This document shows, piece after piece, positions 1 through 64,000 of a DNA stretch of 64,000 nt. Location of the stretch: NCBI GenBank assembly GCA_016699425.1, contig CP064975.1, positions 590,098 to 654,097 on the forward strand, given 5' to 3'. How positions within the stretch are numbered: position 1 is the stretch's first letter; every line of letters begins with the position of its first letter. The DNA is from Candidatus Moraniibacteriota bacterium. Its GTDB lineage: Bacteria > Patescibacteriota > Minisyncoccia > Moranbacterales > UBA1568. The position numbers and the translations under genes were made by a program. Under the pieces are notes generated by a model. It searched no databases, was not told where the DNA came from, and saw only the letters and a list, made by a program, of their open reading frames with translations.

Positions 1-927
1 AGACAGGATCGCCGCGAAATACAGGAGATAGGTGAGGCCAAGCTCCGACATCTGTTTCGTCAAGGTCACGATACCCACCGGTCCGGCGATATCCATCTCT
101 GTCTTGGCCCCCGTAAACACACTTGCGATCATACCACCGAGCGCACCAAGGATTTCGGCCGTCTTCACATACGTCTGTTCGAAGCCGAGCCGAATTGCCT
201 GATACCAGGGGTACCGGACAATCGCTGTCTCAGAGAAACTGATGCCGAGTGCCCCTTCGCCTTCGGGCGTCGACACCCGCGGAGTACCGGAGAGGATTAG
301 CTCTGCGCCACCGCGCCGCACCTTCACCGAGATCTCTTGGCCGCGATGCTCACGGATATAGGTCGAGACAAAATCAAGTGTCGTGACCGGAGTCGTATCC
401 AGGGCGAGGATGATATCACCCGCCTTCAGTCCAATCTCTTCCGCTGGGGTATGCGGCTGCACCTGGAGGATCTGCACATCAGTCCGGGTATATTTCCCCC
501 GGTTCGTCGGGTCGATCTGCTCTGGGAAACCAAGCATCAACACGATGGAGAACAAGAGCCACGCAAGGAGGAAATTCATCGCGACTCCCGCACCGAGCAC
601 CTTGATCCGAGTCCACGCACTCCGACTCGCAAAGCTATCCACCTCGGCGGCGCTGTTCCGATCCTCGCCCTTGATCTTTACGAAGCCACCCAAGGGAATC
701 CAGTTGAGCGAATACACCGTATGTGGACTGACGACGTCCGTATTGCCGCGCACGAAACGATAACGGCCAGTCGCATCGTCTTTCACGACGCCGAAGATAC
801 GCGGCGGGAAACCGAAACCGAACTCGTCCGCCTTGATACCATTCATCCGAGCGACAACGAAATGACCAAGCTCATGTACGAACACGAGCACACCGAGTAC
901 CAAGGCAAAAATCAGAATCGTCAGCAT
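1..927 (-). CDS. rseP: RIP metalloprotease RseP (site-2 protease), 5'-partial in window; runs off the window start
   Basis: Reverse-strand translation from ATG (rc of 925-927) gives MLTILIFALVLGVLVFVHELGHF (HExxH), a PDZ-like middle region and C-terminal GPVGIV...LLYFAAILS. The forward ORFs 337-942 and 383-763 are spurious antisense. Confidence 0.85.
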   Translation of the reverse strand, partial: MLTILIFALVLGVLVFVHELGHFVVARMNGIKADEFGFGFPPRIFGVVKDDATGRYRFVRGNTDVVSPHTVYSLNWIPLGGFVKIKGEDRNSAAEVDSFASRSAWTRIKVLGAGVAMNFLLAWLLFSIVLMLGFPEQIDPTNRGKYTRTDVQILQVQPHTPAEEIGLKAGDIILALDTTPVTTLDFVSTYIREHRGQEISVKVRRGGAELILSGTPRVSTPEGEGALGISFSETAIVRYPWYQAIRLGFEQTYVKTAEILGALGGMIASVFTGAKTEMDIAGPVGIVTLTKQMSELGLTYLLYFAAILS

Positions 928-962
928 GATAGTAGGCAGTAAGGGTTACGAGGACAGACTCT

Positions 963-1520
963 CTACACGGTCATGATCTCTCCTTCTTTTCTCTCGCGCA
1001 CGGCTTCCAGCTTTTCATTGAACCCATCGATGACCTTCTGAAGATCATCTTTACCACGAAACTTCTCATCTTCACTGATCGTCCCTCCCTTTTCGGCCTC
1101 CTGAATCTCTTTCCAGGCTTCTTCGCGAGCATTGCGGATCGAGATGCGGGCTTCCTCAGCCCGGCTATTGAGCGTCTTGACCAACTCCCGACGCCGTTCC
1201 TCGGTCAAAGCCGGTAGTGTGATCCGAATAACGGAACCATCGTTCACCGGGTTCAGACCAAGGTCGGATTCACGAATGGCCGCCTCAACTTGGGTAAGCG
1301 CCCCCTTGTCCCAGGGTGAGATGACAATCTGCCGCGGTTCAGGAATCGAAATGCTTGCGATCTGTACGAGCGGCGTCCGCGCATTATAATACTCAACGAG
1401 GAGATTTTCGACGATCCCCGGATTAGCCCGACCGGTTCGAAGCGTCCCTGCCTCTTCGGTGAAGTGACTGAGAGCTTTCTCAAACGCTGTCTGCTGACTA
1501 TCGATGATATCTTTCACCAT
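963..1520 (-). CDS. frr: ribosome recycling factor
   Basis: 185 aa; matches the RRF family throughout (…NPVNDGSVIRITLPALTEERRRELVK…). Confidence 0.9.
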   Translation of the reverse strand: MVKDIIDSQQTAFEKALSHFTEEAGTLRTGRANPGIVENLLVEYYNARTPLVQIASISIPEPRQIVISPWDKGALTQVEAAIRESDLGLNPVNDGSVIRITLPALTEERRRELVKTLNSRAEEARISIRNAREEAWKEIQEAEKGGTISEDEKFRGKDDLQKVIDGFNEKLEAVRERKEGEIMTV

Positions 1521-1531
1521 AGGGATGATAA

Positions 1532-2695
1532 TTATTTGATCTTACGGAGACCGAGATAGAGCACTTCCGGATACACGGGATCATAGGTGATGACCGAGAC
1601 TTCGCGGTCGACATTGAGCATATTCACGGACCAAGTCTCCCCGCCATTTTGAGACTTGTACAGCGCCCGGCCCGCAACAAAGACGATCTCATTGGAGTTC
1701 TTCGGATTGATGGCAAAGGAACGCAGCTGGAATTTTTCGGCGCTTTCGATGATATTCATCTTCTCCCAGTTCTTGCCGAAATCCCGGCTCCGGTACAGCC
1801 CATTCTTGGTCCCGGCATAGACAGTCCCCGAGATATTTGGATCGGCCGCCAGCGAGGCAAACCCCTGGATAGCCACGGCGTTCGTCCCCGCGGTATTCGG
1901 ATTCTTCTTGCGCTCCTCTTGCCGGGCCTTCTCCCAATCGTCCCAGGTTTCGCCCATATCGAGCGAGACATAGACCTTTGCATTGAACGCCAGGAGGTAC
2001 ATGACATTGCGGTCCTTGGCATCGAACGCGATCGCGGTGACCGGGCCACTCACCTTGGTGCCGACATTCTTCCAAGTATCCCCGCCATCTGAGCTCTTCA
2101 CGACAGTTCCCGTACTTGTCCCAGCAAAGAGGAGATTCACATCCATCGGGTGCTCGGCCAGAGCCGGGAGTGATGACCCTGTGCCTGGTTCGCTATACAC
2201 GTCCTGCCAGGTCGTCCCACCATCCGTTGTCCGGAAAATCTTGCCGCGTTCCCCAGCGACACCGGTCGCATACATCCGGTCGACGCTCCGATGCGAAGCG
2301 ATAAAACTGTACACTTTCTGCGGCGGGAAATTCACCGGCTGCCACACTTCGGCGCCGTCTTCGGTTTTGAAAATCATGTCCTCTGCGGTCCCAACATAGA
2401 CATCGGGCGTACGACGGAGCTCTTGGGCTTTAGCCTGAGCATCATCGCGCTGCAAGAATGAGATAGCCAACACATCCGCCTTGGTGAACTTACGTTTTTC
2501 ATCGACAAAGGTCTTGGGTGCGAATGTCTTGCCACCATCATCCGATCGCCACACACTCCCCGGCAAAGCTGCCGTATCGAAAGCCGTCGTTTCCCCTCGG
2601 TCCACATTACCAATCGTGGGCGGAGTGAGACTGCAACCAGAAAGAGAGATGAGCGTAACCGAAAGGGCACCGAAACGGAGTGCTTTTTTGAGCAT
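1532..2695 (-). CDS. BNR/Asp-box repeat lipoprotein (Ycf48/sortilin-like beta-propeller)
   Basis: Lipoprotein signal (LISLSGCS); seven S/T-x-D-G-G-x-T-W Asp-box repeats (SDDGGKTF, TTDGGTTWQ, SSDGGDTWK, SQNGGETW, …). Confidence 0.7.
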   Translation of the reverse strand: MLKKALRFGALSVTLISLSGCSLTPPTIGNVDRGETTAFDTAALPGSVWRSDDGGKTFAPKTFVDEKRKFTKADVLAISFLQRDDAQAKAQELRRTPDVYVGTAEDMIFKTEDGAEVWQPVNFPPQKVYSFIASHRSVDRMYATGVAGERGKIFRTTDGGTTWQDVYSEPGTGSSLPALAEHPMDVNLLFAGTSTGTVVKSSDGGDTWKNVGTKVSGPVTAIAFDAKDRNVMYLLAFNAKVYVSLDMGETWDDWEKARQEERKKNPNTAGTNAVAIQGFASLAADPNISGTVYAGTKNGLYRSRDFGKNWEKMNIIESAEKFQLRSFAINPKNSNEIVFVAGRALYKSQNGGETWSVNMLNVDREVSVITYDPVYPEVLYLGLRKIK

Positions 2696-2808
2696 AACAA
2701 AAATATTGATTCGCCCCCATTATACCATGGCGCAAAAGACAGAAAAGCCGCCCTACAGGCGACCTATCCGAGATCTGATTGAGTAAGGCTCTGGGACAAT
2801 GTAGGAGC

Positions 2809-3099
2809 TTATTTTTTGTAATAGCTTTCCATCCACCATTTTTTTAGTAAAGGGAGAGATTGAGTGGAAAGAAAATAGCCGATCACTGGGATAAGAGCAT
2901 TTCGTAGAGGGTTTTCATTGCCGATGACTATGAACGCTCCATATGCGATCACATATGTCACCAGCATAATACTTGCAATCCTACATAGGCTCGTTTCCCA
3001 CGCCTTTTCAGCTTCTACACGAGCATTTCTTTTTTCGATTATTTCTAAGCGTTCGTCAATATTCATACAGTTGCGTGCCGAATCTTGGGACAAAGCCAA
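2809..3099 (-). CDS. small hypothetical membrane protein
   Basis: 96-aa ORF with one hydrophobic helix in an AT-rich segment; no recognisable family. Confidence 0.3.
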   Translation of the reverse strand: MALSQDSARNCMNIDERLEIIEKRNARVEAEKAWETSLCRIASIMLVTYVIAYGAFIVIGNENPLRNALIPVIGYFLSTQSLPLLKKWWMESYYKK

Positions 3100-3116
3100 A
3101 ACGCCTTATTAGAAAA

Positions 3117-3749
3117 TTAACCCCTTTCGATATAATTACGCAATTCTTCTACCGTGTCTACGATTCCTATGAGATTGTCATGTTTTTCGCGCTCAAAAAA
3201 AGTTTTGTCATGGACTCCCCACGTAACGGCTACTGTAGGCACCCCGGCAGTGTCTGCATCTCTTACATCTCCTAGTGCATCCGTCACAAACAGAGCATCC
3301 CCCATATTGATGTCATATTTTTCACCTATTAGGTTGAACTTTTCCACCTTATCCTTCGATATCTCTGCGGTAGGGATGAAATCGAACAGCGATCTTATGC
3401 CGGCGCGTTCGAGCAGGGGCAAACAATTTCTTTCGAACGCGTTTGTATTGAGCACGAGCAGATAACCCGCGCTATGCAAAGCCTTTAGAAAGTTGTCTAT
3501 TCCTTCAAACAACGGGGCTTCTTTTTTCTTCTCAGCATACGCAAGATTGCGGCGTACCACTTCTTCCTCAGTTTCCTCTTTCTTGAGGTGCGAGTATTTT
3601 TTTATCTCTTCGTGAAAATTGCCACTATGCAATTCCTTATACATTTCGCTCGTCACACCGAGATGACCCCCTAGAAAAGTTTCCTCTGCATATGGAATAG
3701 TGTCAAACAACACCCCATCCATATCAAAGATAATCACCTTTTTTCGCAT
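3117..3749 (-). CDS. HAD-superfamily hydrolase (beta-phosphoglucomutase-like)
   Basis: N-terminal motif I FDMDGVLFDT, then motifs II-IV of HAD subfamily IA. Confidence 0.75.
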   Translation of the reverse strand: MRKKVIIFDMDGVLFDTIPYAEETFLGGHLGVTSEMYKELHSGNFHEEIKKYSHLKKEETEEEVVRRNLAYAEKKKEAPLFEGIDNFLKALHSAGYLLVLNTNAFERNCLPLLERAGIRSLFDFIPTAEISKDKVEKFNLIGEKYDINMGDALFVTDALGDVRDADTAGVPTVAVTWGVHDKTFFEREKHDNLIGIVDTVEELRNYIERG

Positions 3750-3785
3750 AGTATATAATTCACTGGCTAAACTTATGGTACGAGA

Positions 3786-4406
3786 CTAGGGCTTACATTG
3801 AGCATCCGTGTCAATGGTAATACCGGAAAGGTAGTCTGCAAACGAGGCGCAATCGCTATAAACGAAGCCTTTTATACCGAGTGCAATCGCGGCGTCTACA
3901 TTGGGTTCACTGTCATCAATAAACAACGATTCTTCTGGTTTCGACTTCGCAAGATCAAGGGCGTGTAAATATATTTCTGAATCAGGCTTGACCATCCCCA
4001 CCGCCGAAGAGATTATTACCTCTGTAAAAAGACTTTTAAATTCAGGGTACTGGGTATAGACTTTTCTTTCAAAGAAAGCGTTGTTAGCGTTAGAGAGAAG
4101 AATAGTCTTGGAACCATCCCGCTTTAACTTTTTGATTATTTCTACGAGGTCCTTATCTATTGTGAGGTAGCTGTCAATTTCTCGGCGAAGTTGTGCTTTG
4201 TCTGAAATTATATTTGGGTACTGTAAGAAGTAATCAAGCATATCATCTTCAGATAAAAAACCGAGATCAAACTGCTTGAAAGTCTCTTGTAAATTCTCAT
4301 CTATAAAATCGTACTTTGTGCTGTGCTCTCTGTACCAAGTATTGAGTACGGGACTGCATACGACACCGAAGCAGTCGAAAATAAAAGTCGTGATGCGTGT
4401 AGACAT
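3786..4406 (-). CDS. HAD-superfamily hydrolase
   Basis: FIFDCFGVV (DxxG-type motif I) near the N-terminus and DD motif near the C-terminus; paralog of the upstream HAD gene. Confidence 0.65.
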   Translation of the reverse strand: MSTRITTFIFDCFGVVCSPVLNTWYREHSTKYDFIDENLQETFKQFDLGFLSEDDMLDYFLQYPNIISDKAQLRREIDSYLTIDKDLVEIIKKLKRDGSKTILLSNANNAFFERKVYTQYPEFKSLFTEVIISSAVGMVKPDSEIYLHALDLAKSKPEESLFIDDSEPNVDAAIALGIKGFVYSDCASFADYLSGITIDTDAQCKP

Positions 4407-4410
4407 ACAT

Positions 4411-4446
4411 TACTAGGTGAGAGATCGAGCTCTCGACCGTTGGCAT
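4411..4446 (-). pseudogene. degenerate tRNA-Lys 3'-half remnant
   Basis: rc reads TGCCAACGGTCGAGAGCTCGATCTCTC, versus tRNA-Lys nt 36-66 AGCCAACGGTCGAGGGTTCGATCCCCC (13-nt identical core plus TCGATC). Confidence 0.5.
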
Positions 4447-4500
4447 ACAAGCCCGCCAGTTGGCAGGCCTACTGCCTGAGGCGGGAGCGATGAATAAATT
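4447..4500 (-). repeat. GC-rich nested hairpin element flanking the tRNA-Lys 3' end
   Basis: gcccgcc-agttggcaggcctactgcctgag-gcggg: outer cccgcc/ggcggg stem with inner ggcag/ctgcc stem. Confidence 0.4.
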
Positions 4501-4576
4501 TGGTGGGTGCGGGGGGGATCGAACCCTCGACCGTTGGCTTAAAAGGCCACTGCTCTACCGACTGAGCTACGCACCC
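4501..4576 (-). tRNA. tRNA-Lys (anticodon UUU), CCA encoded
   Basis: rc is GGGTGCGTAGCTCAGTCGGTAGAGCAGTGGCCTTTTAAGCCAACGGTCGAGGGTTCGATCCCCCCCGCACCCACCA. 7-bp acceptor stem GGGTGCG/CGCACCC, D-arm GCTC-AGTCGGTA-GAGC, anticodon loop CTTTTAA, T-loop TTCGATC. Confidence 0.85.
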
Positions 4577-4812
4577 ATGTTTAGAACATTTTTTAAGAAC
4601 TTTCTCCCAGCTGCCGATTTTAGATACTTTTCTCTTTTTCTCGCTGATAGTCTATCTGACAGCTCTTCGGAGTATACTACACGCAGTCCACTCATGAAAC
4701 GCGTGGTTTTAGTACCGCCTGCTGTATGTTCCGCAAGGCGCCTTGAAAGGTCATTTGTCATGCCTTTATAAAGCTTTCCTAGACTATCTTGGAGGACATA
4801 GACAGTATACAT
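4567..4812 (-). CDS. GIY-YIG nuclease-domain protein (YhbQ/UPF0213-like, 81 aa)
   Basis: MYTVYVLQDSLGKLYKGMTNDLSRRLAEH is the GIY-YIG signature (Y-x-Y…Y-x-G…R…E). The stop TAG lies inside the first 10 nt of tRNA-Lys (…AAC ATG GGT GCG TAG = GGGTGCGTAG). Confidence 0.7.
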   Translation of the reverse strand: MYTVYVLQDSLGKLYKGMTNDLSRRLAEHTAGGTKTTRFMSGLRVVYSEELSDRLSARKREKYLKSAAGRKFLKNVLNMGA

Positions 4813-4815
4813 ACA

Positions 4816-4900
4816 ACTTTACCGACTGAGCCCCGCCCGTACCGAACGCTAGCCCGACAGACTACTGTCATTCTGGCGGGGTACGTTCGGGTGGGTACGC
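4816..4900 (-). pseudogene. tRNA-Lys 5' remnant split by a GC-rich palindromic element
   Basis: rc reads GGGTGCGTA + 64-nt insert (CCCACCCGAACGTACC…CGTTCGGTACGGGCGGG) + GCTCAGTCGGTAAAG. This duplicates tRNA-Lys nt 1-9 and 10-21 with the insert between them. Confidence 0.55.
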
Positions 4901-4959
4901 ACCCGAACATGTTCATCCAAAACACAAGCATTGTACCAAAACCACCCCTTCGGTCAATG

Positions 4960-6288
4960 CTACGCCACTTTTTTCCGAATTATATCCGTCCCGACGAATG
5001 GCTGCAGCACTTTCGGAACGCGGACATTACCATCGACATCCTGATGATTCTCGAGGATAGCGATAAGGATACGCGGAGTCGGTAGTGCTGTGTTGTTCAG
5101 CATATAGACGAACCGCTTCTCGCCGGTCTTTGCGTCGTTGTACTTCACATTGAGCCGACGCGCCTGCCAATCGAGAAAATTCGAGGCTGAACCGGTTTCT
5201 CCGTAGCGGTTCATGCCCGGCATCCACGCCTCGAGATCGAAGGCGCGATACTTACCGGCGCTCATGTCGCCCGTGCAGATCTGAATCTTGCGATACGGGA
5301 GCCCGAGCTCTTCGTGCATCTCCTGCGATAGGCCAATCATCTCTTCCTGCAGGGCATCCGAGAGATCGATATCCGCTGGTGCGATCACGACCTGCTCGAC
5401 CTTCATGAATTCATGGACACGATACATACCTTTCGTATCCTTGCCATACGAGCCGATCTCGCTCCGATAGCACTGGCTGAACCCGGCAAGACGCAGCGGC
5501 AAGACCGCTCCATCGAGCACCTCACCACTATAATACGCGAGGAGCGACGGTTCCGCCGTCCCGACGAGGAACTTCTGTTCTTTGGAAACGCGGCCATCGC
5601 TTTCCTTGTCAGTCGAAGCGATTTCGTATACCTCATCCACCGACCCGTCATATTCGAGCCCTTTGAAATAGCCGGAACCGAAGAGCGGAAAGCCCTTTAC
5701 GAGGGTTGGCGGGATCATCGGCTGATAGCCTTTGGCCGCGAGCTTCTGAAGCGCATACATCATGAGTCCCATGACGAGGGGGACCCCTTCATTCTTCACA
5801 TAGTAGCCACGGTAACCGCCGACTTTCGCCCCACGCTCGAGATCGAGGATATCAAGGTCGCGGCCAAGCTCGATATGTGTTTTCGGCGTAAAATCAAACA
5901 CTGGCTTTTCACCGGAAACATAAACCTCCTTATTTTCGGCATCGCTTTTCCCAACCGGTGTATCCGGTGAGACGATATTTGGCACCATGGCCATCAACTT
6001 ACGAAACTCGTCCTTGGTACGACGGTAAGACACATCCTTTTCCTCAAGCCTCACTTTGATCTCTTTCCCATTGGCGATGATTTCGGCTTTCTCCGTATCG
6101 CCAGCAGCCTTCTGAATCAATTCATTAAGATCATTTTTGAGCGAACGCAGCCCCTCCACTTCCTGGATGATCGAAGTATAATCGTCATGTTTAGCCAAGA
6201 GTGCATCAAGGTCGAGCGACAAATTCTTGTTCGTGATCGCTGTACGAATGGCCGCCTCATTGTCCCGGATAAATGCGATATCAAGCAT
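4960..6288 (-). CDS. serS: seryl-tRNA synthetase
   Basis: 442 aa with N-terminal coiled-coil arm; class II motifs (…GFSQCYRSE…, TGDMSAGKYRAFDLEAW) match SerRS. Confidence 0.9.
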   Translation of the reverse strand: MLDIAFIRDNEAAIRTAITNKNLSLDLDALLAKHDDYTSIIQEVEGLRSLKNDLNELIQKAAGDTEKAEIIANGKEIKVRLEEKDVSYRRTKDEFRKLMAMVPNIVSPDTPVGKSDAENKEVYVSGEKPVFDFTPKTHIELGRDLDILDLERGAKVGGYRGYYVKNEGVPLVMGLMMYALQKLAAKGYQPMIPPTLVKGFPLFGSGYFKGLEYDGSVDEVYEIASTDKESDGRVSKEQKFLVGTAEPSLLAYYSGEVLDGAVLPLRLAGFSQCYRSEIGSYGKDTKGMYRVHEFMKVEQVVIAPADIDLSDALQEEMIGLSQEMHEELGLPYRKIQICTGDMSAGKYRAFDLEAWMPGMNRYGETGSASNFLDWQARRLNVKYNDAKTGEKRFVYMLNNTALPTPRILIAILENHQDVDGNVRVPKVLQPFVGTDIIRKKVA

Positions 6289-6293
6289 ATGGG

Positions 6294-6331
6294 TAGCCTG
6301 CTAGCTTATTAGCTTTAATCTTCGTTAGCTT
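6294..6331. repeat. four direct TAGC(T/C)T hexamers upstream of serS
   Basis: tagcct (6294), tagctt (6302), tagctt (6310), tagctt (6326), all within 40 bp of the serS start. Confidence 0.3.
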
Positions 6332-6408
6332 TCTTAGGTATAAGAGATTCTCACCTAACAGCCTTCAGTGTACCGTTTTCACAAAAAACAGGAAGGATCT
6401 CATATTAC

Positions 6409-6984
6409 TCATTTGCTTTTCTCATTCTTCAGATATTCGTTCGCTTTCAAAATAAGAACGCATGTTGGGCCATGCGTGATTGCTCCAGTCATAACCATAT
6501 TCAAAACTTCTTGAAATGGCATCTTTATTAACTCTATCTGTTCCGTACCTTCTGGTAAAGCACTTCCCCCTACAACCAGTTCTCGTGCGAGAAAAAGAGC
6601 AGAGGGACAATTAACAACCGATGTGAAGGGATCAACACTGCCCAAAGGAACCCATTCAGAAGCTGTAATGCCCAGTTCTTCTTGCAGCTCGCGTTTGGCA
6701 GCAGTGAGAACATCTTCATTCTTGTCGATACCGCCACTCACCGATTCTATACTTTCCCTGTTGATTGCAAAACGAAACTCCTTGGTCAGATATACCGTTC
6801 TGTCGGAATCCATCGGCAACACAGAAACACCCGCTATCATTTCTACAATTCCGAATATGCCATCTTTCCCATCGGGGCGTATGACCTGATGTTCAGTAAC
6901 AGCGATCCACTTGTTCTTGTACTTTTCAATACTCTCTTTGATTTTCCAGGGTCCGTGAGTTCGCATATAATCAAAGTTCTTCAT
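6409..6984 (-). CDS. NUDIX hydrolase (ADP-ribose pyrophosphatase-like)
   Basis: Nudix box GGIDKNEDVLTAAKRELQEELGI (Gx5Ex7REUxEExGU). Confidence 0.85.
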   Translation of the reverse strand: MKNFDYMRTHGPWKIKESIEKYKNKWIAVTEHQVIRPDGKDGIFGIVEMIAGVSVLPMDSDRTVYLTKEFRFAINRESIESVSGGIDKNEDVLTAAKRELQEELGITASEWVPLGSVDPFTSVVNCPSALFLARELVVGGSALPEGTEQIELIKMPFQEVLNMVMTGAITHGPTCVLILKANEYLKNEKSK

Positions 6985-6999
6985 TTTTTTGTGGTCGCT

Positions 7000-7063
7000 G
7001 GTGGATTCCCCGCCTGCCGGACGGGCAGGGAACCAGGGACCCTTGCAATGTGAATGCTGTGCT
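7000..7063 (-). pseudogene. degenerate tRNA-Val-like 3' half with a GC hairpin inserted in the T-loop
   Basis: rc reads GAGCACAGCATTCACATTGCAAGGGTCCCTGGTTCC[ctgcccgtccggcaggcgggg]AATCCACCAGCGACCAC. The first 20 nt are identical to nt 22-41 of the complete tRNA-Val at 7123-7196. Confidence 0.5.
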
Positions 7064-7099
7064 CCCCGCCCGTACCGAACGCGGTACGTTCGGGCGGGT
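7064..7099. repeat. GC-rich palindromic element (second copy of the one at 4830-4900)
   Basis: ccccgcccgtaccgaacgc-ggtacgttcgggcggg. The 19-nt left arm is identical to the copy at 4831-4849; cccgcccg/cgggcggg form an 8-bp stem with an inner taccg/cggta stem. Confidence 0.6.
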
Positions 7100-7122
7100 A
7101 ACCTTTATCCCGTCACCTTTTG

Positions 7123-7196
7123 TGGATGATACTGGATTCGAACCAGTGACCCCAGCAATGTGAATGCTGTGCTCTAACCAACTGAGCTAATCATCC
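7123..7196 (-). tRNA. tRNA-Val (anticodon CAC), CCA not encoded
   Basis: rc is GGATGATTAGCTCAGTTGGTTAGAGCACAGCATTCACATTGCTGGGGTCACTGGTTCGAATCCAGTATCATCCA. Acceptor GGATGAT/ATCATCC, D-arm, anticodon stem CAGCA/TGCTG with loop TTCACAT, T-arm ACTGG-TTCGAAT-CCAGT. Flanked by the 12-bp inverted repeat cccgtcaccttt (7103-7114) / aaaggtgacggg (7201-7212). Confidence 0.8.
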
Positions 7197-7212
7197 GCCG
7201 AAAGGTGACGGG

Positions 7213-7270
7213 ACAAGCCTGAGCCCCGCCTGCAAAGCCTGTGCGTAGCACTACGGGCAGGGATGCGACC
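7213..7270 (-). pseudogene. tRNA-like 5' remnant with GC-rich hairpin insert
   Basis: rc reads GGTCGCAT-[CCCTGCCCGTAGTGCTACGCACAGGCTTTGCAGGCGGG]-GCTCAGGCTTGT. The 5' acceptor strand GGTCGCA is complementary to GCGACC at the end of the 3' remnant at 7000-7063. Confidence 0.35.
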
Positions 7271-7286
7271 ATATACAGCTCTCAAT

Positions 7287-7547
7287 TTAGCGTGTTTCCT
7301 CAGGCTTGTCTATCGCCTTTTCTCCCCAAAACCACTTGTAGATCCCATAGACCCAAATCGCCGAATAAACGATAGAGTTCAGGAAGATCCCCCACTGGTC
7401 ATGCGTGTAAGCCGTGAAAAACCAGAACGGCTGAGCGAGCAGACCCAGCACAAACCCCCATTTATTCTTCCGGGCGACGAGAAACATCGCCGAGAATCCG
7501 AAGATGGGTATACCAACCTGAGCGATCACATCGGCATTGATACTCAT
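7287..7547 (-). CDS. small Trp-rich membrane protein (PnuC-like fragment?)
   Basis: 86 aa, two or three predicted TM helices, W-rich (…KNKWGFVLGLLAQPFWFFTAYTHDQWGIFLN…). Confidence 0.4.
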   Translation of the reverse strand: MSINADVIAQVGIPIFGFSAMFLVARKNKWGFVLGLLAQPFWFFTAYTHDQWGIFLNSIVYSAIWVYGIYKWFWGEKAIDKPEETR

Positions 7548-7605
7548 AGAGCTACTCCTTCGTCTTCATCTCAGCACCAAAATATAAGACTGCACCCTGA
7601 ATTTC

Positions 7606-9138
7606 TTATCTCGTTCCTGCCTGGGACAACGGGTCATCTGTCGTCTTTCCCGATTGCTTTGGTGCGGGACGAGTCGGTGGAAAGATGACCGTCTCGCGTA
7701 TGCCCTTGTCCATGAGGACGGCAAAGAGCCGTTCACTCATGCCAAACCCAAACGCCGGTGGCATCCCGTACTCGAGCGCCTGGAGGAAATCCTCATCGAG
7801 CATCTGTGCCTCGGCATCCCCGGCCTCACGGAGCTTCATCTGCGCTTCGAAACGCGCGCGCTGGTCAATCGGGTCGTTCAATTCAGCGAAGCCGTTGCCG
7901 AGCTCACTGCGTCCCGCGATCGGCTGCATCCGGAGCGTTCTCTTTGAATTTTTCGGATCGAGTTTAGCCAAGGGCGACACCTCGACCGGATGACCGACCA
8001 GGATGCAGGGCTGGATCAATTTCTGTCGTACGGTTTTCTTGTAAATCGTATCGATGAGCCGACCCTTACCGGCTGCTGATTCATACTTGATGCCGAGCTC
8101 GTCTGCCTTGGCACGCAGCATCTCGACCGTCACTTCGCTCGAAAGATCAATACCGGTCTCAGTCTTGAAGGCTTCGAAGTAATCAATCCGCGGGAACGGC
8201 TTCGACCAATCGAGTGTCTCGCCCTCATGCGTTGTCGTGAGACTATCGCCCGCCACCGCCCGGACGATTTCACGGTACAGTTCCTCTACCATGGCACAGC
8301 CCGCCTCAAAATCAGTATAGGCGCTGTAGAACTCGATATGATCGAATTCCTGAAGATGTTCACGATCAATGCCCTCGTTCCGGAATACGCGACCGATTTC
8401 AAACACGCGTTCATAGCCGCCGACGAGGAGCCGCTTCAGTGGCAGTTCAAGCGAGATGCGCAGATAGAAATCCTGATCCAGTGCATGGTGATGCGTGACA
8501 AATGGCTCTGCCTCAGCCCCGCCTGGTACATGCTCCAAAACCGGTGTCTGTACCTCGAGAAAACCACGGGTCGCGAGAAAGGTGCGGACTGTCTGCCAAA
8601 ATGTGTTCTTCTTCACAAACAACTCTCGCGTCTCAGGATTCATCACCAGGTCAAGATAGCGTTGCCGGAGCAGCGCCTCTTCATCTTTCAGTCCGTAGAA
8701 CTCCGTCGGAAGCGGGAGGAGCGACTTCGACAACATCTGCCAACTTTCGACCCGGACGCTCTTCTCATTCTGTTTCGTCAGAAACACCGTACCAGTCATC
8801 GAAATGAAGTCACCCAGCTCGACCGTTTCTTTAAAAAGAGCAAACTTACTATTGTCTTGTGGTGCGTCAACTGGAGCAAGTAATTCCTGTGAAAAGAATC
8901 CTTGAATTTTTCCACTCCCATCTTCGATGTGACAGAACGCGATCTTGCCCATAGTCCGAAGCGAGCGCACCCGACCGACCACCGAGACCTGCGTGGCCGT
9001 GCCGTTCAGCTCATCAAAACGATCAAGGACCGCCTGGTTCGTATCTGTCCGACGGGCTTTTTCCGGATACGCCGAACCGAGCGCGGTGACGATCTTCGCG
9101 AGTTTTTCATGTTTTGCGGTGAGAATATCTTCGCGCAT
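7606..9138 (-). CDS. lysS: lysyl-tRNA synthetase, class II
   Basis: 510 aa with N-terminal OB anticodon-binding domain; class II motifs (FRNEGIDREHLQEFDHIEFY, motif 3 GFGMSERLFAVL). Confidence 0.9.
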   Translation of the reverse strand: MREDILTAKHEKLAKIVTALGSAYPEKARRTDTNQAVLDRFDELNGTATQVSVVGRVRSLRTMGKIAFCHIEDGSGKIQGFFSQELLAPVDAPQDNSKFALFKETVELGDFISMTGTVFLTKQNEKSVRVESWQMLSKSLLPLPTEFYGLKDEEALLRQRYLDLVMNPETRELFVKKNTFWQTVRTFLATRGFLEVQTPVLEHVPGGAEAEPFVTHHHALDQDFYLRISLELPLKRLLVGGYERVFEIGRVFRNEGIDREHLQEFDHIEFYSAYTDFEAGCAMVEELYREIVRAVAGDSLTTTHEGETLDWSKPFPRIDYFEAFKTETGIDLSSEVTVEMLRAKADELGIKYESAAGKGRLIDTIYKKTVRQKLIQPCILVGHPVEVSPLAKLDPKNSKRTLRMQPIAGRSELGNGFAELNDPIDQRARFEAQMKLREAGDAEAQMLDEDFLQALEYGMPPAFGFGMSERLFAVLMDKGIRETVIFPPTRPAPKQSGKTTDDPLSQAGTR

Positions 9139-9317
9139 ACCCGGTCAGTAGAATCTCGACATTTCTTCTGCGAAGAAACATCAATAAATGTATAAATAGA
9201 TCGTTAAGCCGGGGAAAGTTATTGTCTATTGTCCTCCGAACTCAAAGTGTAGCCTGGTCGAGATTTCACTGCCGGGCATATAGTCCACTCTATCGGTTTC
9301 TTTGACTCAAAGCAAGC

Positions 9318-9354
9318 CTGAACAAAAGGAAAACCCGCCCTTTCGGAGCGGGAG
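9318..9354 (-). terminator. rho-independent terminator after greA
   Basis: Minus-strand RNA forms cccgcucc-gaaa-gggcggg followed by UUUUCCUUUUGUU. Confidence 0.6.
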
Positions 9355-9370
9355 CAGTCATCCAAGAGAA

Positions 9371-9832
9371 TTATTTCACGGCGAGGATTTCGTACTTGAT
9401 ATTCCCGGCCGGGGCCATGACCGTGATGGTCTCGCCTTTCTCTTTGCCCATGAATTCGCGGCCAAGCGGCGACTCACTCGAAATCTTACCATGCTCCGGG
9501 TCGACTTCGTTCGCACCGACGATCTCAAAATCCATCTCCTTCCCATGGAGCTTCACCGAAAGCTTCGAACCAACCTGGACCTTCGATGATTTCTTGTGCG
9601 GGGCGGCCACGACGGATTCCTTCAAGAGCGCCTCAAGTTCCGCGATGCGCGTCTCGTTTTCATTCTGATGATGCTTGGCTTCGGTGTACTCGGCATTTTC
9701 CGACAAGTCACCCTGCTCCTTGGCCTCTTTGATCGAATGCGCGATCTCTTGCCGGACACGCGACTTGCGGTCCTCAAGTTCTGATTGCAATTTCTTCAAT
9801 CCTTCTTCCGTGAAAATTCTCGACATAGTCAT
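9371..9832 (-). CDS. greA: transcription elongation factor GreA
   Basis: N-terminal coiled coil plus C-terminal FKBP-like domain (…GKEKGETITVMAPAGNIKYEIL…). The start is placed at MTMSRIF rather than the 172-aa ORF start, so it is uncertain by a few codons. Confidence 0.85.
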   Translation of the reverse strand: MTMSRIFTEEGLKKLQSELEDRKSRVRQEIAHSIKEAKEQGDLSENAEYTEAKHHQNENETRIAELEALLKESVVAAPHKKSSKVQVGSKLSVKLHGKEMDFEIVGANEVDPEHGKISSESPLGREFMGKEKGETITVMAPAGNIKYEILAVK

Positions 9833-9922
9833 GAAATGAATATTTGTATCCTGCCACATGCACGATGCCACCCATGCTACTATACGCAACTCCCCCTGTC
9901 AACTGCCATGTTTGAGGCTCTA

Positions 9923-11776
9923 TCAAGGCCTTTTTTCACGGGAGAAATACCAATCATAAACGGCTTTCGTAATCGGCACCGCATGATAGGTACTGTCTTT
10001 CGACTGACCCTCGACGAGGACGATCATTACAAGCTCCGGATTCTCATATGGTGCAAAAGATACGAACCAGCCGTGTGTCTTGTCTCCCGTGCCGTACTGT
10101 GCTGTCCCCGTCTTGCCCGCCGCGGCCACGGAGAGCGTCTGAAGTGACTGTGCTGTCCCTTCGGTCACCGTCTCACGCATCCCTTCTCGGACGACCTGCA
10201 GGATATCAGGTGAGACTGATACGGGCTTCGAAGCCGTCGCTATTCCATCGCGAACATGTGGGACATAGAGCGTGCCACCATTGGCGATCGCGGCGATTGC
10301 ATTTACGATCTGGAGCGGCGTAGCCGTCACGAAACCCTGACCGATAGCCGCATGATAATCATCGCCGATATACCAACGCTCACCGATTTTCTCTTTTTTC
10401 CAGTCTGGATCTGGGAGGAAGCCATTCGCTTCGCCTGGCAAATCGATGCCCGAGACTGCCCCATAGCCGAACACCTGCTCATAGCGCTTCATCCGCTCCA
10501 TCCCGAGCCCACCGATACCACCATAGCCCCCACCGAGAGTATAAAAATACACATCACTCGAGACAGCGATCGCACGGCGGAGATCGGTAAATCCATGTAC
10601 CTTCCAATCACCGAAGAAAAAATTTCCCACGCTGATACCGCCCCGGCTTTCGATCCTCGTCTCGGGCGTGATGATATGTTCTGCGAGCGCGGCCGTTGCG
10701 ATGACTGGCTTGATGGTTGAACCCGGTGGATATTCACCCGCGATGGCCCGATTGAAAAGTGGCATCGCTGGATTCTCGATCAAGGCCGCATACTCATCGC
10801 TCTGAATGCCGCACGAAAAGAGGTTGTTGTCATAGCCCGGATAGGAAACGAGAGCTCGGATCGCGCCGGAGCGTGGGTCGATCGCGATCGCTGCTCCCAC
10901 CGACAGCCCGTTGGTCATGAACCAATCAGCCATGGTCGTGTAGAGTTTCTCCGTTAGCGCCTTGTCGATCGTGAGGGTGATGTCCTGACCCGGCTTCGGC
11001 GGAATGACGCCGAGCTCTTTCTTCACCCGGCCGAGCGAATCGACCTCCACCACTTCCCGCCCGTGAACACCGCGAAGCGTTGACTCATATGCCTTCTCAA
11101 CTCCCTGTTTCCCGATCGAGTCCGTGAAAAGGTATTCGGGATGCTCCGCGAGTTCTTCTTTTTTTATTTTCCCTTCGTACCCGAGAATGTGAGAAAAGAT
11201 CGTCCCATTCACATACTCACGCCGAGCTGATTTTTGAATGCCGATACCGGGCAGAGTATTCGCCTGGCTGTAATACCTGATCGCCTCTTCCTGTGTCAGG
11301 TCTTCCTTGATGAGTACCGCTTCATTCGGCCCAAACACCCGCGTCTCGACCGACAGACGCCACTCCGGTGACTCGAGAGGGAACAATTGTTCAGCTGCAT
11401 CCAAGACGCGCCGGCGCTCGGTAGGGTCTTCTGGTAGCACGGTGGGGATGATGATGCTATCGAGGCTCGGAGTATTCTTCACGAGCGGTTCACCGAAACG
11501 ATCTCTAATGATACCCCGTGGGGCCGCCAAGAGGATGGAACGCAAACTATTGTCCCGCGCCAATTGTTCATAATATGCACCCTTCCAGATATTCATGTAA
11601 GCGAAACGCCCGCCAAGCAAGAGGAGTGCGAACATAACCGCGATAAAATATATCCCTACTGGGCGACGATCGAGCGTCCACTCAATACGCGCTGCTTCCT
11701 GCTTGGTCAGTGTCAACACCGCGTCGTCGATTTCGCTCAGGGACGGAGGCTGTTGGCGTTGTGATCTGAATAGCAT
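9923..11776 (-). CDS. mrdA: peptidoglycan D,D-transpeptidase PBP2
   Basis: N-terminal TM anchor; SxxK (STIKP), SxN (SSD) and KTG (KTGTA) motifs; lies downstream of mreBCD. Confidence 0.9.
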   Translation of the reverse strand: MLFRSQRQQPPSLSEIDDAVLTLTKQEAARIEWTLDRRPVGIYFIAVMFALLLLGGRFAYMNIWKGAYYEQLARDNSLRSILLAAPRGIIRDRFGEPLVKNTPSLDSIIIPTVLPEDPTERRRVLDAAEQLFPLESPEWRLSVETRVFGPNEAVLIKEDLTQEEAIRYYSQANTLPGIGIQKSARREYVNGTIFSHILGYEGKIKKEELAEHPEYLFTDSIGKQGVEKAYESTLRGVHGREVVEVDSLGRVKKELGVIPPKPGQDITLTIDKALTEKLYTTMADWFMTNGLSVGAAIAIDPRSGAIRALVSYPGYDNNLFSCGIQSDEYAALIENPAMPLFNRAIAGEYPPGSTIKPVIATAALAEHIITPETRIESRGGISVGNFFFGDWKVHGFTDLRRAIAVSSDVYFYTLGGGYGGIGGLGMERMKRYEQVFGYGAVSGIDLPGEANGFLPDPDWKKEKIGERWYIGDDYHAAIGQGFVTATPLQIVNAIAAIANGGTLYVPHVRDGIATASKPVSVSPDILQVVREGMRETVTEGTAQSLQTLSVAAAGKTGTAQYGTGDKTHGWFVSFAPYENPELVMIVLVEGQSKDSTYHAVPITKAVYDWYFSREKRP

Positions 11777-11779
11777 AGG

Positions 11780-12283
11780 CTAAGAACGTACCCCTCGGAA
11801 CTCAGACATGAGGCTTGTTTCGATCTGTTCCTCATGCCAGCGGAAGACACCGAAGATGATCGGAAAAACTGCGAGGGCCACCAGCGCATTCCCGAGAACA
11901 AGCCAGGGCGAGAGGCCGGTTCCCTGGAGGAATGTGAGGGAGAGCATATAGATACTAGCGGAAAACGCCGCGACCAGCGAGAGGGCGAAGACATTTTGGA
12001 CCCGATGTTCGATCCGGAGACGACGCGACAGAAAGCTGGCGCCATACGCGATGCCGACCGCAAAGACCGGGAAGACACTGACTTCACCGATAAGGAGAGA
12101 CAGCCACGCCACGAGGAGTACCCAGCCGATACTCCGTTTGAAGCCCAGGAGAAATACGTAAGAAATGATAACCGCGATGAGAATACTCGGCGTCTCGAGA
12201 TTCGGCCAGAGGATATCGAGGAATGAGTGTTGGAGAACGACCGCCAACAGGAGCATGAAAAAACGTTGAAAGAAGAAGCTCAT
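11780..12283 (-). CDS. mreD: rod shape-determining protein MreD
   Basis: 167-aa polytopic membrane protein; placed between mreC and mrdA. Confidence 0.7.
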   Translation of the reverse strand: MSFFFQRFFMLLLAVVLQHSFLDILWPNLETPSILIAVIISYVFLLGFKRSIGWVLLVAWLSLLIGEVSVFPVFAVGIAYGASFLSRRLRIEHRVQNVFALSLVAAFSASIYMLSLTFLQGTGLSPWLVLGNALVALAVFPIIFGVFRWHEEQIETSLMSEFRGVRS

Positions 12284-13101
12284 GATGCTGGCACAATGAC
12301 GATAGTCACGAAACGGATATCACTCTCGGCGGCTGGGGTCACGACGACGGCCTGCTGGAAAAGCCGATCAGCGGATGGCCGCACCGCACCGATCTCACCA
12401 ATGGAAAGTTCTTTTGGCAATTCATCATCCAATCCCGATGTCACAAGCCGAGCACCTGGTTCCAATTTTTCCCCAGAAAGTGCCATATCAAAGATAAGCC
12501 CGAGGCCATGATCGCCCCGGATCACCCCTTGAATCGATGTCCCTGCAATTCGGGCCGCGATCGTGCTCTCGGGATGAGAGAGCAGAAACACCGTACAGCT
12601 CGTCAAGTGGACTGCCGCAACGCGTCCAACGAGCTGACCGGTACCGACAATCACTGGTAGCCCGCTCCGGACTCCATCCAGACTGCCCCGATTGAGTGTA
12701 AGTGAAAAAGAAGTCCCGGATGTATCGCGGCTGATGACTTCAGCCGAGAGTGATTGCCCCGCTTCGGTCTTAGGCAACTGAAAGGCTTCGCGTAGCCGCC
12801 GATTCTCTTCTCTCACTTCGGACAAGAGTGTCGCCTCATGGACGAGTACCTGATTCTCACGGGCCAGGCGTTCGTTTTCTTGTTTCAGGCCGCTGACCGA
12901 AGAAAAAAATTGGAAAAAATTACTCGTCTCGAATGCAACCCATGAAAAAAATCCCTGAAAGGGTGCCACGACTGGAGCGAGCACGGCTTGGGCGGGGGCA
13001 AAGAATCCAGACGGCAGAAATGTCACACACCCCCAAACGAGCCCTGCCGCAATGAGCGCCCGAATACTATTCCTCTGGAGAAATGTGTGTTGGGTATTCA
13101 T
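12280..13101 (-). CDS. mreC: rod shape-determining protein MreC
   Basis: N-terminal TM helix, coiled coil and beta-rich periplasmic domain; 4-nt overlap with mreD. Confidence 0.75.
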   Translation of the reverse strand: MNTQHTFLQRNSIRALIAAGLVWGCVTFLPSGFFAPAQAVLAPVVAPFQGFFSWVAFETSNFFQFFSSVSGLKQENERLARENQVLVHEATLLSEVREENRRLREAFQLPKTEAGQSLSAEVISRDTSGTSFSLTLNRGSLDGVRSGLPVIVGTGQLVGRVAAVHLTSCTVFLLSHPESTIAARIAGTSIQGVIRGDHGLGLIFDMALSGEKLEPGARLVTSGLDDELPKELSIGEIGAVRPSADRLFQQAVVVTPAAESDIRFVTIVIVPAS

Positions 13102-13107
13102 GGCACA

Positions 13108-14223
13108 CTAGCCTAGCGGTCGATTTTGTTCGTCTTCAATGAGCACCTCTTTGAGTGTATCCATATCATCGAGGACGATCCCTGTCCCGCGAACCACAGC
13201 CGTCAGCGGATCTTCTACTCGATTCACGGGCATCCCTGTCTGGCTCGCGAGGAGCCGGTCCAGTCCGCGGATGAGACTGCCGCCACCCGAGATCGAAATG
13301 CCGCGCTGCATAATATCAGAAATGAGTTCGGGCGGTGTCTCCTCGATAAGCGTCTTGATATTGTTCACGATGATGCGAATCGAACGCGACAGTGCTTCAC
13401 GCACATGTTCATCAGTGATGACCACTTCTTTCGGTAAACCCGAGACCAGGTCCCGGCCACGGATCGAGTACTGCAGGCGTTCTTTCAGTGGAAAAGCACT
13501 CCCGATCGCGATCTTTACGTCCTCAGCCGTCCGCTCCCCGACGAGCAGATTGAACTCATCACGACAAAAACGGATGATATCCTCATTCATCTCATCACCC
13601 GCGATCCGCAGACTGCGCGAGATGACCACCCCCCCGAGCGAAATGACAGCCACTTCGGTCGTCCCACCACCGATGTCGACGACCATATTGCCAGCGGCAT
13701 CGATAACCGGAAGTCGTCCGCCGATCGCCGCTGCCATCGGTTCGTCGATAAGGAAGGCTTGTCGAGCACCCGCGTTCATCGCAGCCTCGATGACCGCGCG
13801 CTTCTCGACCTCGGTCACACCCGACGGGATACCGATCAAGACTCGCGGGCGACGCAGGAACTTGAAGCTCCCCTCAGTCACCTTGCCGATGAAGAAGCGG
13901 AGCATCTGCTGGGTGATCTCGAAATCAGACACAACGCCATCCACCAAGGGCCGCGTCGCGACGATGTGCCCCGGAGTCTTACCGACCATTTTCTTGGCCT
14001 CACGACCGATAGCGAGGATCTGCCCCGTGCGCTGATTGACCGCTACGACGGACGGCTCATTGATGACGATGCCCCGGCCTCGCACGTAGACGAGCGTGTT
14101 GGCTGTGCCGAGATCGATGCCGATATCCTGAGTAAAATTACCGAAAAACCGCTCAGTGAGACGCTTCCAGAAGGTGTTCCAGGAGAAAGGCATAACAAAA
14201 GAATGGCTAAAGGATTCCCTCAT
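13108..14223 (-). CDS. mreB: rod shape-determining protein MreB (actin homolog)
   Basis: DIGIDLGTANTLVY phosphate-1 motif and DIGGGTTEVAVIS phosphate-2. The ORF stays open upstream to 14508 (466 aa); start chosen at MRESFSHSFVMPFSW. Confidence 0.85.
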   Translation of the reverse strand: MRESFSHSFVMPFSWNTFWKRLTERFFGNFTQDIGIDLGTANTLVYVRGRGIVINEPSVVAVNQRTGQILAIGREAKKMVGKTPGHIVATRPLVDGVVSDFEITQQMLRFFIGKVTEGSFKFLRRPRVLIGIPSGVTEVEKRAVIEAAMNAGARQAFLIDEPMAAAIGGRLPVIDAAGNMVVDIGGGTTEVAVISLGGVVISRSLRIAGDEMNEDIIRFCRDEFNLLVGERTAEDVKIAIGSAFPLKERLQYSIRGRDLVSGLPKEVVITDEHVREALSRSIRIIVNNIKTLIEETPPELISDIMQRGISISGGGSLIRGLDRLLASQTGMPVNRVEDPLTAVVRGTGIVLDDMDTLKEVLIEDEQNRPLG

Positions 14224-14276
14224 TATAGCGGAAAATAGTCGCTCCTTCAAGGAAAGCTGTCCGTAACCATTCGTAG

Positions 14277-15431
14277 CTAGAGTCCGACGAGCAGCTCCAG
14301 AAAGGTCCGTCCCACGCGTCCCCAGGTGAAGTCTGAACGTCGGGCAAGAGCTCGTTCGCGGAGTTTCATCTGATACGATTTGTCGCCGAGAATGCCCCGG
14401 AAGGCCTGGAGAATCTCGTCGGGACGATAGGGATCGATGAGTACGCCGGCCTCCCCGACGACCTCCGGCAGAGAAGCCGAATGCGAAGGAATCACTGGCA
14501 CGCCACAAGCAAGTGCTTCGAGTGGAGGAAACCCGAACCCTTCATAGAAGGACGGGTAGACGAACACGCTAGCGAGATTGTAGAGGGCGGGCTTGTCTCT
14601 ATCCTCGACAAATCCAATCAGCCGGATCTTGTCCCGGACCGGTGACTGGTCGATCGCCTGAAAGAGCTCTTCGTATTTCCAGCCGGGCCGGCCTGCGAGA
14701 ACAAGTTCGTAGCGCGACATCTCCTCGCCGACCGCCTCCCGCTGAAATGCCTCGAAGGCCGACAGGAGCGCGCCGAGATTTTTCCGCGGTTCGATGGTGC
14801 CGAGATAGAGGATAAATTTGTAGGGCAATTGGTACTTCTCTTGGACCGCGAGGAGTGACACATCATTGCGATCCGCGGGTGCGAAACGCGCATCGATGCC
14901 GCTCAGGATGACATGGATCTTCGAAGCAGCAATCCCATAGCGAGTCACGAGGTCGTCCTTGGTTGATGCAGAAACTGCGATGACCGCATCCGCTCGACGA
15001 AGCAGCGATCGGAAATTGACCGCAAAGTGCCAGAGCCGCTGTCTCCACGCAAACATCTCAGGGAAAAATTCAAACGACAAATCATGCGCCGTGACGATGA
15101 GCTTTACCTCCCGCGAGAGGGCCGCGAAATTCAGATTGGGCATGAAGAACACATCCACGCCGCCGATAAGCCGATCGAGTCTCGGACGCTTCAGATACCA
15201 GAGGCACAGATTGAGGAGCTTATTCGGAATCCGAAAACGTTTGATCGTGACATGAGGGAAACGCTGCGCCCAGGAGAGGTCCGGTTCACCCCTCCCCCAC
15301 GCATTGAAAAAGAGCACGTAGGTATGCTCTGACCCGATCCGAAAGAGCTCTTGCAAGAGCCCGATTGTATATTCTTCCACGCCGGTTCGCCGCCCCGCGG
15401 CGAGCGAACGGATGTCGATGCCGATGCGCAT
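14277..15431 (-). CDS. glycosyltransferase family 1 (GT4)
   Basis: C-terminal EX7E motif ([23 protein letters not shown]). Confidence 0.8.
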
Positions 15432-15491
15432 GCGTCGTTCCGTTAATCCATCTTCACCGTCACACAGTATCCCGTTTCTCCCTAATACCGG

Positions 15492-16118
15492 TTACCTACC
15501 ACGCGGCTGCCCTCGCCAGTACCACAAGCCAAGCACCGTCCAGAACGCGACGCCGAGTCCTGCTGCCCCACCAATACCGAGCGCTATCGGCAAGGTGAAA
15601 CGTCCATCCCGCAAGAGAGCTTCGGTCGCGACGAGCGTAAACCAATTCCGATCCCCTGCCTGTTCATTCAGACCAGCGATGTACCGCTCCCCCGCCTCGG
15701 ACAACGCCCCCGCGATCCGTTCGGCTTCGGTCGGCGTCTTCGCCCGATACGTCACCTCTACCAAGTTCGAAGCGAGCACGAGGGCCGTGACTTGGCCTTT
15801 GATAAATTCGGCCTCCCGAGCCCCGGACAAGAGCGCGCGACGAGCGGTATCACGGCGACCGATCGCTGTCTCGAGGTAACGCGCTACGGTATTGGCCATC
15901 CGCTCATCGGCTTGGAGACGGTAGTATTGGTCATACTGATAGTCTGTGGCCGCCTCGGTCCCCTGTCGTGTCACGGAGAGGAGCACGGTGCCCTGGTACC
16001 ACTGGGTTTGGAGCCGATACGTGAGAAAGCCGACGAGGAGCGAAACCACGACCACCCCGAAAATGAGATTACCCCGGCGGATGAACAGTTCGAGAAAGGC
16101 GCGCAGTTCCATAGTCAT
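15492..16118 (-). CDS. Wzz-like polysaccharide chain-length determinant domain protein
   Basis: N- and C-terminal TM helices flanking a helical domain (…YQYDQYYRLQADERMANTVARYLET…), located inside the GT cluster. Confidence 0.5.
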   Translation of the reverse strand: MTMELRAFLELFIRRGNLIFGVVVVSLLVGFLTYRLQTQWYQGTVLLSVTRQGTEAATDYQYDQYYRLQADERMANTVARYLETAIGRRDTARRALLSGAREAEFIKGQVTALVLASNLVEVTYRAKTPTEAERIAGALSEAGERYIAGLNEQAGDRNWFTLVATEALLRDGRFTLPIALGIGGAAGLGVAFWTVLGLWYWRGQPRGR

Positions 16119-16121
16119 GTC

Positions 16122-17267
16122 TCATGAGTATATCGTCGGCCCCGGTCCAAGACCAGCGCCCCGCCTGGCGAGATGCCCTTGGACGAGTGCCTCCACCGAG
16201 TCCCGTATTGTAGCCTGAAAGAGCGCCTTGTCAAACCGTTCGGCCTTGGCGCGGATGTACGCCCCGTCATAGTGCTGCCCCTGAAACCGCTCGACCGCCG
16301 CCACGAGTGAATCAGCCGACTGAACATCAAAAAACTCTCCCATCGTGCCCGCTTCGAGATGCTCGACGATGTCACCACCACGGTAGGCGATCACCGGCCG
16401 GCCAGACGCAAAGGCTTCCTCCGCGACGATACCAAAGTCCTCCTCCTGCGGGAAAACGAATGCGCGGCACTCGGCATAGTACTTCGGGAGTTCACTGTCT
16501 GGTACGCGCCCGAGGAACTCAATCGTCGGACCAGCGAGTCGCTTCAGTCGCTCAAACTCTGGGCCACGGCCGATGATCTTGAGCGGCAGCTTCAGTCGAT
16601 TGAAGGCCTCAATCGCGATATCGTGCCGCTTGTAGGCGATGAGCCGCCCCACCATGAGGAAATACTCCCGCTGTTCGCTCTCCGGTGCCACTTGGAAGCG
16701 CGCGACATCGACGGGCGGATGGATGACGACCGACTCCTTGCGATAGTACTTGGCGATACGAGCGCGGACAAATTCGGAATTCGCGATGAAGGAGTCGACC
16801 CGGTCCGCCGAGGCCTTGTCCCACAGTCGGATTGGATTCATGAAAAACGGCACGAGTTGCCGGATGAAACGCGGGAAGCCAAAATCCTGCGTATATTTCT
16901 GGCAATCATCCCAGGCATAGCGCATCGGCGTATGGACATAGGAGATATGGAGTGTCTCGGGCCGCGTGATGATGCCTTTGGCATAGCTCGATGAATCCGA
17001 CAAGACGACATCATACTGAGAGAAATCAAAGCTCTCAATCGCGACCGGCATGAGCGGGGGAAAAAGTCGGTGGTGTTTGCGCGCAAACCGCGAACGCTGG
17101 AGGAAGGAGGTATAAATCCGCTTGTCGGCGAACTTACCATGCATGGCCTCGGGGTCATGAAGGAGCGTATAGATCGGCGCATACGGCCAGATCTCGGTGA
17201 ACGCCTCGAGCACACGCTCGGCGCCACCGTACTGCACCAGATAGTCATGGACGAGTGCGATTTTCAT
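16122..17267 (-). CDS. glycosyltransferase family 1 (GT4)
   Basis: MKIALVHDYLVQYGGAERV N-terminus and GT-B C-terminal domain (…FPQEEDFGIVAEEAFASGRPVIAY…). Confidence 0.8.
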   Translation of the reverse strand: MKIALVHDYLVQYGGAERVLEAFTEIWPYAPIYTLLHDPEAMHGKFADKRIYTSFLQRSRFARKHHRLFPPLMPVAIESFDFSQYDVVLSDSSSYAKGIITRPETLHISYVHTPMRYAWDDCQKYTQDFGFPRFIRQLVPFFMNPIRLWDKASADRVDSFIANSEFVRARIAKYYRKESVVIHPPVDVARFQVAPESEQREYFLMVGRLIAYKRHDIAIEAFNRLKLPLKIIGRGPEFERLKRLAGPTIEFLGRVPDSELPKYYAECRAFVFPQEEDFGIVAEEAFASGRPVIAYRGGDIVEHLEAGTMGEFFDVQSADSLVAAVERFQGQHYDGAYIRAKAERFDKALFQATIRDSVEALVQGHLARRGAGLGPGPTIYS

Positions 17268-17437
17268 ATCAGGTATTTCCTACAATCAGGGTACGTATGC
17301 TTATAATACTACCCTATTTCCGGCATCACCCGCGAGGCTCGACAGAAACAGTATTTTGTGCAATAATCGCAATCCCTCGTCTCGAGACGATACTGCCGGA
17401 ATTGGTCCGACGGTATCCACCTCGAAAGGAGAACGCT

Positions 17438-17860
17438 ATGCCGCAAGTTGTCATTCGGTTCAATGAGCAGTTGCCACATGCCCCGATGGATCATCCGAGG
17501 TGGGAAGATCTTGAAAGACAGATCGCGGTGATTGTCGCAACTGCCCTCAATGTCGAAGGGTCAGCGTCATTCAAACTCCATCCCGATGATGTTGAAGTCT
17601 TCATCGAGCCTATCTTGGAGCGGCGGAGCTATTTGGATCGCAACGCAGCACCCATCACGATCCTCGTGACCGCAAACAAGTGCCCTGAACGTGTGGCTAA
17701 CTTGACTGAACGAAACGACCAAATTATCGATGGGGTTCTCGAATACTCGTGGGCTCTGGCAGAGGTTCTACTGCAACCAGATATGCCTCCCACGGGAAAA
17801 TCAAGGAAATTACTCGGTGTCTGGACCCAGCTCGTCGACGGCGCCTACGCCACCCGGTAA
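17438..17860 (+). CDS. hypothetical protein (140 aa)
   Basis: Strong RBS (gaaaggagaacgctATG). The 201-aa track ORF (17255) has an implausible N-terminal extension. Confidence 0.5.
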   Translation: MPQVVIRFNEQLPHAPMDHPRWEDLERQIAVIVATALNVEGSASFKLHPDDVEVFIEPILERRSYLDRNAAPITILVTANKCPERVANLTERNDQIIDGVLEYSWALAEVLLQPDMPPTGKSRKLLGVWTQLVDGAYATR

Positions 17861-17937
17861 CATGTACATCTCTGCTCAACTGAGCACTCGCCGCCCCTGA
17901 TTCAGTTCACGGGCGGCCCATTTTTTTATTATGCTCG

Positions 17938-18888
17938 CTACGTCGTCAAAAGCGACCAAGCCTCGCGTGAATCACGGAGTAAAAGATCCCAGGCCGTGAC
18001 CGAACACACGCCGTCGAGCGCCGCTCGGTCCTCGGTCGTGAGCGTGAGATGCTTCACGTCCTGCGCACCCATGATCGGATACATGATCGAAGCCGGATTC
18101 ACCACATGTGCGATGCCGAGTGCGTGCCCCAGCTCATGGATCAGCACCATGCGGAGGTGTTCGCGGTCGTCGAATTGATAGATGTCGATACCGGTACCCT
18201 CATACACTCCCTGGTCGAATGAGCCCTCGGTGCCATAGGTCGCAGTGAAGTCATTCACCCGCTCATTATAGCGGTCGACCACTTTCTCCCCCTCCTTGGC
18301 ATAGCGGTTCACTTCCGTCACCAGCGCATTCACTCTGTCCCGCTCCTTTTCCAGTGCCGTTTGGTCCTGTCGCAGCCGCTTCTCTTCACTTTGGATACCC
18401 TCGAGCTCATCTTGGTCCGTCCGCGCGCTCCGATTCCAAGCATCGACACGCGCATTGTACCGCCCGAGCCGAGTGTCAAAAGTGGCGGCTGATGCATCGT
18501 ACTTCTGGCGGGCCTTGGCCAGTTCGGCTGAAAACGCATCATATTTCCCCTTGATCGTCGTCTGCTGGGATTGGACTGCTGCCCATTCATGGTCGAGCGC
18601 CTGGCCATCGATCGTCCGCGCCTGCCGCTCGTCAAAGATGAGATTCACCGGAAAGAGCGCCCCGGCTTCATAGCGGAAGAGGTCCCGACCAAGCGCTTCC
18701 TCCCATGGCTGTTCGGCACTGGCAATGGCCTGTCGGAATTCATCCTCCGAGATCCCGAAGCGCGGATCAAACTGGCCCACCGAGTAGGCGAGCGCCTGTT
18801 GGCAAGGCACGCGTGTCGACTCGAACGCGTAGAGCGTCCCGATACCCGCGCCGAGGATGATGATCCAGATGATGATGCGTTTCAGCAT
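17938..18888 (-). CDS. membrane-anchored metzincin (matrixin-like) zinc metalloprotease
   Basis: HELGHALGIAH (HExxHxxGxxH) and a Met-turn (SIMYP); N-terminal TM helix and a long coiled-coil linker. Confidence 0.75.
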   Translation of the reverse strand: MLKRIIIWIIILGAGIGTLYAFESTRVPCQQALAYSVGQFDPRFGISEDEFRQAIASAEQPWEEALGRDLFRYEAGALFPVNLIFDERQARTIDGQALDHEWAAVQSQQTTIKGKYDAFSAELAKARQKYDASAATFDTRLGRYNARVDAWNRSARTDQDELEGIQSEEKRLRQDQTALEKERDRVNALVTEVNRYAKEGEKVVDRYNERVNDFTATYGTEGSFDQGVYEGTGIDIYQFDDREHLRMVLIHELGHALGIAHVVNPASIMYPIMGAQDVKHLTLTTEDRAALDGVCSVTAWDLLLRDSREAWSLLTT

Positions 18889-18995
18889 AGTCCCCTCCAT
18901 GATAGCACTCTGGGCTTTGACAAGCCGGCCAGCGGATTGCTAGTATCGACGGGTTCCCATCCCTTACATTAACAACCCAAACCCAGAGGTACCCC

Positions 18996-19346
18996 ATGGT
19001 AATAGCGCATATCCTGTATGCTCCACCCGAACTGGACGGTCTCCTCGCTGCTGCACTCGTCGGCTGTGTCGCCTGCATCCGTCCAGAGCTAGCTACCCTG
19101 TCCGATGACCCGGCGATTGGTCGGGATGCCGAGTTCGTCTGGTTCGACAACACCGATCTCCTGACCGGCCTCGTTCTTTGCCGAGGAGATGAGATGGCCG
19201 CTCGGCTCGTCCCCTTTCTCCCCATTGGCCGTGCAACCCGAATTCCTCGCGATTGCCTCGAGTGTTCTGAGGAAACCGAAAGTCCCGACATTATTCCGGG
19301 AAGTCAACCAAAACGCCCACCGAGGGCTCGTCCCTCTCATCACTAG
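18996..19346 (+). CDS. hypothetical protein
   Basis: 116-aa ORF with upstream agagg RBS; no recognisable family. Confidence 0.4.
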   Translation: MVIAHILYAPPELDGLLAAALVGCVACIRPELATLSDDPAIGRDAEFVWFDNTDLLTGLVLCRGDEMAARLVPFLPIGRATRIPRDCLECSEETESPDIIPGSQPKRPPRARPSHH

Positions 19347-19355
19347 GAGCACACC

Positions 19356-19652
19356 ATGGCAAAGGAAATCCTGATTATCTCCACTCCGAACGGCCCAGCC
19401 ACACCGGCTTTCCGTCAACCGCTCGTCGGCTGCATAATCGAGATCGATGAAGATGCGATACGATCAGCACTCAATGAAACATCGGGTGGCCGATGCATCA
19501 CAACTGACCAGACCGGTTACCTCGTGATGGTGAGTGCGATCGTCGCTGCCCTCAGAAAAGCCGGTTCGGATGCTGCCGCAACATACTGGAATGGCTTACC
19601 GGCAGGAGTATTCCGCTTCAACCGACAGTTCTGCCAGCCCATCAATGACTGA
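19356..19652 (+). CDS. hypothetical small protein, tandem paralog A
   Basis: 98 aa; aggag RBS; alignable along its length with the next ORF (…P.GPA.PA.R...VGC/I.I.ID…GY.VM…A…YRFN..C..I). Confidence 0.6.
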   Translation: MAKEILIISTPNGPATPAFRQPLVGCIIEIDEDAIRSALNETSGGRCITTDQTGYLVMVSAIVAALRKAGSDAAATYWNGLPAGVFRFNRQFCQPIND

Positions 19653-19663
19653 GGGAGACCAAC

Positions 19664-19954
19664 ATGCCCAAGAAACTTCGCATCACCGCGGTCCCGCCCG
19701 GTCCGGCACCACTCGCCATCCGCAAGCAGTGGGTCGGCATCGATATCCCGATCGACGAAGCTGCTGTGGAGCACGAGCTCCGAACTGACCCCGCCTGGGC
19801 ATACTCCAAAGTCGACGGCTACTATGTCATGGCTCTCGATGCCATTCAGGCGCTCACCGAGGCCGAGCGATTCGCAGCGGCATTCTTTTGGGACGGTATG
19901 CCCGTAACCATGTACCGCTTCAATAAGAATTGCGGCGAGATCATCGAAGCCTGA
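19664..19954 (+). CDS. hypothetical small protein, tandem paralog B
   Basis: 96 aa; gagggag RBS; paralogous to 19356-19652. Confidence 0.6.
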   Translation: MPKKLRITAVPPGPAPLAIRKQWVGIDIPIDEAAVEHELRTDPAWAYSKVDGYYVMALDAIQALTEAERFAAAFFWDGMPVTMYRFNKNCGEIIEA

Positions 19955-19960
19955 ATCCAC

Positions 19961-20010
19961 CTGCGCGCTGCGCAGATTCATCGGACGACCTCTCAAGGCC
20001 GTCCGTTTTC
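19961..20010 (+). terminator. intrinsic terminator
   Basis: ctgcgcgctgcgcag palindrome, then cggacg-acctctcaagg-ccgtccg hairpin and TTTTC. Confidence 0.6.
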
Positions 20011-20114
20011 ATTGACGGTAACCTGGATAACTGGTAGAGTGAGGTGTCCCAAAAGACATTTACCTAGAATCTTAGGTAAGCCGTTATCCCTTAACAATAT
20101 ATTTTGGAGGGCAT

Positions 20115-20633
20115 ATGCCCACGCTCGAACAAGAATCAAACATCGCAGCCGCCATCGCTGATGCTGCGGTCCATGCAAACCGACGACCCAGCCCGCTCAA
20201 GAAAGTGTATCTCCTCATCGCAGGCGGACCCGCGAACCGAGTCGAGATCATCCTCGAGGTCAAACTGGATGCCTATGACAGTTACCGCATGGACTGCCGA
20301 TTTGTCCCAAACTATTCTGTTCGACCGTTTTCAAGGGATACGCTGTACGACCAGTCCCGCCGATCAGAGGAATGGGCCCAACATGCGTGGGCTCGTCGAA
20401 CCAACATGGCGCTCAAGCTCATCGGTGTCAGACTAGAGACACTCGATCTGTCGGAAATCTCAGCCGCTACCGATGGATACCCCCTCGACGTCACCTGTCT
20501 TCCAATAGGCTGGGGCGATGAGAATTCCTGGGTATATCGGCACCTCCTCGAGGATGTACAAGGCAGTCAGGATCCAGGCTTCCTCGTCCGCGCCCGGGAA
20601 CACCGGCTACGGTTCTTTCCTCTACCAGCCTGA
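20115..20633 (+). CDS. hypothetical protein
   Basis: 172 aa; RBS ggaggg 7 nt upstream. Confidence 0.5.
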   Translation: MPTLEQESNIAAAIADAAVHANRRPSPLKKVYLLIAGGPANRVEIILEVKLDAYDSYRMDCRFVPNYSVRPFSRDTLYDQSRRSEEWAQHAWARRTNMALKLIGVRLETLDLSEISAATDGYPLDVTCLPIGWGDENSWVYRHLLEDVQGSQDPGFLVRAREHRLRFFPLPA

Positions 20634-20640
20634 CGCCCCC

Positions 20641-20695
20641 CTGCGCACTGCGCAAAACAAGAGACGACCCCGCAAAGGCCGTCTCACTTTTTTGT
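20641..20695 (+). terminator. intrinsic terminator, same architecture as 19961-20010
   Basis: ctgcgcactgcgcaa palindrome, then gagacg-accccgcaaaggcc-gtctc hairpin and CTTTTTTG. Confidence 0.6.
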
Positions 20696-20709
20696 ATACA
20701 CTATAATCT

Positions 20710-21723
20710 TTACTTTTTTTCTTTCGCTTTCAAGAAACTCAATCGCTTCTTTTTGAGCGCTTCGAGCGTTTGTACAGCTGAATTATCATCCTTGCCCATA
20801 TCGCCCAACCTTCGAAAGGCTCCCTCTCCAAAAGTTCCTTCAACGAGCTTCGCGATAGTCGGGAGCCGCCCACTAAAATGACCTTTGAGAAATTCAAAAT
20901 AAACTTCATTATCCGTACTCCCCTGTTCATCAGCAATCTCCCGACACAGGTAGCGTAGTACTTTCCTCTGCCCAGGATATCCGACCATTTCGTATTCTCC
21001 GGATTCGGAATCAAACCAGGACAAATCATCTTCAACCAATCCGGTACGGGTCAATATTTCTCGCTTCGTCTGCTGGCCGGATTCAGAATCCATTCTCTCT
21101 TTCAGTTCGCGGAATTCTGGACGTCTCAATAAATCGAACGAGAAATAGACCTCTTCCTGGGCGACAACGGCCTCTTCTAAGCCAATCAGATGCGTATGTT
21201 TTTCACCCTCGCGATTCTTCTTATTCGTTGACCCCACAACAAGACCTGATCGAAGCACGTTCTCGTGGATGTCTCCCTCGTGTTGAGACAGCTCTATGAC
21301 GATCTTCCCCTTACAATGCATGATCTCATGAAAGACGAAGGCCGTAAGCCTAAACGTATTCGCCCGATCGATTGCGACTACTCTCTGAGATTCGACATAC
21401 GCCGCTCCACTTCCTCGACCCCGGACCATTTCTCGATAACCCTCCTCCGTAAGTAGAAAGATATTCCGCGGAGGAAAGTCATAAGTCTGCACTCCGCAGA
21501 TTTTCTGCCGCTCTTGAGCCCAGGTATCGGCATGCTCAAATAGCTGTACATTTTTGGGTGATTTCGGAACTTCGTACTGATTGAGTTTTGCTTCTATCTC
21601 CGGCGTCAGATTGAGCCGGTGATCCTCGGTCACCTGCTGCTCATATTCCAGGGCCTTTTTCTCAACCGACTCCGCCGATACTCTTCCCACAAAGGAGATA
21701 TTTGGGAATTTTTCCATGGGCAT
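20710..21723 (-). CDS. hypothetical protein with HExxH motif (putative zinc metallopeptidase)
   Basis: FHEIMH motif. Start moved to MPMEKF to avoid overlap with the epimerase gene. Confidence 0.45.
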   Translation of the reverse strand: MPMEKFPNISFVGRVSAESVEKKALEYEQQVTEDHRLNLTPEIEAKLNQYEVPKSPKNVQLFEHADTWAQERQKICGVQTYDFPPRNIFLLTEEGYREMVRGRGSGAAYVESQRVVAIDRANTFRLTAFVFHEIMHCKGKIVIELSQHEGDIHENVLRSGLVVGSTNKKNREGEKHTHLIGLEEAVVAQEEVYFSFDLLRRPEFRELKERMDSESGQQTKREILTRTGLVEDDLSWFDSESGEYEMVGYPGQRKVLRYLCREIADEQGSTDNEVYFEFLKGHFSGRLPTIAKLVEGTFGEGAFRRLGDMGKDDNSAVQTLEALKKKRLSFLKAKEKK

Positions 21724-21746
21724 ACAGAAGTCTCTTAATAACCAAA

Positions 21747-22799
21747 CTACACTTTGAAATACTCCTTGTACCACTCGACAAAATTCTTGATACCGACTTC
21801 GATGCGGGTCGTCGGCTTCCAACCGAGCTTGCGGAGCCGGCGGATATCCGCGACAGTACTTGGTACATCGCCGGGCTGGATGGGCATCATTTTTTTCTTT
21901 GCTTTCTTCCCCACATTCTCCTCGATCACTTCGATGAAACGGGTGAGCTTTTCTTCTTTGTCACCACCAATATTCATCACCGCGCAGGCGAGGTTGGCGT
22001 CGAGGCAGGTCAAGATGCCCGACACAATGTCGTCGATATAAGTAAAGTTCCGCGTCATCAACCCATAGTTATAGACCTTGATCGGCCGTCCCGCGATGAT
22101 GTCCTGGGTAAAGGTGAAGAGGGCCATGTCTGGCCGGCCCCAGGGACCATAGACCGTGAAGAAGCGCAAACCCGTCGTCGGCATGCCGTGGATATGGCTG
22201 TAGACATGGGCCATGAGTTCGGTCGCTTTCTTCGTCGCAGCATAGGGTGAGATGGGCGTATCGACCGAGTCAGTCTCAGCAAACGGGAGTTTCTTGTTAT
22301 TGCCGTAGACAGATGATGACGAGGCGTAGAGGAAATTCTTCACCCCGTACTTCACCGCCAGGTCGAGGAGATAGGTGGTCCCCATCACGTTCACATCGGC
22401 GTAGAGCGCGGGGTCGCGCAGACTGTTCCGCACCCCCGCCATCGCCGCGAGGTGGACAACTTTGTCGGGCCGTTCTTTCTTGTAAAGTTTCTCCAGAAAT
22501 GCGCGGTCGCGGATATCGCCGCGATAGAGCTTGAACCCGCCCACGGCTCGCTTGTCGCTCGCAATGTTTCGGACAGGCTGTCCCTTGTAATTCTTCAAAA
22601 ATTTCTTGATGCGGTCCTCCTTGATCTGCGGATCATAGTAATCATTGAAATTGTCGATGAGGACTACTGTGTCGCCGCGCTCCATGAGGGCCTTCGCCGT
22701 CGCGCTCCCGATGAAGCCTGCCCCGCCGGTGATGAGAATCTTTATCCCTTCAAACTGCGCTTTCTTCGTCGTTTTCTTCGCTGTCTTTTCAACTGTCAT
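21747..22799 (-). CDS. NAD-dependent epimerase/dehydratase (UDP-glucuronate/UDP-GlcNAc 4-epimerase-like SDR)
   Basis: Rossmann ILITGGAGFIGS; catalytic S…YxxxK (SSSVYG…YAATKKATE). Confidence 0.85.
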   Translation of the reverse strand: MTVEKTAKKTTKKAQFEGIKILITGGAGFIGSATAKALMERGDTVVLIDNFNDYYDPQIKEDRIKKFLKNYKGQPVRNIASDKRAVGGFKLYRGDIRDRAFLEKLYKKERPDKVVHLAAMAGVRNSLRDPALYADVNVMGTTYLLDLAVKYGVKNFLYASSSSVYGNNKKLPFAETDSVDTPISPYAATKKATELMAHVYSHIHGMPTTGLRFFTVYGPWGRPDMALFTFTQDIIAGRPIKVYNYGLMTRNFTYIDDIVSGILTCLDANLACAVMNIGGDKEEKLTRFIEVIEENVGKKAKKKMMPIQPGDVPSTVADIRRLRKLGWKPTTRIEVGIKNFVEWYKEYFKV

Positions 22800-22812
22800 A
22801 CGGTTAAAGAAA

Positions 22813-23604
22813 TTATTTACGGATGAATTCACGAATGCGTTTCACGAGCCCGAGCGGCCCGCCGCGGAGGAGTTCGCGGTACGCGTTTCCGGCAAGCTCC
22901 AACGCTCGCCCGACCGTCGAACCGGGGCGGAAGAACGACTGCTCAAGCGCCTGCCGCTTTTCGAGATACGCGGCCCATTTCGCATCGATGTGGCGCCGCT
23001 CATCATCCGAGAGGATCCCCTTCCGGAGGACGACCGCAAAGCCGTTCCCTATCTTATCATCCGTGTCCTGAAAATCAACCAGCTCCCAGCCCTGGCCGAT
23101 ACTTCGGACGAGTTCGACGATATCCTCGGTTACCCAGTAGTTGCAGTGCCCGGTCTCGGGATCGGGCGTCGCGACCGAAGTCCCAGTATGCCGCGCCTGG
23201 AGGCTCGCCAACGTCGTCCGCTCCCGGCCCCGATCGAACGTCCGCTCCATATGCGGCACGATCATATAGATGTAGCCGTCCGGCCGGACGATGCGGTACC
23301 ACTCGAGGAGCGCAGCAATCGGATCAGCGAAATGCTCGAGCACATGCGACGAGATGATGAAATCAGCCGATGCATCCGGCACCGGAATCCTATCACCCGG
23401 CGCGACGATATCAATCGGTGCCACTTCGCCCGAGATCTGGAGCTCGCGCTTCTTGTAGGTGCTCCGGTTGAATTCGTCGGCGATGTCGACATTCTTCGTA
23501 TCGAGCCCAAAAGGGTTGTGTGCCGAAGCGCCGATCTCGAGGCCAGTGAGCCCGTCGAGATAGCGGTGCGCCAACTTGCTTTCGGGGAAAATACGTTTCA
23601 CCAT
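22813..23604 (-). CDS. class I SAM-dependent methyltransferase
   Basis: Motif I LEIGAS and Methyltransf_11-like core (…FIISSHVLEHF…RIVRPDGYIYMIVP). Confidence 0.75.
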   Translation of the reverse strand: MVKRIFPESKLAHRYLDGLTGLEIGASAHNPFGLDTKNVDIADEFNRSTYKKRELQISGEVAPIDIVAPGDRIPVPDASADFIISSHVLEHFADPIAALLEWYRIVRPDGYIYMIVPHMERTFDRGRERTTLASLQARHTGTSVATPDPETGHCNYWVTEDIVELVRSIGQGWELVDFQDTDDKIGNGFAVVLRKGILSDDERRHIDAKWAAYLEKRQALEQSFFRPGSTVGRALELAGNAYRELLRGGPLGLVKRIREFIRK

Positions 23605-23611
23605 AAGTCCT

Positions 23612-24790
23612 CTATCGCTTTTCCTTCAATACAGAACGCAAGTATGCGTAGTACGTTTCATTCCTTGCATTCGCATTCGTATACTTTTCCAACGCCGTCT
23701 CCCGGGCCGCCTGGCCCAGCCGGACGCGCAGTTCAGAGTCGGTGATGAGGCGGTTCAGCTTCTCCGTCCATTCCTCGGTCGTCGCCGCGACGAAGCCATC
23801 GGTGCCGTCCGTGATCGCCTCACGAAATGTCTGTGTCGCCGCTGCCACGGTCGGCACCCCGACGATCCCCGCTTCAAAAAACTTCAGCTCGGATTTGGAC
23901 TCTGGGTACGGATCACCTATCACCAGAGGTGCGAGATTGATATCGGCTCGGGCGATATTGGCAAAATGCTGACTCCGAGACGCAAACGGGAGCCGTTCAA
24001 TCTGACTTTTCACCGATTCAAATTCCTCGCCCAGCTCTAACATACCAACAATCATCAGCCGCGTCTGGGGATGTGTACTTAGGAGCGAGGTGAGCACCGG
24101 TACGATCGTGGCAAAGTCCTCAGAATGTGTCGGGGACCCGCTGAAGTATGCGAGTCGGATCAGACCATCACCCGGACGCCCGGTGTGGACGAGTTTTTCA
24201 GCGACTGCAACGTCGTGCTGCGAGAGTCGGTTCGGGACGATGATGACGTGCTTCTTTTCTCGGAGTTTTTCAGCGAGGAAACTGGTCGTCGTTGTCGCGA
24301 CCGCAACATACGGGTCATTGAAGAGACCGCCCCCGACCCCGTTCTTGTAGAGTTCTTTCTCCAAAAGATTGAGATCCTGAAAGTACTTCATGTGGAAAAG
24401 ATATTTCGGATCAAAAACCAAATCATCAGTCTCGAAAATGATCGTCTTGTTCCCCTCTTTGAGTCCGGTAATGAATTTTTGAATCGCTGGAACTTCGAGT
24501 ACGCGATGGAAGACAAATACCTGGAATTTGTCCGTATACGTTGGGAGAAAGGGGTTATCTGGAATCGTCACTGCTGTCTTGAAGCCATGCAAGGTGAGCT
24601 CCTCGGCAACGTGCGTGGTCCGATAACGCGCACTGTCCCCCACTCCGCTGGCGATGAACAAGATGTCTCCGGGCTCGACCCGACGAAACTGTGCGAGGAA
24701 TGCACGGAGGATGCGCCGTCCGCCATGAACCAGCCCTTCTCTTCGTAGGGCTCCCCAGGCCTTCCCAATTTTGATGAACAACAGTTTCAT
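23612..24790 (-). CDS. glycosyltransferase (GT-B fold, GT4-like)
   Basis: Two Rossmann-like halves; start set at MKLLFIK, which gives a 4-nt ATGA overlap with the upstream gene. Confidence 0.6.
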   Translation of the reverse strand: MKLLFIKIGKAWGALRREGLVHGGRRILRAFLAQFRRVEPGDILFIASGVGDSARYRTTHVAEELTLHGFKTAVTIPDNPFLPTYTDKFQVFVFHRVLEVPAIQKFITGLKEGNKTIIFETDDLVFDPKYLFHMKYFQDLNLLEKELYKNGVGGGLFNDPYVAVATTTTSFLAEKLREKKHVIIVPNRLSQHDVAVAEKLVHTGRPGDGLIRLAYFSGSPTHSEDFATIVPVLTSLLSTHPQTRLMIVGMLELGEEFESVKSQIERLPFASRSQHFANIARADINLAPLVIGDPYPESKSELKFFEAGIVGVPTVAAATQTFREAITDGTDGFVAATTEEWTEKLNRLITDSELRVRLGQAARETALEKYTNANARNETYYAYLRSVLKEKR

Positions 24791-26004
24791 ATCGAGAGAG
24801 TTTTCCGATACACCCCTTCCAAAATTTCTCCCGCCCGGTCCCAAGAGAATTTCTCTTTAGCCCGCGCCTGATTCGCCACGCCCTTGCGCCGGCGCAATTC
24901 GGGATCACGGAGGAGTCGGAGCACCGCAGCGGCCAGTCCTGAGCCCGAGAGGTCCCGCGCGTACTCACCGCCGTCCGCCAGATACTCACGGTTGTTCTCA
25001 GTATCAAAGCATGCAACCGGCAACCCGGCCCCCATATATTGGAGCATTTTCCCGCTTGCCTGACCCACCCCCTCTTCCTTTGGGTCGATGCCGACATCAC
25101 TCATGGCGAGAATTTCACGCAGTGAGAAATATGGGAGCGGTGTGATTGGCGTCACCCGATCCATCCAATGCTTGCCTTCGAAATACGGCGCGACTTCATT
25201 CCAGGGAAATCCCGCGACCACGACATGCGCCCGCGGATCACCTGCGAGGATCGCTGGGATCGCGTTCACGAAATGCCGGATGCCTTTGTTGGCGACCAGG
25301 GCACCGGTATACGTCACGACCAATGCGTCCTCTGAGATCCCATATTTATGCCGGAGTGCCGCGCGGGGAAACTCGATCGATGCCTCATCATCCGTCCCGA
25401 CACCATCCGGTACCGTGATCGGGGTGCTCTTCTTCCGGAGTGCCGCGATCTCACGCGTATTCCGCCACGAACTGGTCACGGCCTGGTCGCCGAGATCATC
25501 GACGACTCGCTCCACCCACTCAAAGAGGCGGCGGAGCAACCCCGCGCGGAGATACGCATGCGAGACCATTTCCTTCGTCAGACTGCCATGGAAGTCGCCC
25601 ACGAGTTTCATACCTCGCCAGAACAGAACCTTCTGCACGATCCAACCGATGAGGACACCCTCGTGGAGGTGCCCATGCAAGATGTCTGGCCGTGTGGTCC
25701 GCGCGAGGAAGAACACTTTCCGGATCAGCATCAAGTCGAGGACGAGCTTCTGCCAGTCCGGCCCGGCTTCGAGTTTCTGGTACCAAAAAAGGAGTCGACG
25801 GATCCGGCGGACTTCCACCTGGGCCGCCAATGGCTCGGGCAAATCCTGACCGATATGGTAGGTCGCGATCGTGACGGCAAAACCACGTCGGATCAAAGCC
25901 AACGCTTCCTCCAAAATGCGAATATGCGTCCCCCGATCCGAAAAGAACGGAGTCGGCGCGATCATCAGCACTTTCCGTTTTGTCTCCTTGGATGTTTCGG
26001 TCAT
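24787..26004 (-). CDS. glycosyltransferase family 1 (GT4)
   Basis: KVLMIAPTPFFSDRGTHIR N-terminus, GT-B C-terminal domain. Confidence 0.7.
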   Translation of the reverse strand: MTETSKETKRKVLMIAPTPFFSDRGTHIRILEEALALIRRGFAVTIATYHIGQDLPEPLAAQVEVRRIRRLLFWYQKLEAGPDWQKLVLDLMLIRKVFFLARTTRPDILHGHLHEGVLIGWIVQKVLFWRGMKLVGDFHGSLTKEMVSHAYLRAGLLRRLFEWVERVVDDLGDQAVTSSWRNTREIAALRKKSTPITVPDGVGTDDEASIEFPRAALRHKYGISEDALVVTYTGALVANKGIRHFVNAIPAILAGDPRAHVVVAGFPWNEVAPYFEGKHWMDRVTPITPLPYFSLREILAMSDVGIDPKEEGVGQASGKMLQYMGAGLPVACFDTENNREYLADGGEYARDLSGSGLAAAVLRLLRDPELRRRKGVANQARAKEKFSWDRAGEILEGVYRKTLSI

Positions 26005-26062
26005 AGCCCTTTCAGTATACCCTAGGCGCTATTTCGTAGGAAAAAGCTATCAGATACCACGT

Positions 26063-27822
26063 TTACTCGAGAGAATCACACCAGTTGTACCGGTGAAACT
26101 TGTCCTGCGGCATGCCATTTTTCCCTTTCAATACAAAGGTCTCTACATCAGCGCCAGAAAGAATGCTCCCTTCACAAAATACATTATCTTTATCTCTCGC
26201 ATAGCTATAGTAGATGAAATCACCATAGCCTTCATCAGAACTCAGCCCACGTCCCAAAACTCTGAAAGAATCATGGTCTGCACCACCTATTTTTTCCCCA
26301 TTATGATAGATGGATTCCTTATCCTTTCCATATACTCCACTACCCTCTGGTATCAACTGGAATGTAGAGACATCAGCCCCGATCTTTCTTGCTGGATGAT
26401 CAAAGTAGTAGACCGAATTTTTATCTTTGCTGTAACGAGATTTTTGAATTACCGTAAATGACACTGGATCAGCCCCGTCTATCACCTCATTTTCGTAGTA
26501 AACCTTACTACTGTCTTTCGAGTAGGGATATTCGAGCGGAGTAAAACTTTGAGCAGGGTCCCGCGTAAGAAGGTATTCGCGTAAATAGACATTTTCTTTA
26601 TCGCGAGCATACCCATTGTTCAACACTCGAAATGTAGGAGCATCCGCGTATGCTGGAGACTCGGAGAAAGAGTTCGCACGCACACGAACAAGATATGGAG
26701 GTTCATGACCACCAGGAGGAGATTGGTAGTAAATTGCTTCTTGATAAAGGTAGTAATTTTCCCCCAGGCTCTTAGCGCTTGTTGGCAGCTTCCCGCGCTT
26801 AAGGAAAGCAAGGTCCTGTTTCGGGAAAACCTGACCATCTTTGTAGGCTCTATTCTTGTCTTCTCCAAAACTACTGAAGAGTAATTGGACATCCTCGACT
26901 ATATGGAAGGTTTCTGGATCAGCCCCCTCTATTCGCTTGTGAGTGTGGTATACACTGTTCTTATCTTTCGCATACATGTTTGAATGTGGACCGTCGTCGT
27001 TGGCTCCTAAGATCTCAAGCGTAGCTGGGTCAGAACCCTCAATCAGGTGCGTCCCATAGTAAGTGTTCGTCCTATCCCTTGCCCACGCGCCTCTTATGAC
27101 TTCGAAAGTGGTCGGATCTGCGTCTAACACCTGCCTCATTTCATGTGCATCTGAATCAGAAAACCAAGCCTGCAGCAGCACCTTCTTGTCATCGACAAGA
27201 TAGGTCATCACAGGACTGCTCCCCTGGAGAATCCGAAAGCTACTCGCGTCAATATCGGTTAGTCTTTCTGCTTTGTAGAAAGCAAAGTTCTTGTCTTTAG
27301 CATAGAAAACAAAAGGTAAATCAGTTACCCAAAAAGTCTCAGGATCAGCCCCGTCAATCTCTTCGCCGCTAAAGTAAGCATTGTTTTTATCAGCTGCATA
27401 CCCATTTCCCAATATTCGGAATGTTGCAACATCTACCCCCTGAATCTGATACAACTTCCTCGTACTCCCGTCCTTTACATAGCCGTTAACATAAACAGCT
27501 CTATTATCGTGTGCGTACTCATTATTGTAGATTTGGAATGAATTCACGTCAGCATCAGCTATCACGTAAGAATCTAACCAGTAGACAGCCTCTTCATCTT
27601 TGGAAAAGTCTTCGGACAATTCTACTTTCCTATTAATATCATCCCAAGTTTCAACAAGGGATGCACGAGTTGGTGTTGAAACCTCCACTAAACTCGTGCT
27701 TCCAACCTGCTCTACTGCAGGAGATGTTTCTTTCTTTACGCCGCGAGAATACACCATACTTGCCGTGATGACAATCACAAGCGTAAGGAGCGCAACAATG
27801 ATAATTGATCGATAATTCATGT
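26063..27822 (-). CDS. DKNYY-repeat membrane-anchored protein
   Basis: N-terminal TM helix, then at least 10 repeats of (Y/F)xKDKNxVYxxGxxIxGADPxTFxxL. AT-rich relative to flanking genes. Confidence 0.75.
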
Positions 27823-27845
27823 CCCCAGTATACCCTAGGGATATT

Positions 27846-27907
27846 GCAGAGGAAAAAAGAAAAAGCGCCCAGGATCCATTCGGACCCCAGGCACTCAAGA
27901 CCTCGTT
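27846..27907. repeat. 62-bp conserved intergenic element, copy 1
   Basis: aagaaaaagcgcccaggatccattcggaccccaggcactcaagacctcgtttgttttgaaa; near-identical copy at 39508-39569. Confidence 0.8.
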
Positions 27908-27940
27908 TGTTTTGAAATCAAGTCCAGACTCCCTCAATAG

Positions 27941-29131
27941 ACCGTGATGGGACTACTCACCGTGCAATTGTTGGCTTCATTTGACTCTGTGACCGCACTT
28001 TGATAATCAGCGCAGCCCTTGAAGTAGTACGTGCCACGGGCACCAGATCTTCATGCCGCCATCGTACTGCTCGCGTTCTTCACAACCGACGCAGAGTTTG
28101 GAAGCCTCGGTCCCATCATCGGTAATGTACGTCCAGGTACCGCCCGTGCCCGGACCCATGAACCAGTACGAGCTCCGGATTGCTGCTGGTGAGGGAGCGG
28201 TGCCGACGTTTTTCACGTACATCGCTGGATAGAACTTGCTCCCCGCCTTGATCGACGCTGACCCACCCGCTGGACCAACCGCTCTCACGATGAAGTCGGG
28301 TTGGGGTGGTGGTTTGGGCGCCAACGTCACCGTCAGGCTGGCTGAGTTGTTGGTCTCATCTGTTTCCGGTTGTGTTCCCTGGTAGTCGGTGAAAAAAGAG
28401 AGGGTGCAGGTTCCGACCACATTCGGCAATTGAACCGGGGTAAGAGTCTCTTCCCAAGCACTCGCACCAGCCGTGAGGCTGCTGGCCATGGTGCCATCGT
28501 CAGTGAGCAGTATGTTCGATCCCCCATTGCAGGAAACCGTGTAGGCACTGCGGATGTCAGCTGTGGCATTGACCGTGCCTTGATTGGTGATGGTGGCGCC
28601 GAGACGGACGAAGTCGCCAGCGTAGGTAGGGGCTTGGAGGAGGGTGAAGCCGCTCGGGGTGAGGTCGACATCGGGGACGTTGACTGTCCCTTCGACGACT
28701 TCAATCACTGCTTCGGTACTGCAGTTGTTGGACTCGTGCTTTTCGTCGTGCTCGCCGCCGTTGTTGTGATCGTCCTGGGGATGATCGATACAGGCGACAA
28801 TATTGTAAATGCCGGGTTCCGTGATCCACTCCCGGATGACCGTATTCTTGGTCTCGGTATGCGTATCGCCTGGCTTCAAGCTGTCGCACTGGGTCGTCGT
28901 GCTATCGATCCTGCGCCGCGCACCGTCACCACTAGAAGAATCCTTCTTGTAGCCCTTGGAGAGGTAGAAGTGGCCGGTAATGGTCTGCGTGGTATCGTCT
29001 GGATTGCAGGGGCCGTCACCGATATTCTTGGTTTGGGCTTTGGTATCGAAGGATTCATCCAGGCCGAACGTGTTGACTCTGGTACCCCAGGGGGTTTCGA
29101 GCCAGGTCTTGGTGGTAACGAAGTCGGGTGG
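27941..29131 (-). pseudogene. C-terminal half of an IS-disrupted secreted M23-peptidase/CARDB gene (two CARDB-like domains)
   Basis: With the IS removed, the reading frame is continuous from the M23 ORF into this segment (…APPAPEPPD|FVTTKTWLETPWG…LKPGDTHTE…). An extra +1 frame break near 28030-28045 separates the final CARDB motif (…GTYYFKGCADYQSAVTESNEANNCTVSSPITVY*). Confidence 0.7.
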
Positions 29132-29231
29132 GATACCGTTACCTTTTCAGTTGATGGAAAGTGTTGTTCTTGTTAGACTAGAGCCTCAAACCGGCTGTAA
29201 AGTTGACTTTAAGCCTTAAATTTCATTCAGC

Positions 29232-29975
29232 ATGTCAAAAAAATGGTCACGTCACTGTCCCCGCTGCAGCAGTCGTGAGACGGTGAAGAATGGCTCCCAA
29301 GGCTACAGCCATCACTACCTGTGTCGTGCTTGTGAACATTCTTTTTCTCGTTACTTCGGGCATGATCCGAGACTGCTGTGGATCGAGCATATTGATGGGG
29401 TACCGTTTCGTAAATTAGGAGATGAATATGGTCTCTCGGGAAAACAAGCCTTCGTGAGAGTTACAAGAGAATTAGCACAACTTCCTTCCAATGACGCTCT
29501 GACGCAAACCCTCTGTGACCCGAGACGCTTCTCGGGCATCCTTGTCATGGATGGGAAGTATGTGGCGGTCAAAGGCTTTGCGAGAAAGATTCCTTTTCTC
29601 TACGGCATTGATTACTTGACCCACGATATTCCCTTCGGGGCTTTGTATACAGCGGAAGATGAGGTGTCCTTCTCACGTTTCTTCCATCAAGTGAAGCAAC
29701 TTGGCTATGATCTTCAGATCGTGGTCGCCGATGACCGCTCTGGCCTGAAAAAGGCTCTCCTGAAGGTTTTTCCGTCGGCTCGGCTGCAGCTCTGCCACAA
29801 CCACTACCTGGAGAATATCCGGGTGGCTTTACGGGTGCGGAGTGAAGAGCGATACCGGCCCTTCTTTTACGCTCTCAAGGAGAGCGTGTTTGGAGAACGA
29901 GAGGATGTGACGAACGCCATTCGATCTTTGCCGCGAGCATCAAGAGAGAGAAACGTCTGCTCAAAAACATCGTAA
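29232..29975 (+). CDS. IS transposase ORF A (InsA-like zinc finger plus most of the DDE domain)
   Basis: CPRCSSRETVKNGSQGYSHHYLCRACEHSF is an IS1 InsA-type zinc ribbon. Candidate catalytic D residues in LVMDGKY and IVVADDRSG. Ends …CSKTS* immediately after a CAAAAAC run. Confidence 0.75.
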   Translation: MSKKWSRHCPRCSSRETVKNGSQGYSHHYLCRACEHSFSRYFGHDPRLLWIEHIDGVPFRKLGDEYGLSGKQAFVRVTRELAQLPSNDALTQTLCDPRRFSGILVMDGKYVAVKGFARKIPFLYGIDYLTHDIPFGALYTAEDEVSFSRFFHQVKQLGYDLQIVVADDRSGLKKALLKVFPSARLQLCHNHYLENIRVALRVRSEERYRPFFYALKESVFGEREDVTNAIRSLPRASRERNVCSKTS

Positions 29976-30319
29976 GTGAGATAGCGTACCGGCAGGAGGA
30001 ACTCTTCAATTACTTGCTGCTGCCAGGCTGTCCCAACAACACCAATCTCATTGAACTCTACAATTCCCATCTCAATGGGAGGCTGAAGACGATCAAGGGT
30101 TTTCAGAGTTTTGCTTCGGCTCAGTGTTGGTTGAATGCGTGGATGATACGGAGGAGAACCAAGCCTTTTACAGATTGTGAAGCTAAATTTAAATATTTGA
30201 ACGGTTACCCTTCACTCTCTTTGAGTATCAAAAAACAGGCTCGCTGGCCTGAGACATTAGTAAAACTAGGCGTAGAAGCAGTAAAACTTTTTGAAAAAAA
30301 GCGCCCTACTATCAACTGA
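29846..30319 (+). CDS. IS transposase ORF B (-1 frame; carries the N…E…N motif with the catalytic Glu)
   Basis: …EIAYRQEELFNYLLLPGCPNNTNLIELYNSHLNGRLKTIKGFQSFASAQCW is the DDE-transposase E-region. Open from 29846 and overlaps ORF A by ~130 nt. Confidence 0.7.
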   Translation, partial: RAIPALLLRSQGERVWRTRGCDERHSIFAASIKREKRLLKNIVSEIAYRQEELFNYLLLPGCPNNTNLIELYNSHLNGRLKTIKGFQSFASAQCWLNAWMIRRRTKPFTDCEAKFKYLNGYPSLSLSIKKQARWPETLVKLGVEAVKLFEKKRPTIN

Positions 30320-30343
30320 AAAGGTAACGGTAACGTCGGGTGG

Positions 30344-31375
30344 CTCGGGAGCGGGCGGGGCGATAGCTTGGATGGGATAGCCCTGACCGGTACCGTACAC
30401 TGCTTTGGAAGCATTGCCCGCGACCACGTTGCCTGTGTAGACATTGATGGTGTTGATGGTCCCGAAAGCACGAATATCAGCTGCGCTGACTGTTTCCCCG
30501 AAGAAGTTACGAATGGCACGCCAGAACCTCTGCCACAGTGGATCTTCTGGTACTTGCTCTTGCGGATCCTGACTGTCCGCAATCGAAAAGAGTTGATTCT
30601 GGGCTTCGACACAGGCGTCCATACCAGCCGGTTGAGCAAACATATTGGTGCCCAGACGGTAACGAGTATCTGCGCCTTCACAAGAACTGGTGGTCGGTGT
30701 CCAACAGACTGTGCCCTGACAGCGCGCTTGGACTTCGGTAGATTGGTTGTAGGCAGAGTGGGTTTGAATGAAGCGGATGGGATCCTCGAATGAATTCGTA
30801 CAGGTGTTATCCCCTTCGCACGGAGTCCTCCATTCGGTATTTGCCATCATCCCCCAACCCTTTACACCCTTAACGGTAGCGGGAGGCGTACTTCCGAAGA
30901 AGATACCGAAATGCAAGTGGATGCCGCAACACCAGTCTCCGGTTTTCCCTATGGGTCTTCCAGCATAAACATCGTTTCCTGCCGGCAGACTTTCTTTCGA
31001 GAGATGCCCGTACAACGCAGTAAATACCTTCCCATCATACATTTTGTGTCGGATGAACAAGGCACAATTTCCGGGGCCCCATGCAGCATCATCACAATGA
31101 CGCTTGTAGATCGTACCATCTGCAATGGCATAGACATTGGCGTCCAGCCTGCGCGTCATCATATCCACGCCATTATGGTAGAAGCCATCGAAATAGTGCG
31201 GGGCTTCCGATGCGCTTTCATGTGCGTCATCCCTTCCTAACCATGTACCTCCCCCGCTCTCAAACGTTGCTTTTCCAATTGGATAGAAGAATCCCGTCTC
31301 CGTCTGGTCAATAGCATATACCGCATGCGCAAACAGACACAGCACTACCAGGATGAACATCGTTACTGCTTTCAT
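30344..31375 (-). pseudogene. N-terminal half of the IS-disrupted gene: secreted M23 (LytM-type) metallopeptidase domain
   Basis: Signal peptide MKAVTMFILVVLCLFAHAVYA and M23 motifs (…GRPIGKTGDWCCGIHLHFGIF…). The 369-aa track ORF (30266-31375) ends with 26 IS-encoded residues. Confidence 0.8.
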
Positions 31376-31485
31376 GTTGCTCTCCTTTCTGAGAGACTGA
31401 TTGTAAAGGGACTGCTGGTGTAGAGATAAAAAATACTATCCTACAGAATCTACGCATCATCTGATGTGTAGATTATTGTAAGACA

Positions 31486-32136
31486 CTATCTAACAAGCCT
31501 GATCGAGGAGAGAAATTGCTTTTTTATATTCTCATCCAATTGTTTTTGTACCCACGGGAAACTTATTCGGTAATATCCGCCATTGTATTCGAACATTATC
31601 GCTTCATAACCCATTTCGCCAGGCATTGAGAGGATGTATGCCTTTGTTCCATCTATTGTTGTCTCACCAGTTACATTAATGTATGTGTGTTCGCTATCTG
31701 CAAGAAAATCCTCAAAATTCTCATACTTTTTCTCTTCTTCCCAACTACCCCCTTTCAATTCCGGATTATTTATGTCTTCCCATCGATTAATTGAAATAAC
31801 CAGGAAATAGCCTGGGATCTTCTGACCAGTTAAATCCTTTGCGTCTCCATCAAACTCCATGAACATAACCACACAACCGATATCTGTTGACTCGCTATCT
31901 ACCTTGAATGCTGTCGGATATTTAACGCTGAGCTTTAGTGTATCATTTCGATAGGTTTTCCAGTCGGAAGTATCGATCGGGTTCGCTGGTTCAGTCTGTG
32001 TCACTGGCTCGACGACGGGCTCAGTGGTCACAGGTGGATGAATGACTGCCTGCCGCTTTTGCATCATCCAAAAGGCGCCAGCAATGACGAGCAGGGCGAT
32101 AAGGGCGGTAGCGAGGAAGAGGGGTTTATGATTCAT
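31486..32136 (-). CDS. membrane-anchored hypothetical protein, paralog family A
   Basis: MNHKPLFLATALIALLVIAGAFWMMQ N-terminal anchor; paralog of 41008-41688 (MHQKPLFLTIILITLLAVIAGAFWCLQ). Immediately upstream of the M23 gene. Confidence 0.6.
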   Translation of the reverse strand: MNHKPLFLATALIALLVIAGAFWMMQKRQAVIHPPVTTEPVVEPVTQTEPANPIDTSDWKTYRNDTLKLSVKYPTAFKVDSESTDIGCVVMFMEFDGDAKDLTGQKIPGYFLVISINRWEDINNPELKGGSWEEEKKYENFEDFLADSEHTYINVTGETTIDGTKAYILSMPGEMGYEAIMFEYNGGYYRISFPWVQKQLDENIKKQFLSSIRLVR

Positions 32137-32283
32137 AGATTTGGAAATTGAAAGTAGCAAAAAGGGACTGAGACTGTCAAGCCCAGAATACTTGATTCCG
32201 AACGGACGGTCGAGAAGCGTGAACAGTCCCGCAAGGATTCCGACCAGGTGATCAGGAATTAGCCATTGACTCGAGGAAATTCT

Positions 32284-33624
32284 TTACGGTGTGAGGCGCT
32301 TGACGTCGCGCGGATAGAGGATGGCTTCCTTGATAGAGCCGAGGCCGAGGAGCTTCTGGACGATACGTTCGCTGCCGAGCCCCCAACCACCGTGCGGGGG
32401 TGTCCCGTACTTGAAGATGTCGAGATAATCCTTGAAGGCTTCCGGATCGAGTCCTCGTTGTTCAAGTGTTTCTCTCAGTTGGGCATAGTCATGAATCCGT
32501 TCGGCACCTGACGCGATCTCCACACCGCGGAAAACGAGGTCGAAGGTTTCACTCTGCTTCGGGTCCCCAGGACTCGGCAGGCTATAAAAAGCGCGAGCCG
32601 CCGTCGGGTAATGCGTCAGGAATACCAGATCAGAATTGTACTTCTGCTTGACGTATTCGCCGATCAGCCGTTCCCCTTCACTGTCGATATCCTCTGCCTC
32701 CAATTCCTTGCCATATTCTTTCTTCAGAATTTCAAACGCCTCGGCAAGACGCATACGCGGAATAGCCACTGGCTCGGGGACCGTCGCTCCATACTGGGCA
32801 AGTGCACCGGCACACGTCGCGCCGATATGACGGAACATGTGGTGTATGGTCTTTTCTAGCATCGCCATCACGTCTTCCATGCTGTCGATGAACCCCATCT
32901 CGGCATCAAGTCCTGTAAACTCCGTCACGTGGCGGGTGGTATAGCTGGGCTCCGCGCGGAACACGCTGCCGATCTCGAAGACACGCTCGAATGCGCTCAT
33001 CCCCGCCTGTTTGTAGAACTGCGGACTCTGGGCCAGGTACGCATCCCGATCAAAGTACTTGATCTTGAAAAAGTTCGCCCCACCTTCGGTCGCGGCCGAA
33101 AGGATCTTCGGTGTCTTGATCTCCATAAATCCCTCGCTCCGCATATAACCCTCGTAGGATTCGAGGAGCACATCATACACCTGAAATATCGCCTGCACTT
33201 TCGGATTGCGCAGGGTCGCTGTCCGATGATTCAACAATGTCTCGAGCTGAAGATGCATCTCGGGCTGTGAGACGTCAATCGGCAAGTCCTCGACTGGCTG
33301 CCCAACAATCGTAAGCGCAGTGACTTCGATTTCGATCCGATCTTCCGGCCGAACCGAAACTCCTTCTCCATCGCTCCCCTTTTTCAGCGGACGCTCCTTG
33401 ACCAGCCCCTCAACAGTCACCGCATACTCCGCGCGAACCTCTCTGGCAGCCTCGATAACCGTCGACTTCTCTGGTGTCACGACGAGCTGCACCGCGCCGC
33501 TCCGATCACGCAGGACAAAGAAGATAAGCTTGCCATGGTCTCGGCGCTCCATTATCCAACCCGAGAGTCGGACCGTCTCACCGCCATTCCCCGCCGCGTC
33601 ATGAATCAGTGTCCGTGCCAGCAT
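32284..33624 (-). CDS. aspS: class IIb aminoacyl-tRNA synthetase, archaeal-type AspRS (or AsnRS)
   Basis: 446 aa with OB anticodon-binding domain; motif 2 FRAEPSYTTRHVTEFTGLDAEM; C-terminal GGWGLGSERIVQKLLGLGSIKEAILYPRDVKRLTP. AspRS type 2 and AsnRS cannot be separated by eye. Confidence 0.6.
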   Translation of the reverse strand: MLARTLIHDAAGNGGETVRLSGWIMERRDHGKLIFFVLRDRSGAVQLVVTPEKSTVIEAAREVRAEYAVTVEGLVKERPLKKGSDGEGVSVRPEDRIEIEVTALTIVGQPVEDLPIDVSQPEMHLQLETLLNHRTATLRNPKVQAIFQVYDVLLESYEGYMRSEGFMEIKTPKILSAATEGGANFFKIKYFDRDAYLAQSPQFYKQAGMSAFERVFEIGSVFRAEPSYTTRHVTEFTGLDAEMGFIDSMEDVMAMLEKTIHHMFRHIGATCAGALAQYGATVPEPVAIPRMRLAEAFEILKKEYGKELEAEDIDSEGERLIGEYVKQKYNSDLVFLTHYPTAARAFYSLPSPGDPKQSETFDLVFRGVEIASGAERIHDYAQLRETLEQRGLDPEAFKDYLDIFKYGTPPHGGWGLGSERIVQKLLGLGSIKEAILYPRDVKRLTP

Positions 33625-33645
33625 ATGTTTCCGTTCTCAGTCAGA

Positions 33646-34488
33646 TTATTTCTCAGAAAAAAATTCCTTCGCGATTGAGGTGAGTTCACTCGGCGTCACC
33701 TGAGTCTTCAGAAACGAACGATCCACCGCTCCCGATGCTTCAAGCGCTTTCACTTCTTCTTCCTCGAGTGAAGCGGTAAGGAGGAATATCGGTGTATGTT
33801 TCGTCTGCTCATCGGCCCGCAACGTCTCGATGATGGCTTTACCGTTCATCGTTGGCAGTAGATGGTCAGTAATGACGAGATCGAATCCCCCCGTCCGGGC
33901 CTGCTCCAACCCTGCCCGGCCATCGCTCTCGACCACGACATCATAGCCATCATCCCGGAGCGGCTTTCCAAACATCTCGGCGAACACCGGCTCGTCCTCG
34001 AGAAGCAGGATACGCTTCTTCATCCCCGGTTCCAGCACTGTCTCAGCAGACGAATTGACCTCGGCATGAATCGAGTCAGCCGCCGCCAGGAGGCTCGCAT
34101 GCCTTTGTTGGGAAGCAAATTGATCGAGATACCGCTGAACCTCAACAACGACTTCCGAAGGAGTGAAATCCGTTTTCGAAATGAAACCGTCCGCCCCGGC
34201 GGCGAGGGCCTCTTGCCGCTCCTGCGGACCAGACAGGTTGCTGAAGATGACGATCTTCAGACCAGTATCGAAGTCCCTATCCGTACGGAGCTCATGCAAG
34301 ACCTCCATACCGGACAGCTCCGGGAGGACCATGTCGAGCAGAACGAGGTCGAAAGTGCCCTCACGAACCTTCTTCAATGCATCGCGACCAGACAACGCCG
34401 GCACGACCTCGAACCCCGACGATTGAAATTTCTTGGTATAGATCTCGGATATGAACGGGTCATCTTCGACGAACAGGAGGGTGGCCAT
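33646..34488 (-). CDS. response regulator with two tandem receiver (REC) domains and no output domain
   Basis: REC1 LFVEDDP…DLVLLDMVLP…KIVIFSN; REC2 ILLLEDEP…DLVITDHLLP…PIFLLTAS. Confidence 0.8.
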   Translation of the reverse strand: MATLLFVEDDPFISEIYTKKFQSSGFEVVPALSGRDALKKVREGTFDLVLLDMVLPELSGMEVLHELRTDRDFDTGLKIVIFSNLSGPQERQEALAAGADGFISKTDFTPSEVVVEVQRYLDQFASQQRHASLLAAADSIHAEVNSSAETVLEPGMKKRILLLEDEPVFAEMFGKPLRDDGYDVVVESDGRAGLEQARTGGFDLVITDHLLPTMNGKAIIETLRADEQTKHTPIFLLTASLEEEEVKALEASGAVDRSFLKTQVTPSELTSIAKEFFSEK

Positions 34489-34520
34489 AGGGGTGATTCA
34501 TTTCTATCTTCTGCAGAGTA

Positions 34521-36188
34521 TCAGTGTTCGGATTCCTTTTCAAGCGGCGGATGACCAATTGGCAGACTAATCGTGAAGCACGTCCCCTTCCCACGTCCCG
34601 CTGACTCCACGCTGATCGTGCCGCCGTGTGCCTCGATGAAGCTCTTACCTACATAAAGACCGAGTCCCGTACTTGAGACGTTTACCTTGGCGGCATCCTT
34701 ACCCCGTTCGAATTTTTTGAAGAGGTGCGGCAGATCATCAGCATCAACTCCGACACCTGTGTCCGACACTGTCACCACGACCCGATCCCCCGCTTTCCCC
34801 GCCTTTACAGCGACCTCGCCCTTTTCAGTATATTTGATGGAATTATCAATGATGTTGGAGATCGCCTCCCGGATCTTTGCACTGTCAATCTGGAGCATCG
34901 GCAGCGGGTCCTTGGGGAGCGTAATCCCTAGCTTCAAGCCCTTCGCATGGGCCGCAAGAACAAAGACATCTCGCAGCTCGGTGAGAATATCCTCGATGTG
35001 TGCAGAGGCGAACTGATATTGGATCCGTCCCGCCTCGATGCGCGAGATATTGAGCAGGTTTTCCACCAGGTTCATGAGTCGATTGTTGGCGAGATACACT
35101 TTGTTCAAAGTATCCGAGACGCTTGGTTCGAGCCGACCATACGCGCCTTCGAGGAGGAGTGAAACGAAACCCTTGATCGCCGTCAGTGGCGTCCGGAGCT
35201 GATGCGAAGCAATCGAGATGAACTCGCTCTTGGCATTGTCCAGCCGCCGCAGCTCAGCATTGGCGATCGCGAGACTATCGCTGATTTTCTGTAATTCTTC
35301 CTTGCGTTTAATCTCCTCCTTCACTGAACGGATGAGGAAATAGGCAAATATAATTGCTATGAAAAGTGTGATTGTTGTGAGAATAAGTCCTGAAGTCGAA
35401 ACGATAAAGAAATATTCTGTCCCGATGAGTATGATGAAAGCCCCCATGAGTGCTTGAGCAGCCAGTATCTTTATGTTGAACGCTTCATACTTAACGATCA
35501 TTACAACGAGGAAAGCCATGAACACAAACATACCGAAAAGGCCATATTGTTCATACTCCCATGTCCCAAGGACATCCGCGACTAAATTCCCTGTGTAGAA
35601 ACTCATTATAAAGAAACCAGTACCCAAAGAAAGGAGGAGGGCCTGTCTCCTGTTTAACCACCAATTCTTTCGACACTCATAGAGAAGGAATAGCGTAAGC
35701 CAAACAAAATATACTGCTTGGAGACCACGGAAATAGACGGTAAGCCCACCTTCATTCGCCTCACAGATTGACAAGTCGAAGCCTGTGAGATTTAGATTCG
35801 TAGGAAGTAATAGTAAAAAAGGGAAAAGCGGCAAGACCCCCAGAGAAAAAAGCCATGCGCGAGGGTCCTTTCGTTCTAAAAATACATAAGAAAAATATAG
35901 CGTTAATGCTGGAACGAGAATATAGGTAAAATTCATGAAGGACCATGAGACCATGATGATCCGACTATCAACGTTGGTCCAATTAATCAGATCGATGAAA
36001 TTCCAGAGAGAGAATATGGAAACGACCGATAAAAGCAGTTTACTCTCAAGGCTCTTGTTCTTTGAAAAGACTAGCAGTCCGATAAGGATTGCTGTGAAAA
36101 TGACTGGAATATGAGAGTAATAAAGAAGAGTCGGAGTGGAGTTCGAGAAAATCAGCGCTATCGGTGATGGAATGTCAGTACAAAACAT
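34521..36188 (-). CDS. sensor histidine kinase with polytopic N-terminal membrane domain
   Basis: About 8 TM helices, then HisKA H-box SIASHQLRTPLTAIKG and HATPase_c boxes (DTGVGV…GTGLGLYVGK). Confidence 0.85.
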   Translation of the reverse strand: MFCTDIPSPIALIFSNSTPTLLYYSHIPVIFTAILIGLLVFSKNKSLESKLLLSVVSIFSLWNFIDLINWTNVDSRIIMVSWSFMNFTYILVPALTLYFSYVFLERKDPRAWLFSLGVLPLFPFLLLLPTNLNLTGFDLSICEANEGGLTVYFRGLQAVYFVWLTLFLLYECRKNWWLNRRQALLLSLGTGFFIMSFYTGNLVADVLGTWEYEQYGLFGMFVFMAFLVVMIVKYEAFNIKILAAQALMGAFIILIGTEYFFIVSTSGLILTTITLFIAIIFAYFLIRSVKEEIKRKEELQKISDSLAIANAELRRLDNAKSEFISIASHQLRTPLTAIKGFVSLLLEGAYGRLEPSVSDTLNKVYLANNRLMNLVENLLNISRIEAGRIQYQFASAHIEDILTELRDVFVLAAHAKGLKLGITLPKDPLPMLQIDSAKIREAISNIIDNSIKYTEKGEVAVKAGKAGDRVVVTVSDTGVGVDADDLPHLFKKFERGKDAAKVNVSSTGLGLYVGKSFIEAHGGTISVESAGRGKGTCFTISLPIGHPPLEKESEH

Positions 36189-36219
36189 AATATATTTTCA
36201 CTATAGCAATATATCGGCG

Positions 36220-37158
36220 TTACGTGGAGAGGAAGAATACACCGGTGCTAATTATAATGGAGCAAAAAATCTTAATTTTATACCCGACAAGCTGCTGACC
36301 ATACATCGCCACCCTAGCCTTAAGGGATGAAGAAAACTCAGAGGATAAGACAATAAAAACGCTAAACAGCATGACAATTATCGGACTCAGACTTTCTATT
36401 GTTGCCACCAGCGCAGATGAGGGGCTTAAGTCTAGCGCTCGCTGAGAAAACATGGTCCCCACCAACGCTAGGGCCTCAGCTGAGAAGAATACAAGAAAGT
36501 AACTTCTTGAAAGAGTGAAAATTCTCGCGAGATTTCCACTACCATGACGCAGGCGTCGGAATGCCACAAGAAATAACGTCCCAGCTATGGCTCCAGATGA
36601 GAACAATAGATAACCGTCGAAAAAAATTCCATCGGAGAGACTATAGCCATGGCTAGCCAATAACATACTGACTGAGAGAAAAACAACCGCTGACCCCATA
36701 GGTGCAAGGAGCGGAGTGAGTTGGTTCAAGCTAAAAGATTTACTTAAATGGAGTGCTGATACACCTAAGAACACAAGGAGACAACCGATATATTGATTTG
36801 CATGTAATACATCTCGATACATTACCCATGAGAGTAGCATCGTCATAGGGACTGTAAAATTCCAAAGGAGCTGAACCAATGAGGCATCGTTTTTTGCGAA
36901 TAGAGCCTTGAAGTAGAAAAAATTTGCCCAGACGAACAGTGCACCAGACAGAGCCAGACTTAAAACCCCCGCATTTGGTAGCGAAAATCTCCAGGCACCA
37001 ACAAGAACAGTGAGCCAGGGCAATAGTTGAAAAGCTCCAGAGACAATGGCGCCATCGTACTCGTCTGAATAGATAGAATCAACAAAGTAAACATCTATCA
37101 AATTCACGATTGCCCACAGCAACGGAGCGACTAGGGCGATAAACAGCCAGGATTCCAT
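36220..37158 (-). CDS. DMT/EamA-family membrane transporter
   Basis: 10 predicted TM helices in a two-fold EamA-like arrangement. Confidence 0.55.
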   Translation of the reverse strand: MESWLFIALVAPLLWAIVNLIDVYFVDSIYSDEYDGAIVSGAFQLLPWLTVLVGAWRFSLPNAGVLSLALSGALFVWANFFYFKALFAKNDASLVQLLWNFTVPMTMLLSWVMYRDVLHANQYIGCLLVFLGVSALHLSKSFSLNQLTPLLAPMGSAVVFLSVSMLLASHGYSLSDGIFFDGYLLFSSGAIAGTLFLVAFRRLRHGSGNLARIFTLSRSYFLVFFSAEALALVGTMFSQRALDLSPSSALVATIESLSPIIVMLFSVFIVLSSEFSSSLKARVAMYGQQLVGYKIKIFCSIIISTGVFFLST

Positions 37159-37167
37159 ATGATTCCA

Positions 37168-38472
37168 CTAATCTAACCAACCCCAATTTTTCAGCTGATT
37201 TCGGCTACTCAATTCAAAAGAAACACCGATATCATCACGGTAAAACGCCTTTGGAATAATGAGGTTTTTAACCCGTGTATATGCTTCGTCCCGCGCCAGT
37301 TCTATTGTCTTCCCGGAGCCACAGACATGAGCGACACAACCACGATTCCCAGCTATGTACAACTCCCCCATATCTTTGCAAGCCGCCTCTTCGAATCCGT
37401 AATGCTGCAACCCATCTAATGAAACCTTCTCTCTGAAAAGAATTGGTAGACCATTCGATGTTTCTGCAGTATGAACGTTCACATAGTAAGGATAGGGCGG
37501 GACAGCTACCGTCACGACGATGCCATACCCAGTCTTGTATTTCAGATCATATGTCTCTCCATCTGCAATCGCTGATAGAAACTCGATCCACGGAGACTCG
37601 TGTAACTCGATTTGAAGAGCTGTCGATGGGTTACCAAAACGAGCAGTGAACTCTAGTGGCCATGCTCCGTCTTGATTGACAATACAATTAATATCCACAT
37701 CTCCGCGGAAATCAATGTCTCTGAGATAATCAGCAACTTTCGCAAGTGTAGAAGAAAACAAGTGATTCTTCTCATTTCCGTCATACCACATCAAAGTACC
37801 CATCTCCGCCGTTTTTGGCCCAATCTCACCAGACATTAAGGCCTTGTGCTCAACATTCATTTCGATCGGACCAACCCAATCCTTACCGTTGAAATAACGT
37901 GCGACGCCAACCTCCACTCCGTCTACGCGCTGTTGCAGGTTTACTGCGGTTACGCCTTGATCCCGATAGTGCTCCAGCATGCCAATAAGGTCAGACTGAT
38001 CCTGGCTCTCGCCGACGAAGCAGAGCGAACTAATGTGCCCCCCATTCACCTTTGCCACCCAGCGATTCTCCGTATGTGTCTCAAGAAATCTCACCGCGTC
38101 CAAGAGATTCGAGAAGGTATAAGCCGGAAGTACATTCATTCCCGCCATTTCAAAGATCTGCTTCCCTACCAATCTATCAGTTTCGATGCGATCACCCTCC
38201 CGACTACCGCCAACTACTCGATACCCTTCCTTACGTAGGCTTGACTGTTCTACTCCGAAACCAATATCATCAAAAATGATAAGACCTTGCTTTCCAACCC
38301 ACGTCAATTCGCCCTTCCAGTCAGTAGTCTTCTGAACAAACCCGTCTAGACCAGAGGCAACTTCCGGATCTTGGATATACATCTTTACCTCACACTGCTC
38401 ACTGATAAGTTTAAATACAAGCTCAGACGCACCGAGTTCTCGGGATATAAAAAGTACTCGCATATTTTTCAT
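37168..38472 (-). CDS. ATP-grasp enzyme, PurD (phosphoribosylamine-glycine ligase)-like
   Basis: Collinear with GARS: MRVLFISRE… (N-domain), GPKTAEMGTL (cf. GPNTGGMGAY), EFTARFGNPST (cf. EFNCRFGDPE). Confidence 0.55.
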   Translation of the reverse strand: MKNMRVLFISRELGASELVFKLISEQCEVKMYIQDPEVASGLDGFVQKTTDWKGELTWVGKQGLIIFDDIGFGVEQSSLRKEGYRVVGGSREGDRIETDRLVGKQIFEMAGMNVLPAYTFSNLLDAVRFLETHTENRWVAKVNGGHISSLCFVGESQDQSDLIGMLEHYRDQGVTAVNLQQRVDGVEVGVARYFNGKDWVGPIEMNVEHKALMSGEIGPKTAEMGTLMWYDGNEKNHLFSSTLAKVADYLRDIDFRGDVDINCIVNQDGAWPLEFTARFGNPSTALQIELHESPWIEFLSAIADGETYDLKYKTGYGIVVTVAVPPYPYYVNVHTAETSNGLPILFREKVSLDGLQHYGFEEAACKDMGELYIAGNRGCVAHVCGSGKTIELARDEAYTRVKNLIIPKAFYRDDIGVSFELSSRNQLKNWGWLD

Positions 38473-38948
38473 TAATCTCCATCGTTCTTCCCCTCACCCT
38501 CAACCATATCCGAAACCGAGTCCGATTCCAATTCTGATACTAAGCCTGATTCACTCTCCTCGTCGACAGAAATCTGGCTACACTGCTCATTCTCCGGAAC
38601 ATTATTTTCACCACAGAACTCCTCTCTACAAGTGGCTACTTCTGAGCAAAGAATCTCCGGGCACGCACCTTCATTCGGACTACACAAAGGAACCTCTGCT
38701 GCCGAGACTGTTCTTATCTTATAGTAGTCAACTTCGCCCTCTTCACAATCTTCCTCACAAACGCGAACAAAACACGCCTCAATATCTGGATCACACACAA
38801 CTTCGCTCACTAGTAAATAATTCCTATCAATGTAAACCCTCTTCACGACAAGTCCGAAGGAAACCATAAAAAAAAGGAGAAAAGCAAGAATAATAGAAAA
38901 CTGTATCTTGCCCCCCCTTACATCCTGGCTCTGCATAGATTCAATCAA
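38472..38948 (-). CDS. Cys-rich acidic membrane-anchored hypothetical protein
   Basis: One TM helix, then 14 Cys in CxxxC/CxEE spacing and an acidic tail; ATGA overlap with the ATP-grasp gene. Confidence 0.45.
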   Translation of the reverse strand: MIESMQSQDVRGGKIQFSIILAFLLFFMVSFGLVVKRVYIDRNYLLVSEVVCDPDIEACFVRVCEEDCEEGEVDYYKIRTVSAAEVPLCSPNEGACPEILCSEVATCREEFCGENNVPENEQCSQISVDEESESGLVSELESDSVSDMVEGEGKNDGD

Positions 38949-39507
38949 ACTTTACTCTGCTTATATTCTACCAGATTATTCCTAAACCACTATAGAAAGT
39001 GCCGAATGTTTAGAATATTCTCACTATGGACACAACTAAAATAGAATCTGCTTGTTGTTAGTACTGCTCGTTGATATTTACCCCGAACGATACGAGAAGT
39101 GGGGATCTATCCTGAAATATCAATAGAAAGAAACACTCAAAGAAGAAAAAGGATTCGTCTCGGAGATGGAGTAATGTCACAACACCTGAAAGCCCCCACT
39201 GACTTATACCTGGGGTTAGATTCCCTTCGGACTTGGCTTACCTGTGCACGACCTAGTCACCGCTGTCCAGCCGAGATCGGCTGCACCAGCGGCAGTGAGG
39301 CTGGCAGCCCGGTCAAAAACGCCGCCAGAACGAAATACCCACCAAATAATAGAAAGACAATGGAAGAAAACACTACTGCCCGGTGAGACCCTTCAGTACG
39401 CATAAATTTTTTGTTTCGTGAGTTCAGTATAGTCCTCTCCATCCAAAAGGCGCAAGCAATCTCGCGACACTTAAGTGTGCTTGAGACTTTCCAGGTGTTT
39501 ATCTATT

Positions 39508-39569
39508 GCAAAAGAAAAAGCGCCCAGGATCCAGTCGGACCCCAGGCACTCAAGACCTCGTTTGTTTTG
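39508..39569. repeat. 62-bp conserved intergenic element, copy 2
   Basis: aagaaaaagcgcccaggatccagtcggaccccaggcactcaagacctcgtttgttttgaaa; 61/62 identical to copy 1. Confidence 0.8.
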
Positions 39570-39588
39570 AAAAAGCTCCACCGTGCCC

Positions 39589-40890
39589 TCAGTTCGTGAC
39601 CGTAATGGTCAGGCCTAAGGGTACTCCAGGGACGTTGTTGACGACTGAAAACGTCTGGATCTCCGTCCAGCTATCACCTTCATTGCTCTCAAAGGCTTCG
39701 TCCTCGGCATCGATCTTGGCTTTGAACGAAATGGTCGAGACCCCGAGTGGGACCGTGTAGTCGATGTGCTCGGTATGCGTAGCACCACTGGGGAGGTTGG
39801 TGGCCTGGATGTATTCGCGCTTGAGGAAGAACCAATCACCGAGGTCCAGACGAGCGTAGAGATCGACTTCGATTCGGTTCTTGCCGGGACGCATGTGGTC
39901 ATGGGTGTCGCCGTCCTTGGCTTTGACTTGGATCCGGGGTTGAATAACCTGACCAACTCGGACAGTTGATGTGGCCGGGTCAAGATCGGTACCCGATGCC
40001 ACGTCCCGCACCCAGAAACGGTTGACTTTCAGGTTAAAGGGGTCAGTACCGGCACCACCAAACACGCCATAGTGCTTGGTATCACTCGTTGCAACCCGAC
40101 CAGAGATCCGAGAACAGAGTCCCATAGTTGGATTGGAGAGACAGTAGGTCCTGTCCTGAGTGATATGGATGAAGTAATGTGGAAACTTAACGTCATTCGG
40201 ATCAGCGCTCTTGCACACCTTTCTCGCCCCAGTCCGACGGCCAAAGTTAAGTTCGTTGTCCCAGTTGTACTCAGAGACCTGCACGCACTTCACCCCGTTG
40301 TCTGCTCCGTCTGGTTCACCGTCTTCCTCTACTAGGGCAACATGGCCGTACTTATTGGCAGCGCGAATGATATTACCTTTCACATCTTTTTTCGCATCCC
40401 AGGCTTCCCAGACTGCGATATCTCCCTCGAATGCCCCGTTGAGACGGCTCTTTTCGAATGTGAACCTGTCTCGAGCGCCAGTGATTCCGATTTCGGATAC
40501 TCGAGCAGCATCGAACCAGTGATACCCACTCCCCCATGTCTGGCCGTAGTAGCTGTTCTTGAACTCGGGAGTTGTATTCCCCCAAGCCTCGTTCAGTTTA
40601 CTGGCCACATAAGAGGTACAGTTGCACTGGGCAAAACTCCATTTGTCGATGAAGTAACTCAGGTTATCCCACCGATATCTTGAGGTGCTGGCTATGTACT
40701 TGAAAGAATCAGCACTAGAGAGCACTCCTCCAGCCACCTGCTTTGTCTCATTTTCTCGTGTGACTTCGTCACCTTCATCTTTTGGACACTTGTCACGATA
40801 GAGGTATGTATCGTTTGTGTCTTCAGCAAAAGATGGAGATGGGGCAAACTGAAACATCAATGTACATAAGAAACACAGGAAAACTCGCAT
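39589..40890 (-). CDS. secreted CHAP-domain peptidoglycan hydrolase with C-terminal CARDB-like domain
   Basis: Start at MRVFLCF with RBS gaaggaggtgatagaATG (signal peptide). CHAP catalytic Cys (CNCTSYVASKL) and His (GHVALVEE). C-terminal …AEDEAFESNEGDSWTEIQTFSVVNN… resembles the CARDB motif. Confidence 0.75.
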   Translation of the reverse strand: MRVFLCFLCTLMFQFAPSPSFAEDTNDTYLYRDKCPKDEGDEVTRENETKQVAGGVLSSADSFKYIASTSRYRWDNLSYFIDKWSFAQCNCTSYVASKLNEAWGNTTPEFKNSYYGQTWGSGYHWFDAARVSEIGITGARDRFTFEKSRLNGAFEGDIAVWEAWDAKKDVKGNIIRAANKYGHVALVEEDGEPDGADNGVKCVQVSEYNWDNELNFGRRTGARKVCKSADPNDVKFPHYFIHITQDRTYCLSNPTMGLCSRISGRVATSDTKHYGVFGGAGTDPFNLKVNRFWVRDVASGTDLDPATSTVRVGQVIQPRIQVKAKDGDTHDHMRPGKNRIEVDLYARLDLGDWFFLKREYIQATNLPSGATHTEHIDYTVPLGVSTISFKAKIDAEDEAFESNEGDSWTEIQTFSVVNNVPGVPLGLTITVTN

Positions 40891-41007
40891 TCTATCACCT
40901 CCTTCGGTTGGAAAAGGACCACTCGCCAATGATACTGACGAGTCCTGAAACGATTATAGGTAAGTCGTTTCAAGACTAGCCACCATAAAGTATGGATCTT
41001 TGAATAG

Positions 41008-41688
41008 CTACCGAATCTCTTCCACTGAGGCGAAGACTTTCTTTAGGACTACAGATTGCGTTTCAATAAAATTCCCAATCCTGTTCTTTTCTTCACTCGA
41101 AATCTCTGATCGCAACCATTTACTATCATCGCTGTGGAAGCACATTGGAACTGTGGGGACATCTTCACCCGTTGGGATACCAAACGCAATAAAGAAGTCA
41201 GTGAACTGCAAACGTCCAATGAAGAAATCGGAAGGGGTCGACCATTCTTTCATGTCGCCTGCTTCTTTAGTAAAGTATCCGATAGCCCGCGTCCCTGGCT
41301 CACAAGCGGGCTCGAGCCCTAAGAGTGAATGAGAAGAAAAATGCACAGTTTCATGAAATGGCGTAGAGAATTTTTTTTCACCTTCAGTAATTTTCCCGTC
41401 TGACTTCGAATAAATGTATATCAAATCCTCTGCAAACTCTCTGTTTAACTTCATCCGGATACCCATCTCCGGGATGTTGTACCAGACCTCATCGGCATTC
41501 CCAGGGATAGTCTCGATGTGCTGGGGATACTTCTCTGTTTCAGCTTGGATGGGAGCCTGAGCGACTGGTTCAGACACGATTGGTTGATTCATCGCTCCCG
41601 GGCGGTTTTGGAGACACCAAAAGGCGCCAGCAATGACGGCGAGGAGAGTGATAAGGATGATCGTGAGGAAGAGGGGTTTCTGATGCAT
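41008..41688 (-). CDS. membrane-anchored hypothetical protein, paralog family A
   Basis: Paralog of 31486-32136; immediately upstream of the CHAP hydrolase gene. Confidence 0.6.
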   Translation of the reverse strand: MHQKPLFLTIILITLLAVIAGAFWCLQNRPGAMNQPIVSEPVAQAPIQAETEKYPQHIETIPGNADEVWYNIPEMGIRMKLNREFAEDLIYIYSKSDGKITEGEKKFSTPFHETVHFSSHSLLGLEPACEPGTRAIGYFTKEAGDMKEWSTPSDFFIGRLQFTDFFIAFGIPTGEDVPTVPMCFHSDDSKWLRSEISSEEKNRIGNFIETQSVVLKKVFASVEEIR

Positions 41689-41740
41689 AGAAATTAAAGG
41701 TGGAGATTAGCAAAAAAAAAATACAAGTTGTCAAATTCTT

Positions 41741-44302
41741 CTACCCGCCCAGGTCCGCCTCGGTGAAGGTGATTTCGGCCCCTTCGGCGAGCGTGCCTTC
41801 GAGGAGACGCTTCACGATCGTGTCTTCCACGACATCGGCGATATAGCGGTTGATCGAGCGCGCACCGAACTCGCGTTCGTAGCCATGTGCGACGACCGCG
41901 CGGATCGCGTCGGGTGTGAATGCGAGTTTCACTTTCTTTTCCTTATAGAGCTTGTCGGCAAAGGCCTGCAGCCGAAGAGTGGTCACCTGTTCCATCTCCT
42001 CCGTCGTGAGTGAATTAAAGAGGATGACTCCATCGAAACGGTTCAGGAATTCCGGCCGGAACGTACCTTTGGCGATGATCGCATCCATGAGTTCGTCTTT
42101 GATCTCGACCATCGAGCGGCCCGCCCCGGTTGCTTCGTGAATCATGTCCGCGCCGGCATTTGAGGTCGCGATGACGATCGTGTTCCGGAAGTTCACCTTG
42201 TGACCAAAGCCATCCGTAACATAGCCTTCATCGAGGATCTGGAGGAAGAGATCAAGTGCCCGTGGGTATGCCTTCTCCAGTTCATCGAGGAGGAGGATGG
42301 AATACGGTCGTTCTTTGATGAGGGACGTCATCCGGCCTTGGACATTCATCTCGGCTGAGCCAATGAGCTCATCGATTGATTGCGGTGTCTGAAATTCGCT
42401 CATGTCGAGTCGGACCATCCGGTTCTCGTCCCCGAAATACACCGCTGCTAGGGCTTTGGCGGTTTCCGTCTTGCCGACACCGGTCGGACCGAGGAAGAGG
42501 AAGGAGCCAATCGGTTTCTTGTCGTTCCCGAGTCCCGCGCGCGCCTTGCGGAAGGCCTCGGACATTTGTTTGATGGCTTCCTCTTGCCCGATGACTCGCT
42601 CATGGAGGAGTGCTTCCAAATTGAGCAGTTTCTGCCGCTCCTCTTCATTCGCTTCGCCCATCGGGATACCAGATTTCGCTTCGAGGAAATCCTCGACGGT
42701 TGTCCGTTCGATAAAAGCGAGATCGGGATGCTTCTCCCAATAGATAAGCACTTCCTGAGCGAGATCGATGGCCCGCTCCGGAAATGGCATCTCCCAATTG
42801 TAACGCTCGGAACCATCAACGATCGCCTGAAGCGCCTGGATGGTGAAGACCGGACGATTTTTCTCAAGCGTCTTGAAGGTATCGACGAGAATGGTGATCG
42901 TCTCTTCTTGCGTCGGTTCGGGTACTTGAATGGCCTCGAAGTACTTGAGCGCGGGGATCTGACGCTGACCCAAGGTGTGATAGGCCTCAGCCGTCATCAG
43001 CCCGATGATGCGGCAGGTCGGCAGCGAGAGGTAATCGTTCAGGACATCACTGACCGCCATATCGCTCTCGGGATCGAGGAAGAGGTTGATGTTTTCGATG
43101 ACCAGAACGACATTACCAGCATAGACCGCGCCGTTCAAGAGATCACGCAAGAGTCCTTTGGGGTCAATCCCCTGCGACCGACCGTCCGAGATGACCTGTC
43201 CCATGTCAAAGATGACCACGCGTGCCTCATCGATGATTTTGTCGGTGAAGGAATTTTCCCGGATGCGACGAGCGAAGGCATGGACGAGCGAACGTTTGCC
43301 GATACCAGGGTCACCCACGAGGAGCGCACTATTGTCCGTCGGTCGCGACAAGGTGAGCGTGAGCATCTCCATCACTGGTTCGCGCCCAACAAGCTCTTGA
43401 TGCGCATAGTTACTGAAATCATGCTCGGACAGATCGCTGATGTAGTGATCAAGGCGCGGTGTATAGGCATAGGCCCAGTACTTGCCGATGCGGGTCGCCT
43501 GGCGAAGTTCGGTCCATTCCCAGAATCGGCTCTGACGTTCTTTCGCGGCATAGGCGGCACCCTCGATCGCCCAGGCCAGGTCGAATAGTTCCGGCGTGAG
43601 GTGATGAGCCGAGAGAAAAGCTGTGCGCTGCTCTGGCACGGCGATCACCTCTGCCCGCGCCTCTTTGGCGGCGAGTCCCAATCGCATCATCGCCCGACCG
43701 CGCCACGGTGCGTGCTCGGGCTGTACCGTATAGTCGATCCGGCCGCGTTCATACTCATGCCACGCGAGCACCGCAACGATTGTCACGACAATCGCGACGA
43801 CGAAAGCAGCGATACCGGCGAACGTCCCAAAGAGCCCGCCGATGATGACACTGCCCCCGATGAGGATGAGCGGGGCGAGAGCCGCGAAGAGGGACAGGGC
43901 GATGACGGCGACCGCCATGAGCACGATGGCACCGAAACCCCAGGCCAAGACGACCGAACGGACAATCGCACCGAGAAAACGGGTGATCAGGTTATTCGCG
44001 AGGGCCTGGACAAAGAGAATCGGGTGCAGCCCCTGCCAAGTATGAAAGCTGATGTCACGCTTCCACGGCGAGATGAGCGTCCGGAAGAGACCGACGACAT
44101 TGAAGCGGTGCAAAACATAACGGACATAATTGCCCGCAATCCTCGCAATCGAGAGGATCCCGACGGAATAGTACCAAAGGAAGAAATTCATCTCAGAACG
44201 TTTTTGTCTGTTTTCTCTATTGTACCGTTTCGATACCCTTTCGTAAATTGAAGCCAGGCCTGTTTTTGCGTATACTAGAGCCATACTATGATATTCCCTC
44301 AT
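41741..44302 (-). CDS. Clp/Hsp100-family AAA+ ATPase (two AAA modules) with N-terminal transmembrane region
   Basis: Walker A1 GDPGIGKRS, Walker A2 GPTGVGKTE, sensor-2 region (…REFGARSINRYI…). Residues ~100-180 are strongly hydrophobic (GAIVLMAVAVIALSLFAALAPLILIGGSVIIGGLFG…). Confidence 0.75.
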   Translation of the reverse strand: MREYHSMALVYAKTGLASIYERVSKRYNRENRQKRSEMNFFLWYYSVGILSIARIAGNYVRYVLHRFNVVGLFRTLISPWKRDISFHTWQGLHPILFVQALANNLITRFLGAIVRSVVLAWGFGAIVLMAVAVIALSLFAALAPLILIGGSVIIGGLFGTFAGIAAFVVAIVVTIVAVLAWHEYERGRIDYTVQPEHAPWRGRAMMRLGLAAKEARAEVIAVPEQRTAFLSAHHLTPELFDLAWAIEGAAYAAKERQSRFWEWTELRQATRIGKYWAYAYTPRLDHYISDLSEHDFSNYAHQELVGREPVMEMLTLTLSRPTDNSALLVGDPGIGKRSLVHAFARRIRENSFTDKIIDEARVVIFDMGQVISDGRSQGIDPKGLLRDLLNGAVYAGNVVLVIENINLFLDPESDMAVSDVLNDYLSLPTCRIIGLMTAEAYHTLGQRQIPALKYFEAIQVPEPTQEETITILVDTFKTLEKNRPVFTIQALQAIVDGSERYNWEMPFPERAIDLAQEVLIYWEKHPDLAFIERTTVEDFLEAKSGIPMGEANEEERQKLLNLEALLHERVIGQEEAIKQMSEAFRKARAGLGNDKKPIGSFLFLGPTGVGKTETAKALAAVYFGDENRMVRLDMSEFQTPQSIDELIGSAEMNVQGRMTSLIKERPYSILLLDELEKAYPRALDLFLQILDEGYVTDGFGHKVNFRNTIVIATSNAGADMIHEATGAGRSMVEIKDELMDAIIAKGTFRPEFLNRFDGVILFNSLTTEEMEQVTTLRLQAFADKLYKEKKVKLAFTPDAIRAVVAHGYEREFGARSINRYIADVVEDTIVKRLLEGTLAEGAEITFTEADLGG

Positions 44303-46027
44303 CTCCTCTCTCGTTCGCCGTGGCTGATCGCCCTCTCTGGCTTCGTGCTCGCTCTCACGCTCGCTCTCACGCTCGCGCTATTCGGCTGGTTCCATCCGAC
44401 GCTGATTTTTGTTGCGGGCGGGTTTCTTTTCGGCGGCCTCGGTCTCGCCCTATTCGCTCTGTATCGGGAGCGTGACTGGTTGCGACTCTGCCTCATCAGC
44501 GGACTGACACTCTTGGCCATCCTCATCGCCCTCCGCGCCGAACCAACTATCTTCACCGGCCGCGACCAAGGATCAATCGCTCTTGCCGCGCTCGAACTCG
44601 CCGAGCGGCATGAACTCGCGTTCCAAACACCTGTTTCCGACGCCTTCTTCGCCATCTATGGTCCCGGCCGCGCGCTCAATTTCCCCGGTTTCTCTTACAG
44701 CGATTCTGGTGCGCTCCTCACTCAATTTCCCCTCGGCTATATCTCATACCTGGCGCTCTTCGCAAGCTGGTTCGGCCTCATTGGCCTCCTCCTGGCCAAT
44801 GCGCTCCTGTTCACTCTTTCCGGCTGGACTTTTTTTGAACTCGCTTCGCTCTTCGTCACCCGACGGAATGCGGTCCTCGGTACCACGCTCTTTGCGACAT
44901 CATTCCTCACGATCTGGCTCGCCCAGATGACACTGACCGAAAATCTCGCCCTCCTCCTCTTTCTCACCCTCGCCGTCGCACTCGTCCGCTTTGAACGCGA
45001 AGACGACCGCCACTTTCTCCCCCTGATTATCGTCACCGGATTTTTCCTCGCCCTGACACGTATCGAGGGCTTCGTCATCGCACCGCTCGCACTCGCTTTC
45101 ATACTCTGGCGGCCGATACTCCGCGCTCATCTCTTCACACTCCCTCGGAGGTGGTTCATCCCTGCCGTTCTCTTCCTCGGTTTTCTTCTCCTCCGTGATC
45201 TCTTCATGAATCTCCCCTTCTACACCATGATTGGCAAAGCGGCCGTCCGGTACTGGCACGAACTCGGGGCGATCGGCGGTGACAGTACCGAGCCACGACT
45301 TGGACCAATCCTTTCCTCCTACGGTCTCTTCCCCGTCTTCATCCTCGGTATCGCTTCGCTCGCGTTAGGCCTCATGCGACGCCGATTCACCCTCTTCATC
45401 CCCGTCCTGCTCGCGCTGCCAACTTTTGTCTATCTCCTGAACGGCCATATCTCGGATGACCACCCGTGGCTCTTGCGCCGTTACGCCTTCACACTGTTCC
45501 CCGTTTTCCTCCTCGCGACTGTCGTTCTCTCGCAAGTAGTAATAGACAAAGTGAATGCGGGCCGGAAATCTTTGGTTACCCTCGGCGTGTTCGGCCTCCT
45601 CTTCCTTCTCCAGGCGTGGCCAGCATATCAGGCCCTCTCGGTGATCGAGTATCAGACGCTCCACGCTCAAGCGACCGATTTCGGTAAGCAATTCACGCCG
45701 CACGACCTCATCCTCATCGACCGAGCAGCCACCGGTGATCCGTTCGCGTTGATCGCTGGTCCACTCATGAGTCTCGACGGGAAAAACGCCGCCTATTTCT
45801 TTAATCCCGATGACTACGTCCGTCTCGATCGGAGCGCTTTCGACCGTATTTATCTGCTCACGACCGAGGACACCGTCGGCCACTTCGCCGAGGCTTTCGG
45901 AGACCATCTTCTCCCCGTCGAAGTCCGCTCATTCTCCTTCCCCTCGCTCGCCGCGCCGAAACCCTTTGCCTGGCCGATCGAGAAAACTGTTGGGAGTGAC
46001 GCGATACTCTTTGAGATAACCCCCTGA
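44288..46027 (+). CDS. polytopic membrane protein (possible GT-C/ArnT-like glycosyltransferase)
   Basis: 579 aa, more than 12 TM helices, C-terminal soluble domain. Contains a 12-bp tandem repeat (gctctcacgctc x2.5 at 44349-44385) coding ALTLALTLAL. Confidence 0.4.
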   Translation: MIFPHLLSRSPWLIALSGFVLALTLALTLALFGWFHPTLIFVAGGFLFGGLGLALFALYRERDWLRLCLISGLTLLAILIALRAEPTIFTGRDQGSIALAALELAERHELAFQTPVSDAFFAIYGPGRALNFPGFSYSDSGALLTQFPLGYISYLALFASWFGLIGLLLANALLFTLSGWTFFELASLFVTRRNAVLGTTLFATSFLTIWLAQMTLTENLALLLFLTLAVALVRFEREDDRHFLPLIIVTGFFLALTRIEGFVIAPLALAFILWRPILRAHLFTLPRRWFIPAVLFLGFLLLRDLFMNLPFYTMIGKAAVRYWHELGAIGGDSTEPRLGPILSSYGLFPVFILGIASLALGLMRRRFTLFIPVLLALPTFVYLLNGHISDDHPWLLRRYAFTLFPVFLLATVVLSQVVIDKVNAGRKSLVTLGVFGLLFLLQAWPAYQALSVIEYQTLHAQATDFGKQFTPHDLILIDRAATGDPFALIAGPLMSLDGKNAAYFFNPDDYVRLDRSAFDRIYLLTTEDTVGHFAEAFGDHLLPVEVRSFSFPSLAAPKPFAWPIEKTVGSDAILFEITP

Positions 46028-46030
46028 TCT

Positions 46031-47215
46031 TTGTCTATGGAGCCACCCCTTACGCCCATTCCCACACGTCTCCAACCGCTCTATACGAAGCTCCGTATCA
46101 CACTCGCGATTGGTCTCGCACTGGCTGGTCTCGCGCTTGTCTATACTTTTCTGTTCCCGACGGTGACGACTGGCTTTGACTTCCGCAATCCGAAATCGAG
46201 CCGGAATCAGATCTTCGAGCCGCGCGCTGAATCGGGCACACCGCGAACGAATGGCAAACTCGAAGCGCTCGGCCGCCTCGTCGCCAACACGAGCCCGCTC
46301 GGAAATTTTTCGCACCTCACGGTCAGTATCGATCTCGAGAAGCAATCCGAAACCCCGAGCCAAATCGCAGTCAGCATTCGGAAGGGGTATCGCGCCTTCC
46401 TCTATCCGACTGGGGCTGAGATCACCGACTTTCCACAATCAACCGTCTACCGCATCCGCGATACATACTATGAGTCACGAAGTGGTGTACTGTATCCCTT
46501 TGTCAGTGAAGCGGCGTATCTCTCACGTTACCCGGCCAGTCATACCACACTTGAAGCGGACGATTTTGGCTGCATCGGAATAGCAAACTGCGATGGTAGA
46601 GTAGATGTTTCCGATCAATTCATTGGGTTCCGCGTCGGCACGCTCCTCTCGTTCGCCGATGGTGTCTACGTGGTCACGAGCGAATCCGAGATCCGCCCTA
46701 TCGGCAGCGCCGAGATCTTCCTGGCGCTCGGCTACCGTTTCGAGGACGTCTTGCCAGCCAATGAAGAAGATCTGGGGATATACAAACGCGGTCGCATTCT
46801 CCTTATGGGCGCCCCGCACCCAGACGGCACCCTCTTCGTGGACCAAGACACCAGCACACTCTTTCTCATTGAGGGCGAGATGCGCCATCCAGTCAAACCG
46901 GGCGCGTACCATGATTTCCTCTTCGCCAACTCGCATCCGATAACCGCGAGCGAGTCCGGAAGTCGTCGGAGTGCTCAATGCACAGCCACATCCGGATTGC
47001 TCCCGCGTGCGCTCGATTGTGTCACTGAGCTTGGAACTCTTGACGGCGTCATCGGGTCAGACTATGAAGTGACGCTCTCGGACAATGACGTAGCGATCGA
47101 CATCGCGAACCTGACCCTCGCCTTCGAGACTCGCCTCAGTTCCGACAACCTGACGACGCTCCTCGCCAAAGTGAAACAGCGCATCCTCGCCCGCTTTGGT
47201 CTCGCCACACCGTAA
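46031..47215 (+). CDS. membrane-anchored hypothetical protein
   Basis: 394 aa, N-terminal TM helix; no recognisable family. Confidence 0.45.
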   Translation: MSMEPPLTPIPTRLQPLYTKLRITLAIGLALAGLALVYTFLFPTVTTGFDFRNPKSSRNQIFEPRAESGTPRTNGKLEALGRLVANTSPLGNFSHLTVSIDLEKQSETPSQIAVSIRKGYRAFLYPTGAEITDFPQSTVYRIRDTYYESRSGVLYPFVSEAAYLSRYPASHTTLEADDFGCIGIANCDGRVDVSDQFIGFRVGTLLSFADGVYVVTSESEIRPIGSAEIFLALGYRFEDVLPANEEDLGIYKRGRILLMGAPHPDGTLFVDQDTSTLFLIEGEMRHPVKPGAYHDFLFANSHPITASESGSRRSAQCTATSGLLPRALDCVTELGTLDGVIGSDYEVTLSDNDVAIDIANLTLAFETRLSSDNLTTLLAKVKQRILARFGLATP

Positions 47216-47220
47216 TCCCT

Positions 47221-47640
47221 ATGGACACATTCTTCAAGAGATCACTCGACAAATACGCGTCTGACGGACGACTCGCCATCGCCGCCAACCTCCTCTCGGA
47301 TATCGTCTGCGTCGGTTGGATCGCTTTTGCCGGTCTGTACGCCGTCGAAGTATTGCTCCCCACATTCGTCACCGCCCGACTCTCACTCGTGAAATTCGCT
47401 ATTCTGTTACTCGCGCTGACAAGTATCCTCGTCTGGCTCATTCAAAGTCTGGCACCGACGAAGCAACCATCAAATAGAATACTCTCGCGCCCCTTACGGA
47501 TTCTCCTCATTATAATTGCGATTGGTATCATTTCGCTTGCACACTATCGCTTCCCCTGGTGGAGCATCCCGATTATCGTCAGCGGCTACAGCCTCGTGCT
47601 GTGGCTCTTCTTCCGGCTCACCCGAGGTGGTGAACACTAA
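47221..47640 (+). CDS. hypothetical membrane protein
   Basis: 139 aa, 4 TM helices. Confidence 0.45.
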   Translation: MDTFFKRSLDKYASDGRLAIAANLLSDIVCVGWIAFAGLYAVEVLLPTFVTARLSLVKFAILLLALTSILVWLIQSLAPTKQPSNRILSRPLRILLIIIAIGIISLAHYRFPWWSIPIIVSGYSLVLWLFFRLTRGGEH

Positions 47641-48752
47641 CTGAGGATCGTATCGAGCGTTTCTCGCGCCGTCTGATCCCAAGAAAAACGCCTGAGTTCA
47701 CCGTTCGCTTTTTCCCGCAGCGAATCCTGCAATGGTCTATCGTTCCAGAGCAGGACGAGCTTTGCGGCGATGTCCGAAGTGTTTTCCGCATCGACATAGA
47801 GCGCGCCGTCACCCGCCACTTCGCGCAGACTGGAATTGTCGGCGGTGAGGACGGGCACGCCTGAAGCAAACGCCTCGAGAATTGGGAGCCCGAACCCCTC
47901 GTAGAGCGATGGAAAAGCGAACAAACGAGCCCCTTGATAGAGTGCTCGCAGGTCTTCGAAACTCACGCGTCCCGTAAGGACGATATCCTCCCGATAGACA
48001 CTCTGCTCTCTCGCAGTGAGGATTCCTTCCGAGAGCCAGGCGGGTTCACCGGCGAGCACCAGCCGCATCTCCGGGCAGGTTCTTTTCGCATGCTCGAAAG
48101 CCTGGATGAGGCGAACGAGGTTCTTGCGGGGCTGCAGGGCTCCGACGTAGAGCGCGTAGCTCGTAGGTTGTAGGTTGTAGCTTTTTAGTTTTTCCGATAC
48201 TGCATCCGGAGCGAGCCTCGCGCCGAAGAACTCAGCATCGAAGCCATGATGGATAACCCGGATAGTGTCCGGATCAAGTTCGGGGAAAAATTCAAGGAGA
48301 TCGCGTTTCGTAGACTCAGAAACCGCGATGAGTCGATCAGCCTGCCGCACCGCCGTGTCGAGCATGAAGTTGAGTTTACGGAGATGGCTCGGTGGGAAGG
48401 TTTCGGGAAAACGCCGGAAAGCGAGGTCGTGAATGGTCGCTGTCACCGTCAAGCCACGAGGCAAGATCACTGGAGCCGCCTGAATCGGCAGAAACAGCCG
48501 ATCGGGTCGGGACCGGAACATCTCCCACGCGAATCGCGTCTGCATCCATGCGTACGGAAACGGGAGCGTTTTGACGTGGTAATTGAGGAGATCTGGTGGG
48601 GCAAGCAAAGGATTAAAGGTCCCCCGATGGTACAGCAGAAACTGCGTCTCAGGCGACAACGCACCAAAGCGTTTGAGGAGTTCGCGCACATATACCCGCG
48701 TCCCATCAATCCGGACATGGTCGAGATCACTCGCTTGAATAGCCAGTTTCAT
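47637..48752 (-). CDS. glycosyltransferase family 1 (GT4)
   Basis: EX7E motif (FPSLYEGFGLPILEAFASGVPVL). Confidence 0.8.
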   Translation of the reverse strand: MKLAIQASDLDHVRIDGTRVYVRELLKRFGALSPETQFLLYHRGTFNPLLAPPDLLNYHVKTLPFPYAWMQTRFAWEMFRSRPDRLFLPIQAAPVILPRGLTVTATIHDLAFRRFPETFPPSHLRKLNFMLDTAVRQADRLIAVSESTKRDLLEFFPELDPDTIRVIHHGFDAEFFGARLAPDAVSEKLKSYNLQPTSYALYVGALQPRKNLVRLIQAFEHAKRTCPEMRLVLAGEPAWLSEGILTAREQSVYREDIVLTGRVSFEDLRALYQGARLFAFPSLYEGFGLPILEAFASGVPVLTADNSSLREVAGDGALYVDAENTSDIAAKLVLLWNDRPLQDSLREKANGELRRFSWDQTARETLDTILS

Positions 48753-49711
48753 ACCTTCGCTGCTCTCTCTCGACGGATCTGCATGAGTTCCACCGGTTCC
48801 GCGAAGAACATCTTTTCTTCCTTCACCGAGAATCGTTCGGCGACCGCCCCTTGTCCGGTGAAGTAGTCGATCACGGTCTGGATCCGATCCTCAGGTGCAC
48901 TCGCCCCACCAGTCACGCCAACTATTGAAACGCCATCAAACCACGCGGCTTCAAGGTCGCTCGCATCATCAACCAGGTAGGCCCGGGCACCGGCTTGCTC
49001 GGCCGTCTCGCGTAAACGATTGGAGTTGGACGAGGTCACCGATCCGACGACAATCACGATGGGGACGGTCTTTGCGAGTGCTTTGACTGCCTCCTGGCGA
49101 TTGGTTGTCGCATAGCAGATATCTTCAAGCGGCGGAGCGACGATCTGGGGATATTTCTTTCGGAGTGCCGCGATGACGGCTCGCGTCTCATCGATGGACA
49201 AGGTCGTCTGCGTCAGATACACGAGTTTATCTGATGTTGGGAGTGTCAAAGCTTCGACATCTGCGACCGTCTCAACCACCGGAATACTGACACCCGGCGC
49301 TTCACCGAGCACCCCGACACCCTCGATATGACCACGGTGGCCGATATAGATGATCCGGTAGCCCTCTTTGATAAATCGCAACACCTCGAGGTGAACTTTG
49401 GTCACCAGTGGACAGGTTGCATCGATGAGATGGAGCTGGCGCTCTCGGGCTACCTCATAATGAGCGCGCGGCGAACCGTGGGCGGAGAAGATGACCACCG
49501 AACCCTCAGGCACTTCCTCGAGTGTTTCGACCGTGATCGCGCCTTGCTTCGTGATCGCATCGACCACATGCTTGTTGTGGACGATCTCATGCTTCACATA
49601 CACCGGCGCACCGAATATCGCCAGCGTATCCTCGACTGCCTTCACCGCCCGAGCGACCCCCGCACAAAACCCGTGCGGCTGTGCAATGAGGACTTTCTTG
49701 ATAGAATTCAT
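48749..49711 (-). CDS. ispH: 4-hydroxy-3-methylbut-2-enyl diphosphate reductase
   Basis: AQPHGFCAGVARAV and three conserved Cys/His clusters of LytB/IspH. Confidence 0.9.
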   Translation of the reverse strand: MNSIKKVLIAQPHGFCAGVARAVKAVEDTLAIFGAPVYVKHEIVHNKHVVDAITKQGAITVETLEEVPEGSVVIFSAHGSPRAHYEVARERQLHLIDATCPLVTKVHLEVLRFIKEGYRIIYIGHRGHIEGVGVLGEAPGVSIPVVETVADVEALTLPTSDKLVYLTQTTLSIDETRAVIAALRKKYPQIVAPPLEDICYATTNRQEAVKALAKTVPIVIVVGSVTSSNSNRLRETAEQAGARAYLVDDASDLEAAWFDGVSIVGVTGGASAPEDRIQTVIDYFTGQGAVAERFSVKEEKMFFAEPVELMQIRRERAAKV

Positions 49712-49826
49712 AGAGATTCACTATCCCAATGTCAGGATTTCATTACTCATTGACAAAAGCGAGGATCAACGATACTCTCTGCCTCAAACTACAGTATACC
49801 ATTCTGGTATATTAGAATAATCCGGA

Positions 49827-50273
49827 ATGAGAAACACTATGCCCGAAAAATCCCGCCCCTGTAAACTCGGTATGGTCTTCGGTGTCTTTGATGGACTCCA
49901 TCCCGGACATCAGAATTTCCTTCTCGAAGCGGCTCAATCCTGCGAGAAGCTCGTTGTGGTAGTCGCTCGGACAAGTATCGTCCGGAAGCTCAAGGGACAT
50001 GCTCCCCGGCACGGTACCCGCGTCCGGATGAATGCCATTCGAAGTTTCCTGGATCATGCCCACATCGTCCCGAGCGATCGAACTATCGGAAAGTGGCGCG
50101 TCCTCCGAGACCACTCACCAGACATAGTCTTCCTTGGCTATGACCAGGAGCGGATGGCCGAAAGCCTCACTCAAATCAAACAGCCCTTCCAATTCCTCAG
50201 TCCCCATCAACCGAAGAGATTCAAGTCCAGTCTGCTACACACGTCCGAGGAAAAGAAGAGGATCTCCCGATAG
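49827..50273 (+). CDS. FMN adenylyltransferase-like cytidylyltransferase-fold protein (stand-alone RibF N-domain)
   Basis: GVFDGLHPGHQ (HxGH nucleotidyltransferase motif); 148 aa; faces the rib operon convergently. Confidence 0.65.
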   Translation: MRNTMPEKSRPCKLGMVFGVFDGLHPGHQNFLLEAAQSCEKLVVVVARTSIVRKLKGHAPRHGTRVRMNAIRSFLDHAHIVPSDRTIGKWRVLRDHSPDIVFLGYDQERMAESLTQIKQPFQFLSPHQPKRFKSSLLHTSEEKKRISR

Positions 50274-50275
50274 AG

Positions 50276-50737
50276 CTAGAGGAGTGCTGCTTCAAGCGCG
50301 GCCGCCGTCGCTTCCCGACCCTTGTTATTCCCCTGTGTTGATCGGGCGATGGCTTGTTCGAGTGTGTTGACCGTCAACACGCCGAGCGTAATCGGGATCT
50401 CATACTTGATCGTCAGGTCAATGAGCCCTTGGGCCACTGCCTGAGCGATGATCTGGTCATGGTTGGTCTCACCCTTCACAACACAACCAAGCGTGACAAT
50501 TGCATCCGGCCGATGCTGCTTCATCAGTGAGACACAACCATAAGGGATTTCGAAGCTTCCCGAAACCTGCATCACAAAGATATTCTTCTTCTCCACCCTC
50601 CACTCTCCGAGCTCCGCCAATGCACCCCGAAGGAGTTTCTTGGCGATTGCCTCATAGTAAGGCGAGACAACAATTCCGACTCTGAGCCGCGAGGCATCCC
50701 TCCTGTTGGTGCGACTGACACTGCGTTTCCTTTGCAT
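50276..50737 (-). CDS. ribH: 6,7-dimethyl-8-ribityllumazine synthase
   Basis: …RVGIVVSPYYEAIAKKLLRGA…VMQVSGSFEIPYG… lumazine synthase core. Confidence 0.85.
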   Translation of the reverse strand: MQRKRSVSRTNRRDASRLRVGIVVSPYYEAIAKKLLRGALAELGEWRVEKKNIFVMQVSGSFEIPYGCVSLMKQHRPDAIVTLGCVVKGETNHDQIIAQAVAQGLIDLTIKYEIPITLGVLTVNTLEQAIARSTQGNNKGREATAAALEAALL

Positions 50738-50749
50738 AGGATTGATTCG

Positions 50750-51343
50750 TCAATGATTACTCTTTCCGAGGGCGTTCACCACATAGCGGGCCAAGAGATC
50801 CACCTCGAGATTCACCACACTCCCCTCTTCCAATAATTGCAGGTTCGAATGCCGCAGTGTATATGGAATGAGCGCCACTGTAAACGTCCGCTCCGTTTTA
50901 CGCGCCACAGTGAGGCTGACACCATTGACGGTAATCGCACCGTGTGGAGCGATATACGGTTTCAATGCCGGCGGAATGTTCACGGTCACTTCATGTTTCC
51001 CATGGACTTTCACAATTGATACGACCTCACTCGAACTATCGACATGCCCCTGAATGAGATGGCCATCCAAGGGTGATCGCAGCGTCACAGACCGCTCCAG
51101 ATTGAGCTCCGTTCCGCGCTCGACAAACTGCATAGTCGTCTTGGACAATGTTTCCGGCATATACTCGACATTGAAAGCGACCGGGCTCTGGCTCACTACC
51201 GTCGTACAGACTCCATCGATCGAGACGCTCTGCCCTTTCCGAAGTTTCCAATTCCTCGGCTTCCCGATCCGGACGTGACGAGAGCCATCTTTGTCCTGAA
51301 CCGAGAGCACGGGTTTTACTGCTTCGATGATACCGGTAAACAT
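50750..51343 (-). CDS. ribE: riboflavin synthase alpha subunit
   Basis: MFTGIIEAVKPV start and duplicated lumazine-binding half-domains. Confidence 0.9.
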   Translation of the reverse strand: MFTGIIEAVKPVLSVQDKDGSRHVRIGKPRNWKLRKGQSVSIDGVCTTVVSQSPVAFNVEYMPETLSKTTMQFVERGTELNLERSVTLRSPLDGHLIQGHVDSSSEVVSIVKVHGKHEVTVNIPPALKPYIAPHGAITVNGVSLTVARKTERTFTVALIPYTLRHSNLQLLEEGSVVNLEVDLLARYVVNALGKSNH

Positions 51344-51356
51344 AAAAAATAGGTCT

Positions 51357-51716
51357 CTAGATCTGAAAATAATCCTTCACTTTCTGCACAACCTGAGTAA
51401 TGAATTCTCGGGCATCAGTTTCCGATGTGAATTCAGCTGCTTCCGCGACTTTCGCCAGGAGGGTGATGCGAATTTCTTCGCCATAGAGATCGCCTGAAAA
51501 CCCAAAGAGATGAGCCTCGAGAAGCTGCCTCCCCTGATTCGCATATACCGCAGCGCGATATTCTCTCTCTCCGACCCATACCAGACCTGCATAGGTACCG
51601 GAAATATTCGGCTGATCGAAGTGAATATTGGCTGTCGGGAAGCCGATCGGTTTCCCGAGTTCCATGCCTTTCTCCACCACCCCGCTCTGCTCGTACACAA
51701 ATTCCTTCATCATCAC
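51357..51716 (-). CDS. riboflavin kinase (stand-alone RibF C-domain)
   Basis: GKPIGFPTANIHF flavokinase motif; 119 aa. Confidence 0.8.
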   Translation of the reverse strand: MMMKEFVYEQSGVVEKGMELGKPIGFPTANIHFDQPNISGTYAGLVWVGEREYRAAVYANQGRQLLEAHLFGFSGDLYGEEIRITLLAKVAEAAEFTSETDAREFITQVVQKVKDYFQI

Positions 51717-51767
51717 ATCATCATTAGGATTCCAGTTTCAATCACTATTCTTTCACGTTTTCTTCTC

Positions 51768-51796
51768 ATTGACAAGTATAGATATTGATGCTAGAA
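51768..51796 (+). promoter_or_regulatory. sigma70-like promoter for 51871-52367
   Basis: TTGACA, 17-nt spacer, TAGAAT; about 70 nt upstream of a GGAGGTG RBS and ATG. Confidence 0.5.
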
Positions 51797-51870
51797 TGTG
51801 CAATCAACTGGGGAGCATTCCTCTTTTGATGCATTCCTTGTCAATTGTAGTCCACAGCACAGGAGGTGCA

Positions 51871-52367
51871 CCATGACAACTGCGTTTCTCATCTCTCACG
51901 GCAAGCGGTATGAGGGGTTTAACCCGCTTCACACAAAAGACGGGCGCGAACAATTAGCCCGCCTCACCATCCCATCCGGTGTGACCAGGGTCGTCGCCGG
52001 AAGTGGCCGACGCTTCCAGGAAATCGCCGACGCTATCCGCCGCAAGTTGCCCATAGCGTCAGATGTGCCCTTTGAAACTTCCCCTTTCTGCGGCTCATGC
52101 GACGGCATCCGCTTCGGTAAGAATCCGGGCGAAGGCGACATGATCGTCTTGTCGGAGGGAGAAGTGCCGGTCGAGAAATATCTCGGCCTCGTCGGGACCC
52201 CGGGCTTCGATCCGTGGGCGTTCGTCAACGGACTGGGCAATGGCGCGTTGCTCTGCGGCGGCGGAGAACTACTACTTGCCCTCGGCTACAGTGGAGTCCC
52301 TCCGAAAGGGGCCCTGTTCGGCCTCGACGCCTTAACCAAGGAGATCACCCTGCTCCAACAGGGCTGA
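51871..52367 (+). CDS. SixA-sized histidine-phosphatase-fold protein with variant SHG catalytic motif
   Basis: MTTAFLISHGKRYEGF…DGREQLARLT parallels the RHG…LTxxG signature of PGAM/SixA-type phosphatases but with Ser in place of Arg; 165 aa; RBS caggaggtgcaccATG. Confidence 0.5.
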
Positions 52368-52441
52368 TCCACTCCCCTCGCCCCCGCTCCGCTTCCTCTC
52401 CTTTCACGCATCGCGCGAATGGTCGAGGAGTGGGGCTTTTT

Positions 52442-53848
52442 TTATTCTCCGAGAATCCGCACCACCCCCTCATTGGCATTCACCTCGACCAAGTCGCCAT
52501 CCTTAAGTACCTGCGTCGCAATCTTGGTGCCGATGATACAGGGGATGCCAAGCTCGCGGGAGACGATAGCCGCATGACAGGTTATCCCACCCTCATTGGT
52601 GACTACGGCCCCAGCCCGCTTCATGATCGGTACAAACTCTGGCCGCGTCATGCTCGTCACGAGTATGTCCCCCTCTTGAAAGCCATGATCATCGTGAGGG
52701 TCGGATACAACCCGCACGATTCCTTGCACGCGTCCGCGGCAAGCCGTTTGCCCCTTCAGCTCACTGGAGTCATGGACCTGATGTTTCGTCCAGGCATCAA
52801 ATTGTGCTATGGCATCTGGGAAATCACAGTACTCGACTTCGTACGAATGATCAGGATTCGCGAGATAGAGACATCCCTGATCCCGAGTGCTGATGTCGTC
52901 TTGTTTGCTCTTCAGATATGCAACTCCTTTTGTATATTCAGCGAGCAGAATATAGGGCACAAACCTCGGTTCTATACCGGCTCGCTCGGTCATGAGAGTG
53001 CCGACCTCGAGCATGACGGCGAGCATCTGAGCGATCGGATCCTTCCGGATATCACGTAAACGCATAACGAGCTGTGCATATTCGACGAGACGCCGTGCGT
53101 CTGGCGTGAGCGTCTCTCGCCAGGCCAGATGCGCATTCGCTCGATCTTGTGCCTCCGTATAGAGGCGCTCCGCTTCTTGTGTCTTCTCGGGGAGATGAGA
53201 TCGGACATCGTCCAGTGCCACCGCGATCTCGTCGTCGCTCTTCGACCGGAAGTAATCCGTGAACATGAACTTCGCCTTCCGCACGATGTCGCCCTGGCCA
53301 GCCGCTACGAGCTCGGTCATATTGCAGAGATAGCGCCCCTCAAAAGAGACAAAGGTCGCCTGTGTCGCGCGTTCCCATATCGCGTCGAGTTCACTCCTAT
53401 GCTCGATACCGATGACATCGAGTATCTTGTCGTGGTCGATCGTCTCGATATAGATAGTCGCTAGCAGTTCGGGGTACAGACGATTCATAATGACAAGCAT
53501 ATACTCCTGCAGTTCCGCGTCCGCTAGCTCAGAGAGCGTCTTGTCGGTCACCTCGTCATACAACTGCCGCGCATCCCGCTCGTATACGCGATACTCCTCT
53601 TCGAGTTCTCGGAGCGATATCGTCCCCGCATAGTATTGGCGAAATTTCTCTGTCGCGAGGGAAAAATATCTTTTCTCATTCAGAGCGATGCAGGTATCGC
53701 GCCCCTTCGCGAGAAAAAGGGTGTGTAGCGGATACTCCTGGGTATTCCATGGTACGCACATGAAGAAGGGTGCCATCGTGGCGTGAATGACAAAGACTGG
53801 GTCATCACCGACTATACTCTTAAATTTTTCCAGTATCTCGTAAGTCAT
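52442..53848 (-). CDS. PEP-utilising-enzyme mobile (phosphohistidine swivel) domain protein, paralog 1
   Basis: C-terminal GDILVTSMTRPEFVPIMKRAGAVVTNEGGITCHAAIVSRELGIPCIIGTKIATQVLKDGDLVEV, i.e. PpsA/PPDK-type swivel His (CHAAI). The ~380-aa N-terminal region belongs to no recognised family. Confidence 0.8.
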   Translation of the reverse strand: MTYEILEKFKSIVGDDPVFVIHATMAPFFMCVPWNTQEYPLHTLFLAKGRDTCIALNEKRYFSLATEKFRQYYAGTISLRELEEEYRVYERDARQLYDEVTDKTLSELADAELQEYMLVIMNRLYPELLATIYIETIDHDKILDVIGIEHRSELDAIWERATQATFVSFEGRYLCNMTELVAAGQGDIVRKAKFMFTDYFRSKSDDEIAVALDDVRSHLPEKTQEAERLYTEAQDRANAHLAWRETLTPDARRLVEYAQLVMRLRDIRKDPIAQMLAVMLEVGTLMTERAGIEPRFVPYILLAEYTKGVAYLKSKQDDISTRDQGCLYLANPDHSYEVEYCDFPDAIAQFDAWTKHQVHDSSELKGQTACRGRVQGIVRVVSDPHDDHGFQEGDILVTSMTRPEFVPIMKRAGAVVTNEGGITCHAAIVSRELGIPCIIGTKIATQVLKDGDLVEVNANEGVVRILGE

Positions 53849-53889
53849 ATTCCATACTACGTCCTAGAATGAGCATCAGGTATCGCTCA

Positions 53890-54849
53890 CTATTCCTGCT
53901 GATTGGCAGTGGTTACGAGTGTTTCGAATGCCTTCCGGTCATCGATAATTTTCGCCAATACCTCTCGACCAAATTGGACCGACTCCTTCCGATCACCTTG
54001 CTCGGCATCCTTGATCGTGTATGTCAGCACGATGGTCTGATCCATTCCGGTATTTACGATCTCGATACGCACACCCTCAGCCTCCAAAAAACCCGAACCG
54101 ATAGACTGTACGAACTTATCCTTGGCCTCCACACCTTTGACGGTCTCAAGTACTTTGGCAGTGAAGCACTCCGCGATACCCATATGTGTCCCTAGGTATC
54201 GCTCAAGTTGATTTCCGGTTTCCTCATATTTCCCCTCTGTATCCCTAGCAACGATCCGCTGGAAATTATTTCCCACCGTCGCATAGCGGGCGACGATCTC
54301 GGCTACGTTCCCGGCCATTCGGGTATACGTCGAGGATTTTTCATCTCCCTTTTCAATCGCGTCTCGATCACTGTCATTCATCGCCCATGGCAGGTAGCGC
54401 TTTTCCATATATGCCTTCACACCATCAGGACCGATCGGACCCTCATCAGTGAAACCCAAGCGATCATCCACGAGCATCTTTTTCCCATAGTGAACCTGCT
54501 CCGCGACCTTCGCTTCGATCACCTCAAGCGAATCATCTGGAGAAATATCCTCGTTGGCGAGCATCACCCGGTACGCCGTCTCCTGGGTCCGTACGCGCGA
54601 ACTCCCCATGCCCATGGCAACTTCCGGCTGAGGGTCGACTGTCTTCCCATGCTCGGTGACTTGTGCGCGGCCCTCTGGAGTCAGGCGCAGATTCGGATTT
54701 GCCTCCTCTTCCACTGTCTTCCCTCTCTCTCGCTTTCCATGGCGCATGAGTTCCAGGATCACCCTCGTGATTTGTTTTGGCTCTTGTTCTTTACTTTCTG
54801 GTCCCCGCTCGGGGCCACCCTCCATTGACTTGAAACTTCCCCCTTCCAT
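53890..54849 (-). CDS. histidine phosphatase superfamily protein (PGAM-like, branch 1)
   Basis: …ILELMRHGKRERG…LRLTPEGRAQVTEHGK… (RHGxR…LTxxG…H). Confidence 0.7.
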   Translation of the reverse strand: MEGGSFKSMEGGPERGPESKEQEPKQITRVILELMRHGKRERGKTVEEEANPNLRLTPEGRAQVTEHGKTVDPQPEVAMGMGSSRVRTQETAYRVMLANEDISPDDSLEVIEAKVAEQVHYGKKMLVDDRLGFTDEGPIGPDGVKAYMEKRYLPWAMNDSDRDAIEKGDEKSSTYTRMAGNVAEIVARYATVGNNFQRIVARDTEGKYEETGNQLERYLGTHMGIAECFTAKVLETVKGVEAKDKFVQSIGSGFLEAEGVRIEIVNTGMDQTIVLTYTIKDAEQGDRKESVQFGREVLAKIIDDRKAFETLVTTANQQE

Positions 54850-55058
54850 ACTTGTTTTCTTAAAAGTTTATAGTCTAGCGTATGACTCCTCTATTTTGAC
54901 ACAGAGCGTGTATTCTTGGAATTTGTCGACATCGGGATGTGCCGACGATTGACAGGACTATCGAATTGTGCTATCTTATCTTGTCAGAGCGACTCAAGTG
55001 TTGCTTTGATGAAACACCTTGACAACCCGATCAACGATCAAACCCAGGAGGTTACACC

Positions 55059-55754
55059 ATGATCGAACCCGTTTATACTGAACATCCTCTGCGTGGCATT
55101 TCGATGGCTCGAATGTCGGCACTCAGAGACAGGCTGCGGCCCGATGTGGAGTTCCACATCTACCGGCACGGCAATGCCGCCCCGCAAGCGAGTACGGCTG
55201 ATGGCACCGATTTCCAGCGTCAGCTGACGGAAAAGGGCCGGTCACAGGTCCGCAGGCTCGGTCAGAAGATCGTCGGGATTCCCTATGACCTGGTGATCTC
55301 GTCGCCGGCACCCCGCGCCATCCATACGGCACTGATCGCCACCGTTGAAAGCCGGATCGATTCCAATCCGATGTTCCACATCGGCACGGGGGTGCAGTTC
55401 TACTCGCCGACGACCCCGGGGCATTTCGCCGAGCTCCTCCGAATCGGCGCTGGACTACAATACAACAACTACGGCGAGTATCTCCGGGCCGACACGATGT
55501 CGATCTGGCCAACCTTCCGAGCCGAGATGCTCGGTAACCTACTCGGGATCCTCGGGATCGCAGCCGCCCGGCAGATTTTCGTGAGCAATCACGGAGTAAT
55601 CGGAAGCTGCCTCGCCGAGGCACTACTCCAGGTCCTCGCCGGCGAGATAGACGAACAGAGTCGGGAGGTGCTCTACAACACATCGGCGGCTGAGTGTAGC
55701 TGCTTCCAAGTGTCGAGAGCCGGCGTGCAATACATCGACTACCTGGCCACCTGA
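55059..55754 (+). CDS. histidine phosphatase family protein (SixA/PGAM-like)
   Basis: VEFHIYRHGNAAPQ…QRQLTEKGRSQVRRLGQKI…ISSPAPRAIHTA matches the canonical RHG/LTxKG/…SP..R…T signature. Confidence 0.75.
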   Translation: MIEPVYTEHPLRGISMARMSALRDRLRPDVEFHIYRHGNAAPQASTADGTDFQRQLTEKGRSQVRRLGQKIVGIPYDLVISSPAPRAIHTALIATVESRIDSNPMFHIGTGVQFYSPTTPGHFAELLRIGAGLQYNNYGEYLRADTMSIWPTFRAEMLGNLLGILGIAAARQIFVSNHGVIGSCLAEALLQVLAGEIDEQSREVLYNTSAAECSCFQVSRAGVQYIDYLAT

Positions 55755-55771
55755 TCACCCACCAACCGCAA

Positions 55772-55824
55772 CGCCCCGGAAGGGACGCCGCTCAATGAGC
55801 GCTGTCTCTCCGGGGCTTTTTTTT
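55772..55824 (+). terminator. intrinsic terminator
   Basis: gccccgga…tccggggc stem followed by T9. Confidence 0.5.
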
Positions 55825-55832
55825 TGAAGGGA

Positions 55833-57302
55833 TTATCCTGCCCGCTCGAGCACTCGCACCACCCCGTTGTCCGCGTCCACTTCGACCAGATCACCGTCGT
55901 GAAGTACTTGTGTTGCAATTTTCGTACCGATGATGCAGGGTTTTCGGAGCTCACGGGCGACGATGGCCGCGTGACAGGTGATGCCGCCTTCATCCGTGAT
56001 AATGGCAGTTGCTCGTTTCATAAGTGGAACAAACTCCGGACGAGTCATCCCGGTGACGAGGATATCGCCATCTCTGAAGTGGTCGAATTTGCTGGCATCC
56101 AATACTATACATGCCTTTCCCTGGATTTTCCCTGGTGATCCGATCTGCCCCCGTAGCGTATCTCCATTTTTTCCACCGGTAACCGATTGAACGTAAAACT
56201 CAGTGAGCTGCTGTTTGGCGATATCATACTCAATCGGCTCAAGCGTGATCGTTCCATCAAACTCGATGAGCAGAACAGCTCCATTCTTTCGCGCTTCAAT
56301 TTCAGTGGCATGCAGCTTCAGATACTCAACTCCGAGCAACATCTCATCGAACTGAATAGAGGTTATCAACGCATGATCCATCCGGGCTTCAGTCAGCACC
56401 TTTTCATAAATAAGCCACCAAATAACCAATGCCTTGGCAAAAAGATTCTTTCTCCGATCGCGGTATTCAATAATTCTCTGTATATACCAAACCAAAGCCT
56501 GCTCATCTTTTGAAAGCGTCTTGGTCCAATCATCAAGACGAGTCCTCGCTTCTTCTAATACATTATCCAGCGCCATCAATTTCAAACGAGCCTGATCTGG
56601 TGTGAAGGCGCCATATTCACTATCGATTTTCTCAGCCGTTTTTTCCAATGTTTCCACACCGAAATAGTTAGAGAAAATAAATCGGGCATTCTCTATTCTG
56701 TATTCATAAGGTCTGCCTTCGGCTATCGTCTTCAAAACAGATCGCTGCTGCGCTTTTTCGAACGACTCGACTGCTGGATGTGTCGCCCTCTCCCAGATTT
56801 CATCAAGTCGTTCTTGAAAGATCAAGGAATCGACCTCCTTCAGTACATCGAAACAAATCTCTTTATCGAAATACACCGTGAAAAATATGAAACCATTCAG
56901 GCCCCAGACTTCATCCCGAATAGCATCCATGACAGGGAGTAGTTCGCTTGTCGGAATTTCTAAGACTTTCTTACTGGTATACTCTTCGTAGAGTGAAGAT
57001 ATATGAGCCTCTATCTCATCAAATGTACGAAAACGATTTTCAGCCTCATTCGAGCCACTGAGGTACGATCTGAAAATATAACGAGAGCAATATTCGAGGG
57101 TATCGGCGGGAAGCATCTGCAGAGAATCCCCTTCTTTGGCAATCAGAATGAGATGCAGCGGCGGAAGGCCGGGATAGTAATCTCCAAAATATTTTGCCGT
57201 ATTAAATGCAGAACCTTGTCCAAAAAAAGTATAATTATGAAGCGGTGGCCACAGCTTCCGCCCATTCATCAAACCACTGAATTTTTGTAGCGCATTATTC
57301 AT
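55833..57302 (-). CDS. PEP-utilising-enzyme mobile domain protein, paralog 2
   Basis: C-terminal GDILVTGMTRPEFVPLMKRATAIITDEGGITCHAAIVARELRKPCIIGTKIATQVLHDGDLVEVDADNGVV. Confidence 0.8.
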   Translation of the reverse strand: MNNALQKFSGLMNGRKLWPPLHNYTFFGQGSAFNTAKYFGDYYPGLPPLHLILIAKEGDSLQMLPADTLEYCSRYIFRSYLSGSNEAENRFRTFDEIEAHISSLYEEYTSKKVLEIPTSELLPVMDAIRDEVWGLNGFIFFTVYFDKEICFDVLKEVDSLIFQERLDEIWERATHPAVESFEKAQQRSVLKTIAEGRPYEYRIENARFIFSNYFGVETLEKTAEKIDSEYGAFTPDQARLKLMALDNVLEEARTRLDDWTKTLSKDEQALVWYIQRIIEYRDRRKNLFAKALVIWWLIYEKVLTEARMDHALITSIQFDEMLLGVEYLKLHATEIEARKNGAVLLIEFDGTITLEPIEYDIAKQQLTEFYVQSVTGGKNGDTLRGQIGSPGKIQGKACIVLDASKFDHFRDGDILVTGMTRPEFVPLMKRATAIITDEGGITCHAAIVARELRKPCIIGTKIATQVLHDGDLVEVDADNGVVRVLERAG

Positions 57303-57303
57303 A

Positions 57304-59484
57304 CTATTTTATAATCCTCACCGCCCCATTATCTGTCACAGCACCAGAACTTCGTTCGGGGCTGGACTCCGCTTTGTTTTCACCGTCACCGAAAGCCACT
57401 CCGCTTTTCGCACTGGACGCTCTTTCAAGGATCATCACCACCCCATGATCCGCATCCACCTCGACGAGGTCGCCATCGTGGAGGACCTGCGTCGCGATCT
57501 TGGTCCCGATGATGCAGGGTTTCTTCATCTCCCGTGCGACGATGGCCGCGTGACACATGATACCGCCCTCATCAGTAATTATAGCGCCACACTTATGTAT
57601 TAGCGGCAAAAGAGAGGGATTTGAATTTATAGAAACCAAGATATCTCCCATGTTAAATTCTTTCTTCTCGTCGATTGAATACACGATACGCGCAATCCCC
57701 TTCACATTCCCCTGAAATACGGTCTGCCCTCGTACCCCATCGTGATCATCGACATGTTCGAGTGTTGCTATTACCGCAGCTGGATCTGAAACAAATGAAA
57801 CATTTTCGGCACCATCGAGAACCTGATAAACAAAGAATTTTCTTCTGTGAGATAGACTCATACGTTGGCTTGCGACCTCAGCGGCACCAGAGAGTAGTTC
57901 TTGCAAGGTCATGTAAGGAAGAACCGAGGGGTCAAGCCCACGCGCATGTAATTCCTCCTCAGCAAGAGGAATAATAACTTGAGAGACAAGATTCGGGTAT
58001 AAAGATACTGAACGAATATCTTCTGCCAATGTGAGGAGTTGTGTATCTTGATACGTTATATCTTCTGAGAAAGCGATAACCCAATATGGAAGAATGGTGG
58101 CTCGGAGAGAAAGACAAATCAGAAAATCCATCGCACTTGCAATGTCCACGAACTTCATTTCTCCTGAGAGATACTTTTTCGCCTCTTGATTTAAGAGTAC
58201 CCCCTCCTCAAGAAATACTATTACTTGTTGTTCATTCTGTTCGCATAACGTTTTGACATACCGCTTGTGGTCTTCTAACTCATCGTACTTTCTGTAGTTT
58301 CTCGCAACGCCAGTTACCTGTTCTATAAATAGGGCGTTCTTCATTTGTGAACCCAGAACCTTGAGAGTCTCTGGCGAGTTATACCACTCCTGCCAAAGCG
58401 ATGCGCCAAATAGCGTAAATGGACGCGTGAGGTAATGTGTCCAATGAGTATCTTTGTTATAGAGTGCATCTGAAACTCGCTCAATCACCCGCACCACCCC
58501 CCGATCTGCATCGACTTCGACCAGATCGCCATCGTGCAAGACCTGCGTCGCGATCTTGGTCCCGATGATACAGGGTTTCTTCATTTCCCGCGCGACGATG
58601 GCGGCGTGACAGGTGATGCCACCTTCATCGGTGACGAAGGCAATCGCTCTTTTCATAATAGGGAGAAAAGTCGGTATCGTCATCGGACTGACCAGCACCT
58701 CACCATCCCGGAAAGACTTCATATCCTCGTTTTTTATCACCCGCCGCACCCGACCCCTCACCACTCCGAAGCAGGCGACCTGTCCGGGAAATTCGCTCAT
58801 ATCTGATACGTCAACGCTTTCTTCGAGTCGAAAATCAAATTTCACCTGCAATTCATCAAACTCCGACGACGACGTCAACATATCATCCACCAATATAAGT
58901 TTCTCTTTTTTTCGTAAGGCAAGTGACGATAGTGAGGGAATATTTCCGGATGACACCTCCTCTAACATAAGGAAATCGGACTGCGATCCAAAATCTGGAT
59001 ATCGAGTTCTCAGTATCGTACGAACATGATTGAAAGCCTGATACTCAAATTGGTCTATCCCCTTCCGGAACCGAAAGGCGAGATCTCTGTCCTCTTCGCT
59101 GAATCGTTTATCCGAAGGGATATGGAGCGCTACGTATAATGAGTCCCAAGCCTCCAGAAGAAAATCTATGAATGTCATGAATTCCTTCTGACTCAGATCC
59201 GTACGCATACACAGGTTCCTCAAATCTTGAATTTTTTCTTGCGCCTGAAGAAAAAGACTTTCCACATACGCTGGGTTCTCGATGATTTTTTTCAGGAGGA
59301 TAGCATTGATTTCGCCATTCAATGCCGGGTGACGATACGCATCCCATACACCATTCCGAAAGATGCAGATGTTTCGAGGAAAAATATCAATTTTCGTGCC
59401 GAAAAAAGAGCGATACCGCTTCCCCCATATCTGGAGGAGGAGTAAGGGAAAATCCCTCGTATATATTTTCGGGAGGATAATCAT
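57304..59484 (-). CDS. PEP-utilising-enzyme mobile domain protein, paralog 3 (two swivel domains)
   Basis: Internal domain …GEVLVSPMTIPTFLPIMKRAIAFVTDEGGITCHAAIVAREMKKPCIIG… and C-terminal domain …GDILVSINSNPSLLPLIHKCGAIITDEGGIMCHAAIVAREMKKPCIIG…. Confidence 0.8.
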   Translation of the reverse strand: MIILPKIYTRDFPLLLLQIWGKRYRSFFGTKIDIFPRNICIFRNGVWDAYRHPALNGEINAILLKKIIENPAYVESLFLQAQEKIQDLRNLCMRTDLSQKEFMTFIDFLLEAWDSLYVALHIPSDKRFSEEDRDLAFRFRKGIDQFEYQAFNHVRTILRTRYPDFGSQSDFLMLEEVSSGNIPSLSSLALRKKEKLILVDDMLTSSSEFDELQVKFDFRLEESVDVSDMSEFPGQVACFGVVRGRVRRVIKNEDMKSFRDGEVLVSPMTIPTFLPIMKRAIAFVTDEGGITCHAAIVAREMKKPCIIGTKIATQVLHDGDLVEVDADRGVVRVIERVSDALYNKDTHWTHYLTRPFTLFGASLWQEWYNSPETLKVLGSQMKNALFIEQVTGVARNYRKYDELEDHKRYVKTLCEQNEQQVIVFLEEGVLLNQEAKKYLSGEMKFVDIASAMDFLICLSLRATILPYWVIAFSEDITYQDTQLLTLAEDIRSVSLYPNLVSQVIIPLAEEELHARGLDPSVLPYMTLQELLSGAAEVASQRMSLSHRRKFFVYQVLDGAENVSFVSDPAAVIATLEHVDDHDGVRGQTVFQGNVKGIARIVYSIDEKKEFNMGDILVSINSNPSLLPLIHKCGAIITDEGGIMCHAAIVAREMKKPCIIGTKIATQVLHDGDLVEVDADHGVVMILERASSAKSGVAFGDGENKAESSPERSSGAVTDNGAVRIIK

Positions 59485-60551
59485 ACTCTTTGTACTATCC
59501 TCACCACCCCGTGGTCCGCATCCACTTCCACTAGATCACCATCATGAAGGACTTGCGTCGCGACTCCGGTGCCGACAATACATGGGAGATCAAGTTCTCG
59601 GGCAGTTATCGCGGCATGCGAGAGCAACCCACCGACATCAGTCACCACGGCACTTGCTTTCTTGAACGCATCCATGAGATACGGATCAGTCGTGGTTGAA
59701 ACGAGCACATCTCCCTTATTCATTTCGTTTATTGTGCGGCGGGTTTTCTCAGGATCACCATAATCCCGTATGATAATTTTCACCTTGCCTCTCACTTTCC
59801 TCCCAGAATCATGCGCAACTTTTCCAGAAATCTCTGAGGCCTCGTCCTGGCCGTTCTTCGCATAAAACTGCTTTGCAAATTCTATTGCACGTTCGCCGGA
59901 GAAAAATCTATTGTTATCTTCAGAGATTTCAAAAACAAACGTCTGTCGCGCATCAATTTCCGCCTGCGAGACCCGCACACCATCAAACAACTGCCTCAGT
60001 TCCTCAATTCGATAGTACTGCAGCATTGTTTCTGGCATACTCAAACACTCGGATGTCTTCCGAACTAAAGTGCCAAGGTACCCGTCAGCATGGAAAAACG
60101 TCGGGTCGACATCCGCCCGAAGTTTATTTTTGCATTGCTGAACTATCGCTATTTTTTTGGCCGCTTGAGGATCGTCTGCCGCCGCGACAGAGACACGATC
60201 CCACGCGTACGGATCAAAAACAAAGTAGCTGTGACAAAATTTCGCGAGCATCTTTTCCATGTGTCCTGCGTCCTGTTTCGAGAAGTTTCTTTTTGTTGCA
60301 AACGTCGTCAGCTCAGCATTCATCGTCGCGATTGTCTGCTCTGTCTCTCTCACGATTGCCTCCAATTCGTCTGGCTGCAGAGCCATCCCGCGCTCGGCCA
60401 TTGTTTCAAGCGTCTTCGCTGACGTAAAAACTCTTTTACCACCGTTCTGCGAGATAGTTACCGTCCCGACAGGATCGTAATAGATATTAACGATACTTTC
60501 GAAAAACAGCGTTGTTCCTTTTGATTCAAAGGTAAATGTATACTCACTCAT
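59481..60551 (-). CDS. PEP-utilising-enzyme mobile domain protein, paralog 4
   Basis: C-terminal GDVLVSTTTDPYLMDAFKKASAVVTDVGGLLSHAAITARELDLPCIVGTGVATQVLHDGDLVEVDADHGVV. Start set at MSEYTF, which gives an ATGA overlap with paralog 5; the track ORF extends to 60695. Confidence 0.75.
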   Translation of the reverse strand: MSEYTFTFESKGTTLFFESIVNIYYDPVGTVTISQNGGKRVFTSAKTLETMAERGMALQPDELEAIVRETEQTIATMNAELTTFATKRNFSKQDAGHMEKMLAKFCHSYFVFDPYAWDRVSVAAADDPQAAKKIAIVQQCKNKLRADVDPTFFHADGYLGTLVRKTSECLSMPETMLQYYRIEELRQLFDGVRVSQAEIDARQTFVFEISEDNNRFFSGERAIEFAKQFYAKNGQDEASEISGKVAHDSGRKVRGKVKIIIRDYGDPEKTRRTINEMNKGDVLVSTTTDPYLMDAFKKASAVVTDVGGLLSHAAITARELDLPCIVGTGVATQVLHDGDLVEVDADHGVVRIVQRV

Positions 60552-63061
60552 AGTGATGCCCGTTGAATCACCCGCACCACCCCATGATCCGCATCGACCT
60601 CCACCAAGTCGCCATCGTGGAGGACCTGGGTCGCGATCTTGGTGCCGATAATACAGGGCTTTTTCATCTCTCTCGCGATGATTGCGGCGTGACAAGTGAT
60701 ACCCCCCTCGTCGGTAACAAACGCTGCAGCGCGCTGCATTGCTGGAACGTAATCGGGAGTAGTCATCGCAGTAATCAATATCTCACCTGCTTGTATAAGT
60801 AAGATATCGGCCTTTCTATGAAGTATCCGTGCTCTACCCTGAATTTTCCCTCTCGTAGCAGTCTGCCCCTTCAGCGTCCCCGTATCACTCCCCGGACTCA
60901 CACAGTCCTCCGTGATTTCAATATGAGCGCTCTTTAGAAATTGAATCAGAGTTCTGTCTGTATATATTTCCCTATCGTAATAGAGGAAATGCCTCTTTCG
61001 GTTCTTCAGAGCTGTAATAGTAGGAAACATATCATCTCCCCGTACCTCTTCAATTCGAATATATTTTACGAGGTCACCCAGTTCAGGATACAGAACACCC
61101 AAAGTGCGCTGAAACACATGATCTATCTCTTCCAAAAAATCAGAAGCCCGCTCACGCATACTCATCGCGAGCCGCTTATCGTCAACACTTGCCTGATCCA
61201 TTAGCGGAACAACATATGAGATATCCAAGCCACACCAGGCGTCCAAAGCCCGCTCATAGAATTCTAAAAGTTTTTCTCTACTTTGCAGCGGTCGCCCCAC
61301 TTTCCATACGGGCTCAAGATAATCTAGGATCTCCCCATACCAATGCATGGTCTTGGTGATAAAACCAGAATCCCTAAGCGTCTTCTTTATAATATTTGCT
61401 TCATAATCAATAAATGTCAGCTCATGATAATAGACATGAGCGACACCCTCATGAGCATCGAAAAGAATCGGACGATCAGCCCAATTCAATAATTCTGCAA
61501 TTGTTTTCGTCTGATGCTCCTCCCATACCTGAAACGCGAGTAGGCAATTCTCTCGCGTATATACTCTTTCGTACTTAGTCTGGGCATCGACATTATCCAC
61601 AGATAGCATCGTGTCCGATCGGCCTTGACCCTCTTCAACCACACCCCCCACTCGCTCAATCACCCGTACCACCCCCCGATCCGCATCGACCTCCACCAAG
61701 TCGCCGTCATGGAGCACCTGGGTGACGACTCCGGTGCCGACAATACACGGCACTTCCAGTTCCCGAGAGACGATCGCGGCATGTGAGGTAAGTCCGCCGG
61801 AATCCGTGACGATAGCCACTGCTCGGCGCATCGCAAAGATATATTCCGGGCTCGTCATCGGTGCCACGAGTACCTCTCCTGGCAACAGCCTATCCGATTG
61901 GTGGGGATCGAGCAGAATCCTCACCCGACCCGTAGCGAAACCTTTACTAGCAACGATACCGCTTATTTCCCGTTCGTCCCCTGAGGCCTCCTGATTTGAA
62001 TAGAGCTCAAAGTACTTTCTCGACTCGTCCGCATTCAAGAGCGTCCTCGTATTTGTAATATATTCGGCAAAACCTTTCTTCCGTTCTTCGATCTGTTCCG
62101 TGTAATCTATCCCAGTAAACGTCTCTGCGATTTCCTCGAAAGAAAAATTCAAGAGATCATCCTTCCGCCATCCTTTTCGACGAATCACCTCATCCAGCAA
62201 CATATTCTTATAATGCAGGTACCGGAGAATGTTCTCTTTCCGATTATCCTGCCAGAGAACACTCGATCCGATTGCCTTCCCGATAGACATGATTTCTTCT
62301 GGCAAGGAATATTTCCCCCGTACGTCGTCTTTGTTTCGTTGTACCTCGACTATCCTCAGACGTGACTTCTCTCGGAGACCAGGAAGCAGATTCTTCTTCC
62401 GCTCAATAAAAAACGACTGTGGCAAAGCTTCAACCTGAGAATAACTGTTTCCAATCCAATAATACTGCCTCTGGTGTTCCGCGATATCATCCGTTTCGGC
62501 GAGTCGCATCTCCTCTTCCTGATAGAACGAGATTTCCTCTGGCGCAGTGAGAACTTCCATGAGCGTCGGTATCGAGTCGACCGATGCCCCCAAATAACCC
62601 TTCAGTTTATCCTCGAGAAGTCTGTCGGCACCGTAATTACAAAGCTCGGGAATGAGCCCGGGGGTGATGAAACCGATGATTGCTCGGTGGAGCTCATTCC
62701 AACGGGCTATCAGATCCTCATCAGAGAGGCCCCCTACTCCGCTACCGTCGAGACGCCCCTCAATCCGGACGAGCTGGTCAAGCATCTGCTGATAGTCTCC
62801 TCGAATACGCTGCTCTTTTCCATTCAAGAATATATCCATGAAGGCAGCGCTCCCCTGTTTTCGCAAGGCGTCGAATTCATTCACCCACAAGATAGTGTGG
62901 TCGTTATAGAAAGCCAGTGCGGGCGGCCACATGTACTCGGGGTATTTTTTCTCAAATACTCCTCCACCCATCATCAGATTGAAGTCGCTCTGGTAGAAAT
63001 ACCGTAGCGGTGCCGGACCCCACTTGAACAATTCCACATGTGGATCAATGGGTATCTCCAT
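60548..63061 (-). CDS. PEP-utilising-enzyme mobile domain protein, paralog 5 (two swivel domains)
   Basis: Internal domain …GEVLVAPMTSPEYIFAMRRAVAIVTDSGGLTSHAAIVSRELEVPCIVG… and C-terminal domain …GEILITAMTTPDYVPAMQRAAAFVTDEGGITCHAAIIAREMKKPCIIG…. Confidence 0.8.
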   Translation of the reverse strand: MEIPIDPHVELFKWGPAPLRYFYQSDFNLMMGGGVFEKKYPEYMWPPALAFYNDHTILWVNEFDALRKQGSAAFMDIFLNGKEQRIRGDYQQMLDQLVRIEGRLDGSGVGGLSDEDLIARWNELHRAIIGFITPGLIPELCNYGADRLLEDKLKGYLGASVDSIPTLMEVLTAPEEISFYQEEEMRLAETDDIAEHQRQYYWIGNSYSQVEALPQSFFIERKKNLLPGLREKSRLRIVEVQRNKDDVRGKYSLPEEIMSIGKAIGSSVLWQDNRKENILRYLHYKNMLLDEVIRRKGWRKDDLLNFSFEEIAETFTGIDYTEQIEERKKGFAEYITNTRTLLNADESRKYFELYSNQEASGDEREISGIVASKGFATGRVRILLDPHQSDRLLPGEVLVAPMTSPEYIFAMRRAVAIVTDSGGLTSHAAIVSRELEVPCIVGTGVVTQVLHDGDLVEVDADRGVVRVIERVGGVVEEGQGRSDTMLSVDNVDAQTKYERVYTRENCLLAFQVWEEHQTKTIAELLNWADRPILFDAHEGVAHVYYHELTFIDYEANIIKKTLRDSGFITKTMHWYGEILDYLEPVWKVGRPLQSREKLLEFYERALDAWCGLDISYVVPLMDQASVDDKRLAMSMRERASDFLEEIDHVFQRTLGVLYPELGDLVKYIRIEEVRGDDMFPTITALKNRKRHFLYYDREIYTDRTLIQFLKSAHIEITEDCVSPGSDTGTLKGQTATRGKIQGRARILHRKADILLIQAGEILITAMTTPDYVPAMQRAAAFVTDEGGITCHAAIIAREMKKPCIIGTKIATQVLHDGDLVEVDADHGVVRVIQRASL

Positions 63062-63064
63062 ACC

Positions 63065-64000
63065 TTAATCTTGTTGACTCCAATCTTCTTTTCTTTTCCG
63101 AGAAAATACTTCGAGATCTTGTAGCATCTCTTCCAAACTCTTTTTCATAGCAACGACTTGATCACGATACTTCACCACGATCTGTTCCTCATGAAATTCT
63201 ATCTCTGTTGATTCCAAGAAATTTCTGAAGGTGCTCCCAAATTCCTCAAAGCTTTTCAGATTCAGCTCCTTGCCCATAAGAGCCATGGTAGCAAAGTCGC
63301 TGTAAAAATCATGCGTTATATTCACCACTTTCGTAAGCTGATGAGGAAAGTAGCGCTCAGCAAGGTCATGCATTCTTTTTATGGAAAGAATATAATTCCT
63401 GGCGAAATCTTCCGGCGTCAGGACAAAATCCCCCGAATAGAGAACTTCGGTATCAATACCCGGAACCTTCTTAGTGATCTCATCTTTCATCTGTTGCTGT
63501 TCCTCACTTGATGCCAACCAGAATTTTCCAGTCAGCTCTTCATCTCCATCGAACATCTGGAGATACTTTTTGAAAGCCGGGAGAGCAAGGTTGGTTTCTG
63601 TATAGCCCAAAAGAGTCTGCGGCGTAGCATCGGTAATAACAAACTTGTTATCAAAATTTCCTTTCGCCTGCTCGAGCGAATCACGAGAACGCTCTGCATC
63701 TGAGAGGGATATAAATCGAACATGTTCATTGCCCTGGTAATGTTCTTTCAGCTCCCGCTCGAAAATATCCCTCGTTAGAACATTGCGTGGAACAATCGAA
63801 GGAACGATGATCATCACTGACCCCATCGGCATCGCTTCAAGCTCCGAAATAAGCTCTTTCGCTTTCAATTTTGCCGCTTCCCTACCTTCTTCGGTAGGCT
63901 GAAAATCCTTGTCTCTTGGCAAGTGGCGCATCAAGGCAACTTTACGCTTTGCCTCTGCTGATTCTTCATTAGAAGGATTACCCTCCACTGGTGGCGTAAA
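63065..64000 (-). CDS. histidine-phosphatase-like protein with variant RHL motif; may continue past the window end
   Basis: …KVALMRHLPRDKDFQPTEEGREAAKLKAKEL… aligns with the RHGKR…LTPEGR segment of 53890-54849. The ORF is still open at 64000 (GTG at 63986-63988 is only a possible start). Its 3' end lies 3 nt upstream of paralog 5. Confidence 0.5.
   Translation of the reverse strand, partial: FTPPVEGNPSNEESAEAKRKVALMRHLPRDKDFQPTEEGREAAKLKAKELISELEAMPMGSVMIIVPSIVPRNVLTRDIFERELKEHYQGNEHVRFISLSDAERSRDSLEQAKGNFDNKFVITDATPQTLLGYTETNLALPAFKKYLQMFDGDEELTGKFWLASSEEQQQMKDEITKKVPGIDTEVLYSGDFVLTPEDFARNYILSIKRMHDLAERYFPHQLTKVVNITHDFYSDFATMALMGKELNLKSFEEFGSTFRNFLESTEIEFHEEQIVVKYRDQVVAMKKSLEEMLQDLEVFSRKRKEDWSQQD

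Follow-up and report, generated by a model that had tools for sequence, protein, structure and literature searches.

A GIY-YIG nuclease gene and a complete tRNA-Lys within an older tRNA-Lys gene: a probable homing-like tRNA-gene replacement cassette in a Moranbacterial genome

The window analysed here, a 64,000-nt stretch of a Candidatus Moraniibacteriota genome (contig CP064975.1), contains a GIY-YIG nuclease gene and a tRNA that together lie inside a pre-existing tRNA-Lys(UUU) gene, such that the unit is flanked by nucleotides 1 to about 28 of the old gene on one side and by nucleotides of about 29-65 on the other. We regard this locus as probably a homing-like selfish cassette for tRNA-gene replacement, cleavage by the nuclease being putative. 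The mobile unit likely comprises the minimal GIY-YIG gene, packed on the 5′ end of a complete tRNA, together with an upstream 5′ tRNA fragment that is split by a palindrome. The initial annotation had proposed a nuclease and replacement-tRNA cassette inside an older tRNA-Lys, and this core reading is upheld by empty sites in related genomes, by linkage of the nuclease gene to 17 anticodons, by a syntenic pair of loci (L094/L127) and by the tRNA-Val locus of the same window.

Read on the minus strand, the tRNA-Lys locus, which is situated downstream of serS, consists of a promoter, tRNA nt 1-9, a 64-nt palindrome, tRNA nt 10-21, the GIY-YIG ORF, tRNA-Lys(UUU), a hairpin and a 3′ remnant. The sole promoter-like site between 4350 and 5000 is sigma-70-like (4957-4930; TTGACC, a 16-nt spacer and a TG-extended TACAAT). 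The same hexamers stand upstream of plain tRNA-Lys genes in the related loci L002 and L005, and this site is the ancestral tRNA-Lys promoter, now upstream of the whole unit. The first part of the 5′ fragment, GGGTGCGTA (4904-4896), matches tRNA-Lys nt 1-9 exactly and occupies the position at which the tRNA starts in relatives with an empty site. It is separated from the second part by a composite GC-rich palindrome of 64 nt (4895-4832) lying between tRNA nt 9 and 10 (TA/G), in which an outer module, CCCACCCGAACGTACC...GTTCGGTACGGGCGGG, carries a second palindrome, CCGCCAGAATGAC...GTCGGGCTAGCG, nested within its loop. The second part (4831-4813) begins with GCTCAGTCGGTA, an exact match to tRNA nt 10-21 at 4831-4820; the 7 nt that follow (AAGTTGT) agree with tRNA nt 22-28 at four of seven positions. 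The 96-nt region holding the 5′ fragment and the palindrome is predicted to fold with -24.3 kcal/mol (z=-4.0), and none of 200 shuffles folded as well.

The ORF of 81 codons (4812-4567) ends in a TAG (4569-4567) that coincides with U8-A9-G10 of the intact tRNA-Lys(UUU) at 4576-4501. This tRNA is called by ARAGORN, scores 67.1 bits against the Rfam tRNA model, is 98-100% identical to tRNA-Lys in other Moranbacteria and is the working copy. Between it and the old 3′ half lies a GC hairpin (4485-4452; CCCGCC-TCA-GGCAG-TAGGC-CTGCC-AACT-GGCGGG), which is only moderately stable by its fold (z=-2.35) and, since it lacks a T-run, does not resemble a terminator. The hairpin touches the start of the remnant, and at L127 a hairpin arm likewise touches the start of the old 3′ half. 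The 3′ remnant itself (4454-4419, about nt 29-65) is identical to tRNA nt 29-60 at 27 of 32 positions (4454-4423), with a local alignment score of 39 compared to a maximum of 22 among 100 shuffles. In it the T arm has degenerated and nothing is left of the 3′ acceptor strand. While the 5′ fragment is identical to the tRNA at 21/21 positions, the 3′ remnant has diverged by 16% (P about 0.03 under equal age), and the two remnants may thus differ in history.

These data confirm in every part the architecture described in the initial annotation, which listed a 5′ remnant split by a 64-nt palindrome, an 81-aa GIY-YIG ORF stopping within tRNA nt 1-10, an intact tRNA-Lys(UUU), a GC-rich hairpin and a degenerate 3′ copy. 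Its proposal that the remnants be aligned to the intact tRNA gives exact 5′ pieces and a 3′ remnant scoring above all 100 shuffles, hence not below chance. Only the span given for the 3′ remnant needs correction: it is a degenerate tRNA copy as stated, but the 26-mer quoted corresponds to nt 39-64 rather than nt 36-66, a trivial offset.

The ORF product matches Pfam PF01541 over residues 1-70 with 45.7 bits (cut-off 22.6, E=7.9e-12), in line with the HMM search that had been suggested for it. Residues Y5, Y15, G17, R25, H29 and E61 are invariant across 51 family members, i.e. the catalytic residues are kept. The AF2 model (pLDDT 90.6) has the topology E-E-H-E-H-H of the GIY-YIG fold, and the top Foldseek matches to it are UPF0213 proteins (1zg2, 1ywl), Slx1 (6seh, TMq 0.68) and the UvrC N-domain. 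This is mirrored by a comparison of the family profile with the PDB (1ywl, E=1.2e-9; 1zg2, E=5.6e-8; Slx1, E=0.03), and the closest similarity of the stand-alone minimal domain is to EF2693 and BH0048. The protein is a bare catalytic domain of the Slx1/UPF0213 type, devoid of a DNA-binding or specificity domain. A GIY-YIG homing endonuclease of the I-TevI/Seg type is rejected, as all 81 residues belong to the catalytic domain and a linker with a C-terminal DNA-binding domain is missing; the NCBIfam group-I-intron endonuclease model reaches 14.4 bits, under its cut-off of 56. Searches with the ORF gave no match in PHROG and none at E<=0.01 among PADLOC defence-system families. With dN/dS values of 0.07-0.11 the ORF is under purifying selection. 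At E<=1e-10 the family of UPF0213/Slx1-like GIY-YIG proteins of about 80 aa comprises 3,099 clusters at 50% identity.

Comparison with related genomes reveals a presence/absence polymorphism at the same locus. In the two closest relatives, the sister genomes L001 and L002, the TTGACC/TACAAT promoter directly precedes a plain tRNA-Lys without an ORF, which is the empty site that the initial annotation had suggested looking for. The tRNA-Lys locus is filled in the window, L081 and L083 and empty in L001, L002, L005, L008, L013 and others, and tblastn found no GIY-YIG ORF in 80 serS-syntenic loci, including those of the two closest relatives. A conserved syntenic housekeeping gene is rejected on the grounds of this absence and because the ORF adjoins 17 anticodons elsewhere.

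The survey of related ORFs likewise confirmed the expectation that the gene occurs beside other tRNAs. Of the 83 ORFs, at least 69 lie directly against a tRNA 5′ end, with 17 anticodons covered in CPR bacteria, and the ORF always has the orientation of the tRNA and is co-transcribed with it. The stop codon falls exactly at tRNA nt 8-10 (-7) in 43/83 cases and at a second TAG, nt 20-22, in seven; some loci carry 2-3 tandem ORF paralogues. The ORF-tRNA arrangement was seen in dozens of contigs that are independent of each other, which excludes chance and an assembly artefact as its cause. The sequence TAGCTC occupies nt 8-13 in 53 of 68 ORF-linked tRNAs versus 21/57 (p=4e-6). An upstream 5′ tRNA fragment split by a palindrome accompanies nearly all family loci; 3′ remnants reach significance at 20 of 66 loci only (about 30%). 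Direct repeats of the tRNA 3′ end occur 130-200 nt downstream at several loci, and L112 and L118 contain slippage-like tandem arrays of tRNA 3′ halves. A phage as vector was discarded, as no family members were found in the 2.9 million viral contigs of IMG/VR.

The family palindrome (CCCGCCCG...CGGGCGGG) is conserved and splits the 5′ tRNA fragments at 9/10, 13/14 or 21/22. In the 1.26 Mb surveyed, palindromes are found almost exclusively in tRNA D-arm contexts at these three positions, and also in the T arm. They lie almost only within dead tRNA pieces, in both orientations and without target duplication (e.g. GGTA/.../GAGC). A near-identical module of 59-64 nt is present in L083, L090, L094 and L108, in four tRNA species and at three positions, and is at least 93% identical across hosts whose SerRS share only 38% identity; palindromes also nest in one another's loops. 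The palindrome is a discrete module that is mobile and occurs in several tRNA species and at several positions, and the 5′ fragment that carries it belongs to the unit throughout the family, where it is conserved and not a product of random decay. Within the 64-kb window CGGGCGGG occurs eight times, and only three occurrences, at two tRNA loci, represent palindromic modules. Palindromes are also present at loci without an adjacent ORF (the tRNA-Val locus of the window, L008 and L041), and in L158/L159 two of them sit in a complete tRNA copy that otherwise does not differ from the intact one. We considered the palindrome as an intron of a working tRNA and rejected it: after excision of the perfect-stem palindromes ARAGORN recovers a full tRNA only in L158/L159, indicating that palindrome-bearing copies are mostly dead fragments. 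A search with a palindrome 17-mer returned only four chance matches, in GC-rich coding DNA. Rfam (E<=10, 3500-8000) reported only the two tRNAs and weak, spurious snoR9, freshwater-1 and Plastid-ycf2 matches on tRNA debris, and no known RNA motif that would account for the palindromes.

A second instance, in which the ORF is absent, is provided by the tRNA-Val locus of the window, again on the minus strand. Here a 5′ fragment of the native tRNA-Val (7270-7218) consists of GGTCGCATC, a 37-nt palindrome at 9/10 (7261-7225) and GCTCAGG. It is followed by an incoming tRNA-Val(CAC), allele B (7213-7108, the tRNA itself at 7196-7122), which is flanked by an inverted repeat of 13 bp, TCCCGTCACCTTT (7213-7201) and AAAGGTGACGGGA (7120-7108), and nested in the D-loop of the native gene. 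The 3′ part of the native gene, allele A, then follows (7103-6992) with palindromes at 21/22 (7098-7065) and in the T loop (7029-7009), so that allele A carries three palindromes in all. Once the inserts are excised, ARAGORN detects a tRNA-Val(CAC) whose nearest match is the L001 allele from that sister genome. By this comparison the remnant is the native allele and the intact gene a foreign one. L007 shares the layout, with a different repeat that is yet still complementary. Both here and at L127 the old halves pair with each other and not with the new tRNA.

The age of the element is also at odds with that of its hosts. In the syntenic pair L094/L127 the ORFs share 91% identity with a pS of 0.29, compared to an identity of about 50-59% and a saturated pS (0.76) for the host gene beside them. 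This pair also suggests that recombination break-points lie in the D-arm, beside the palindrome. At L083, SerRS identity amounts to 38% and GIY identity to 76%. Judged by these divergences, element and host ages are incongruent in L094/L127 and L083, and cassettes can be far younger than the loci they occupy. For the window copy the signal of horizontal transfer is weak (ORF pS 0.64 versus serS pS 0.75 compared to L081). No consistent inverted or direct repeat surrounds the ORF and tRNA in 65 loci. The direct repeat TTGTATG (4816-4810 and 4450-4444) was discarded as a mark of transposition, as repeats of at least 7 nt occur in 10/65 loci, which is about chance. The lack of target-site duplications or inverted repeats around the unit fits recombination and not transposition. 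A transposon or MITE, be it for the palindrome module or for the ORF and tRNA unit, is likewise rejected, the palindromes being inserted cleanly and without consistent repeats.

In the mechanism we propose, the nuclease would cut naive tRNA genes bearing a TAGCTC...GAGC D-arm, possibly in a structure-dependent manner like Slx1; the TAGCTC enrichment and the positions of the palindromes are the only hints at such cleavage, and they are indirect. The break would be repaired by copying from the cassette-bearing allele, with the upstream 5′ fragment as left and the intact tRNA as right homology arm, and the insertion would be tolerated because the incoming tRNA keeps the cell viable. By interrupting conserved D-arm and T-arm sequence, the palindromes may render the leftovers uncleavable and non-functional, and they may also shorten direct repeats that could otherwise delete the ORF. 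The whole unit would be transcribed from the old tRNA promoter, and as the ORF stops inside the tRNA, RNase P processing should yield a stop-less mRNA and hence low nuclease levels. Several observations run against the replacement cassette. The protein lacks a DNA-binding or specificity domain, which sets it apart from the known GIY-YIG homing endonucleases, and the unequal divergence of the two remnants and the weak transfer signal of the window copy also count against it. The intact tRNA beside the ORF keeps an unaltered D-arm, while the old copies are disrupted by palindromes; the presumed target would thus be retained, and self-immunity could only come from low expression or from dependence on DNA structure. 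In addition, the ORF changes tRNA species yet stays on nt 1, for which this interpretation gives no account. The scarcity of significant 3′ remnants (20/66) further suggests that the unit may often restore the tRNA from resident sequence. Either a whole tRNA may arrive with the cassette, or the unit may enter where the palindrome lies and make use of the 3′ part already in place; the loci differ in which of the two models they favour.

Much of this evidence can also be read with the palindromes in the leading role. GC palindromes would then be the primary mobile parasites of tRNA helix junctions, the Slx1-like GIY-YIG protein would act on them in trans as a structure-specific 'transposase' or resolvase, and duplicated or imported tRNA copies would have been selected later to make up for genes that the palindromes had killed. 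The spread of a discrete module, at least 93% identical among hosts with 38% SerRS identity, over four tRNA species, three positions and both orientations speaks for such parasites, as do their nesting within each other, their presence without an adjacent ORF (window tRNA-Val, L008, L041) and the pair of palindromes inside an otherwise identical tRNA copy at L158/L159. In structure the protein comes closest to nucleases that are structure-specific, and mobile GC palindromes are known from yeast mitochondria (PMC4478555). By itself, however, this explanation accounts neither for the packing of the ORF on tRNA nt 1 in about 70 loci nor for the splitting of old genes in the anticodon region by ORF and tRNA (window, L127), and as palindromes were not seen outside tRNA debris, their autonomous spread would be putative at most. 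It overlaps heavily with the replacement cassette, the main difference being which component drives, and we judge it rather unlikely.

That the ORF encodes a host factor of tRNA metabolism, e.g. for processing or survey of precursor tRNA, with the partial tRNAs as duplication or slippage by-products at highly transcribed, structure-prone loci, appears improbable. A gene missing both in the closest relatives and at every one of the 80 serS loci, tied elsewhere to 17 anticodons and present in up to 2-3 tandem paralogues hardly behaves like one, even though it is under strong purifying selection and in every case co-oriented and co-transcribed with the tRNA. A reported fusion between the tRNA methyltransferase TrmH and a prokaryotic Slx1-like domain has been read as a hint at RNA metabolism (PMC1564403), and the arrays of 3′ halves in L112 and L118 do resemble slippage. 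The L094/L127 cassette is nevertheless much younger than its host locus, and the tRNA-Val remnants derive from another allele than the intact tRNA, which local duplication cannot yield. Still less credible is an origin of the partial tRNAs as att-site scars of integrase-mediated islands with the GIY-YIG gene as incidental cargo. Such islands would fit the 3′-end direct repeats 130-200 nt downstream of several tRNAs and the additional genes that adjoin both tRNA loci of the window in comparison to L001 and L002 (two HAD hydrolases, ORF96 and a NUDIX gene). However, the ORFs between 2700 and 7000 (HAD, HAD, the 96-aa protein of unknown function ORF96, GIY-YIG, SerRS and NUDIX) include no integrase within or next to the repeats, it is the 5′ and not the 3′ part of the tRNA that is duplicated most constantly, and palindromes and an ORF-tRNA fusion are foreign to integrase att sites. 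An integrase-mediated tRNA-targeting island was accordingly rejected, there being no recombinase in this interval and only about 50 nt between the tRNA and the 3′ remnant in the window.

If the replacement cassette is real, a selfish element routinely overwrites tRNA genes in the very small genomes of CPR/Patescibacteria, where tRNA genes are usually viewed as passive landing pads for integrases or as hosts of self-splicing introns. It would offer a mechanism by which tRNA alleles are replaced horizontally and by which debris of tRNA fragments arises around the tRNA genes of CPR genomes, as well as a testable role for part of the generically annotated 80-aa Slx1/UPF0213-like GIY-YIG family. 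Should the protein recognise tRNA-gene DNA via its structure or the conserved D-arm, no smaller nuclease of the homing type would be known, and it could serve as a model of how an enzyme acquires specificity in the absence of a DNA-binding domain. With the stop codon of its ORF placed within the tRNA (U8-A9-G10), nuclease expression may be coupled to the maturation of the tRNA. In annotation, the tRNA fragments and palindromes beside CPR tRNA genes would have to be treated as scars of the element and not as assembly noise. More tentatively, and with the balance of our judgement somewhat against it, one may envisage an unrecognised class of bacterial mobile elements that combines a structure-specific minimal GIY-YIG nuclease, a cargo tRNA and GC palindromes written into the helix junctions of displaced tRNAs. 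Such elements might continually overwrite tRNA genes in CPR bacteria, with horizontal allele replacement, gene-replacement 'addiction' to the tRNA of the element and dosage control via the RNase P cut in the last codons of the ORF.

The initial annotation had remarked that a tRNA-replacing cassette of this kind was not known to be described, and our literature searches likewise turned up neither GIY-YIG/tRNA cassettes nor these palindromes in CPR bacteria. The nuclease/tRNA replacement element is apparently undescribed and resembles T4 SegB and the mORFs of fungal mitochondria. In the same host phylum, group I introns with HNH, LAGLIDADG or PD-(D/E)XK enzymes invade tRNA genes in the anticodon loop, at 35/36 and other positions (PMC13011429), and preserve tRNA function as well. 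They do so by self-splicing, whereas the cassette keeps the function by means of a second complete gene copy. A group I intron was rejected for the window locus, as no Rfam intron matched at E<=10 in 3500-8000 and a complete, uninterrupted tRNA is present. The UPF0213/YhbQ/prokaryotic Slx1-like proteins (1ywl, 1zg2) are the best match in sequence and fold and share the minimal domain without accessory domains. However, the literature consulted treats them as conserved stand-alone genes of unknown or repair-related role, and linkage to a tRNA, an overlapping stop and remnants are not described there (PMC1564403). The GC42 elements of yeast mitochondria are short GC-rich mobile modules with a constrained hairpin that merge or nest (PMC4478555), much like the palindromes of the window, and GC palindromes flank mitochondrial tRNA genes in Neurospora (Yin et al. 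1981, as cited in PMC4478555). Unlike the modules described here, GC42 duplicates an AG target and is mostly intergenic; the window-type modules cause no duplication, sit at fixed positions of tRNA remnants and occur with a bacterial GIY-YIG ORF.

The phage T4 enzyme SegB is a free-standing GIY-YIG homing endonuclease encoded in a tRNA gene cluster, and the window cassette similarly has a GIY-YIG gene among tRNA genes. SegB cleaves many tRNA genes by way of a conserved motif that it recognises in them, and is passed on along with adjacent tRNA genes to genomes from which it is missing. It is a Seg-type enzyme of full size that possesses a recognition region, and its 27-bp site has the T-psi-C motif at the centre (PMC2330249). 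In contrast to this phage enzyme, the window ORF encodes an 81-aa bare Slx1/UPF0213 domain, is chromosomal in a CPR bacterium, overlaps the tRNA behind it and lies inside a disrupted older tRNA copy with site-specific palindromes. In fungal mitochondria, mORFs generate 'gene hybrids' (atp6 in Allomyces; atp6, atp9, cox2 and nad3 in Glomus), where an endonuclease ORF travels with a displaced gene segment such that the incoming copy is functional and the native segment is left downstream (PMC3630166). The combination of an endonuclease ORF and a replacement copy with a native remnant downstream is shared with the window cassette. The mORFs, mostly LAGLIDADG or larger GIY-YIG enzymes, replace the C-terminus of protein-coding organelle genes, whereas the window cassette targets an RNA gene, supplies a whole tRNA, carries its ORF upstream of the replacement and includes palindromic modules.

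The window derives from a Candidatus Moraniibacteriota-like (CPR/Patescibacteria) genome, the SerRS of which shares 85% identity with that of L001 and 82% with that of L002, both Moraniibacteriota MAGs (L-numbers denote related loci and genomes compared with the window). Downstream of serS (4960-6288, minus strand) the unit has a single upstream promoter, a sigma-70-like element (TTGACC-16-TACAAT with a TG extension, 4957-4930). On the same strand follow GGGTGCGTA (4904-4896), an exact copy of tRNA-Lys nt 1-9, a GC-rich composite palindrome of 64 nt (4895-4832) that folds much more strongly than shuffled sequence (z=-4.0), and GCTCAGTCGGTA (4831-4820), an exact copy of nt 10-21. After 7 further bases an ORF of 81 codons runs from the ATG at 4812 to a TAG at 4569-4567, and its product is a GIY-YIG domain (PF01541, 45.7 bits). 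The stop codon is U8-A9-G10 of an intact tRNA-Lys(UUU) (4576-4501; ARAGORN; Rfam 67.1 bits), which is followed by a GC hairpin (4485-4452), a degenerate copy of the tRNA-Lys 3' half (4454-4419) and the start of a HAD-hydrolase gene (4406). The initial annotation had read the tRNA pieces, palindrome, ORF, intact tRNA and hairpin as what looks like a nuclease and replacement tRNA landed in an older tRNA-Lys gene, and each of the elements it described was recovered. Only the extent of the 3' remnant needed correction: the remnant is real (27/32 identical to tRNA nt 29-60; local alignment score 39 versus a maximum of 22 among 100 shuffles), but the 26-mer originally noted is nt 39-64 and not 36-66. 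The 5' fragment matches the tRNA at 21/21 positions, against 16% divergence in the 3' remnant; were the two equally old, such a difference would have P about 0.03, which hints that a later conversion event refreshed the left part of the unit.

The unit is inserted in an older gene. Empty sites, which the initial annotation had proposed to seek, exist in relatives: tRNA-Lys lies about 70 nt downstream of serS without the ORF in L002, L005, L008 and L013, and likewise in L001, which has a different tRNA-Lys allele. The promoter hexamers of the window also precede tRNA-Lys in L002 and L005, and GGGTGCGTA occupies the exact start position of the relatives' tRNA-Lys gene. Using tblastn no ORF homologue was found in any of 80 serS loci (about 6 kb on each side), and the window's sisters in the SerRS tree, L001 and L002, are both empty. 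Thus, a universally syntenic housekeeping gene, an objection to the cassette foreseen in the initial annotation, is excluded. The tRNA-Lys(UUU) alleles of L001 (7388-7463) and L002 (7392-7465) differ from each other (acceptor GGGTACA and T-stem GCAGG versus GGGTGCG and GAGGG), which also fits a replacement of alleles at tRNA-Lys.

We then asked how the ORF family is arranged elsewhere. A word-indexed search returned 171 close relatives of 77-84 aa, those with a taxon name being nearly all CPR MAGs, and a profile search gave 3,099 clusters (50% identity) at E<=1e-10. In a sample of 83 loci, 69/83 ORFs have a co-oriented tRNA gene -30 to +20 nt from the stop (ARAGORN); those without a called adjoining tRNA are mostly at contig ends or next to tRNAs that are themselves interrupted. 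The tRNA starts exactly 7 nt before the ORF stop (stop = nt 8-10) in 43 ORFs, and 13 have their own stop 4-15 nt ahead of it. Another 7 (L085, L087, L091, L098, L107, L125, L163) extend about 20 nt into the tRNA to a second conserved TAG (nt 20-22; U20-A21-G22 in GGT TAG AGC). The linked tRNAs comprise 17 anticodons (Ala, Asp, Lys, Val, Phe, Ile, Thr, Arg, His), demonstrating that the unit recurs across tRNA species; a look for the ORF beside other tRNAs was among the checks proposed in the initial annotation. Their nt 8-13 read TAGCTC in 53/68 cases compared to 21/57 for the other tRNAs at these loci (p=4e-6). Nearly all ORFs are preceded by a 5' tRNA fragment split by a palindrome with the consensus CCCGCCCG...CGGGCGGG, located at tRNA position 21/22 in 43 loci, 9/10 in 18 (including the window) and 13/14 in 5; significant 3' remnants are present in only 20/66 loci. 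The two stop positions that recur are also the two places where palindromes most often insert (between TA and G at 9/10 and 21/22). In L092 (2697-3240), L110 (3001-4061) and L117 (2451-3246), tRNA genes have two or three diverged GIY-YIG paralogues in tandem beside them, each 32-43% identical to the query, an arrangement which suggests that one site may have been invaded successively.

The unit is patchily distributed and young. In the syntenic loci L094 and L127 the gene upstream shows about 50-59% identity (tblastx segments) with saturated synonymous sites (pS 0.76), and the cassette ORFs share 91% identity with a pS of 0.29. High nucleotide identity between the two loci sets in at about nt 8 of the 5' fragment, continues over the palindrome, nt 22-34 and the ORF, and ends with the 3' end of the tRNA. 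L083 and the window have SerRS proteins of 38% and GIY-YIG proteins of 76% identity and share the same composite palindrome; for the window's own copy, the contrast with L081 is weak (ORF pS 0.64 versus serS pS 0.75). ORF pairs of at least 80% identity always have the same tRNA type, and overall the nearest-neighbour ORF shares amino-acid specificity in 26/61 cases (12% expected); the ORF-tRNA association is therefore heritable but switches over time. No TSD or TIR bracketing the unit was found, which fits recombination-based spread rather than transposition, and no relatives of the ORF were found in viral contigs.

The palindromes are site-restricted and reside in dead tRNA pieces. Scanning 1.26 Mb revealed about 75 of them in either orientation and with no target duplication, essentially all flanked by tRNA D-arm or, less often, T-arm or variable-loop sequence. 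Positions 9/10, 13/14 and 21/22 are D-stem borders, and most sites in the T arm lie where stem meets loop. The 64-nt module of the window has counterparts of >=93% identity in L083 (Lys, 9/10), L090 (Phe, 9/10), L094 (Thr, 21/22) and L108 (Ile, 13/14). Judged from this recurrence in several tRNA species and positions, the palindrome is a discrete moving sequence module and not a product of local decay. A second family, CGCCAGAATGAC...GTCGGGCTGGCG, is nested in both orientations in the loop of CCCGCCCG...CGGGCGGG palindromes (window 4832-4895, L083, L090, L094, L108, L145, L150, L116); modules thus stack within one another. In L158/L159 (3310-3480) and L149 (470-560) a second full-length tRNA copy lies directly 3' of the intact ORF-linked tRNA. 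The L158/L159 copy differs from the intact tRNA-Thr beside it in nothing but its palindromes at 9/10 and 21/22, which implies that these went in very recently or that gene conversion is still going on. Tandem 88-nt repeats, each made up of the 3' half of tRNA-Phe and a palindrome in its variable loop, directly follow the ORF-linked intact tRNA-Phe in 5 perfect copies in L112 (3300-3750) and 6 in L118 (same region), so that copy number differs between two metagenomes.

The clearest case of invasion is the tRNA-Val locus of the window, an ORF-less second instance of the same phenomenon. On the minus strand a 5' piece (GGTCGCATC, palindrome, GCTCAGG; 7270-7218) precedes an intact tRNA-Val(CAC) (7196-7122), which lies between the arms of a 13-bp inverted repeat, and a 3' piece (GGTTA, palindrome, GAGCAC...GGTTC, second palindrome, GAATCC...GCGACCA; ending at 6992). 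Three GC palindromes (9/10, 21/22, T loop) disrupt the native allele A, which carries the foreign allele B in its D-loop. When the palindromes and the nested gene are removed, ARAGORN calls the remainder tRNA-Val(CAC), and this outer gene is closest to allele A, intact in the sisters L001 and L002. Allele B is found in L004, L007, L009, L024, L044 and L081, a distribution discordant with the SerRS tree: L007 has B, L006 and L017 have A, and their SerRS are 98% identical. L007 shows the nested layout of the window with a bracketing repeat that differs at six positions and keeps complementarity. In the tRNA-Thr locus L127 the upstream piece covers nt 1 to about 38 and the downstream one nt about 36-76, and each has a palindrome; their acceptor strands are complementary to each other and unlike the acceptor stem of the intact post-ORF tRNA-Thr. 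Layers are nested or repeated in L099, L103, L110, L156 and L161.

At 7300-8300 the near-identical genomes L006, L007 and L017 present three different tRNA-Lys arrangements (inverted orientation; 5' fragment, small palindrome and about 70-nt spacer without ORF; 3'-end remnant), the ORF-less derivatives with tRNA-Lys of L007 and L017 having opposite orientations, which shows that local rearrangement is very fast. Two HAD hydrolase genes, a 96-aa ORF without Pfam match and a NUDIX gene adjoin the tRNA-Lys and tRNA-Val debris (window 2809-4406, 6409-6984) and are missing from these positions in L001 and L002, where tRNA-Val abuts serS and a BNR/Sortilin gene follows tRNA-Lys. The tRNA loci also seem to be hot spots for gene gain. 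Sub-threshold Rfam matches (snoR9, 27 bits; freshwater-1, 16.8 bits; MEG8; Plastid-ycf2) at 6936-7047 and, on the plus strand, 7122-7196 and 4503-4576 are spurious, reflecting antisense tRNA genes or the tRNA-Val remnant.

The active-site signature of the nuclease is conserved: Y5, Y15, G17, R25, H29 and E61 are invariant in an alignment of 51 members, and dN/dS is 0.07-0.11 (six pairs). An AF2 model is confident (pLDDT 90.6), and the best sequence and fold matches are the UPF0213 proteins EF2693 and BH0048, Slx1 and the UvrC N-domain. With these matches, no room for a DNA-binding domain in 81 aa and no match to intron-type or phage-type enzyme models, the protein is assigned to the minimal Slx1-like branch of the GIY-YIG superfamily (defined in PMC1564403) and is not of the I-TevI/Seg type.

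How might such a unit spread? The break made by the nuclease would fall within the conserved D-arm of a naive tRNA gene or close to it; the palindrome positions at D-stem and T-arm stem-loop borders are reminiscent of junction cutting by Slx1. Repair would copy the cassette from a filled allele, with the 5' fragment and the intact tRNA as homology arms, and the new tRNA would keep the cell alive. Palindromes would abolish target and function of the leftovers and also shorten the repeats able to delete the ORF. Were RNase P to cut at tRNA nt 1, the ORF mRNA would lose its stop codon, and nuclease expression would thereby be limited. If the broken ends paired with other donor segments, the same repair could copy only the palindrome into another tRNA copy, which would account for palindrome-only copies such as that in L158. 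The main rival explanation takes the palindromes as the primary mobile agent with the nuclease in their service, and we consider it rather unlikely. We regard a selfish, free-standing nuclease cassette with gene replacement and putative cleavage as the probable explanation.

A full-text literature search found no report of this cassette system, and it is not described in papers on CPR introns and rRNA insertions (PMC13011429, PMC11270868, PMC12455944). Its unusual features are the minimal nuclease, the stop codon within the tRNA, the replacement of an RNA gene and the site-specific palindromic modules. The nearest analogues of the palindromes are the mobile mitochondrial GC clusters (PMC4478555). 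For the cassette, the nearest functional analogue is T4 SegB, a GIY-YIG enzyme from a tRNA cluster; it targets a conserved motif of tRNAs and causes tRNA genes to spread (PMC2330249). A further functional analogue are the mobile ORFs (mORFs) of fungal mitochondria, which bring in a substitute gene end while the native end stays behind as a remnant (PMC3630166).

What the first reader, a model, noticed from the sequence alone, without database searches (positions are those of the whole stretch)
4830..4900. Family of small GC-rich palindromic elements inserted into tRNA-like sequences
Two element types recur. Type 1 has a 19-nt left arm ccccgcccgtaccgaacgc and right arm ggtacgttcggg(c/t)ggg. The 4830-4900 copy carries an extra 30-nt internal segment; the 7064-7099 copy is the minimal version. 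Type 2 is ccccgcctgc…gggcaggg (rc ccctgcccgt…gcaggcgggg) with a variable interior, at 7021-7044 and 7227-7263. All four copies interrupt tRNA-derived sequence at the nt 9/10 junction or in the T-loop, and they are far more GC-rich than their surroundings. They behave like MITE-like or REP-like elements with a tRNA-structure target preference.
Basis: seen in the sequence. Interest (0 to 1): 0.55.

Follow-up and report, generated by a model that had tools for sequence, protein, structure and literature searches.

The report
Mobile GC hairpins in dead tRNA copies
The small GC-rich palindromes are real members of an apparently undescribed family of 21-65-bp hairpin insertions, found with the same sequence in very distant bacterial phyla, that sit precisely at loop junctions of disabled tRNA gene copies next to a tiny nuclease gene and a working tRNA.

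Summary
A fifth element lies at 4452-4485. All five lie in dead tRNA fragments flanking the two live tRNAs, Lys 4501-4576 and Val 7122-7196.

They are not a local curiosity. The T1 arms occur in more than 120 stretches from Patescibacteria, Bacteroidota (including cultured isolates), Planctomycetota and Bdellovibrionales, and in no viral, phage or plasmid collection searched.

Two filled/empty comparisons show precise insertion without target duplication. Preferred sites are stem-loop junctions of the tRNA cloverleaf (A21^G22, A9^G10, 13/14, C56^G57), in either orientation. Elements also nest inside each other's loops.

In 80 loci chosen only by an 80-aa GIY-YIG (UPF0213/SLX1-like) ORF, 69 have a tRNA starting at the ORF end. 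Of the 76 with enough upstream sequence, 68 carry such a hairpin in a displaced 5' tRNA fragment about 20 nt before the start codon.

The family shares a covarying double-bulged architecture. Hairpin subfamily does not track GIY lineage.

Best reading: trans-mobilised miniature palindromic elements that target tRNA-gene structure and persist only in redundant copies. The enzyme is unknown. No description was found in the open-access and bioRxiv library searched.

The parts
4832..4895 (.). T1-long hairpin element, inserted between A9 and G10 of a displaced tRNA-Lys 5' fragment
   Evidence: folds at -34 kcal/mol, z -3.7 to -4.2; identical in strain L201
4849..4879 (.). Nested inner element (N1, CTAGCCCGACA..GTCATTCTGGCGG) in the loop of T1-long
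   Evidence: The same interior recurs in T1, V2 and V3 hairpins from other phyla
4896..4904 (-). Displaced tRNA-Lys fragment, positions 1-9 (GGGTGCGTA)
   Evidence: Exact match to live tRNA-Lys 1-9
4820..4831 (-). Displaced tRNA-Lys fragment, positions 10-21 (GCTCAGTCGGTA), followed by AAGTTGT and the ORF start
4930..4957 (-). Sigma-70-like promoter (TTGACC-16-TG-TACAAT) upstream of the displaced fragment
   Evidence: 10/12 match; consensus match only
4567..4812 (-). 81-aa GIY-YIG (UPF0213/SLX1-like) ORF; its stop codon TAG is tRNA-Lys positions 8-10
   Evidence: Pfam PF01541, E 8e-12; catalytic Y5, Y15, R25, H29 invariant and E61 in at least 90% of the 24 sequences; PDB relatives 1ywl, 1zg2 and SLX1
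4501..4576 (-). Live tRNA-Lys(UUU)
   Evidence: ARAGORN; Rfam 67 bits
4452..4485 (.). T3 hairpin (CCCGCC..GGCGGG), 15 nt downstream of tRNA-Lys, at position ~31/32 of a dead 3' tRNA-Lys-like fragment
   Evidence: -20 to -21 kcal/mol; absent in strain L201, which diverges right after CCA
4420..4451 (-). Dead 3' tRNA-Lys-like fragment (anticodon loop to T arm)
   Evidence: Reading against tRNA-Lys
6992..7270 (-). Dead outer tRNA-Val' split by three hairpins and by the nested live tRNA-Val
   Evidence: in the syntenic locus L057 it is a perfect cloverleaf once the inserts are removed
7009..7029 (.). T2 hairpin, 21 nt, inserted between C56 and G57 of the outer tRNA-Val' T loop
   Evidence: Filled site in the window, empty site in L057, no target duplication
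7065..7098 (.). T1-min hairpin inserted between A21 and G22 of outer tRNA-Val'
   Evidence: two near-isoenergetic folds (MFE frequency 0.44-0.49)
7122..7196 (-). Live tRNA-Val(CAC), nested in the D loop of the outer copy
7107..7120 (.). Inverted-repeat arm (trailer side) flanking the nested tRNA-Val
   Evidence: pairs with 7201-7214; conserved in L057
7201..7214 (.). Inverted-repeat arm (leader side; motif CCCGTCAC on the tRNA strand)
   Evidence: the same design occurs in L039, L080, L117
7225..7262 (.). T2-long hairpin at position 8/9-9/10 of outer tRNA-Val'
   Evidence: shared with L057; a related element occurs in L080
7284..7312 (-). Promoter-like site upstream of outer tRNA-Val'
   Evidence: 9/12; consensus match only

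Best explanation
The hairpins are small non-coding palindromic mobile DNA elements, 21-65 bp long, with termini CC(C/T)(G/T)CCCG...CGGG(C/A)(G/A)GG. They are copied precisely, without target duplication and in either orientation, into single-strand/double-strand junctions of DNA that can fold like a tRNA or a hairpin. Hot spots are the ends of the D stem (9/10, 13/14, 21/22) and the T loop (56/57); they also insert into each other's loops. They survive only in tRNA gene copies that have become redundant. Those copies arise when a cassette carrying a small GIY-YIG nuclease ORF and/or a replacement tRNA invades a tRNA gene, displacing part of the old copy and leaving a live tRNA beside it. In the window, both live tRNAs are apparently transcribed from the old promoter through a hairpin-bearing leader. 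Shown: family membership, cross-phylum spread, precise insertion, site preference, random orientation, nesting, the shared double-bulge architecture, and the near-obligatory association with GIY-tRNA cassettes. Inferred: (i) the substrate is folded single-stranded or cruciform DNA; (ii) the SLX1-like GIY-YIG nuclease supplies the structure-specific cut in trans (my estimate about 0.3); (iii) hairpins are retained because they lock the displaced fragment as dead, by breaking its homology with the live copy, its folding, or its cleavability.
For: The two-arm T1 pattern occurs in more than 120 stretches across phyla, and its arms almost never occur unpaired (132 paired, 4 unpaired). The hairpin sits inside partial duplicates of the adjacent intact tRNA. 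Junction sites cluster: 21/22 in 17 unique contexts of the first set and 32 of the second, 9/10 to 10/11 in 6 and 12, 13/14 in 0 and 5, and T loop 56/57 in 5 of the first set. Orientation is mixed, 20:11. Filled/empty pairs without target duplication: T2 in window versus L057, and a 28-nt hairpin inside the anticodon of a dead tRNA-Thr in L134 versus L163, which also carry different subfamilies at the same 21/22 site. Nesting is seen. Of 115 distinct elements, 66% have both alternative bulged helices versus 0.09% of shuffles, none is a plain hairpin, and the modules covary. In the sample chosen by the GIY protein alone, 69/80 loci have a tRNA at the ORF end and 68/76 have a hairpin upstream. 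GIY similarity does not predict hairpin subfamily (p 0.6). The GIY profile matches the SLX1 structure-specific endonuclease.
Against: No enzyme has been shown to move them, and no transposase-like gene was noticed near them. GIY-YIG nucleases only hydrolyse DNA, so insertion would need host repair or ligation. Many copies lie far from any GIY ORF. The near-constant hairpin-to-ATG distance (median 20 nt, whatever the tRNA site) suggests a coupling that independent insertion explains only through selection. The high occupancy of fragments would imply a heavy load on live tRNA genes unless insertion is targeted or coupled. Identical arms across phyla, with no phage or plasmid vector found, remain unexplained. 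The 120 pattern-selected loci are biased toward T1. The empty-site evidence rests on two pairs.
Confidence: 0.5

Rival explanations
1. The hairpin is a cis-acting functional part of the GIY-YIG cassette. It could be a protective or processing hairpin at the 5' end of the nuclease mRNA. It could instead be the nuclease's docking or cleavage site, or an 'immunity' insertion that destroys the nuclease target in the displaced fragment. On this view it travels with the cassette by homing.
For: 68/76 GIY loci carry one. The distance to the ATG is tight (median 20, IQR 17-26) whichever tRNA site holds the hairpin, and the fragment always ends about 10-17 nt after it. Promoter-like sites lie upstream of the fragments. 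Hairpins also lie 8-15 nt after the live tRNA (window T3; L163/L134). I-TevI-type GIY-YIG enzymes cut at a fixed distance from the insertion site (established knowledge).
Against: Subfamily and orientation are unrelated to GIY lineage: p 0.6, and the closest GIY pair at the same tRNA carries T1 versus V2. Orientation is about 58:42 (my count). Many hairpins have no GIY ORF within 8 kb. Hairpins occur in T loops, anticodons, other hairpins and microsatellite arrays. The sequence between hairpin and ATG matches the local tRNA rather than a conserved cassette end (window versus L077).
Confidence: 0.25
2. The hairpins are recombination sites, analogous to integron attC sites, through which tRNA/GIY cassettes are stacked at tRNA loci by a site-specific recombinase acting on folded single strands.
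For: They are imperfect palindromes with conserved ends, a variable centre and obligatory bulges. tRNA copies are layered at these loci. Loci differ immediately beyond hairpin-bearing junctions.
Against: No integrase or recombinase gene was noticed in the loci, though they were not systematically screened for one. Solo hairpins interrupt otherwise continuous tRNA sequence with identical flanks on both sides, which indicates insertion rather than a cassette boundary. No conserved crossover core was seen outside the element.
Confidence: 0.1
3. They are introns removed from the RNA, so the interrupted tRNAs are functional, like archaeal multi-intron or split tRNAs.
For: The positions are loop junctions. 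In L057 the outer tRNA-Val' is a perfect cloverleaf after in-silico removal. Three complete interrupted tRNAs have no backup within the sequence held.
Against: These are bacterial genomes. Hairpins occur in both orientations at the same site. Most interrupted copies are truncated. An intact same-anticodon tRNA lies beside them, and the three exceptions are at contig ends. The window's outer tRNA-Val' has decayed stems. I saw no bulge-helix-bulge geometry when reading the junctions (not formally tested). Hairpins also occur outside tRNAs. No Rfam family matches.
Confidence: 0.03
4. Chance palindromes, a single local duplication, or an assembly artefact.
For: The window has only two T1 and two T2 copies, all within 2.5 kb.
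Against: More than 120 stretches against about 0.13 expected. T1 is present in cultured isolates: Luteirhabdus pelagi, Chryseolinea serpens, Thermobacterium salinum. An independent assembly, L201, is identical through the element.
Confidence: 0.01

Closest known systems
REP/REPIN elements mobilised by RAYT (TnpA-REP) and IS200/IS605-derived PATEs
   Same: Short non-coding GC-rich imperfect hairpins; no terminal inverted repeat plus duplication signature; probably act as folded single strands; dispersed in many copies.
   Different: REPs are species-specific, carry a conserved GTAG flank and co-occur with a RAYT gene. Here the arms are identical across phyla, no Y1/HUH transposase gene was noticed, no conserved flanking tetranucleotide is present, and the target is a structural position in tRNA-like DNA.
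GC clusters and double-hairpin elements of fungal mitochondrial genomes (e.g. PMC4478555)
   Same: Small GC-rich palindromes that are mobile, can land inside structural RNA genes, nest, and have no known enzyme.
   Different: Those are organellar and lineage-restricted with a different sequence. They have no tRNA-junction specificity and no link to a GIY-YIG/tRNA cassette.
Free-standing GIY-YIG homing endonucleases in tRNA clusters (phage T4 SegB; PMC2330249, PMC13096335)
   Same: A GIY-YIG nuclease gene embedded among tRNA genes. SegB cuts within the T4 tRNA gene region (the exact site is my recollection, not read here), drives local gene conversion and promotes segmental amplification.
   Different: SegB is a larger phage protein with a DNA-binding part (my knowledge, not tested here). 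The window ORF is an 80-aa chromosomal catalytic core related to UPF0213/SLX1, abuts tRNA position +1, and comes with a hairpin-bearing displaced tRNA fragment.
tRNA-targeting integrative elements that restore the tRNA they interrupt
   Same: Invasion of a tRNA gene with duplication of part of it, leaving a live copy and a remnant; islands lie next to the tRNA.
   Different: No integrase gene was noticed. The duplicated part is the 5' portion starting exactly at +1. The cargo is about 250 bp. The remnants carry hairpin insertions.
Integron attC sites
   Same: Imperfect palindromes with conserved ends, a variable centre and obligatory extrahelical bulges, recognised as folded single strands.
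   Different: No integron integrase and no GTTRRRY core. The elements interrupt continuous sequence instead of bounding cassettes.
Archaeal non-canonical tRNA introns and split tRNAs
   Same: Multiple short insertions at non-canonical tRNA positions; GC-rich helices; tRNA nested within tRNA.
   Different: Bacterial hosts; both orientations; dead copies with a live backup; I saw no bulge-helix-bulge motif when reading the junctions.

Membership tests
MITE | Target-site duplication flanking the element | tested here: not met
   Filled/empty pairs show insertion of exactly 21 nt and 28 nt with no duplicated flank; junctions in 35 tRNA contexts are clean
MITE | Derivation from an autonomous transposon with the same terminal inverted repeats | tested here: not met
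   The arms almost never occur unpaired or spaced around an ORF (132 paired, 4 unpaired)
REP/REPIN-RAYT | Conserved flanking GTAG/CTAC tetranucleotide and species-specific sequence | tested here: not met
   Flanks are variable; identical arms occur in several phyla
REP/REPIN-RAYT | Cognate RAYT/TnpA gene in the genome | not testable with these tools
   Only 8-kb loci were available and whole genomes were not searched; the loci themselves were screened only for GIY ORFs and tRNAs
IS200/IS605-type single-strand insertion (PATE) | Insertion 3' of a fixed 4-5-nt target, in one orientation relative to replication | tested here: inconclusive
   Sites share T(A/C)^G at three hot spots, but other sites differ (G^T, A^T); replication direction is unknown
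Archaeal-type tRNA intron | Fixed orientation with a bulge-helix-bulge at the exon-intron junctions, yielding a functional tRNA | tested here: not met
   Both orientations occur at the same site; interrupted copies are truncated or decayed and have live backups. Bulge-helix-bulge geometry was judged by eye only
Group I intron in tRNA | Group I ribozyme core of about 200 nt or more in the anticodon loop | tested here: not met
   Elements are 21-65 nt; no Rfam hit at E<10
Integron attC | R''/L''...L'/R' boxes with a GTTRRRY core, next to an intI integron | tested here: not met
   Termini are CCCGCCCG/CGGGCGGG; no integrase gene was noticed in the loci, which were not systematically screened for one
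Intrinsic terminator | GC hairpin followed by a T run | tested here: not met
   The terminator scan finds none at the elements, and I saw no T run after them in the sequence
GIY-YIG superfamily, UPF0213/SLX1-like branch (the ORF, not the hairpin) | GIY...YIG motifs with catalytic Arg, His/Tyr and Glu | tested here: met
   PF01541, E 8e-12; Y5, Y15, R25, H29 invariant and E61 in at least 90% of 24 sequences; profile hits 1ywl, 1zg2 and SLX1
Homing endonuclease (the ORF) | Demonstrated site-specific cleavage of the ORF-less allele and gene conversion | not testable with these tools
   Indirect only: the same ORF family sits at more than 10 different tRNA species

The most novel reading that the evidence does not exclude
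The hairpins, the 80-aa SLX1-like GIY-YIG nuclease and the adjacent live tRNA form one selfish system, a natural 'cleave-and-rescue' drive at tRNA genes. The structure-specific nuclease cuts stem-loop junctions of the folded resident tRNA gene. A stable hairpin is fixed at the cut, permanently disabling that copy. The cassette supplies the replacement tRNA, so the host cannot lose it. Repeated rounds give the layered tRNA graveyards. This would be a new, nuclease-driven mode of miniature-element insertion, and a mechanism for cross-phylum spread through the universally conserved D and T arms.
Probability: 0.2. Interest if true: 0.92.

Novelty: new variant of a known kind. Interest (0 to 1): 0.8.

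Why it matters
Miniature palindromic elements are usually treated as lineage-specific debris. This family keeps identical 34-nt arms from Patescibacteria to Bacteroidota, Planctomycetota and Bdellovibrionales. It picks structural positions of tRNA genes. It marks almost every tRNA remnant left by a very common but uncharacterised tiny GIY-YIG ORF.

Four consequences follow.
- It explains why tRNA loci of small-genome bacteria are littered with pseudo-tRNA fragments.
- It provides a cheap annotation rule: a hairpin inside a tRNA fragment next to a GIY ORF indicates a dead copy, not an intron.
- It gives the UPF0213 family its first concrete genomic context.
- It offers a tractable system for structure-directed DNA insertion and for selfish replacement of essential RNA genes, because cultured isolates such as Chryseolinea serpens DSM 24574 and Luteirhabdus pelagi carry T1.

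Tried and rejected
- Rfam, at gathering thresholds and at E<10 over 4380-7320: only the two tRNAs and chance hits; no family for the hairpins.
- Generic GC-hairpin enrichment in the window: none.
- ORF cargo between T1 arms: rejected, since the arms are always 1-31 nt apart.
- Phage or plasmid vector: no hits in viral contigs, phage or plasmid collections.
- In-situ target duplication that includes the upstream flank: rejected, since duplication starts at tRNA +1 and the upstream flanks are unrelated.
- Hybrid-tRNA model (cassette brings only positions 1-S): rejected for L141, L163 and similar loci. There the live tRNA's 5' and 3' acceptor strands match each other but not the fragment.
- Co-evolution of hairpin subfamily with GIY lineage: none.
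- The hairpin exactly bisects the direct repeat: only weakly. The longest shared tract falls from 30 to 22 nt, but the split is asymmetric at about 21+9.
- Flanks of non-tRNA copies pairing directly across the element: a weak effect (flank folding -10.7 versus -9.0 kcal/mol, p 0.0009; adjacent stems of 5 bp or more in 8% versus 3%).
- Literature: nine searches (sequence string; GIY-YIG with tRNA, CPR, palindromes; YhbQ) found no description.
- Exact-protein look-up of the window GIY: a single 611-nt contig.

Full report
**1. What is in the window**

The window is bacterial, about 53% GC, with low-GC islands. It holds only two tRNA genes, both on the minus strand: Lys(UUU) at 4501-4576 and Val(CAC) at 7122-7196.

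Read on the minus strand, the Lys locus runs in this order:
- a promoter-like site, 4957->4930;
- GGGTGCGTA, which is tRNA-Lys positions 1-9;
- T1-long, 4895->4832;
- GCTCAGTCGGTA, which is positions 10-21;
- the linker AAGTTGT;
- an 81-aa GIY-YIG ORF, 4812->4567, whose stop codon TAG is tRNA positions 8-10;
- the live tRNA-Lys;
- 15 nt of spacer;
- a fifth hairpin, T3, 4485->4452;
- a decayed 3' tRNA-Lys-like fragment.

The Val locus is a 'tRNA inside a tRNA'. The dead outer tRNA-Val' spans 7270->6992. It carries T2-long at 8/9-9/10 and T1-min at 21/22. The live tRNA-Val sits in its D loop, flanked by a 14-bp inverted repeat. T2 sits in its T loop.

One coordinate was about 12 nt off, and T1-min is at 21/22 rather than at 9/10 or in the T loop. 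Generic GC hairpins are not enriched in the window. The T1 arm occurs twice against 0.18 expected.

**2. The elements are not local**

I searched for the two-arm T1 pattern CCGTACCGAACG-N(1-31)-GGTACGTTCGGG. Its chance expectation in the 596-Gb genome collection is about 0.13 (my calculation).

The hits come from these groups:
- Patescibacteria: Peribacteria/Peregrinibacteria, Saccharibacteria, Moranbacteria, Vogelbacteria, Doudnabacteria, Paceibacteria, Absconditabacterales;
- Bacteroidota, including the cultured Luteirhabdus pelagi, Chryseolinea serpens and Thermobacterium salinum;
- Planctomycetota, Bdellovibrionales and one Gammaproteobacteria MAG.

The pattern has no hits in viral contigs, phage records or plasmids. 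No Rfam family matches, and nine literature searches found nothing. The two arms are practically always paired at short distance: 132 paired against 4 unpaired. There is therefore no ORF-carrying master copy.

**3. Context elsewhere**

About 55 of 128 copies lie within 400 nt of an ARAGORN-called tRNA, and 27 loci hold a homologue of the window's GIY ORF.

In those loci the hairpin sits inside a partial or degenerate duplicate of the neighbouring intact tRNA, for example frag[1-22]-hairpin-frag[23-40]. The junctions are clean.

Sites cluster at the ends of the D stem and in the T loop. A21^G22 is by far the commonest, followed by A9^G10, 13/14 and C56^G57. Single cases occur at 7/8, 17, 31/32, 35/36 and 44/45. 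These positions are stem-loop junctions of the cloverleaf. Orientation relative to the tRNA is mixed, 20:11.

Other copies sit in the loop of larger hairpins (Peribacteria), in tandem pairs inside a larger repeat (Chryseolinea), or in heptamer arrays (Luteirhabdus).

Hairpins also nest. A T2-like element lies in a T1 loop in L003 and L036. The 31-nt interior of the window's T1-long is a recurrent inner element that is also found in the V2 and V3 subfamilies.

**4. Evidence for insertion**

L057, a Moraniibacteriota MAG, is syntenic with the window. It is about 83% identical over LysRS, and SerRS follows the tRNA-Val locus. It shares T1-min, T2-long and the nested tRNA, but its T loop is uninterrupted. 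The window has exactly 21 extra nt between C56 and G57, with no duplication.

The outer tRNA-Val' of L057 is a perfect cloverleaf once the inserts are removed. It differs from the inner tRNA by compensatory changes in three stems, so the live copy is a different allele and not a local duplicate. In the window the outer copy has since decayed.

The second pair is L134 and L163, which share the same dead tRNA-Thr copy. L134 has an extra 28-nt hairpin inside the anticodon. The two loci also carry different hairpin subfamilies at the identical 21/22 site. Hairpins therefore turn over faster than their flanks diverge.

**5. A sample not selected by the hairpin**

A profile of 24 GIY proteins retrieved 80 metagenome loci.
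- In 69 of the 80, a tRNA starts within -40 to +60 nt of the ORF end on the same strand. At least ten amino-acid specificities are represented.
- Of the 76 loci with at least 100 nt upstream, 54 carry a hairpin by strict pattern. Another 14 carry one with variant termini, identified by eye. That gives 68 of 76.
- The hairpin lies in a 5' tRNA fragment and ends a median of 20 nt (IQR 17-26) before the ATG.
- The duplication begins exactly at tRNA +1, and the upstream flanks are unrelated.
- Fragment and live tRNA are often different alleles. Further dead copies with hairpins follow the live tRNA.

**6. Architecture**

All subfamilies share the form 5'-O-m1-m2-loop-m1'-m2'-O'-3', where O is CCCGCCCG or CCTGCCCG. 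The inner modules are in 'swapped' order. A continuous hairpin therefore never forms (0 of 115 elements). Instead, two alternative bulged hairpins are possible. Both helices of at least 4 bp are present in 66% of elements, against 0.09% of shuffles.

The modules covary between subfamilies:
- AACG/CGTT with ATCC/GGAT;
- TACC/GGTA with ACTGA/TCAGT and ACCGA/TCGGT.

T1-min folds at -23 kcal/mol, with the best structure holding only 44-49% of the ensemble. The design is symmetric under reverse complement, which fits the mixed orientation.

**7. The ORF**

The ORF is a bare GIY-YIG catalytic core with the catalytic residues conserved. Its closest solved relatives are UPF0213 proteins and the structure-specific endonuclease SLX1. 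It has no NCBIfam name.

GIY sequence similarity does not predict hairpin subfamily (difference 0.00, p 0.6). The closest GIY pair at the same tRNA carries T1 in one locus and V2 in the other.

The window's GIY (at tRNA-Lys) and L077's (at tRNA-Asp) are 77% identical. Both have a T1 at 9/10 and the same ORF junction, GGTA|AAGnnGT-ATG. The intervening 12 nt match the local tRNA in each case.

**8. Interpretation**

Shown:
- a cross-phylum family of precise, duplication-free insertions in either orientation;
- a preference for tRNA stem-loop junctions, with nesting;
- a conserved double-bulge design;
- near-obligatory presence in the tRNA remnants produced by GIY/tRNA cassettes.

Inferred:
- the elements are moved in trans on folded single-stranded or cruciform DNA;
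- the SLX1-like nuclease is the best candidate for the cut, at about 0.3;
- they persist because they lock the displaced copy as dead.

The intron reading is very unlikely. Hairpins occur in both orientations, the interrupted copies are truncated or decayed, and a live backup lies beside them. The three exceptions are at contig ends.

The cis-element reading is the main rival. It is favoured by the constant distance to the ATG. It is disfavoured by the lack of co-inheritance with GIY and by the many GIY-free copies.

**9. Unexplained**

- the constant hairpin-to-ATG spacing;
- how live tRNAs escape insertion;
- how identical arms are maintained across phyla without a known vector;
- the inserting enzyme.

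**10. Verdict**

The MITE/REP label is only an analogy, because the defining features of both families fail. The family and its association with the GIY-YIG/tRNA cassette appear to be undescribed in the library I could search.

Noticed in passing
window 4567-4812 (-) and 4501-4576 (-): The GIY-YIG ORF reads into the tRNA and stops at the conserved T8-A9-G10. RNase P cleavage at +1 would leave a non-stop mRNA, which could act as a built-in brake on nuclease expression. Many homologues do the same.
   Followed up: partly
window 3117-4485: A low-GC island with two HAD-hydrolase ORFs (3117-3749, 3786-4406), plus T3 and a 3' tRNA-like fragment, starts right after the CCA end of tRNA-Lys. The near-identical strain contig L201 diverges exactly there.
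   Followed up: partly
window 6409-6984 and 7300-7674: A NUDIX ORF and an 86-aa PnuC-like fragment ORF (7287-7547) flank the tRNA-Val graveyard. Both are absent from the syntenic locus L057, where SerRS directly follows the outer tRNA.
   Followed up: partly
window 7107-7120 / 7201-7214; L057, L039, L065, L080, L099, L117: A whole live tRNA gene is flanked by a 14-18-bp leader/trailer inverted repeat with the motif CCC(C)GTCAC. It is nested in the D loop or anticodon loop of a dead tRNA of the same specificity, in Patescibacteria and Bdellovibrionales. This appears to be a second kind of tRNA-invading cassette, without an ORF.
   Followed up: partly
L050 6213-6604: Four tandem 122-bp units, each made of tRNA-Thr[1-31] plus a T1 hairpin, lie upstream of the live tRNA-Thr and a GIY ORF. 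This resembles the segmental amplification reported for the phage T4 nuclease SegB (PMC13096335).
   Followed up: no
L001, L043, L046, L097, L103 (Luteirhabdus pelagi isolate): T1 hairpins with variable interiors are embedded in arrays of 7-8-nt tandem repeats (GGTGTTG, GAGAAGT, AGTAGGAGGT), with no tRNA or GIY ORF within 8 kb.
   Followed up: no
L020, L063, L067, L102 (Chryseolinea, Maribellus): Two hairpins abut head to tail inside a longer repeated unit (..GGCGGCCCCCTCG..[HP][HP]CTATCCGTTCCAAGTCC..) that is present many times per genome. The hairpin has been recruited into a larger repeat family.
   Followed up: no
window 4930-4957 (-) and 7284-7312 (-): Promoter-like sites sit just upstream of the displaced 5' fragments. 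The live tRNAs and the GIY ORF are therefore probably transcribed from the old tRNA promoter through the hairpin-bearing leader.
   Followed up: no

Follow-up and report, generated by a model that had tools for sequence, protein, structure and literature searches.

A complete tRNA-Val nested within a disrupted tRNA-Val copy in a Candidatus Moraniibacteriota genome, a candidate ORF-less relative of tRNA-targeted mobile cassettes

The tRNA-Val locus

The DNA analysed, referred to here as the window, is a 64-kb stretch of a Candidatus Moraniibacteriota genome. On its minus strand a complete tRNA-Val(CAC), hereafter the inner copy, lies between the two halves of another tRNA-Val, the outer copy, and these halves are themselves interrupted by three GC-rich hairpins (h1, h2 and h3). 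The constituents are given below in their order along the tRNA sense strand, L001, L015 and L018 being Val loci of relatives to which we return further on.

7299-7310, minus strand: GACAAGCCTGAG, upstream half of a perfect 12-bp inverted repeat whose other half is the cassette junction 7212-7223
7263-7270, minus strand: outer tRNA-Val, 5' acceptor strand and U8, GGTCGCAT; identical at 7/8 positions in the intact L015 gene (GGTCGCTT) and throughout in the L018 remnant (GGTCGCAT)
7225-7261: hairpin h1, 37 nt, CCTGCCCG...GCAGGCGGG (tRNA sense strand), inserted at outer tRNA position 8/9
7219-7224, minus strand: outer tRNA-Val, 5' strand of the D-stem with the first part of the D-loop, GCTCAG; alignable with L015 and L001
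7197-7218, minus strand: cassette 5' end, composed of junction GCTTGT, clamp 5' arm 7201-7213 (TCCCGTCACCTTT) and spacer CGGC
7123-7196, minus strand: inner functional tRNA-Val(CAC), called by ARAGORN and Rfam, 70.8 bits (start 7122/7123)
7104-7122, minus strand: cassette 3' end, composed of CA, clamp 3' arm 7108-7120 (AAAGGTGACGGGA) and TAAA
7099-7103, minus strand: outer tRNA-Val, 3' part of the D-loop, GGTTA; aligns to the L015 D-loop (AGCTGGTTA)
7065-7098: hairpin h2, 34 nt, CCCGCCCGAACGTACCGCGTTCGGTACGGGCGGG, inserted at outer tRNA position 21/22
7030-7064, minus strand: outer tRNA-Val, running from the 3' strand of the D-stem via the anticodon arm and variable region as far as TTC of the T-loop
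7009-7029: hairpin h3, 21 nt, CCTGCCCGTCCGGCAGGCGGG, in the T-loop between C56 and G57 (56/57)
6992-7008, minus strand: outer tRNA-Val, remainder of the T-loop followed by the 3' strands of the T-stem and acceptor stem and by the discriminator, GAATCCACCAGCGACCA; identical in L015 and L001

The intact tRNA-Val(CAC) that the earlier note had placed at 7123-7196 is borne out by both search programs. All its stem pairs are formed (21/21), the acceptor stem being GGATGAT/ATCATCC and CCA not being encoded, and its sequence is identical at 74/74 positions in the window, in L001 and in L035. It is bracketed by a perfect 13-bp inverted repeat (7108-7120 with 7201-7213), here called the clamp; the inverted repeat described in the earlier note is real, but it is 13 and not 12 bp long and the left arm lies at 7109-7120 instead of 7103-7114, a 6-nt error. 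Flanking stems of at least 13 bp were found at 3/52 tRNAs, all three being nested inner copies, and none of 1040 shuffles gave a stem above 10 bp. The 5' junction of the cassette, GCTTGY-CCCGT, is conserved in L001, where the 3' arm of the clamp has a different sequence and still pairs perfectly; in this comparison, which involves two independent clamp sequences only, about 5 paired positions are changed with perfect pairing in both, and the perfection of the arms could come from the templated correction of quasi-palindromes, without selection. Perfect inverted repeats of at least 12 bp with a loop of at most 100 nt number just two in the whole window, both at the Val locus, and since about 0.45 would be expected in 64 kb they are not attributable to chance. 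The second of them (7299-7310 with 7212-7223) encloses hairpin h1, the 5' remnant and a weak promoter-like site located upstream of the whole locus (7312-7284). The clamp was also considered as the arms of a hairpin-family element holding the tRNA in its loop, an idea that was dropped, only the CCCG...CGGG ends being common to the two.

The outer copy is recognizable as a former tRNA-Val from end to end. Its 5' acceptor strand GGTCGCA pairs at 6/7 positions with AGCGACC (6993-6999), in keeping with the complementarity noticed earlier between the two remnants, and the 3' remnant matches the intact gene at 91% over 35 nt, the trailer being conserved too. The anticodon arm, previously taken to be identical to that of the inner gene, is so over 20 nt (GAGCACAGCATTCACATTGC), but the last two stem bases differ (TGCAA vs TGCTG). 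TGCAA and CCTGG are the stem-breaking substitutions of the 7030-7064 piece, and the outer copy as a whole keeps 16/21 stem pairs, 5 being broken. In L001 the 5' acceptor strand pairs at only 4/7 positions, while the 3' half is perfect. When the inserts are excised in silico, ARAGORN calls the rejoined outer copies tRNA-Val(CAC) in the window, tRNA-Val in L042 and tRNA-Asp in L041.

No single coherent or intron-containing tRNA, the outcome by which the earlier note would have been refuted, spans the region as it stands: ARAGORN and Rfam/Infernal, the latter even at E<=10, call the inner tRNA alone. The other matches of a permissive Rfam scan of 6900-7400 (snoR9, Plastid-ycf2 etc.) are spurious, overlapping either the antisense strand of the tRNA or one of the hairpins. 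A gap of 22 nt, devoid of any ORF, separates the inner tRNA-Val from the 5' remnant, and no remnant of a nuclease ORF was detectable at the Val locus. A NUDIX gene begins after the 3' end of the outer copy (start codon at 6982-6984), and the suggestion that its promoter now lies within the remnant found no support, the promoter and terminator scan having found no promoter-like site for this gene there.

An empty site and the order of events

What was the state of the locus before the nesting arose? In L015, another Ca. Moraniibacteriota genome, an uninterrupted outer-type tRNA-Val with 21/21 stem pairs occupies the orthologous site, directly after LysRS and between LysRS and SerRS; L015 is the empty site, i.e., the uninterrupted allele, for the Val cassette. 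Compared with this gene, the outer copy of the window differs at 6/70 positions and the inner copy at 12/74, and the identical core that inner and outer copies have in common amounts to 27-31 nt. A closer relative, represented by two independent assemblies (L001 and L002), has the same nesting with contiguous flanks and none of the three hairpins, which the alignment of the window with L001 displays as clean insertions. The two loci differ at 7/70 positions in the outer halves vs 0/74 in the inner tRNA (Fisher p=0.005), the constraint on the outer copy being relaxed. Judged by LysRS identity, the most distant of the relatives is L015 (68% vs 73-81% for the loci of inner type), the evolutionary order being based on pairwise identities, not on a tree.

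These comparisons give good support to the nesting and to its direction: an intact cassette sits inside a disrupted older copy, as the earlier note had claimed by likening the locus to that of tRNA-Lys minus the nuclease ORF, and the hairpins came after the nesting. The Val locus is found in still other states, with the 5' remnant and an inner-type tRNA in L018, with an inner-type tRNA and the 3' remnant in L035, and with a clean inner type from which the outer copy has been lost in L024. The junctions of L018, of L035 and of the window and L001 are unlike one another, which implies several independent events or a complex rearrangement. Other matches, in Bacteroidota, Kapabacteria, Chlorobiota and HR21, turned out to be ordinary 76-nt tRNA-Val genes in which only the T-arm and acceptor sequence are common, and were set aside.

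A family of GC-rich hairpins found in disrupted tRNA copies

All three hairpins had been noticed beforehand and are present with minor adjustments, the palindrome given as 7064-7099 lying at 7065-7098, the 21-nt T-loop hairpin at 7009-7029 and that of the 5' remnant, at 7225-7261, measuring 37 instead of 38 nt. They belong to a palindromic family of the form CCCGCCCGA...TCGGGCGGG and variants: h1 and h3 have 10-11-nt ends in common, and the 3' end of h2 is identical over 17 nt to that of a hairpin at the tRNA-Lys locus. The insertion position of h2 is that of the hairpins in L041, L042 and L049, and hairpins of the L041 and L048 3' remnants occupy the same T-loop position as h3. A script count of the family pattern gave 4 matches in the 64-kb window, all at two tRNA loci, where 0.02 would be expected, and in the 294 kb of sequence examined true hairpins are confined to disrupted tRNA copies, with clean boundaries and in both orientations; the family also occurs in L018, L037, L038, L039, L042, L044 and L049.

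Several copies with common termini at unrelated sites, as well as presence or absence between close relatives with clean boundaries, are features of small palindromic mobile elements (MITE or GC-cluster-like), and h1-h3 display both. No target-site duplication was found at the hairpins, whose flanks rejoin to uninterrupted tRNA sequence (e.g., GGTTC|GAATCC and GGTTA|GAGC). An RNA-level role, suggested by a U-G wobble pair in the stems of h1 and h3 on the tRNA sense strand, was abandoned because the family inserts in both orientations.

The sister tRNA-Lys locus and the GIY-YIG nuclease

At a distance of 2.5 kb from the Val locus lies a second disrupted tRNA locus, which contains a nuclease gene and is composed as follows.

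4416-4904, minus strand: tRNA-Lys sister locus with nuclease, full extent
4896-4904, minus strand: outer tRNA-Lys, 5' remnant GGGTGCGTA
4832-4895: 64-nt hairpin
4820-4831, minus strand: segment GCTCAGTCGGTA
4567-4812, minus strand: GIY-YIG ORF, 81 aa (Pfam E=8e-12)
4504-4576, minus strand: inner tRNA-Lys
4452-4485: second hairpin
4416-4451, minus strand: outer tRNA-Lys, 3' remnant

The same architecture, in which a hairpin-split tRNA remnant and a nuclease ORF accompany an intact tRNA of the same identity, recurs in 10/10 independent GIY-YIG loci, picked for their long contigs and not randomly, and involves tRNAs for Lys, Asp, Thr, Val and Glu. Depending on the tRNA, the insertion point may be in the D-loop or as far along as the anticodon loop, with no single target site evident. 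The nuclease consists of the catalytic domain only, which is UPF0213/Slx1-like, and shows no obvious domain for DNA binding; in an alignment of 30 sequences its catalytic residues do not vary, it matches no named family in an NCBIfam search, and it belongs to a family of tiny GIY-YIG proteins with 3,210 cluster representatives at E<=1e-10. Remnants lying beside intact tRNAs with no nearby nuclease occur in L020, L026, L034 and L035. In the viral contigs neither relatives of the nuclease nor the inner-type tRNA were found, which leaves a phage origin without support.

A replacement-tRNA cassette as the preferred reading

The Val locus is best read as an ORF-less member, or a relic, of a tRNA-targeted mobile cassette. 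We assign a probability of about 0.65 to the reading in which an outer-type tRNA-Val was split by a cassette carrying a replacement tRNA, was later colonized by hairpins, and represents one member of a recurrent tRNA-targeted class in genomes of the candidate phyla radiation (CPR), to which this bacterium belongs. The resident outer-type tRNA-Val(CAC), GGTCGCT...AGCGACCA, would have been interrupted within the D-loop, after GCTCAG and before GGTTAGAG, by a cassette of about 115 bp made up of a complete inner-type tRNA-Val(CAC), GGATGAT...ATCATCCA, and of its 13-bp leader-trailer clamp stem. The tRNA function would then have passed to the inner copy, leaving the outer halves as pseudogene fragments free to gather stem-breaking mutations, and three GC-rich palindromic elements would subsequently have entered the dead halves at 8/9, 21/22 and 56/57 in the lineage of the window.

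By what means could such a cassette spread? In its complete form the class includes a gene for a single-domain GIY-YIG protein of about 80 aa, which follows the hairpin-split remnant and precedes the intact tRNA, the tRNA-Lys locus being an example. This nuclease may cut the naive cognate tRNA gene, whereupon repair would copy the cassette, the conserved tRNA sequence providing the homology arms, and the host would remain viable because the cassette brings a working tRNA along. The hairpins, colonizing or persisting in the dead copy, would interrupt the direct repeats together with any target of the nuclease and could in this way stabilize the arrangement, whereas the clamp stem might favor local folding of the inner tRNA despite the nearly identical half-tRNAs at its flanks. 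As neither an ORF nor a detectable ORF remnant exists at the Val locus, its link to GIY-YIG homing is suggested by analogy and by the common hairpin family; the nuclease ORF of the Val cassette may have been lost, or the cassette may have been mobilized in trans.

More tentatively, the combination of a GIY-YIG protein of about 80 aa, a GC-rich hairpin and a duplicated tRNA segment might constitute an undescribed class of homing elements that carry their own replacement tRNA and are specific to CPR tRNA genes, with clamped cassettes of the Val type as non-autonomous derivatives. The hairpin could then be an active component, for instance a structure recognized or inserted by a nuclease poor in domains, or a block to re-cleavage and to repeat-mediated deletion; we regard this extended proposal as possible and somewhat doubtful.

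Alternative explanations

The most serious competitor, which we consider unlikely, requires no dedicated nuclease: ordinary horizontal transfer followed by homeologous recombination through short stretches of tRNA identity would have left partial duplicates behind, and the hairpins would be an unrelated set of small, palindromic and transposable elements surviving nowhere but in dead tRNA sequence. The 27-31-nt core could indeed mediate such an exchange, the Val locus has no ORF, nuclease-free remnants exist at the loci named above, and the insertion of hairpins in both orientations is what transposable elements do. Left unexplained are the recurrence of the same hairpins and architecture with a GIY-YIG ORF in 10/10 loci and five tRNA identities, the strict nesting with a clamp stem, and the fact that both tRNAs of the window are affected.

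It is very improbable that the outer tRNA is still functional, either because the hairpins and the clamped inner tRNA are removed from its transcript, as in the multi-intron and split tRNA genes of archaea, or because a two-piece tRNA is held together by the clamp. To be sure, the clamp would bring the outer halves together, the inserts have clean boundaries at defined positions, the excised sequence is called a tRNA by ARAGORN and the outer 3' half of L001 is perfect. Against these stand the 5 broken stem pairs of the window and the poorly pairing 5' acceptor strand of L001 (4/7), as well as the faster evolution of the outer copy compared with the inner one and its partial or complete loss in L018, L024 and L035; moreover, hairpins found in either orientation have no constant RNA form, and the archaeal splicing endonuclease is not known from bacteria.

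The remnants might also be att duplications left by an integrase-mediated element, tRNA genes being classic integration sites at which a displaced 3' tRNA fragment is left by integration, or the products of a tandem duplication followed by decay. This explanation is extremely improbable: the neighboring genes include no integrase or recombinase, a 5' remnant is present besides the 3' remnant, the insert amounts to no more than about 115 bp in all, tandem duplication cannot yield the order 5' half, complete tRNA, 3' half, and the acceptor and T stems of inner and outer copies differ (12/74 positions). An assembly or binning artefact, conceivable in a metagenome-assembled genome, can be practically discounted given the nesting in three independent assemblies (window, L001 and L002) and the hairpin architecture in over 10 metagenomes that are independent of one another and come from different projects.

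Significance

Should the replacement-tRNA cassette be the correct reading, a selfish element would be able to enter a structural RNA gene that is essential and present in one copy, and yet spare its host by supplying a working replacement, and the conservation of tRNA may offer it ready-made homology arms in any genome. Such cassettes would explain the tRNA fragments and odd GC hairpins beside CPR tRNA genes, which are otherwise open to misannotation, would give the many tiny GIY-YIG proteins of this large family a function that can be tested, and suggest that tRNA genes of reduced CPR genomes undergo horizontal exchange more often than assumed.

Comparison with known systems

Archaeal multi-intron, split and permuted tRNA genes harbor short structured inserts at non-canonical positions, including the D-arm and the T-loop, and similar inserts are present in different tRNAs. 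The genes that contain these inserts are functional, excision taking place at bulge-helix-bulge motifs, unlike the CPR hairpins, which are found only in decaying copies, in either orientation and in a bacterium.

In CPR organisms another kind of structural RNA gene, that of rRNA, is also subject to invasion: insertions with homing endonucleases are known there and some of the non-intron insertions encode GIY-YIG proteins (PMC11270868). The rRNA genes, however, stay functional, the insertions being removed from the transcript, whereas an invaded tRNA copy decays and a replacement takes over; tRNA genes and hairpins are not mentioned in that study (PMC11270868).

Phage T4 SegB is a free-standing GIY-YIG homing endonuclease encoded in a tRNA gene cluster, whose cleavage leads to the preferential inheritance of the neighboring tRNA region (PMC2330249). 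The CPR GIY-YIG gene likewise sits among tRNA genes, but SegB is a longer, multi-domain phage enzyme that is not located inside a tRNA gene and is accompanied neither by nested or partial tRNA duplicates nor by hairpins.

The GC clusters of yeast and other mitochondria are families of short GC-rich palindromes whose presence or absence distinguishes close relatives and which become diverse through merging and shuffling (PMC4478555). The CPR hairpins form a similar GC-rich palindrome family with the same kind of presence/absence differences, yet they have been observed only in disrupted tRNA sequence, they leave no target duplication that could be detected, and a nuclease/tRNA cassette accompanies them.

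In the mitochondrial mORFs of fungi (atp6 of Allomyces; atp6, atp9, cox2 and nad3 of Glomus) a free-standing endonuclease gene enters an essential gene along with a foreign replacement for part of it, the native part being displaced downstream as a decaying duplicate; related genomes have ORF-less or empty alleles, and the native fragment matches close relatives while the inserted one is more divergent (PMC3630166). The Val locus resembles them in having an empty allele in a relative (L015) and a decaying outer copy that is nearer to L015 than the inner one; an endonuclease ORF inside the element, as in mORFs, is absent at the Val locus and present at the tRNA-Lys locus. The CPR elements differ in that their targets are bacterial tRNA genes instead of mitochondrial protein genes, that the replacement can be a whole nested tRNA, that the nuclease of about 80 aa is reduced to the catalytic domain, and that a palindromic hairpin family is present in every case. 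The searched literature (open-access papers and preprints) yielded no description of the nested-tRNA/hairpin/nuclease arrangement, and its closest documented analogues are the fungal mitochondrial mobile endonuclease ORFs together with the GC clusters.

Anatomy of the tRNA-Val locus

The tRNA-Val locus is a clear, comparatively dated case of what appears to be an undescribed and widespread process by which tRNA genes of CPR bacteria are invaded and replaced. The window, part of the chromosome of a CPR bacterium (Candidatus Moraniibacteriota), contains two tRNAs, both on the minus strand and both called by ARAGORN and Rfam, namely tRNA-Lys(UUU) at 4504-4576 and tRNA-Val(CAC) at 7123-7196 (70.8 bits), the neighbouring genes being those for ribosome recycling factor, SerRS, LysRS and PBP2. 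The intact (inner) tRNA-Val and the leader-trailer stem enclosing it, the clamp, form an insert of ~115 bp (the cassette) within an older, split (outer) tRNA-Val, whose halves carry the GC-rich palindromic hairpins h1, h2 and h3.

Features of the tRNA-Val locus, all read on the minus strand and given in minus-strand order, 5′ to 3′
7270-7263: 5′ remnant of the outer tRNA-Val, GGTCGCAT
7261-7225: hairpin h1
3′ of h1: GCTCAG, then the cassette junction GCTTGT
7213-7201: first 13-bp clamp arm, then CGGC
7123-7196: intact tRNA-Val
7120-7108: second clamp arm, preceded by CA and followed by TAAA-GGTTA
7098-7065: hairpin h2
between h2 and h3: outer tRNA-Val segment GAGCACAGCATTCACATTGCAAGGGTCCCTGGTTC
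7029-7009: hairpin h3
to 6992: 3′ end of the outer tRNA-Val, GAATCCACCAGCGACCA
7 bases beyond the outer 3′ end: NUDIX start codon

The earlier note's description of an intact tRNA, a surrounding inverted repeat, split remnants and hairpins is right apart from two small points: the inverted repeat is real, its left arm having been set 6 bases too low, and the anticodon arm of the 3′ remnant, said to be identical to that of the intact gene, is mostly so, the likeness ending 2 bases before the stem end. The inverted repeats and hairpins of the locus are far beyond chance: perfect inverted repeats of at least 12 bp with a loop of at most 100 nt occur twice in 64 kb, both times here (0.45 loci expected per window), and the hairpin pattern, for which 0.02 matches are expected, has four in the window, each at one of the two tRNA loci.

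A perfect 12-bp inverted repeat, GACAAGCCTGAG / CTCAGGCTTGTC, links the 5′ junction of the cassette (7212-7223) to sequence 75 nt upstream (7299-7310); a weak promoter-like site, the 5′ remnant and h1 lie between its arms, and the repeat is missing from the related contig L001 (CAYUIR010000010.1). Between LysRS and the tRNA-Val locus lies an 86-aa ORF (7287-7547, minus strand), probably a gene fragment or small insertion, whose match to the PnuC/NMN transporter is confined to the N-terminal third (Pfam positions 9-70 of 175). L001 lacks this ORF as well, its LysRS stop codon lying ~12 nt from the outer tRNA.

Replacement of a resident gene

Between 6900 and 7400 Infernal, even at E ≤ 10, calls the inner tRNA alone rather than a single coherent tRNA over the region, which marks the outer halves as predicted pseudogene fragments and the inner tRNA-Val as the predicted working gene. 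Between the window and L001 the inner copy differs at 0/74 positions and the outer at 7/70 (Fisher p = 0.005). In the window the inner copy keeps 21/21 stem pairs and the outer 16/21, the broken pairs falling in the anticodon stem (2), T stem (2) and acceptor stem (1); the outer copy of L001, with a decayed 5′ acceptor strand, keeps 18/21. When hairpins and cassette are removed in silico, ARAGORN calls the outer copy tRNA-Val(CAC), unchanged at a relaxed threshold and, at the default one, after restoration of A9 and two lost D-loop bases; applied to L042 and L041, this removal gives back a tRNA-Val and a tRNA-Asp, respectively. These comparisons indicate that the inner copy took over and the outer one decayed.

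The closest relatives having the order LysRS - tRNA-Val - NUDIX - SerRS are two independent assemblies, L001 and L002, whose NUDIX is ~80% identical to that of the window and whose inner tRNA is identical at 74/74 positions. Both are nested in the same way yet lack all three hairpins, and in them the outer 3′ half forms a perfect half-tRNA (anticodon stem CAGCA/TGCTG, T stem GGTGG/CCACC). In the alignment with L001, h1, h2 and h3 are three clean window-specific insertions, indicating that the hairpins were gained later than the tRNA.

When species-representative genomes were scanned with the outer 3′ end, L015 (Moraniibacteriota) was found, in which the outer-type tRNA, GGTCGCTTAGCTCAGCTGGTTAGAGTACAGCATTCACATTGCTGGGGTCGGTGGTTCGAATCCACCAGCGACCA, is a single unbroken gene directly after LysRS; it keeps 21/21 stem pairs, and ARAGORN calls it. 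L015 is, as judged from sequence, the empty site for the cassette, which would therefore have entered the D-loop between GCTCAG and GGTTAGAG; a complete foreign tRNA-Val is thereby indicated to have been inserted in the D-loop of the resident gene. The empty site and the hairpin-free nesting of L001 and L002 bear out the earlier proposal of an intact cassette within a disrupted older copy. At the same LysRS-linked site, L018 has a 5′ remnant (GGTCGCATAGTTCAGTT and a mini-hairpin) ahead of an inner-type tRNA; in L035 the inner-type tRNA matches the window's exactly and a 3′ remnant comes after it; L024 has a clean inner-type tRNA and nothing else. LysRS identity to the window, here a proxy and not a tree, is lowest in L015 (68%) and 73-81% in all carriers of the inner type, which fits an ancestral outer type followed by invasion and differential decay. 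The cassette junctions differ among L018, L035 and window/L001, suggesting more than one event.

The spot downstream of the LysRS-linked tRNA-Val is variable: the NUDIX gene (6409-6984) separates it from SerRS in the window and L001/L002 only, SerRS follows the tRNA directly in L015 and L024, and the spot holds two small ORFs in L018. Furthermore, CAYUIR010000010.1 (L011/L001) is labelled an "uncultured Bdellovibrionales" MAG, its genes and synteny being those of Moraniibacteriota; the label is probably a binning or labelling error.

The clamp

The clamp measures 13 bp in the window (CCCGTCACCTTT/AAAGGTGACGGG) and is likewise 13 bp and perfect in L001 (CCCGTTACAACTG/CAGTTGTAACGGG), ~5 paired positions being different. 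Among 52 tRNAs at the loci examined, leader-trailer stems of at least 13 bp were found only around these two and around L041's inner tRNA-Asp, each of them a nested copy, and none of 1,040 shuffled controls had a stem longer than 10 bp. With two independent Val clamp sequences compared, the perfect arms may also result from templated correction of a quasi-palindrome. A role in folding is proposed: the clamp would let the inner tRNA fold alone despite a near-identical half-tRNA on either side, and the predicted fold of the whole locus has the clamp around the cloverleaf, plus h1-h3 (-147 kcal/mol, z = -6.7).

In L041 (about 1440-1960) inner and outer tRNA-Asp have the same clamp family, GACAGACC.../...GGTCTGTC; here the clamp belonged to the tRNA locus from the start and was copied together with it.

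The hairpin family

Hairpins h1 and h3 share the ends CCTGCCCG...GCAGGCGGG, and h2 has 17 nt in common with a 64-nt hairpin splitting the tRNA-Lys 5′ remnant. The near-palindromic family to which they belong (CCCGCCCGA...TCGGGCGGG and C/T variants) has its true members, within the 294 kb examined, in tRNA remnants only, none being found in intact tRNAs or elsewhere, so that the family looks confined to dead tRNA sequence. Their boundaries are clean, with no target duplication found, and their sites recur at tRNA positions 8/9 or 9/10, 13/14, 21/22 and 56/57, those of h2 (21/22) and h3 (56/57) being also the positions of hairpins at the unrelated loci L041, L042, L048 and L049. They lie either way round with respect to the tRNA sense strand and are for that reason better seen as a DNA-level element than as a conserved RNA structure.

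Association with a GIY-YIG nuclease

At the tRNA-Lys locus an 81-aa GIY-YIG ORF (4567-4812) separates a hairpin-split 5′ remnant from the intact tRNA, beyond which come another hairpin and the 3′ remnant. The stop codon is the TAG of tRNA nucleotides U8-A9-G10 (window 4567-4576; also L018, L037, L038, L039 and L044) and, since the ORF ends inside the intact tRNA, the acceptor stem codes for the last 2-3 amino acids of the protein, which vary with the tRNA. Among nuclease relatives of 57-86% identity, hairpin-split remnant, ORF and intact tRNA occur together at 10/10 independent loci retrieved, an association that looks constant and involves tRNA-Lys (window, L018, L037, L044), tRNA-Asp (L038, L041), tRNA-Thr (L039), tRNA-Val(CAC) (L042, L049) and tRNA-Glu (L048). 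L041 and L042 retain both outer halves and are fully nested, like the Val locus. L048 (1069-1700) is a mirror image, with intact tRNA-Glu and terminator, ORF, then a 3′ remnant having hairpins in T-loop and acceptor strand, the trailer and terminator being duplicated. In L044 (897-1506; also L045 and L047) two tandem ORFs, each in L044 preceded by its own hairpin-split 5′ remnant, stand upstream of one tRNA-Lys, suggesting repeated invasion of the same gene.

The nuclease consists of one catalytic domain, akin to GIY-YIG proteins of the UPF0213/Slx1 type (PDB 1zg2, 1ywl, E about 4e-4), and its Tyr, Tyr-x-Gly, Arg, His and Glu residues do not vary across an alignment of 30 sequences. NCBIfam has no name for it, no relatives were found in viral contigs, and the wider family comprises 3,210 cluster representatives at E ≤ 1e-10.

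On other CPR contigs, tRNA pieces lie beside intact tRNAs in L020 (781-799), L026 (about 8535-8572) and L034 (about 1265-1330), with no nuclease gene near them in the sequence examined; possibly these are relics left by the process at an earlier time.

Proposed mechanism and relation to known systems

The nuclease would break naive cognate tRNA genes and the cassette would be copied by repair, tRNA sequence serving as homology arms. The hairpins may prevent re-cleavage or repeat-mediated deletion of the arrangement, or may persist only where harmless. The Val locus is a decaying relic without nuclease; the lack of an ORF, or of any trace of one, is the main weakness of the nuclease link, and the ORF may have been lost or the cassette moved in trans.

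Nested tRNA replacement with hairpins in bacteria was not described in any of the open-access papers and preprints searched. T4 SegB is a GIY-YIG enzyme at work in a tRNA cluster (PMC2330249), and CPR rRNA genes have endonuclease-bearing insertions, some non-intron inserts containing GIY-YIG ORFs, in a study that does not mention tRNA genes (PMC11270868). The closest analogue of the hairpins is offered by mitochondrial palindromic GC clusters (PMC4478555), and the closest documented system to the cassettes by a fungal mitochondrial mobile endonuclease ORF, which inserts with a foreign replacement of its target's C-terminus and leaves the native one downstream (PMC3630166). A homing-type ORF carrying a replacement for what it destroys is already known; the tRNA-gene target, the host group, the minimal nuclease, the clamped whole-tRNA nesting and the obligatory hairpins are new.
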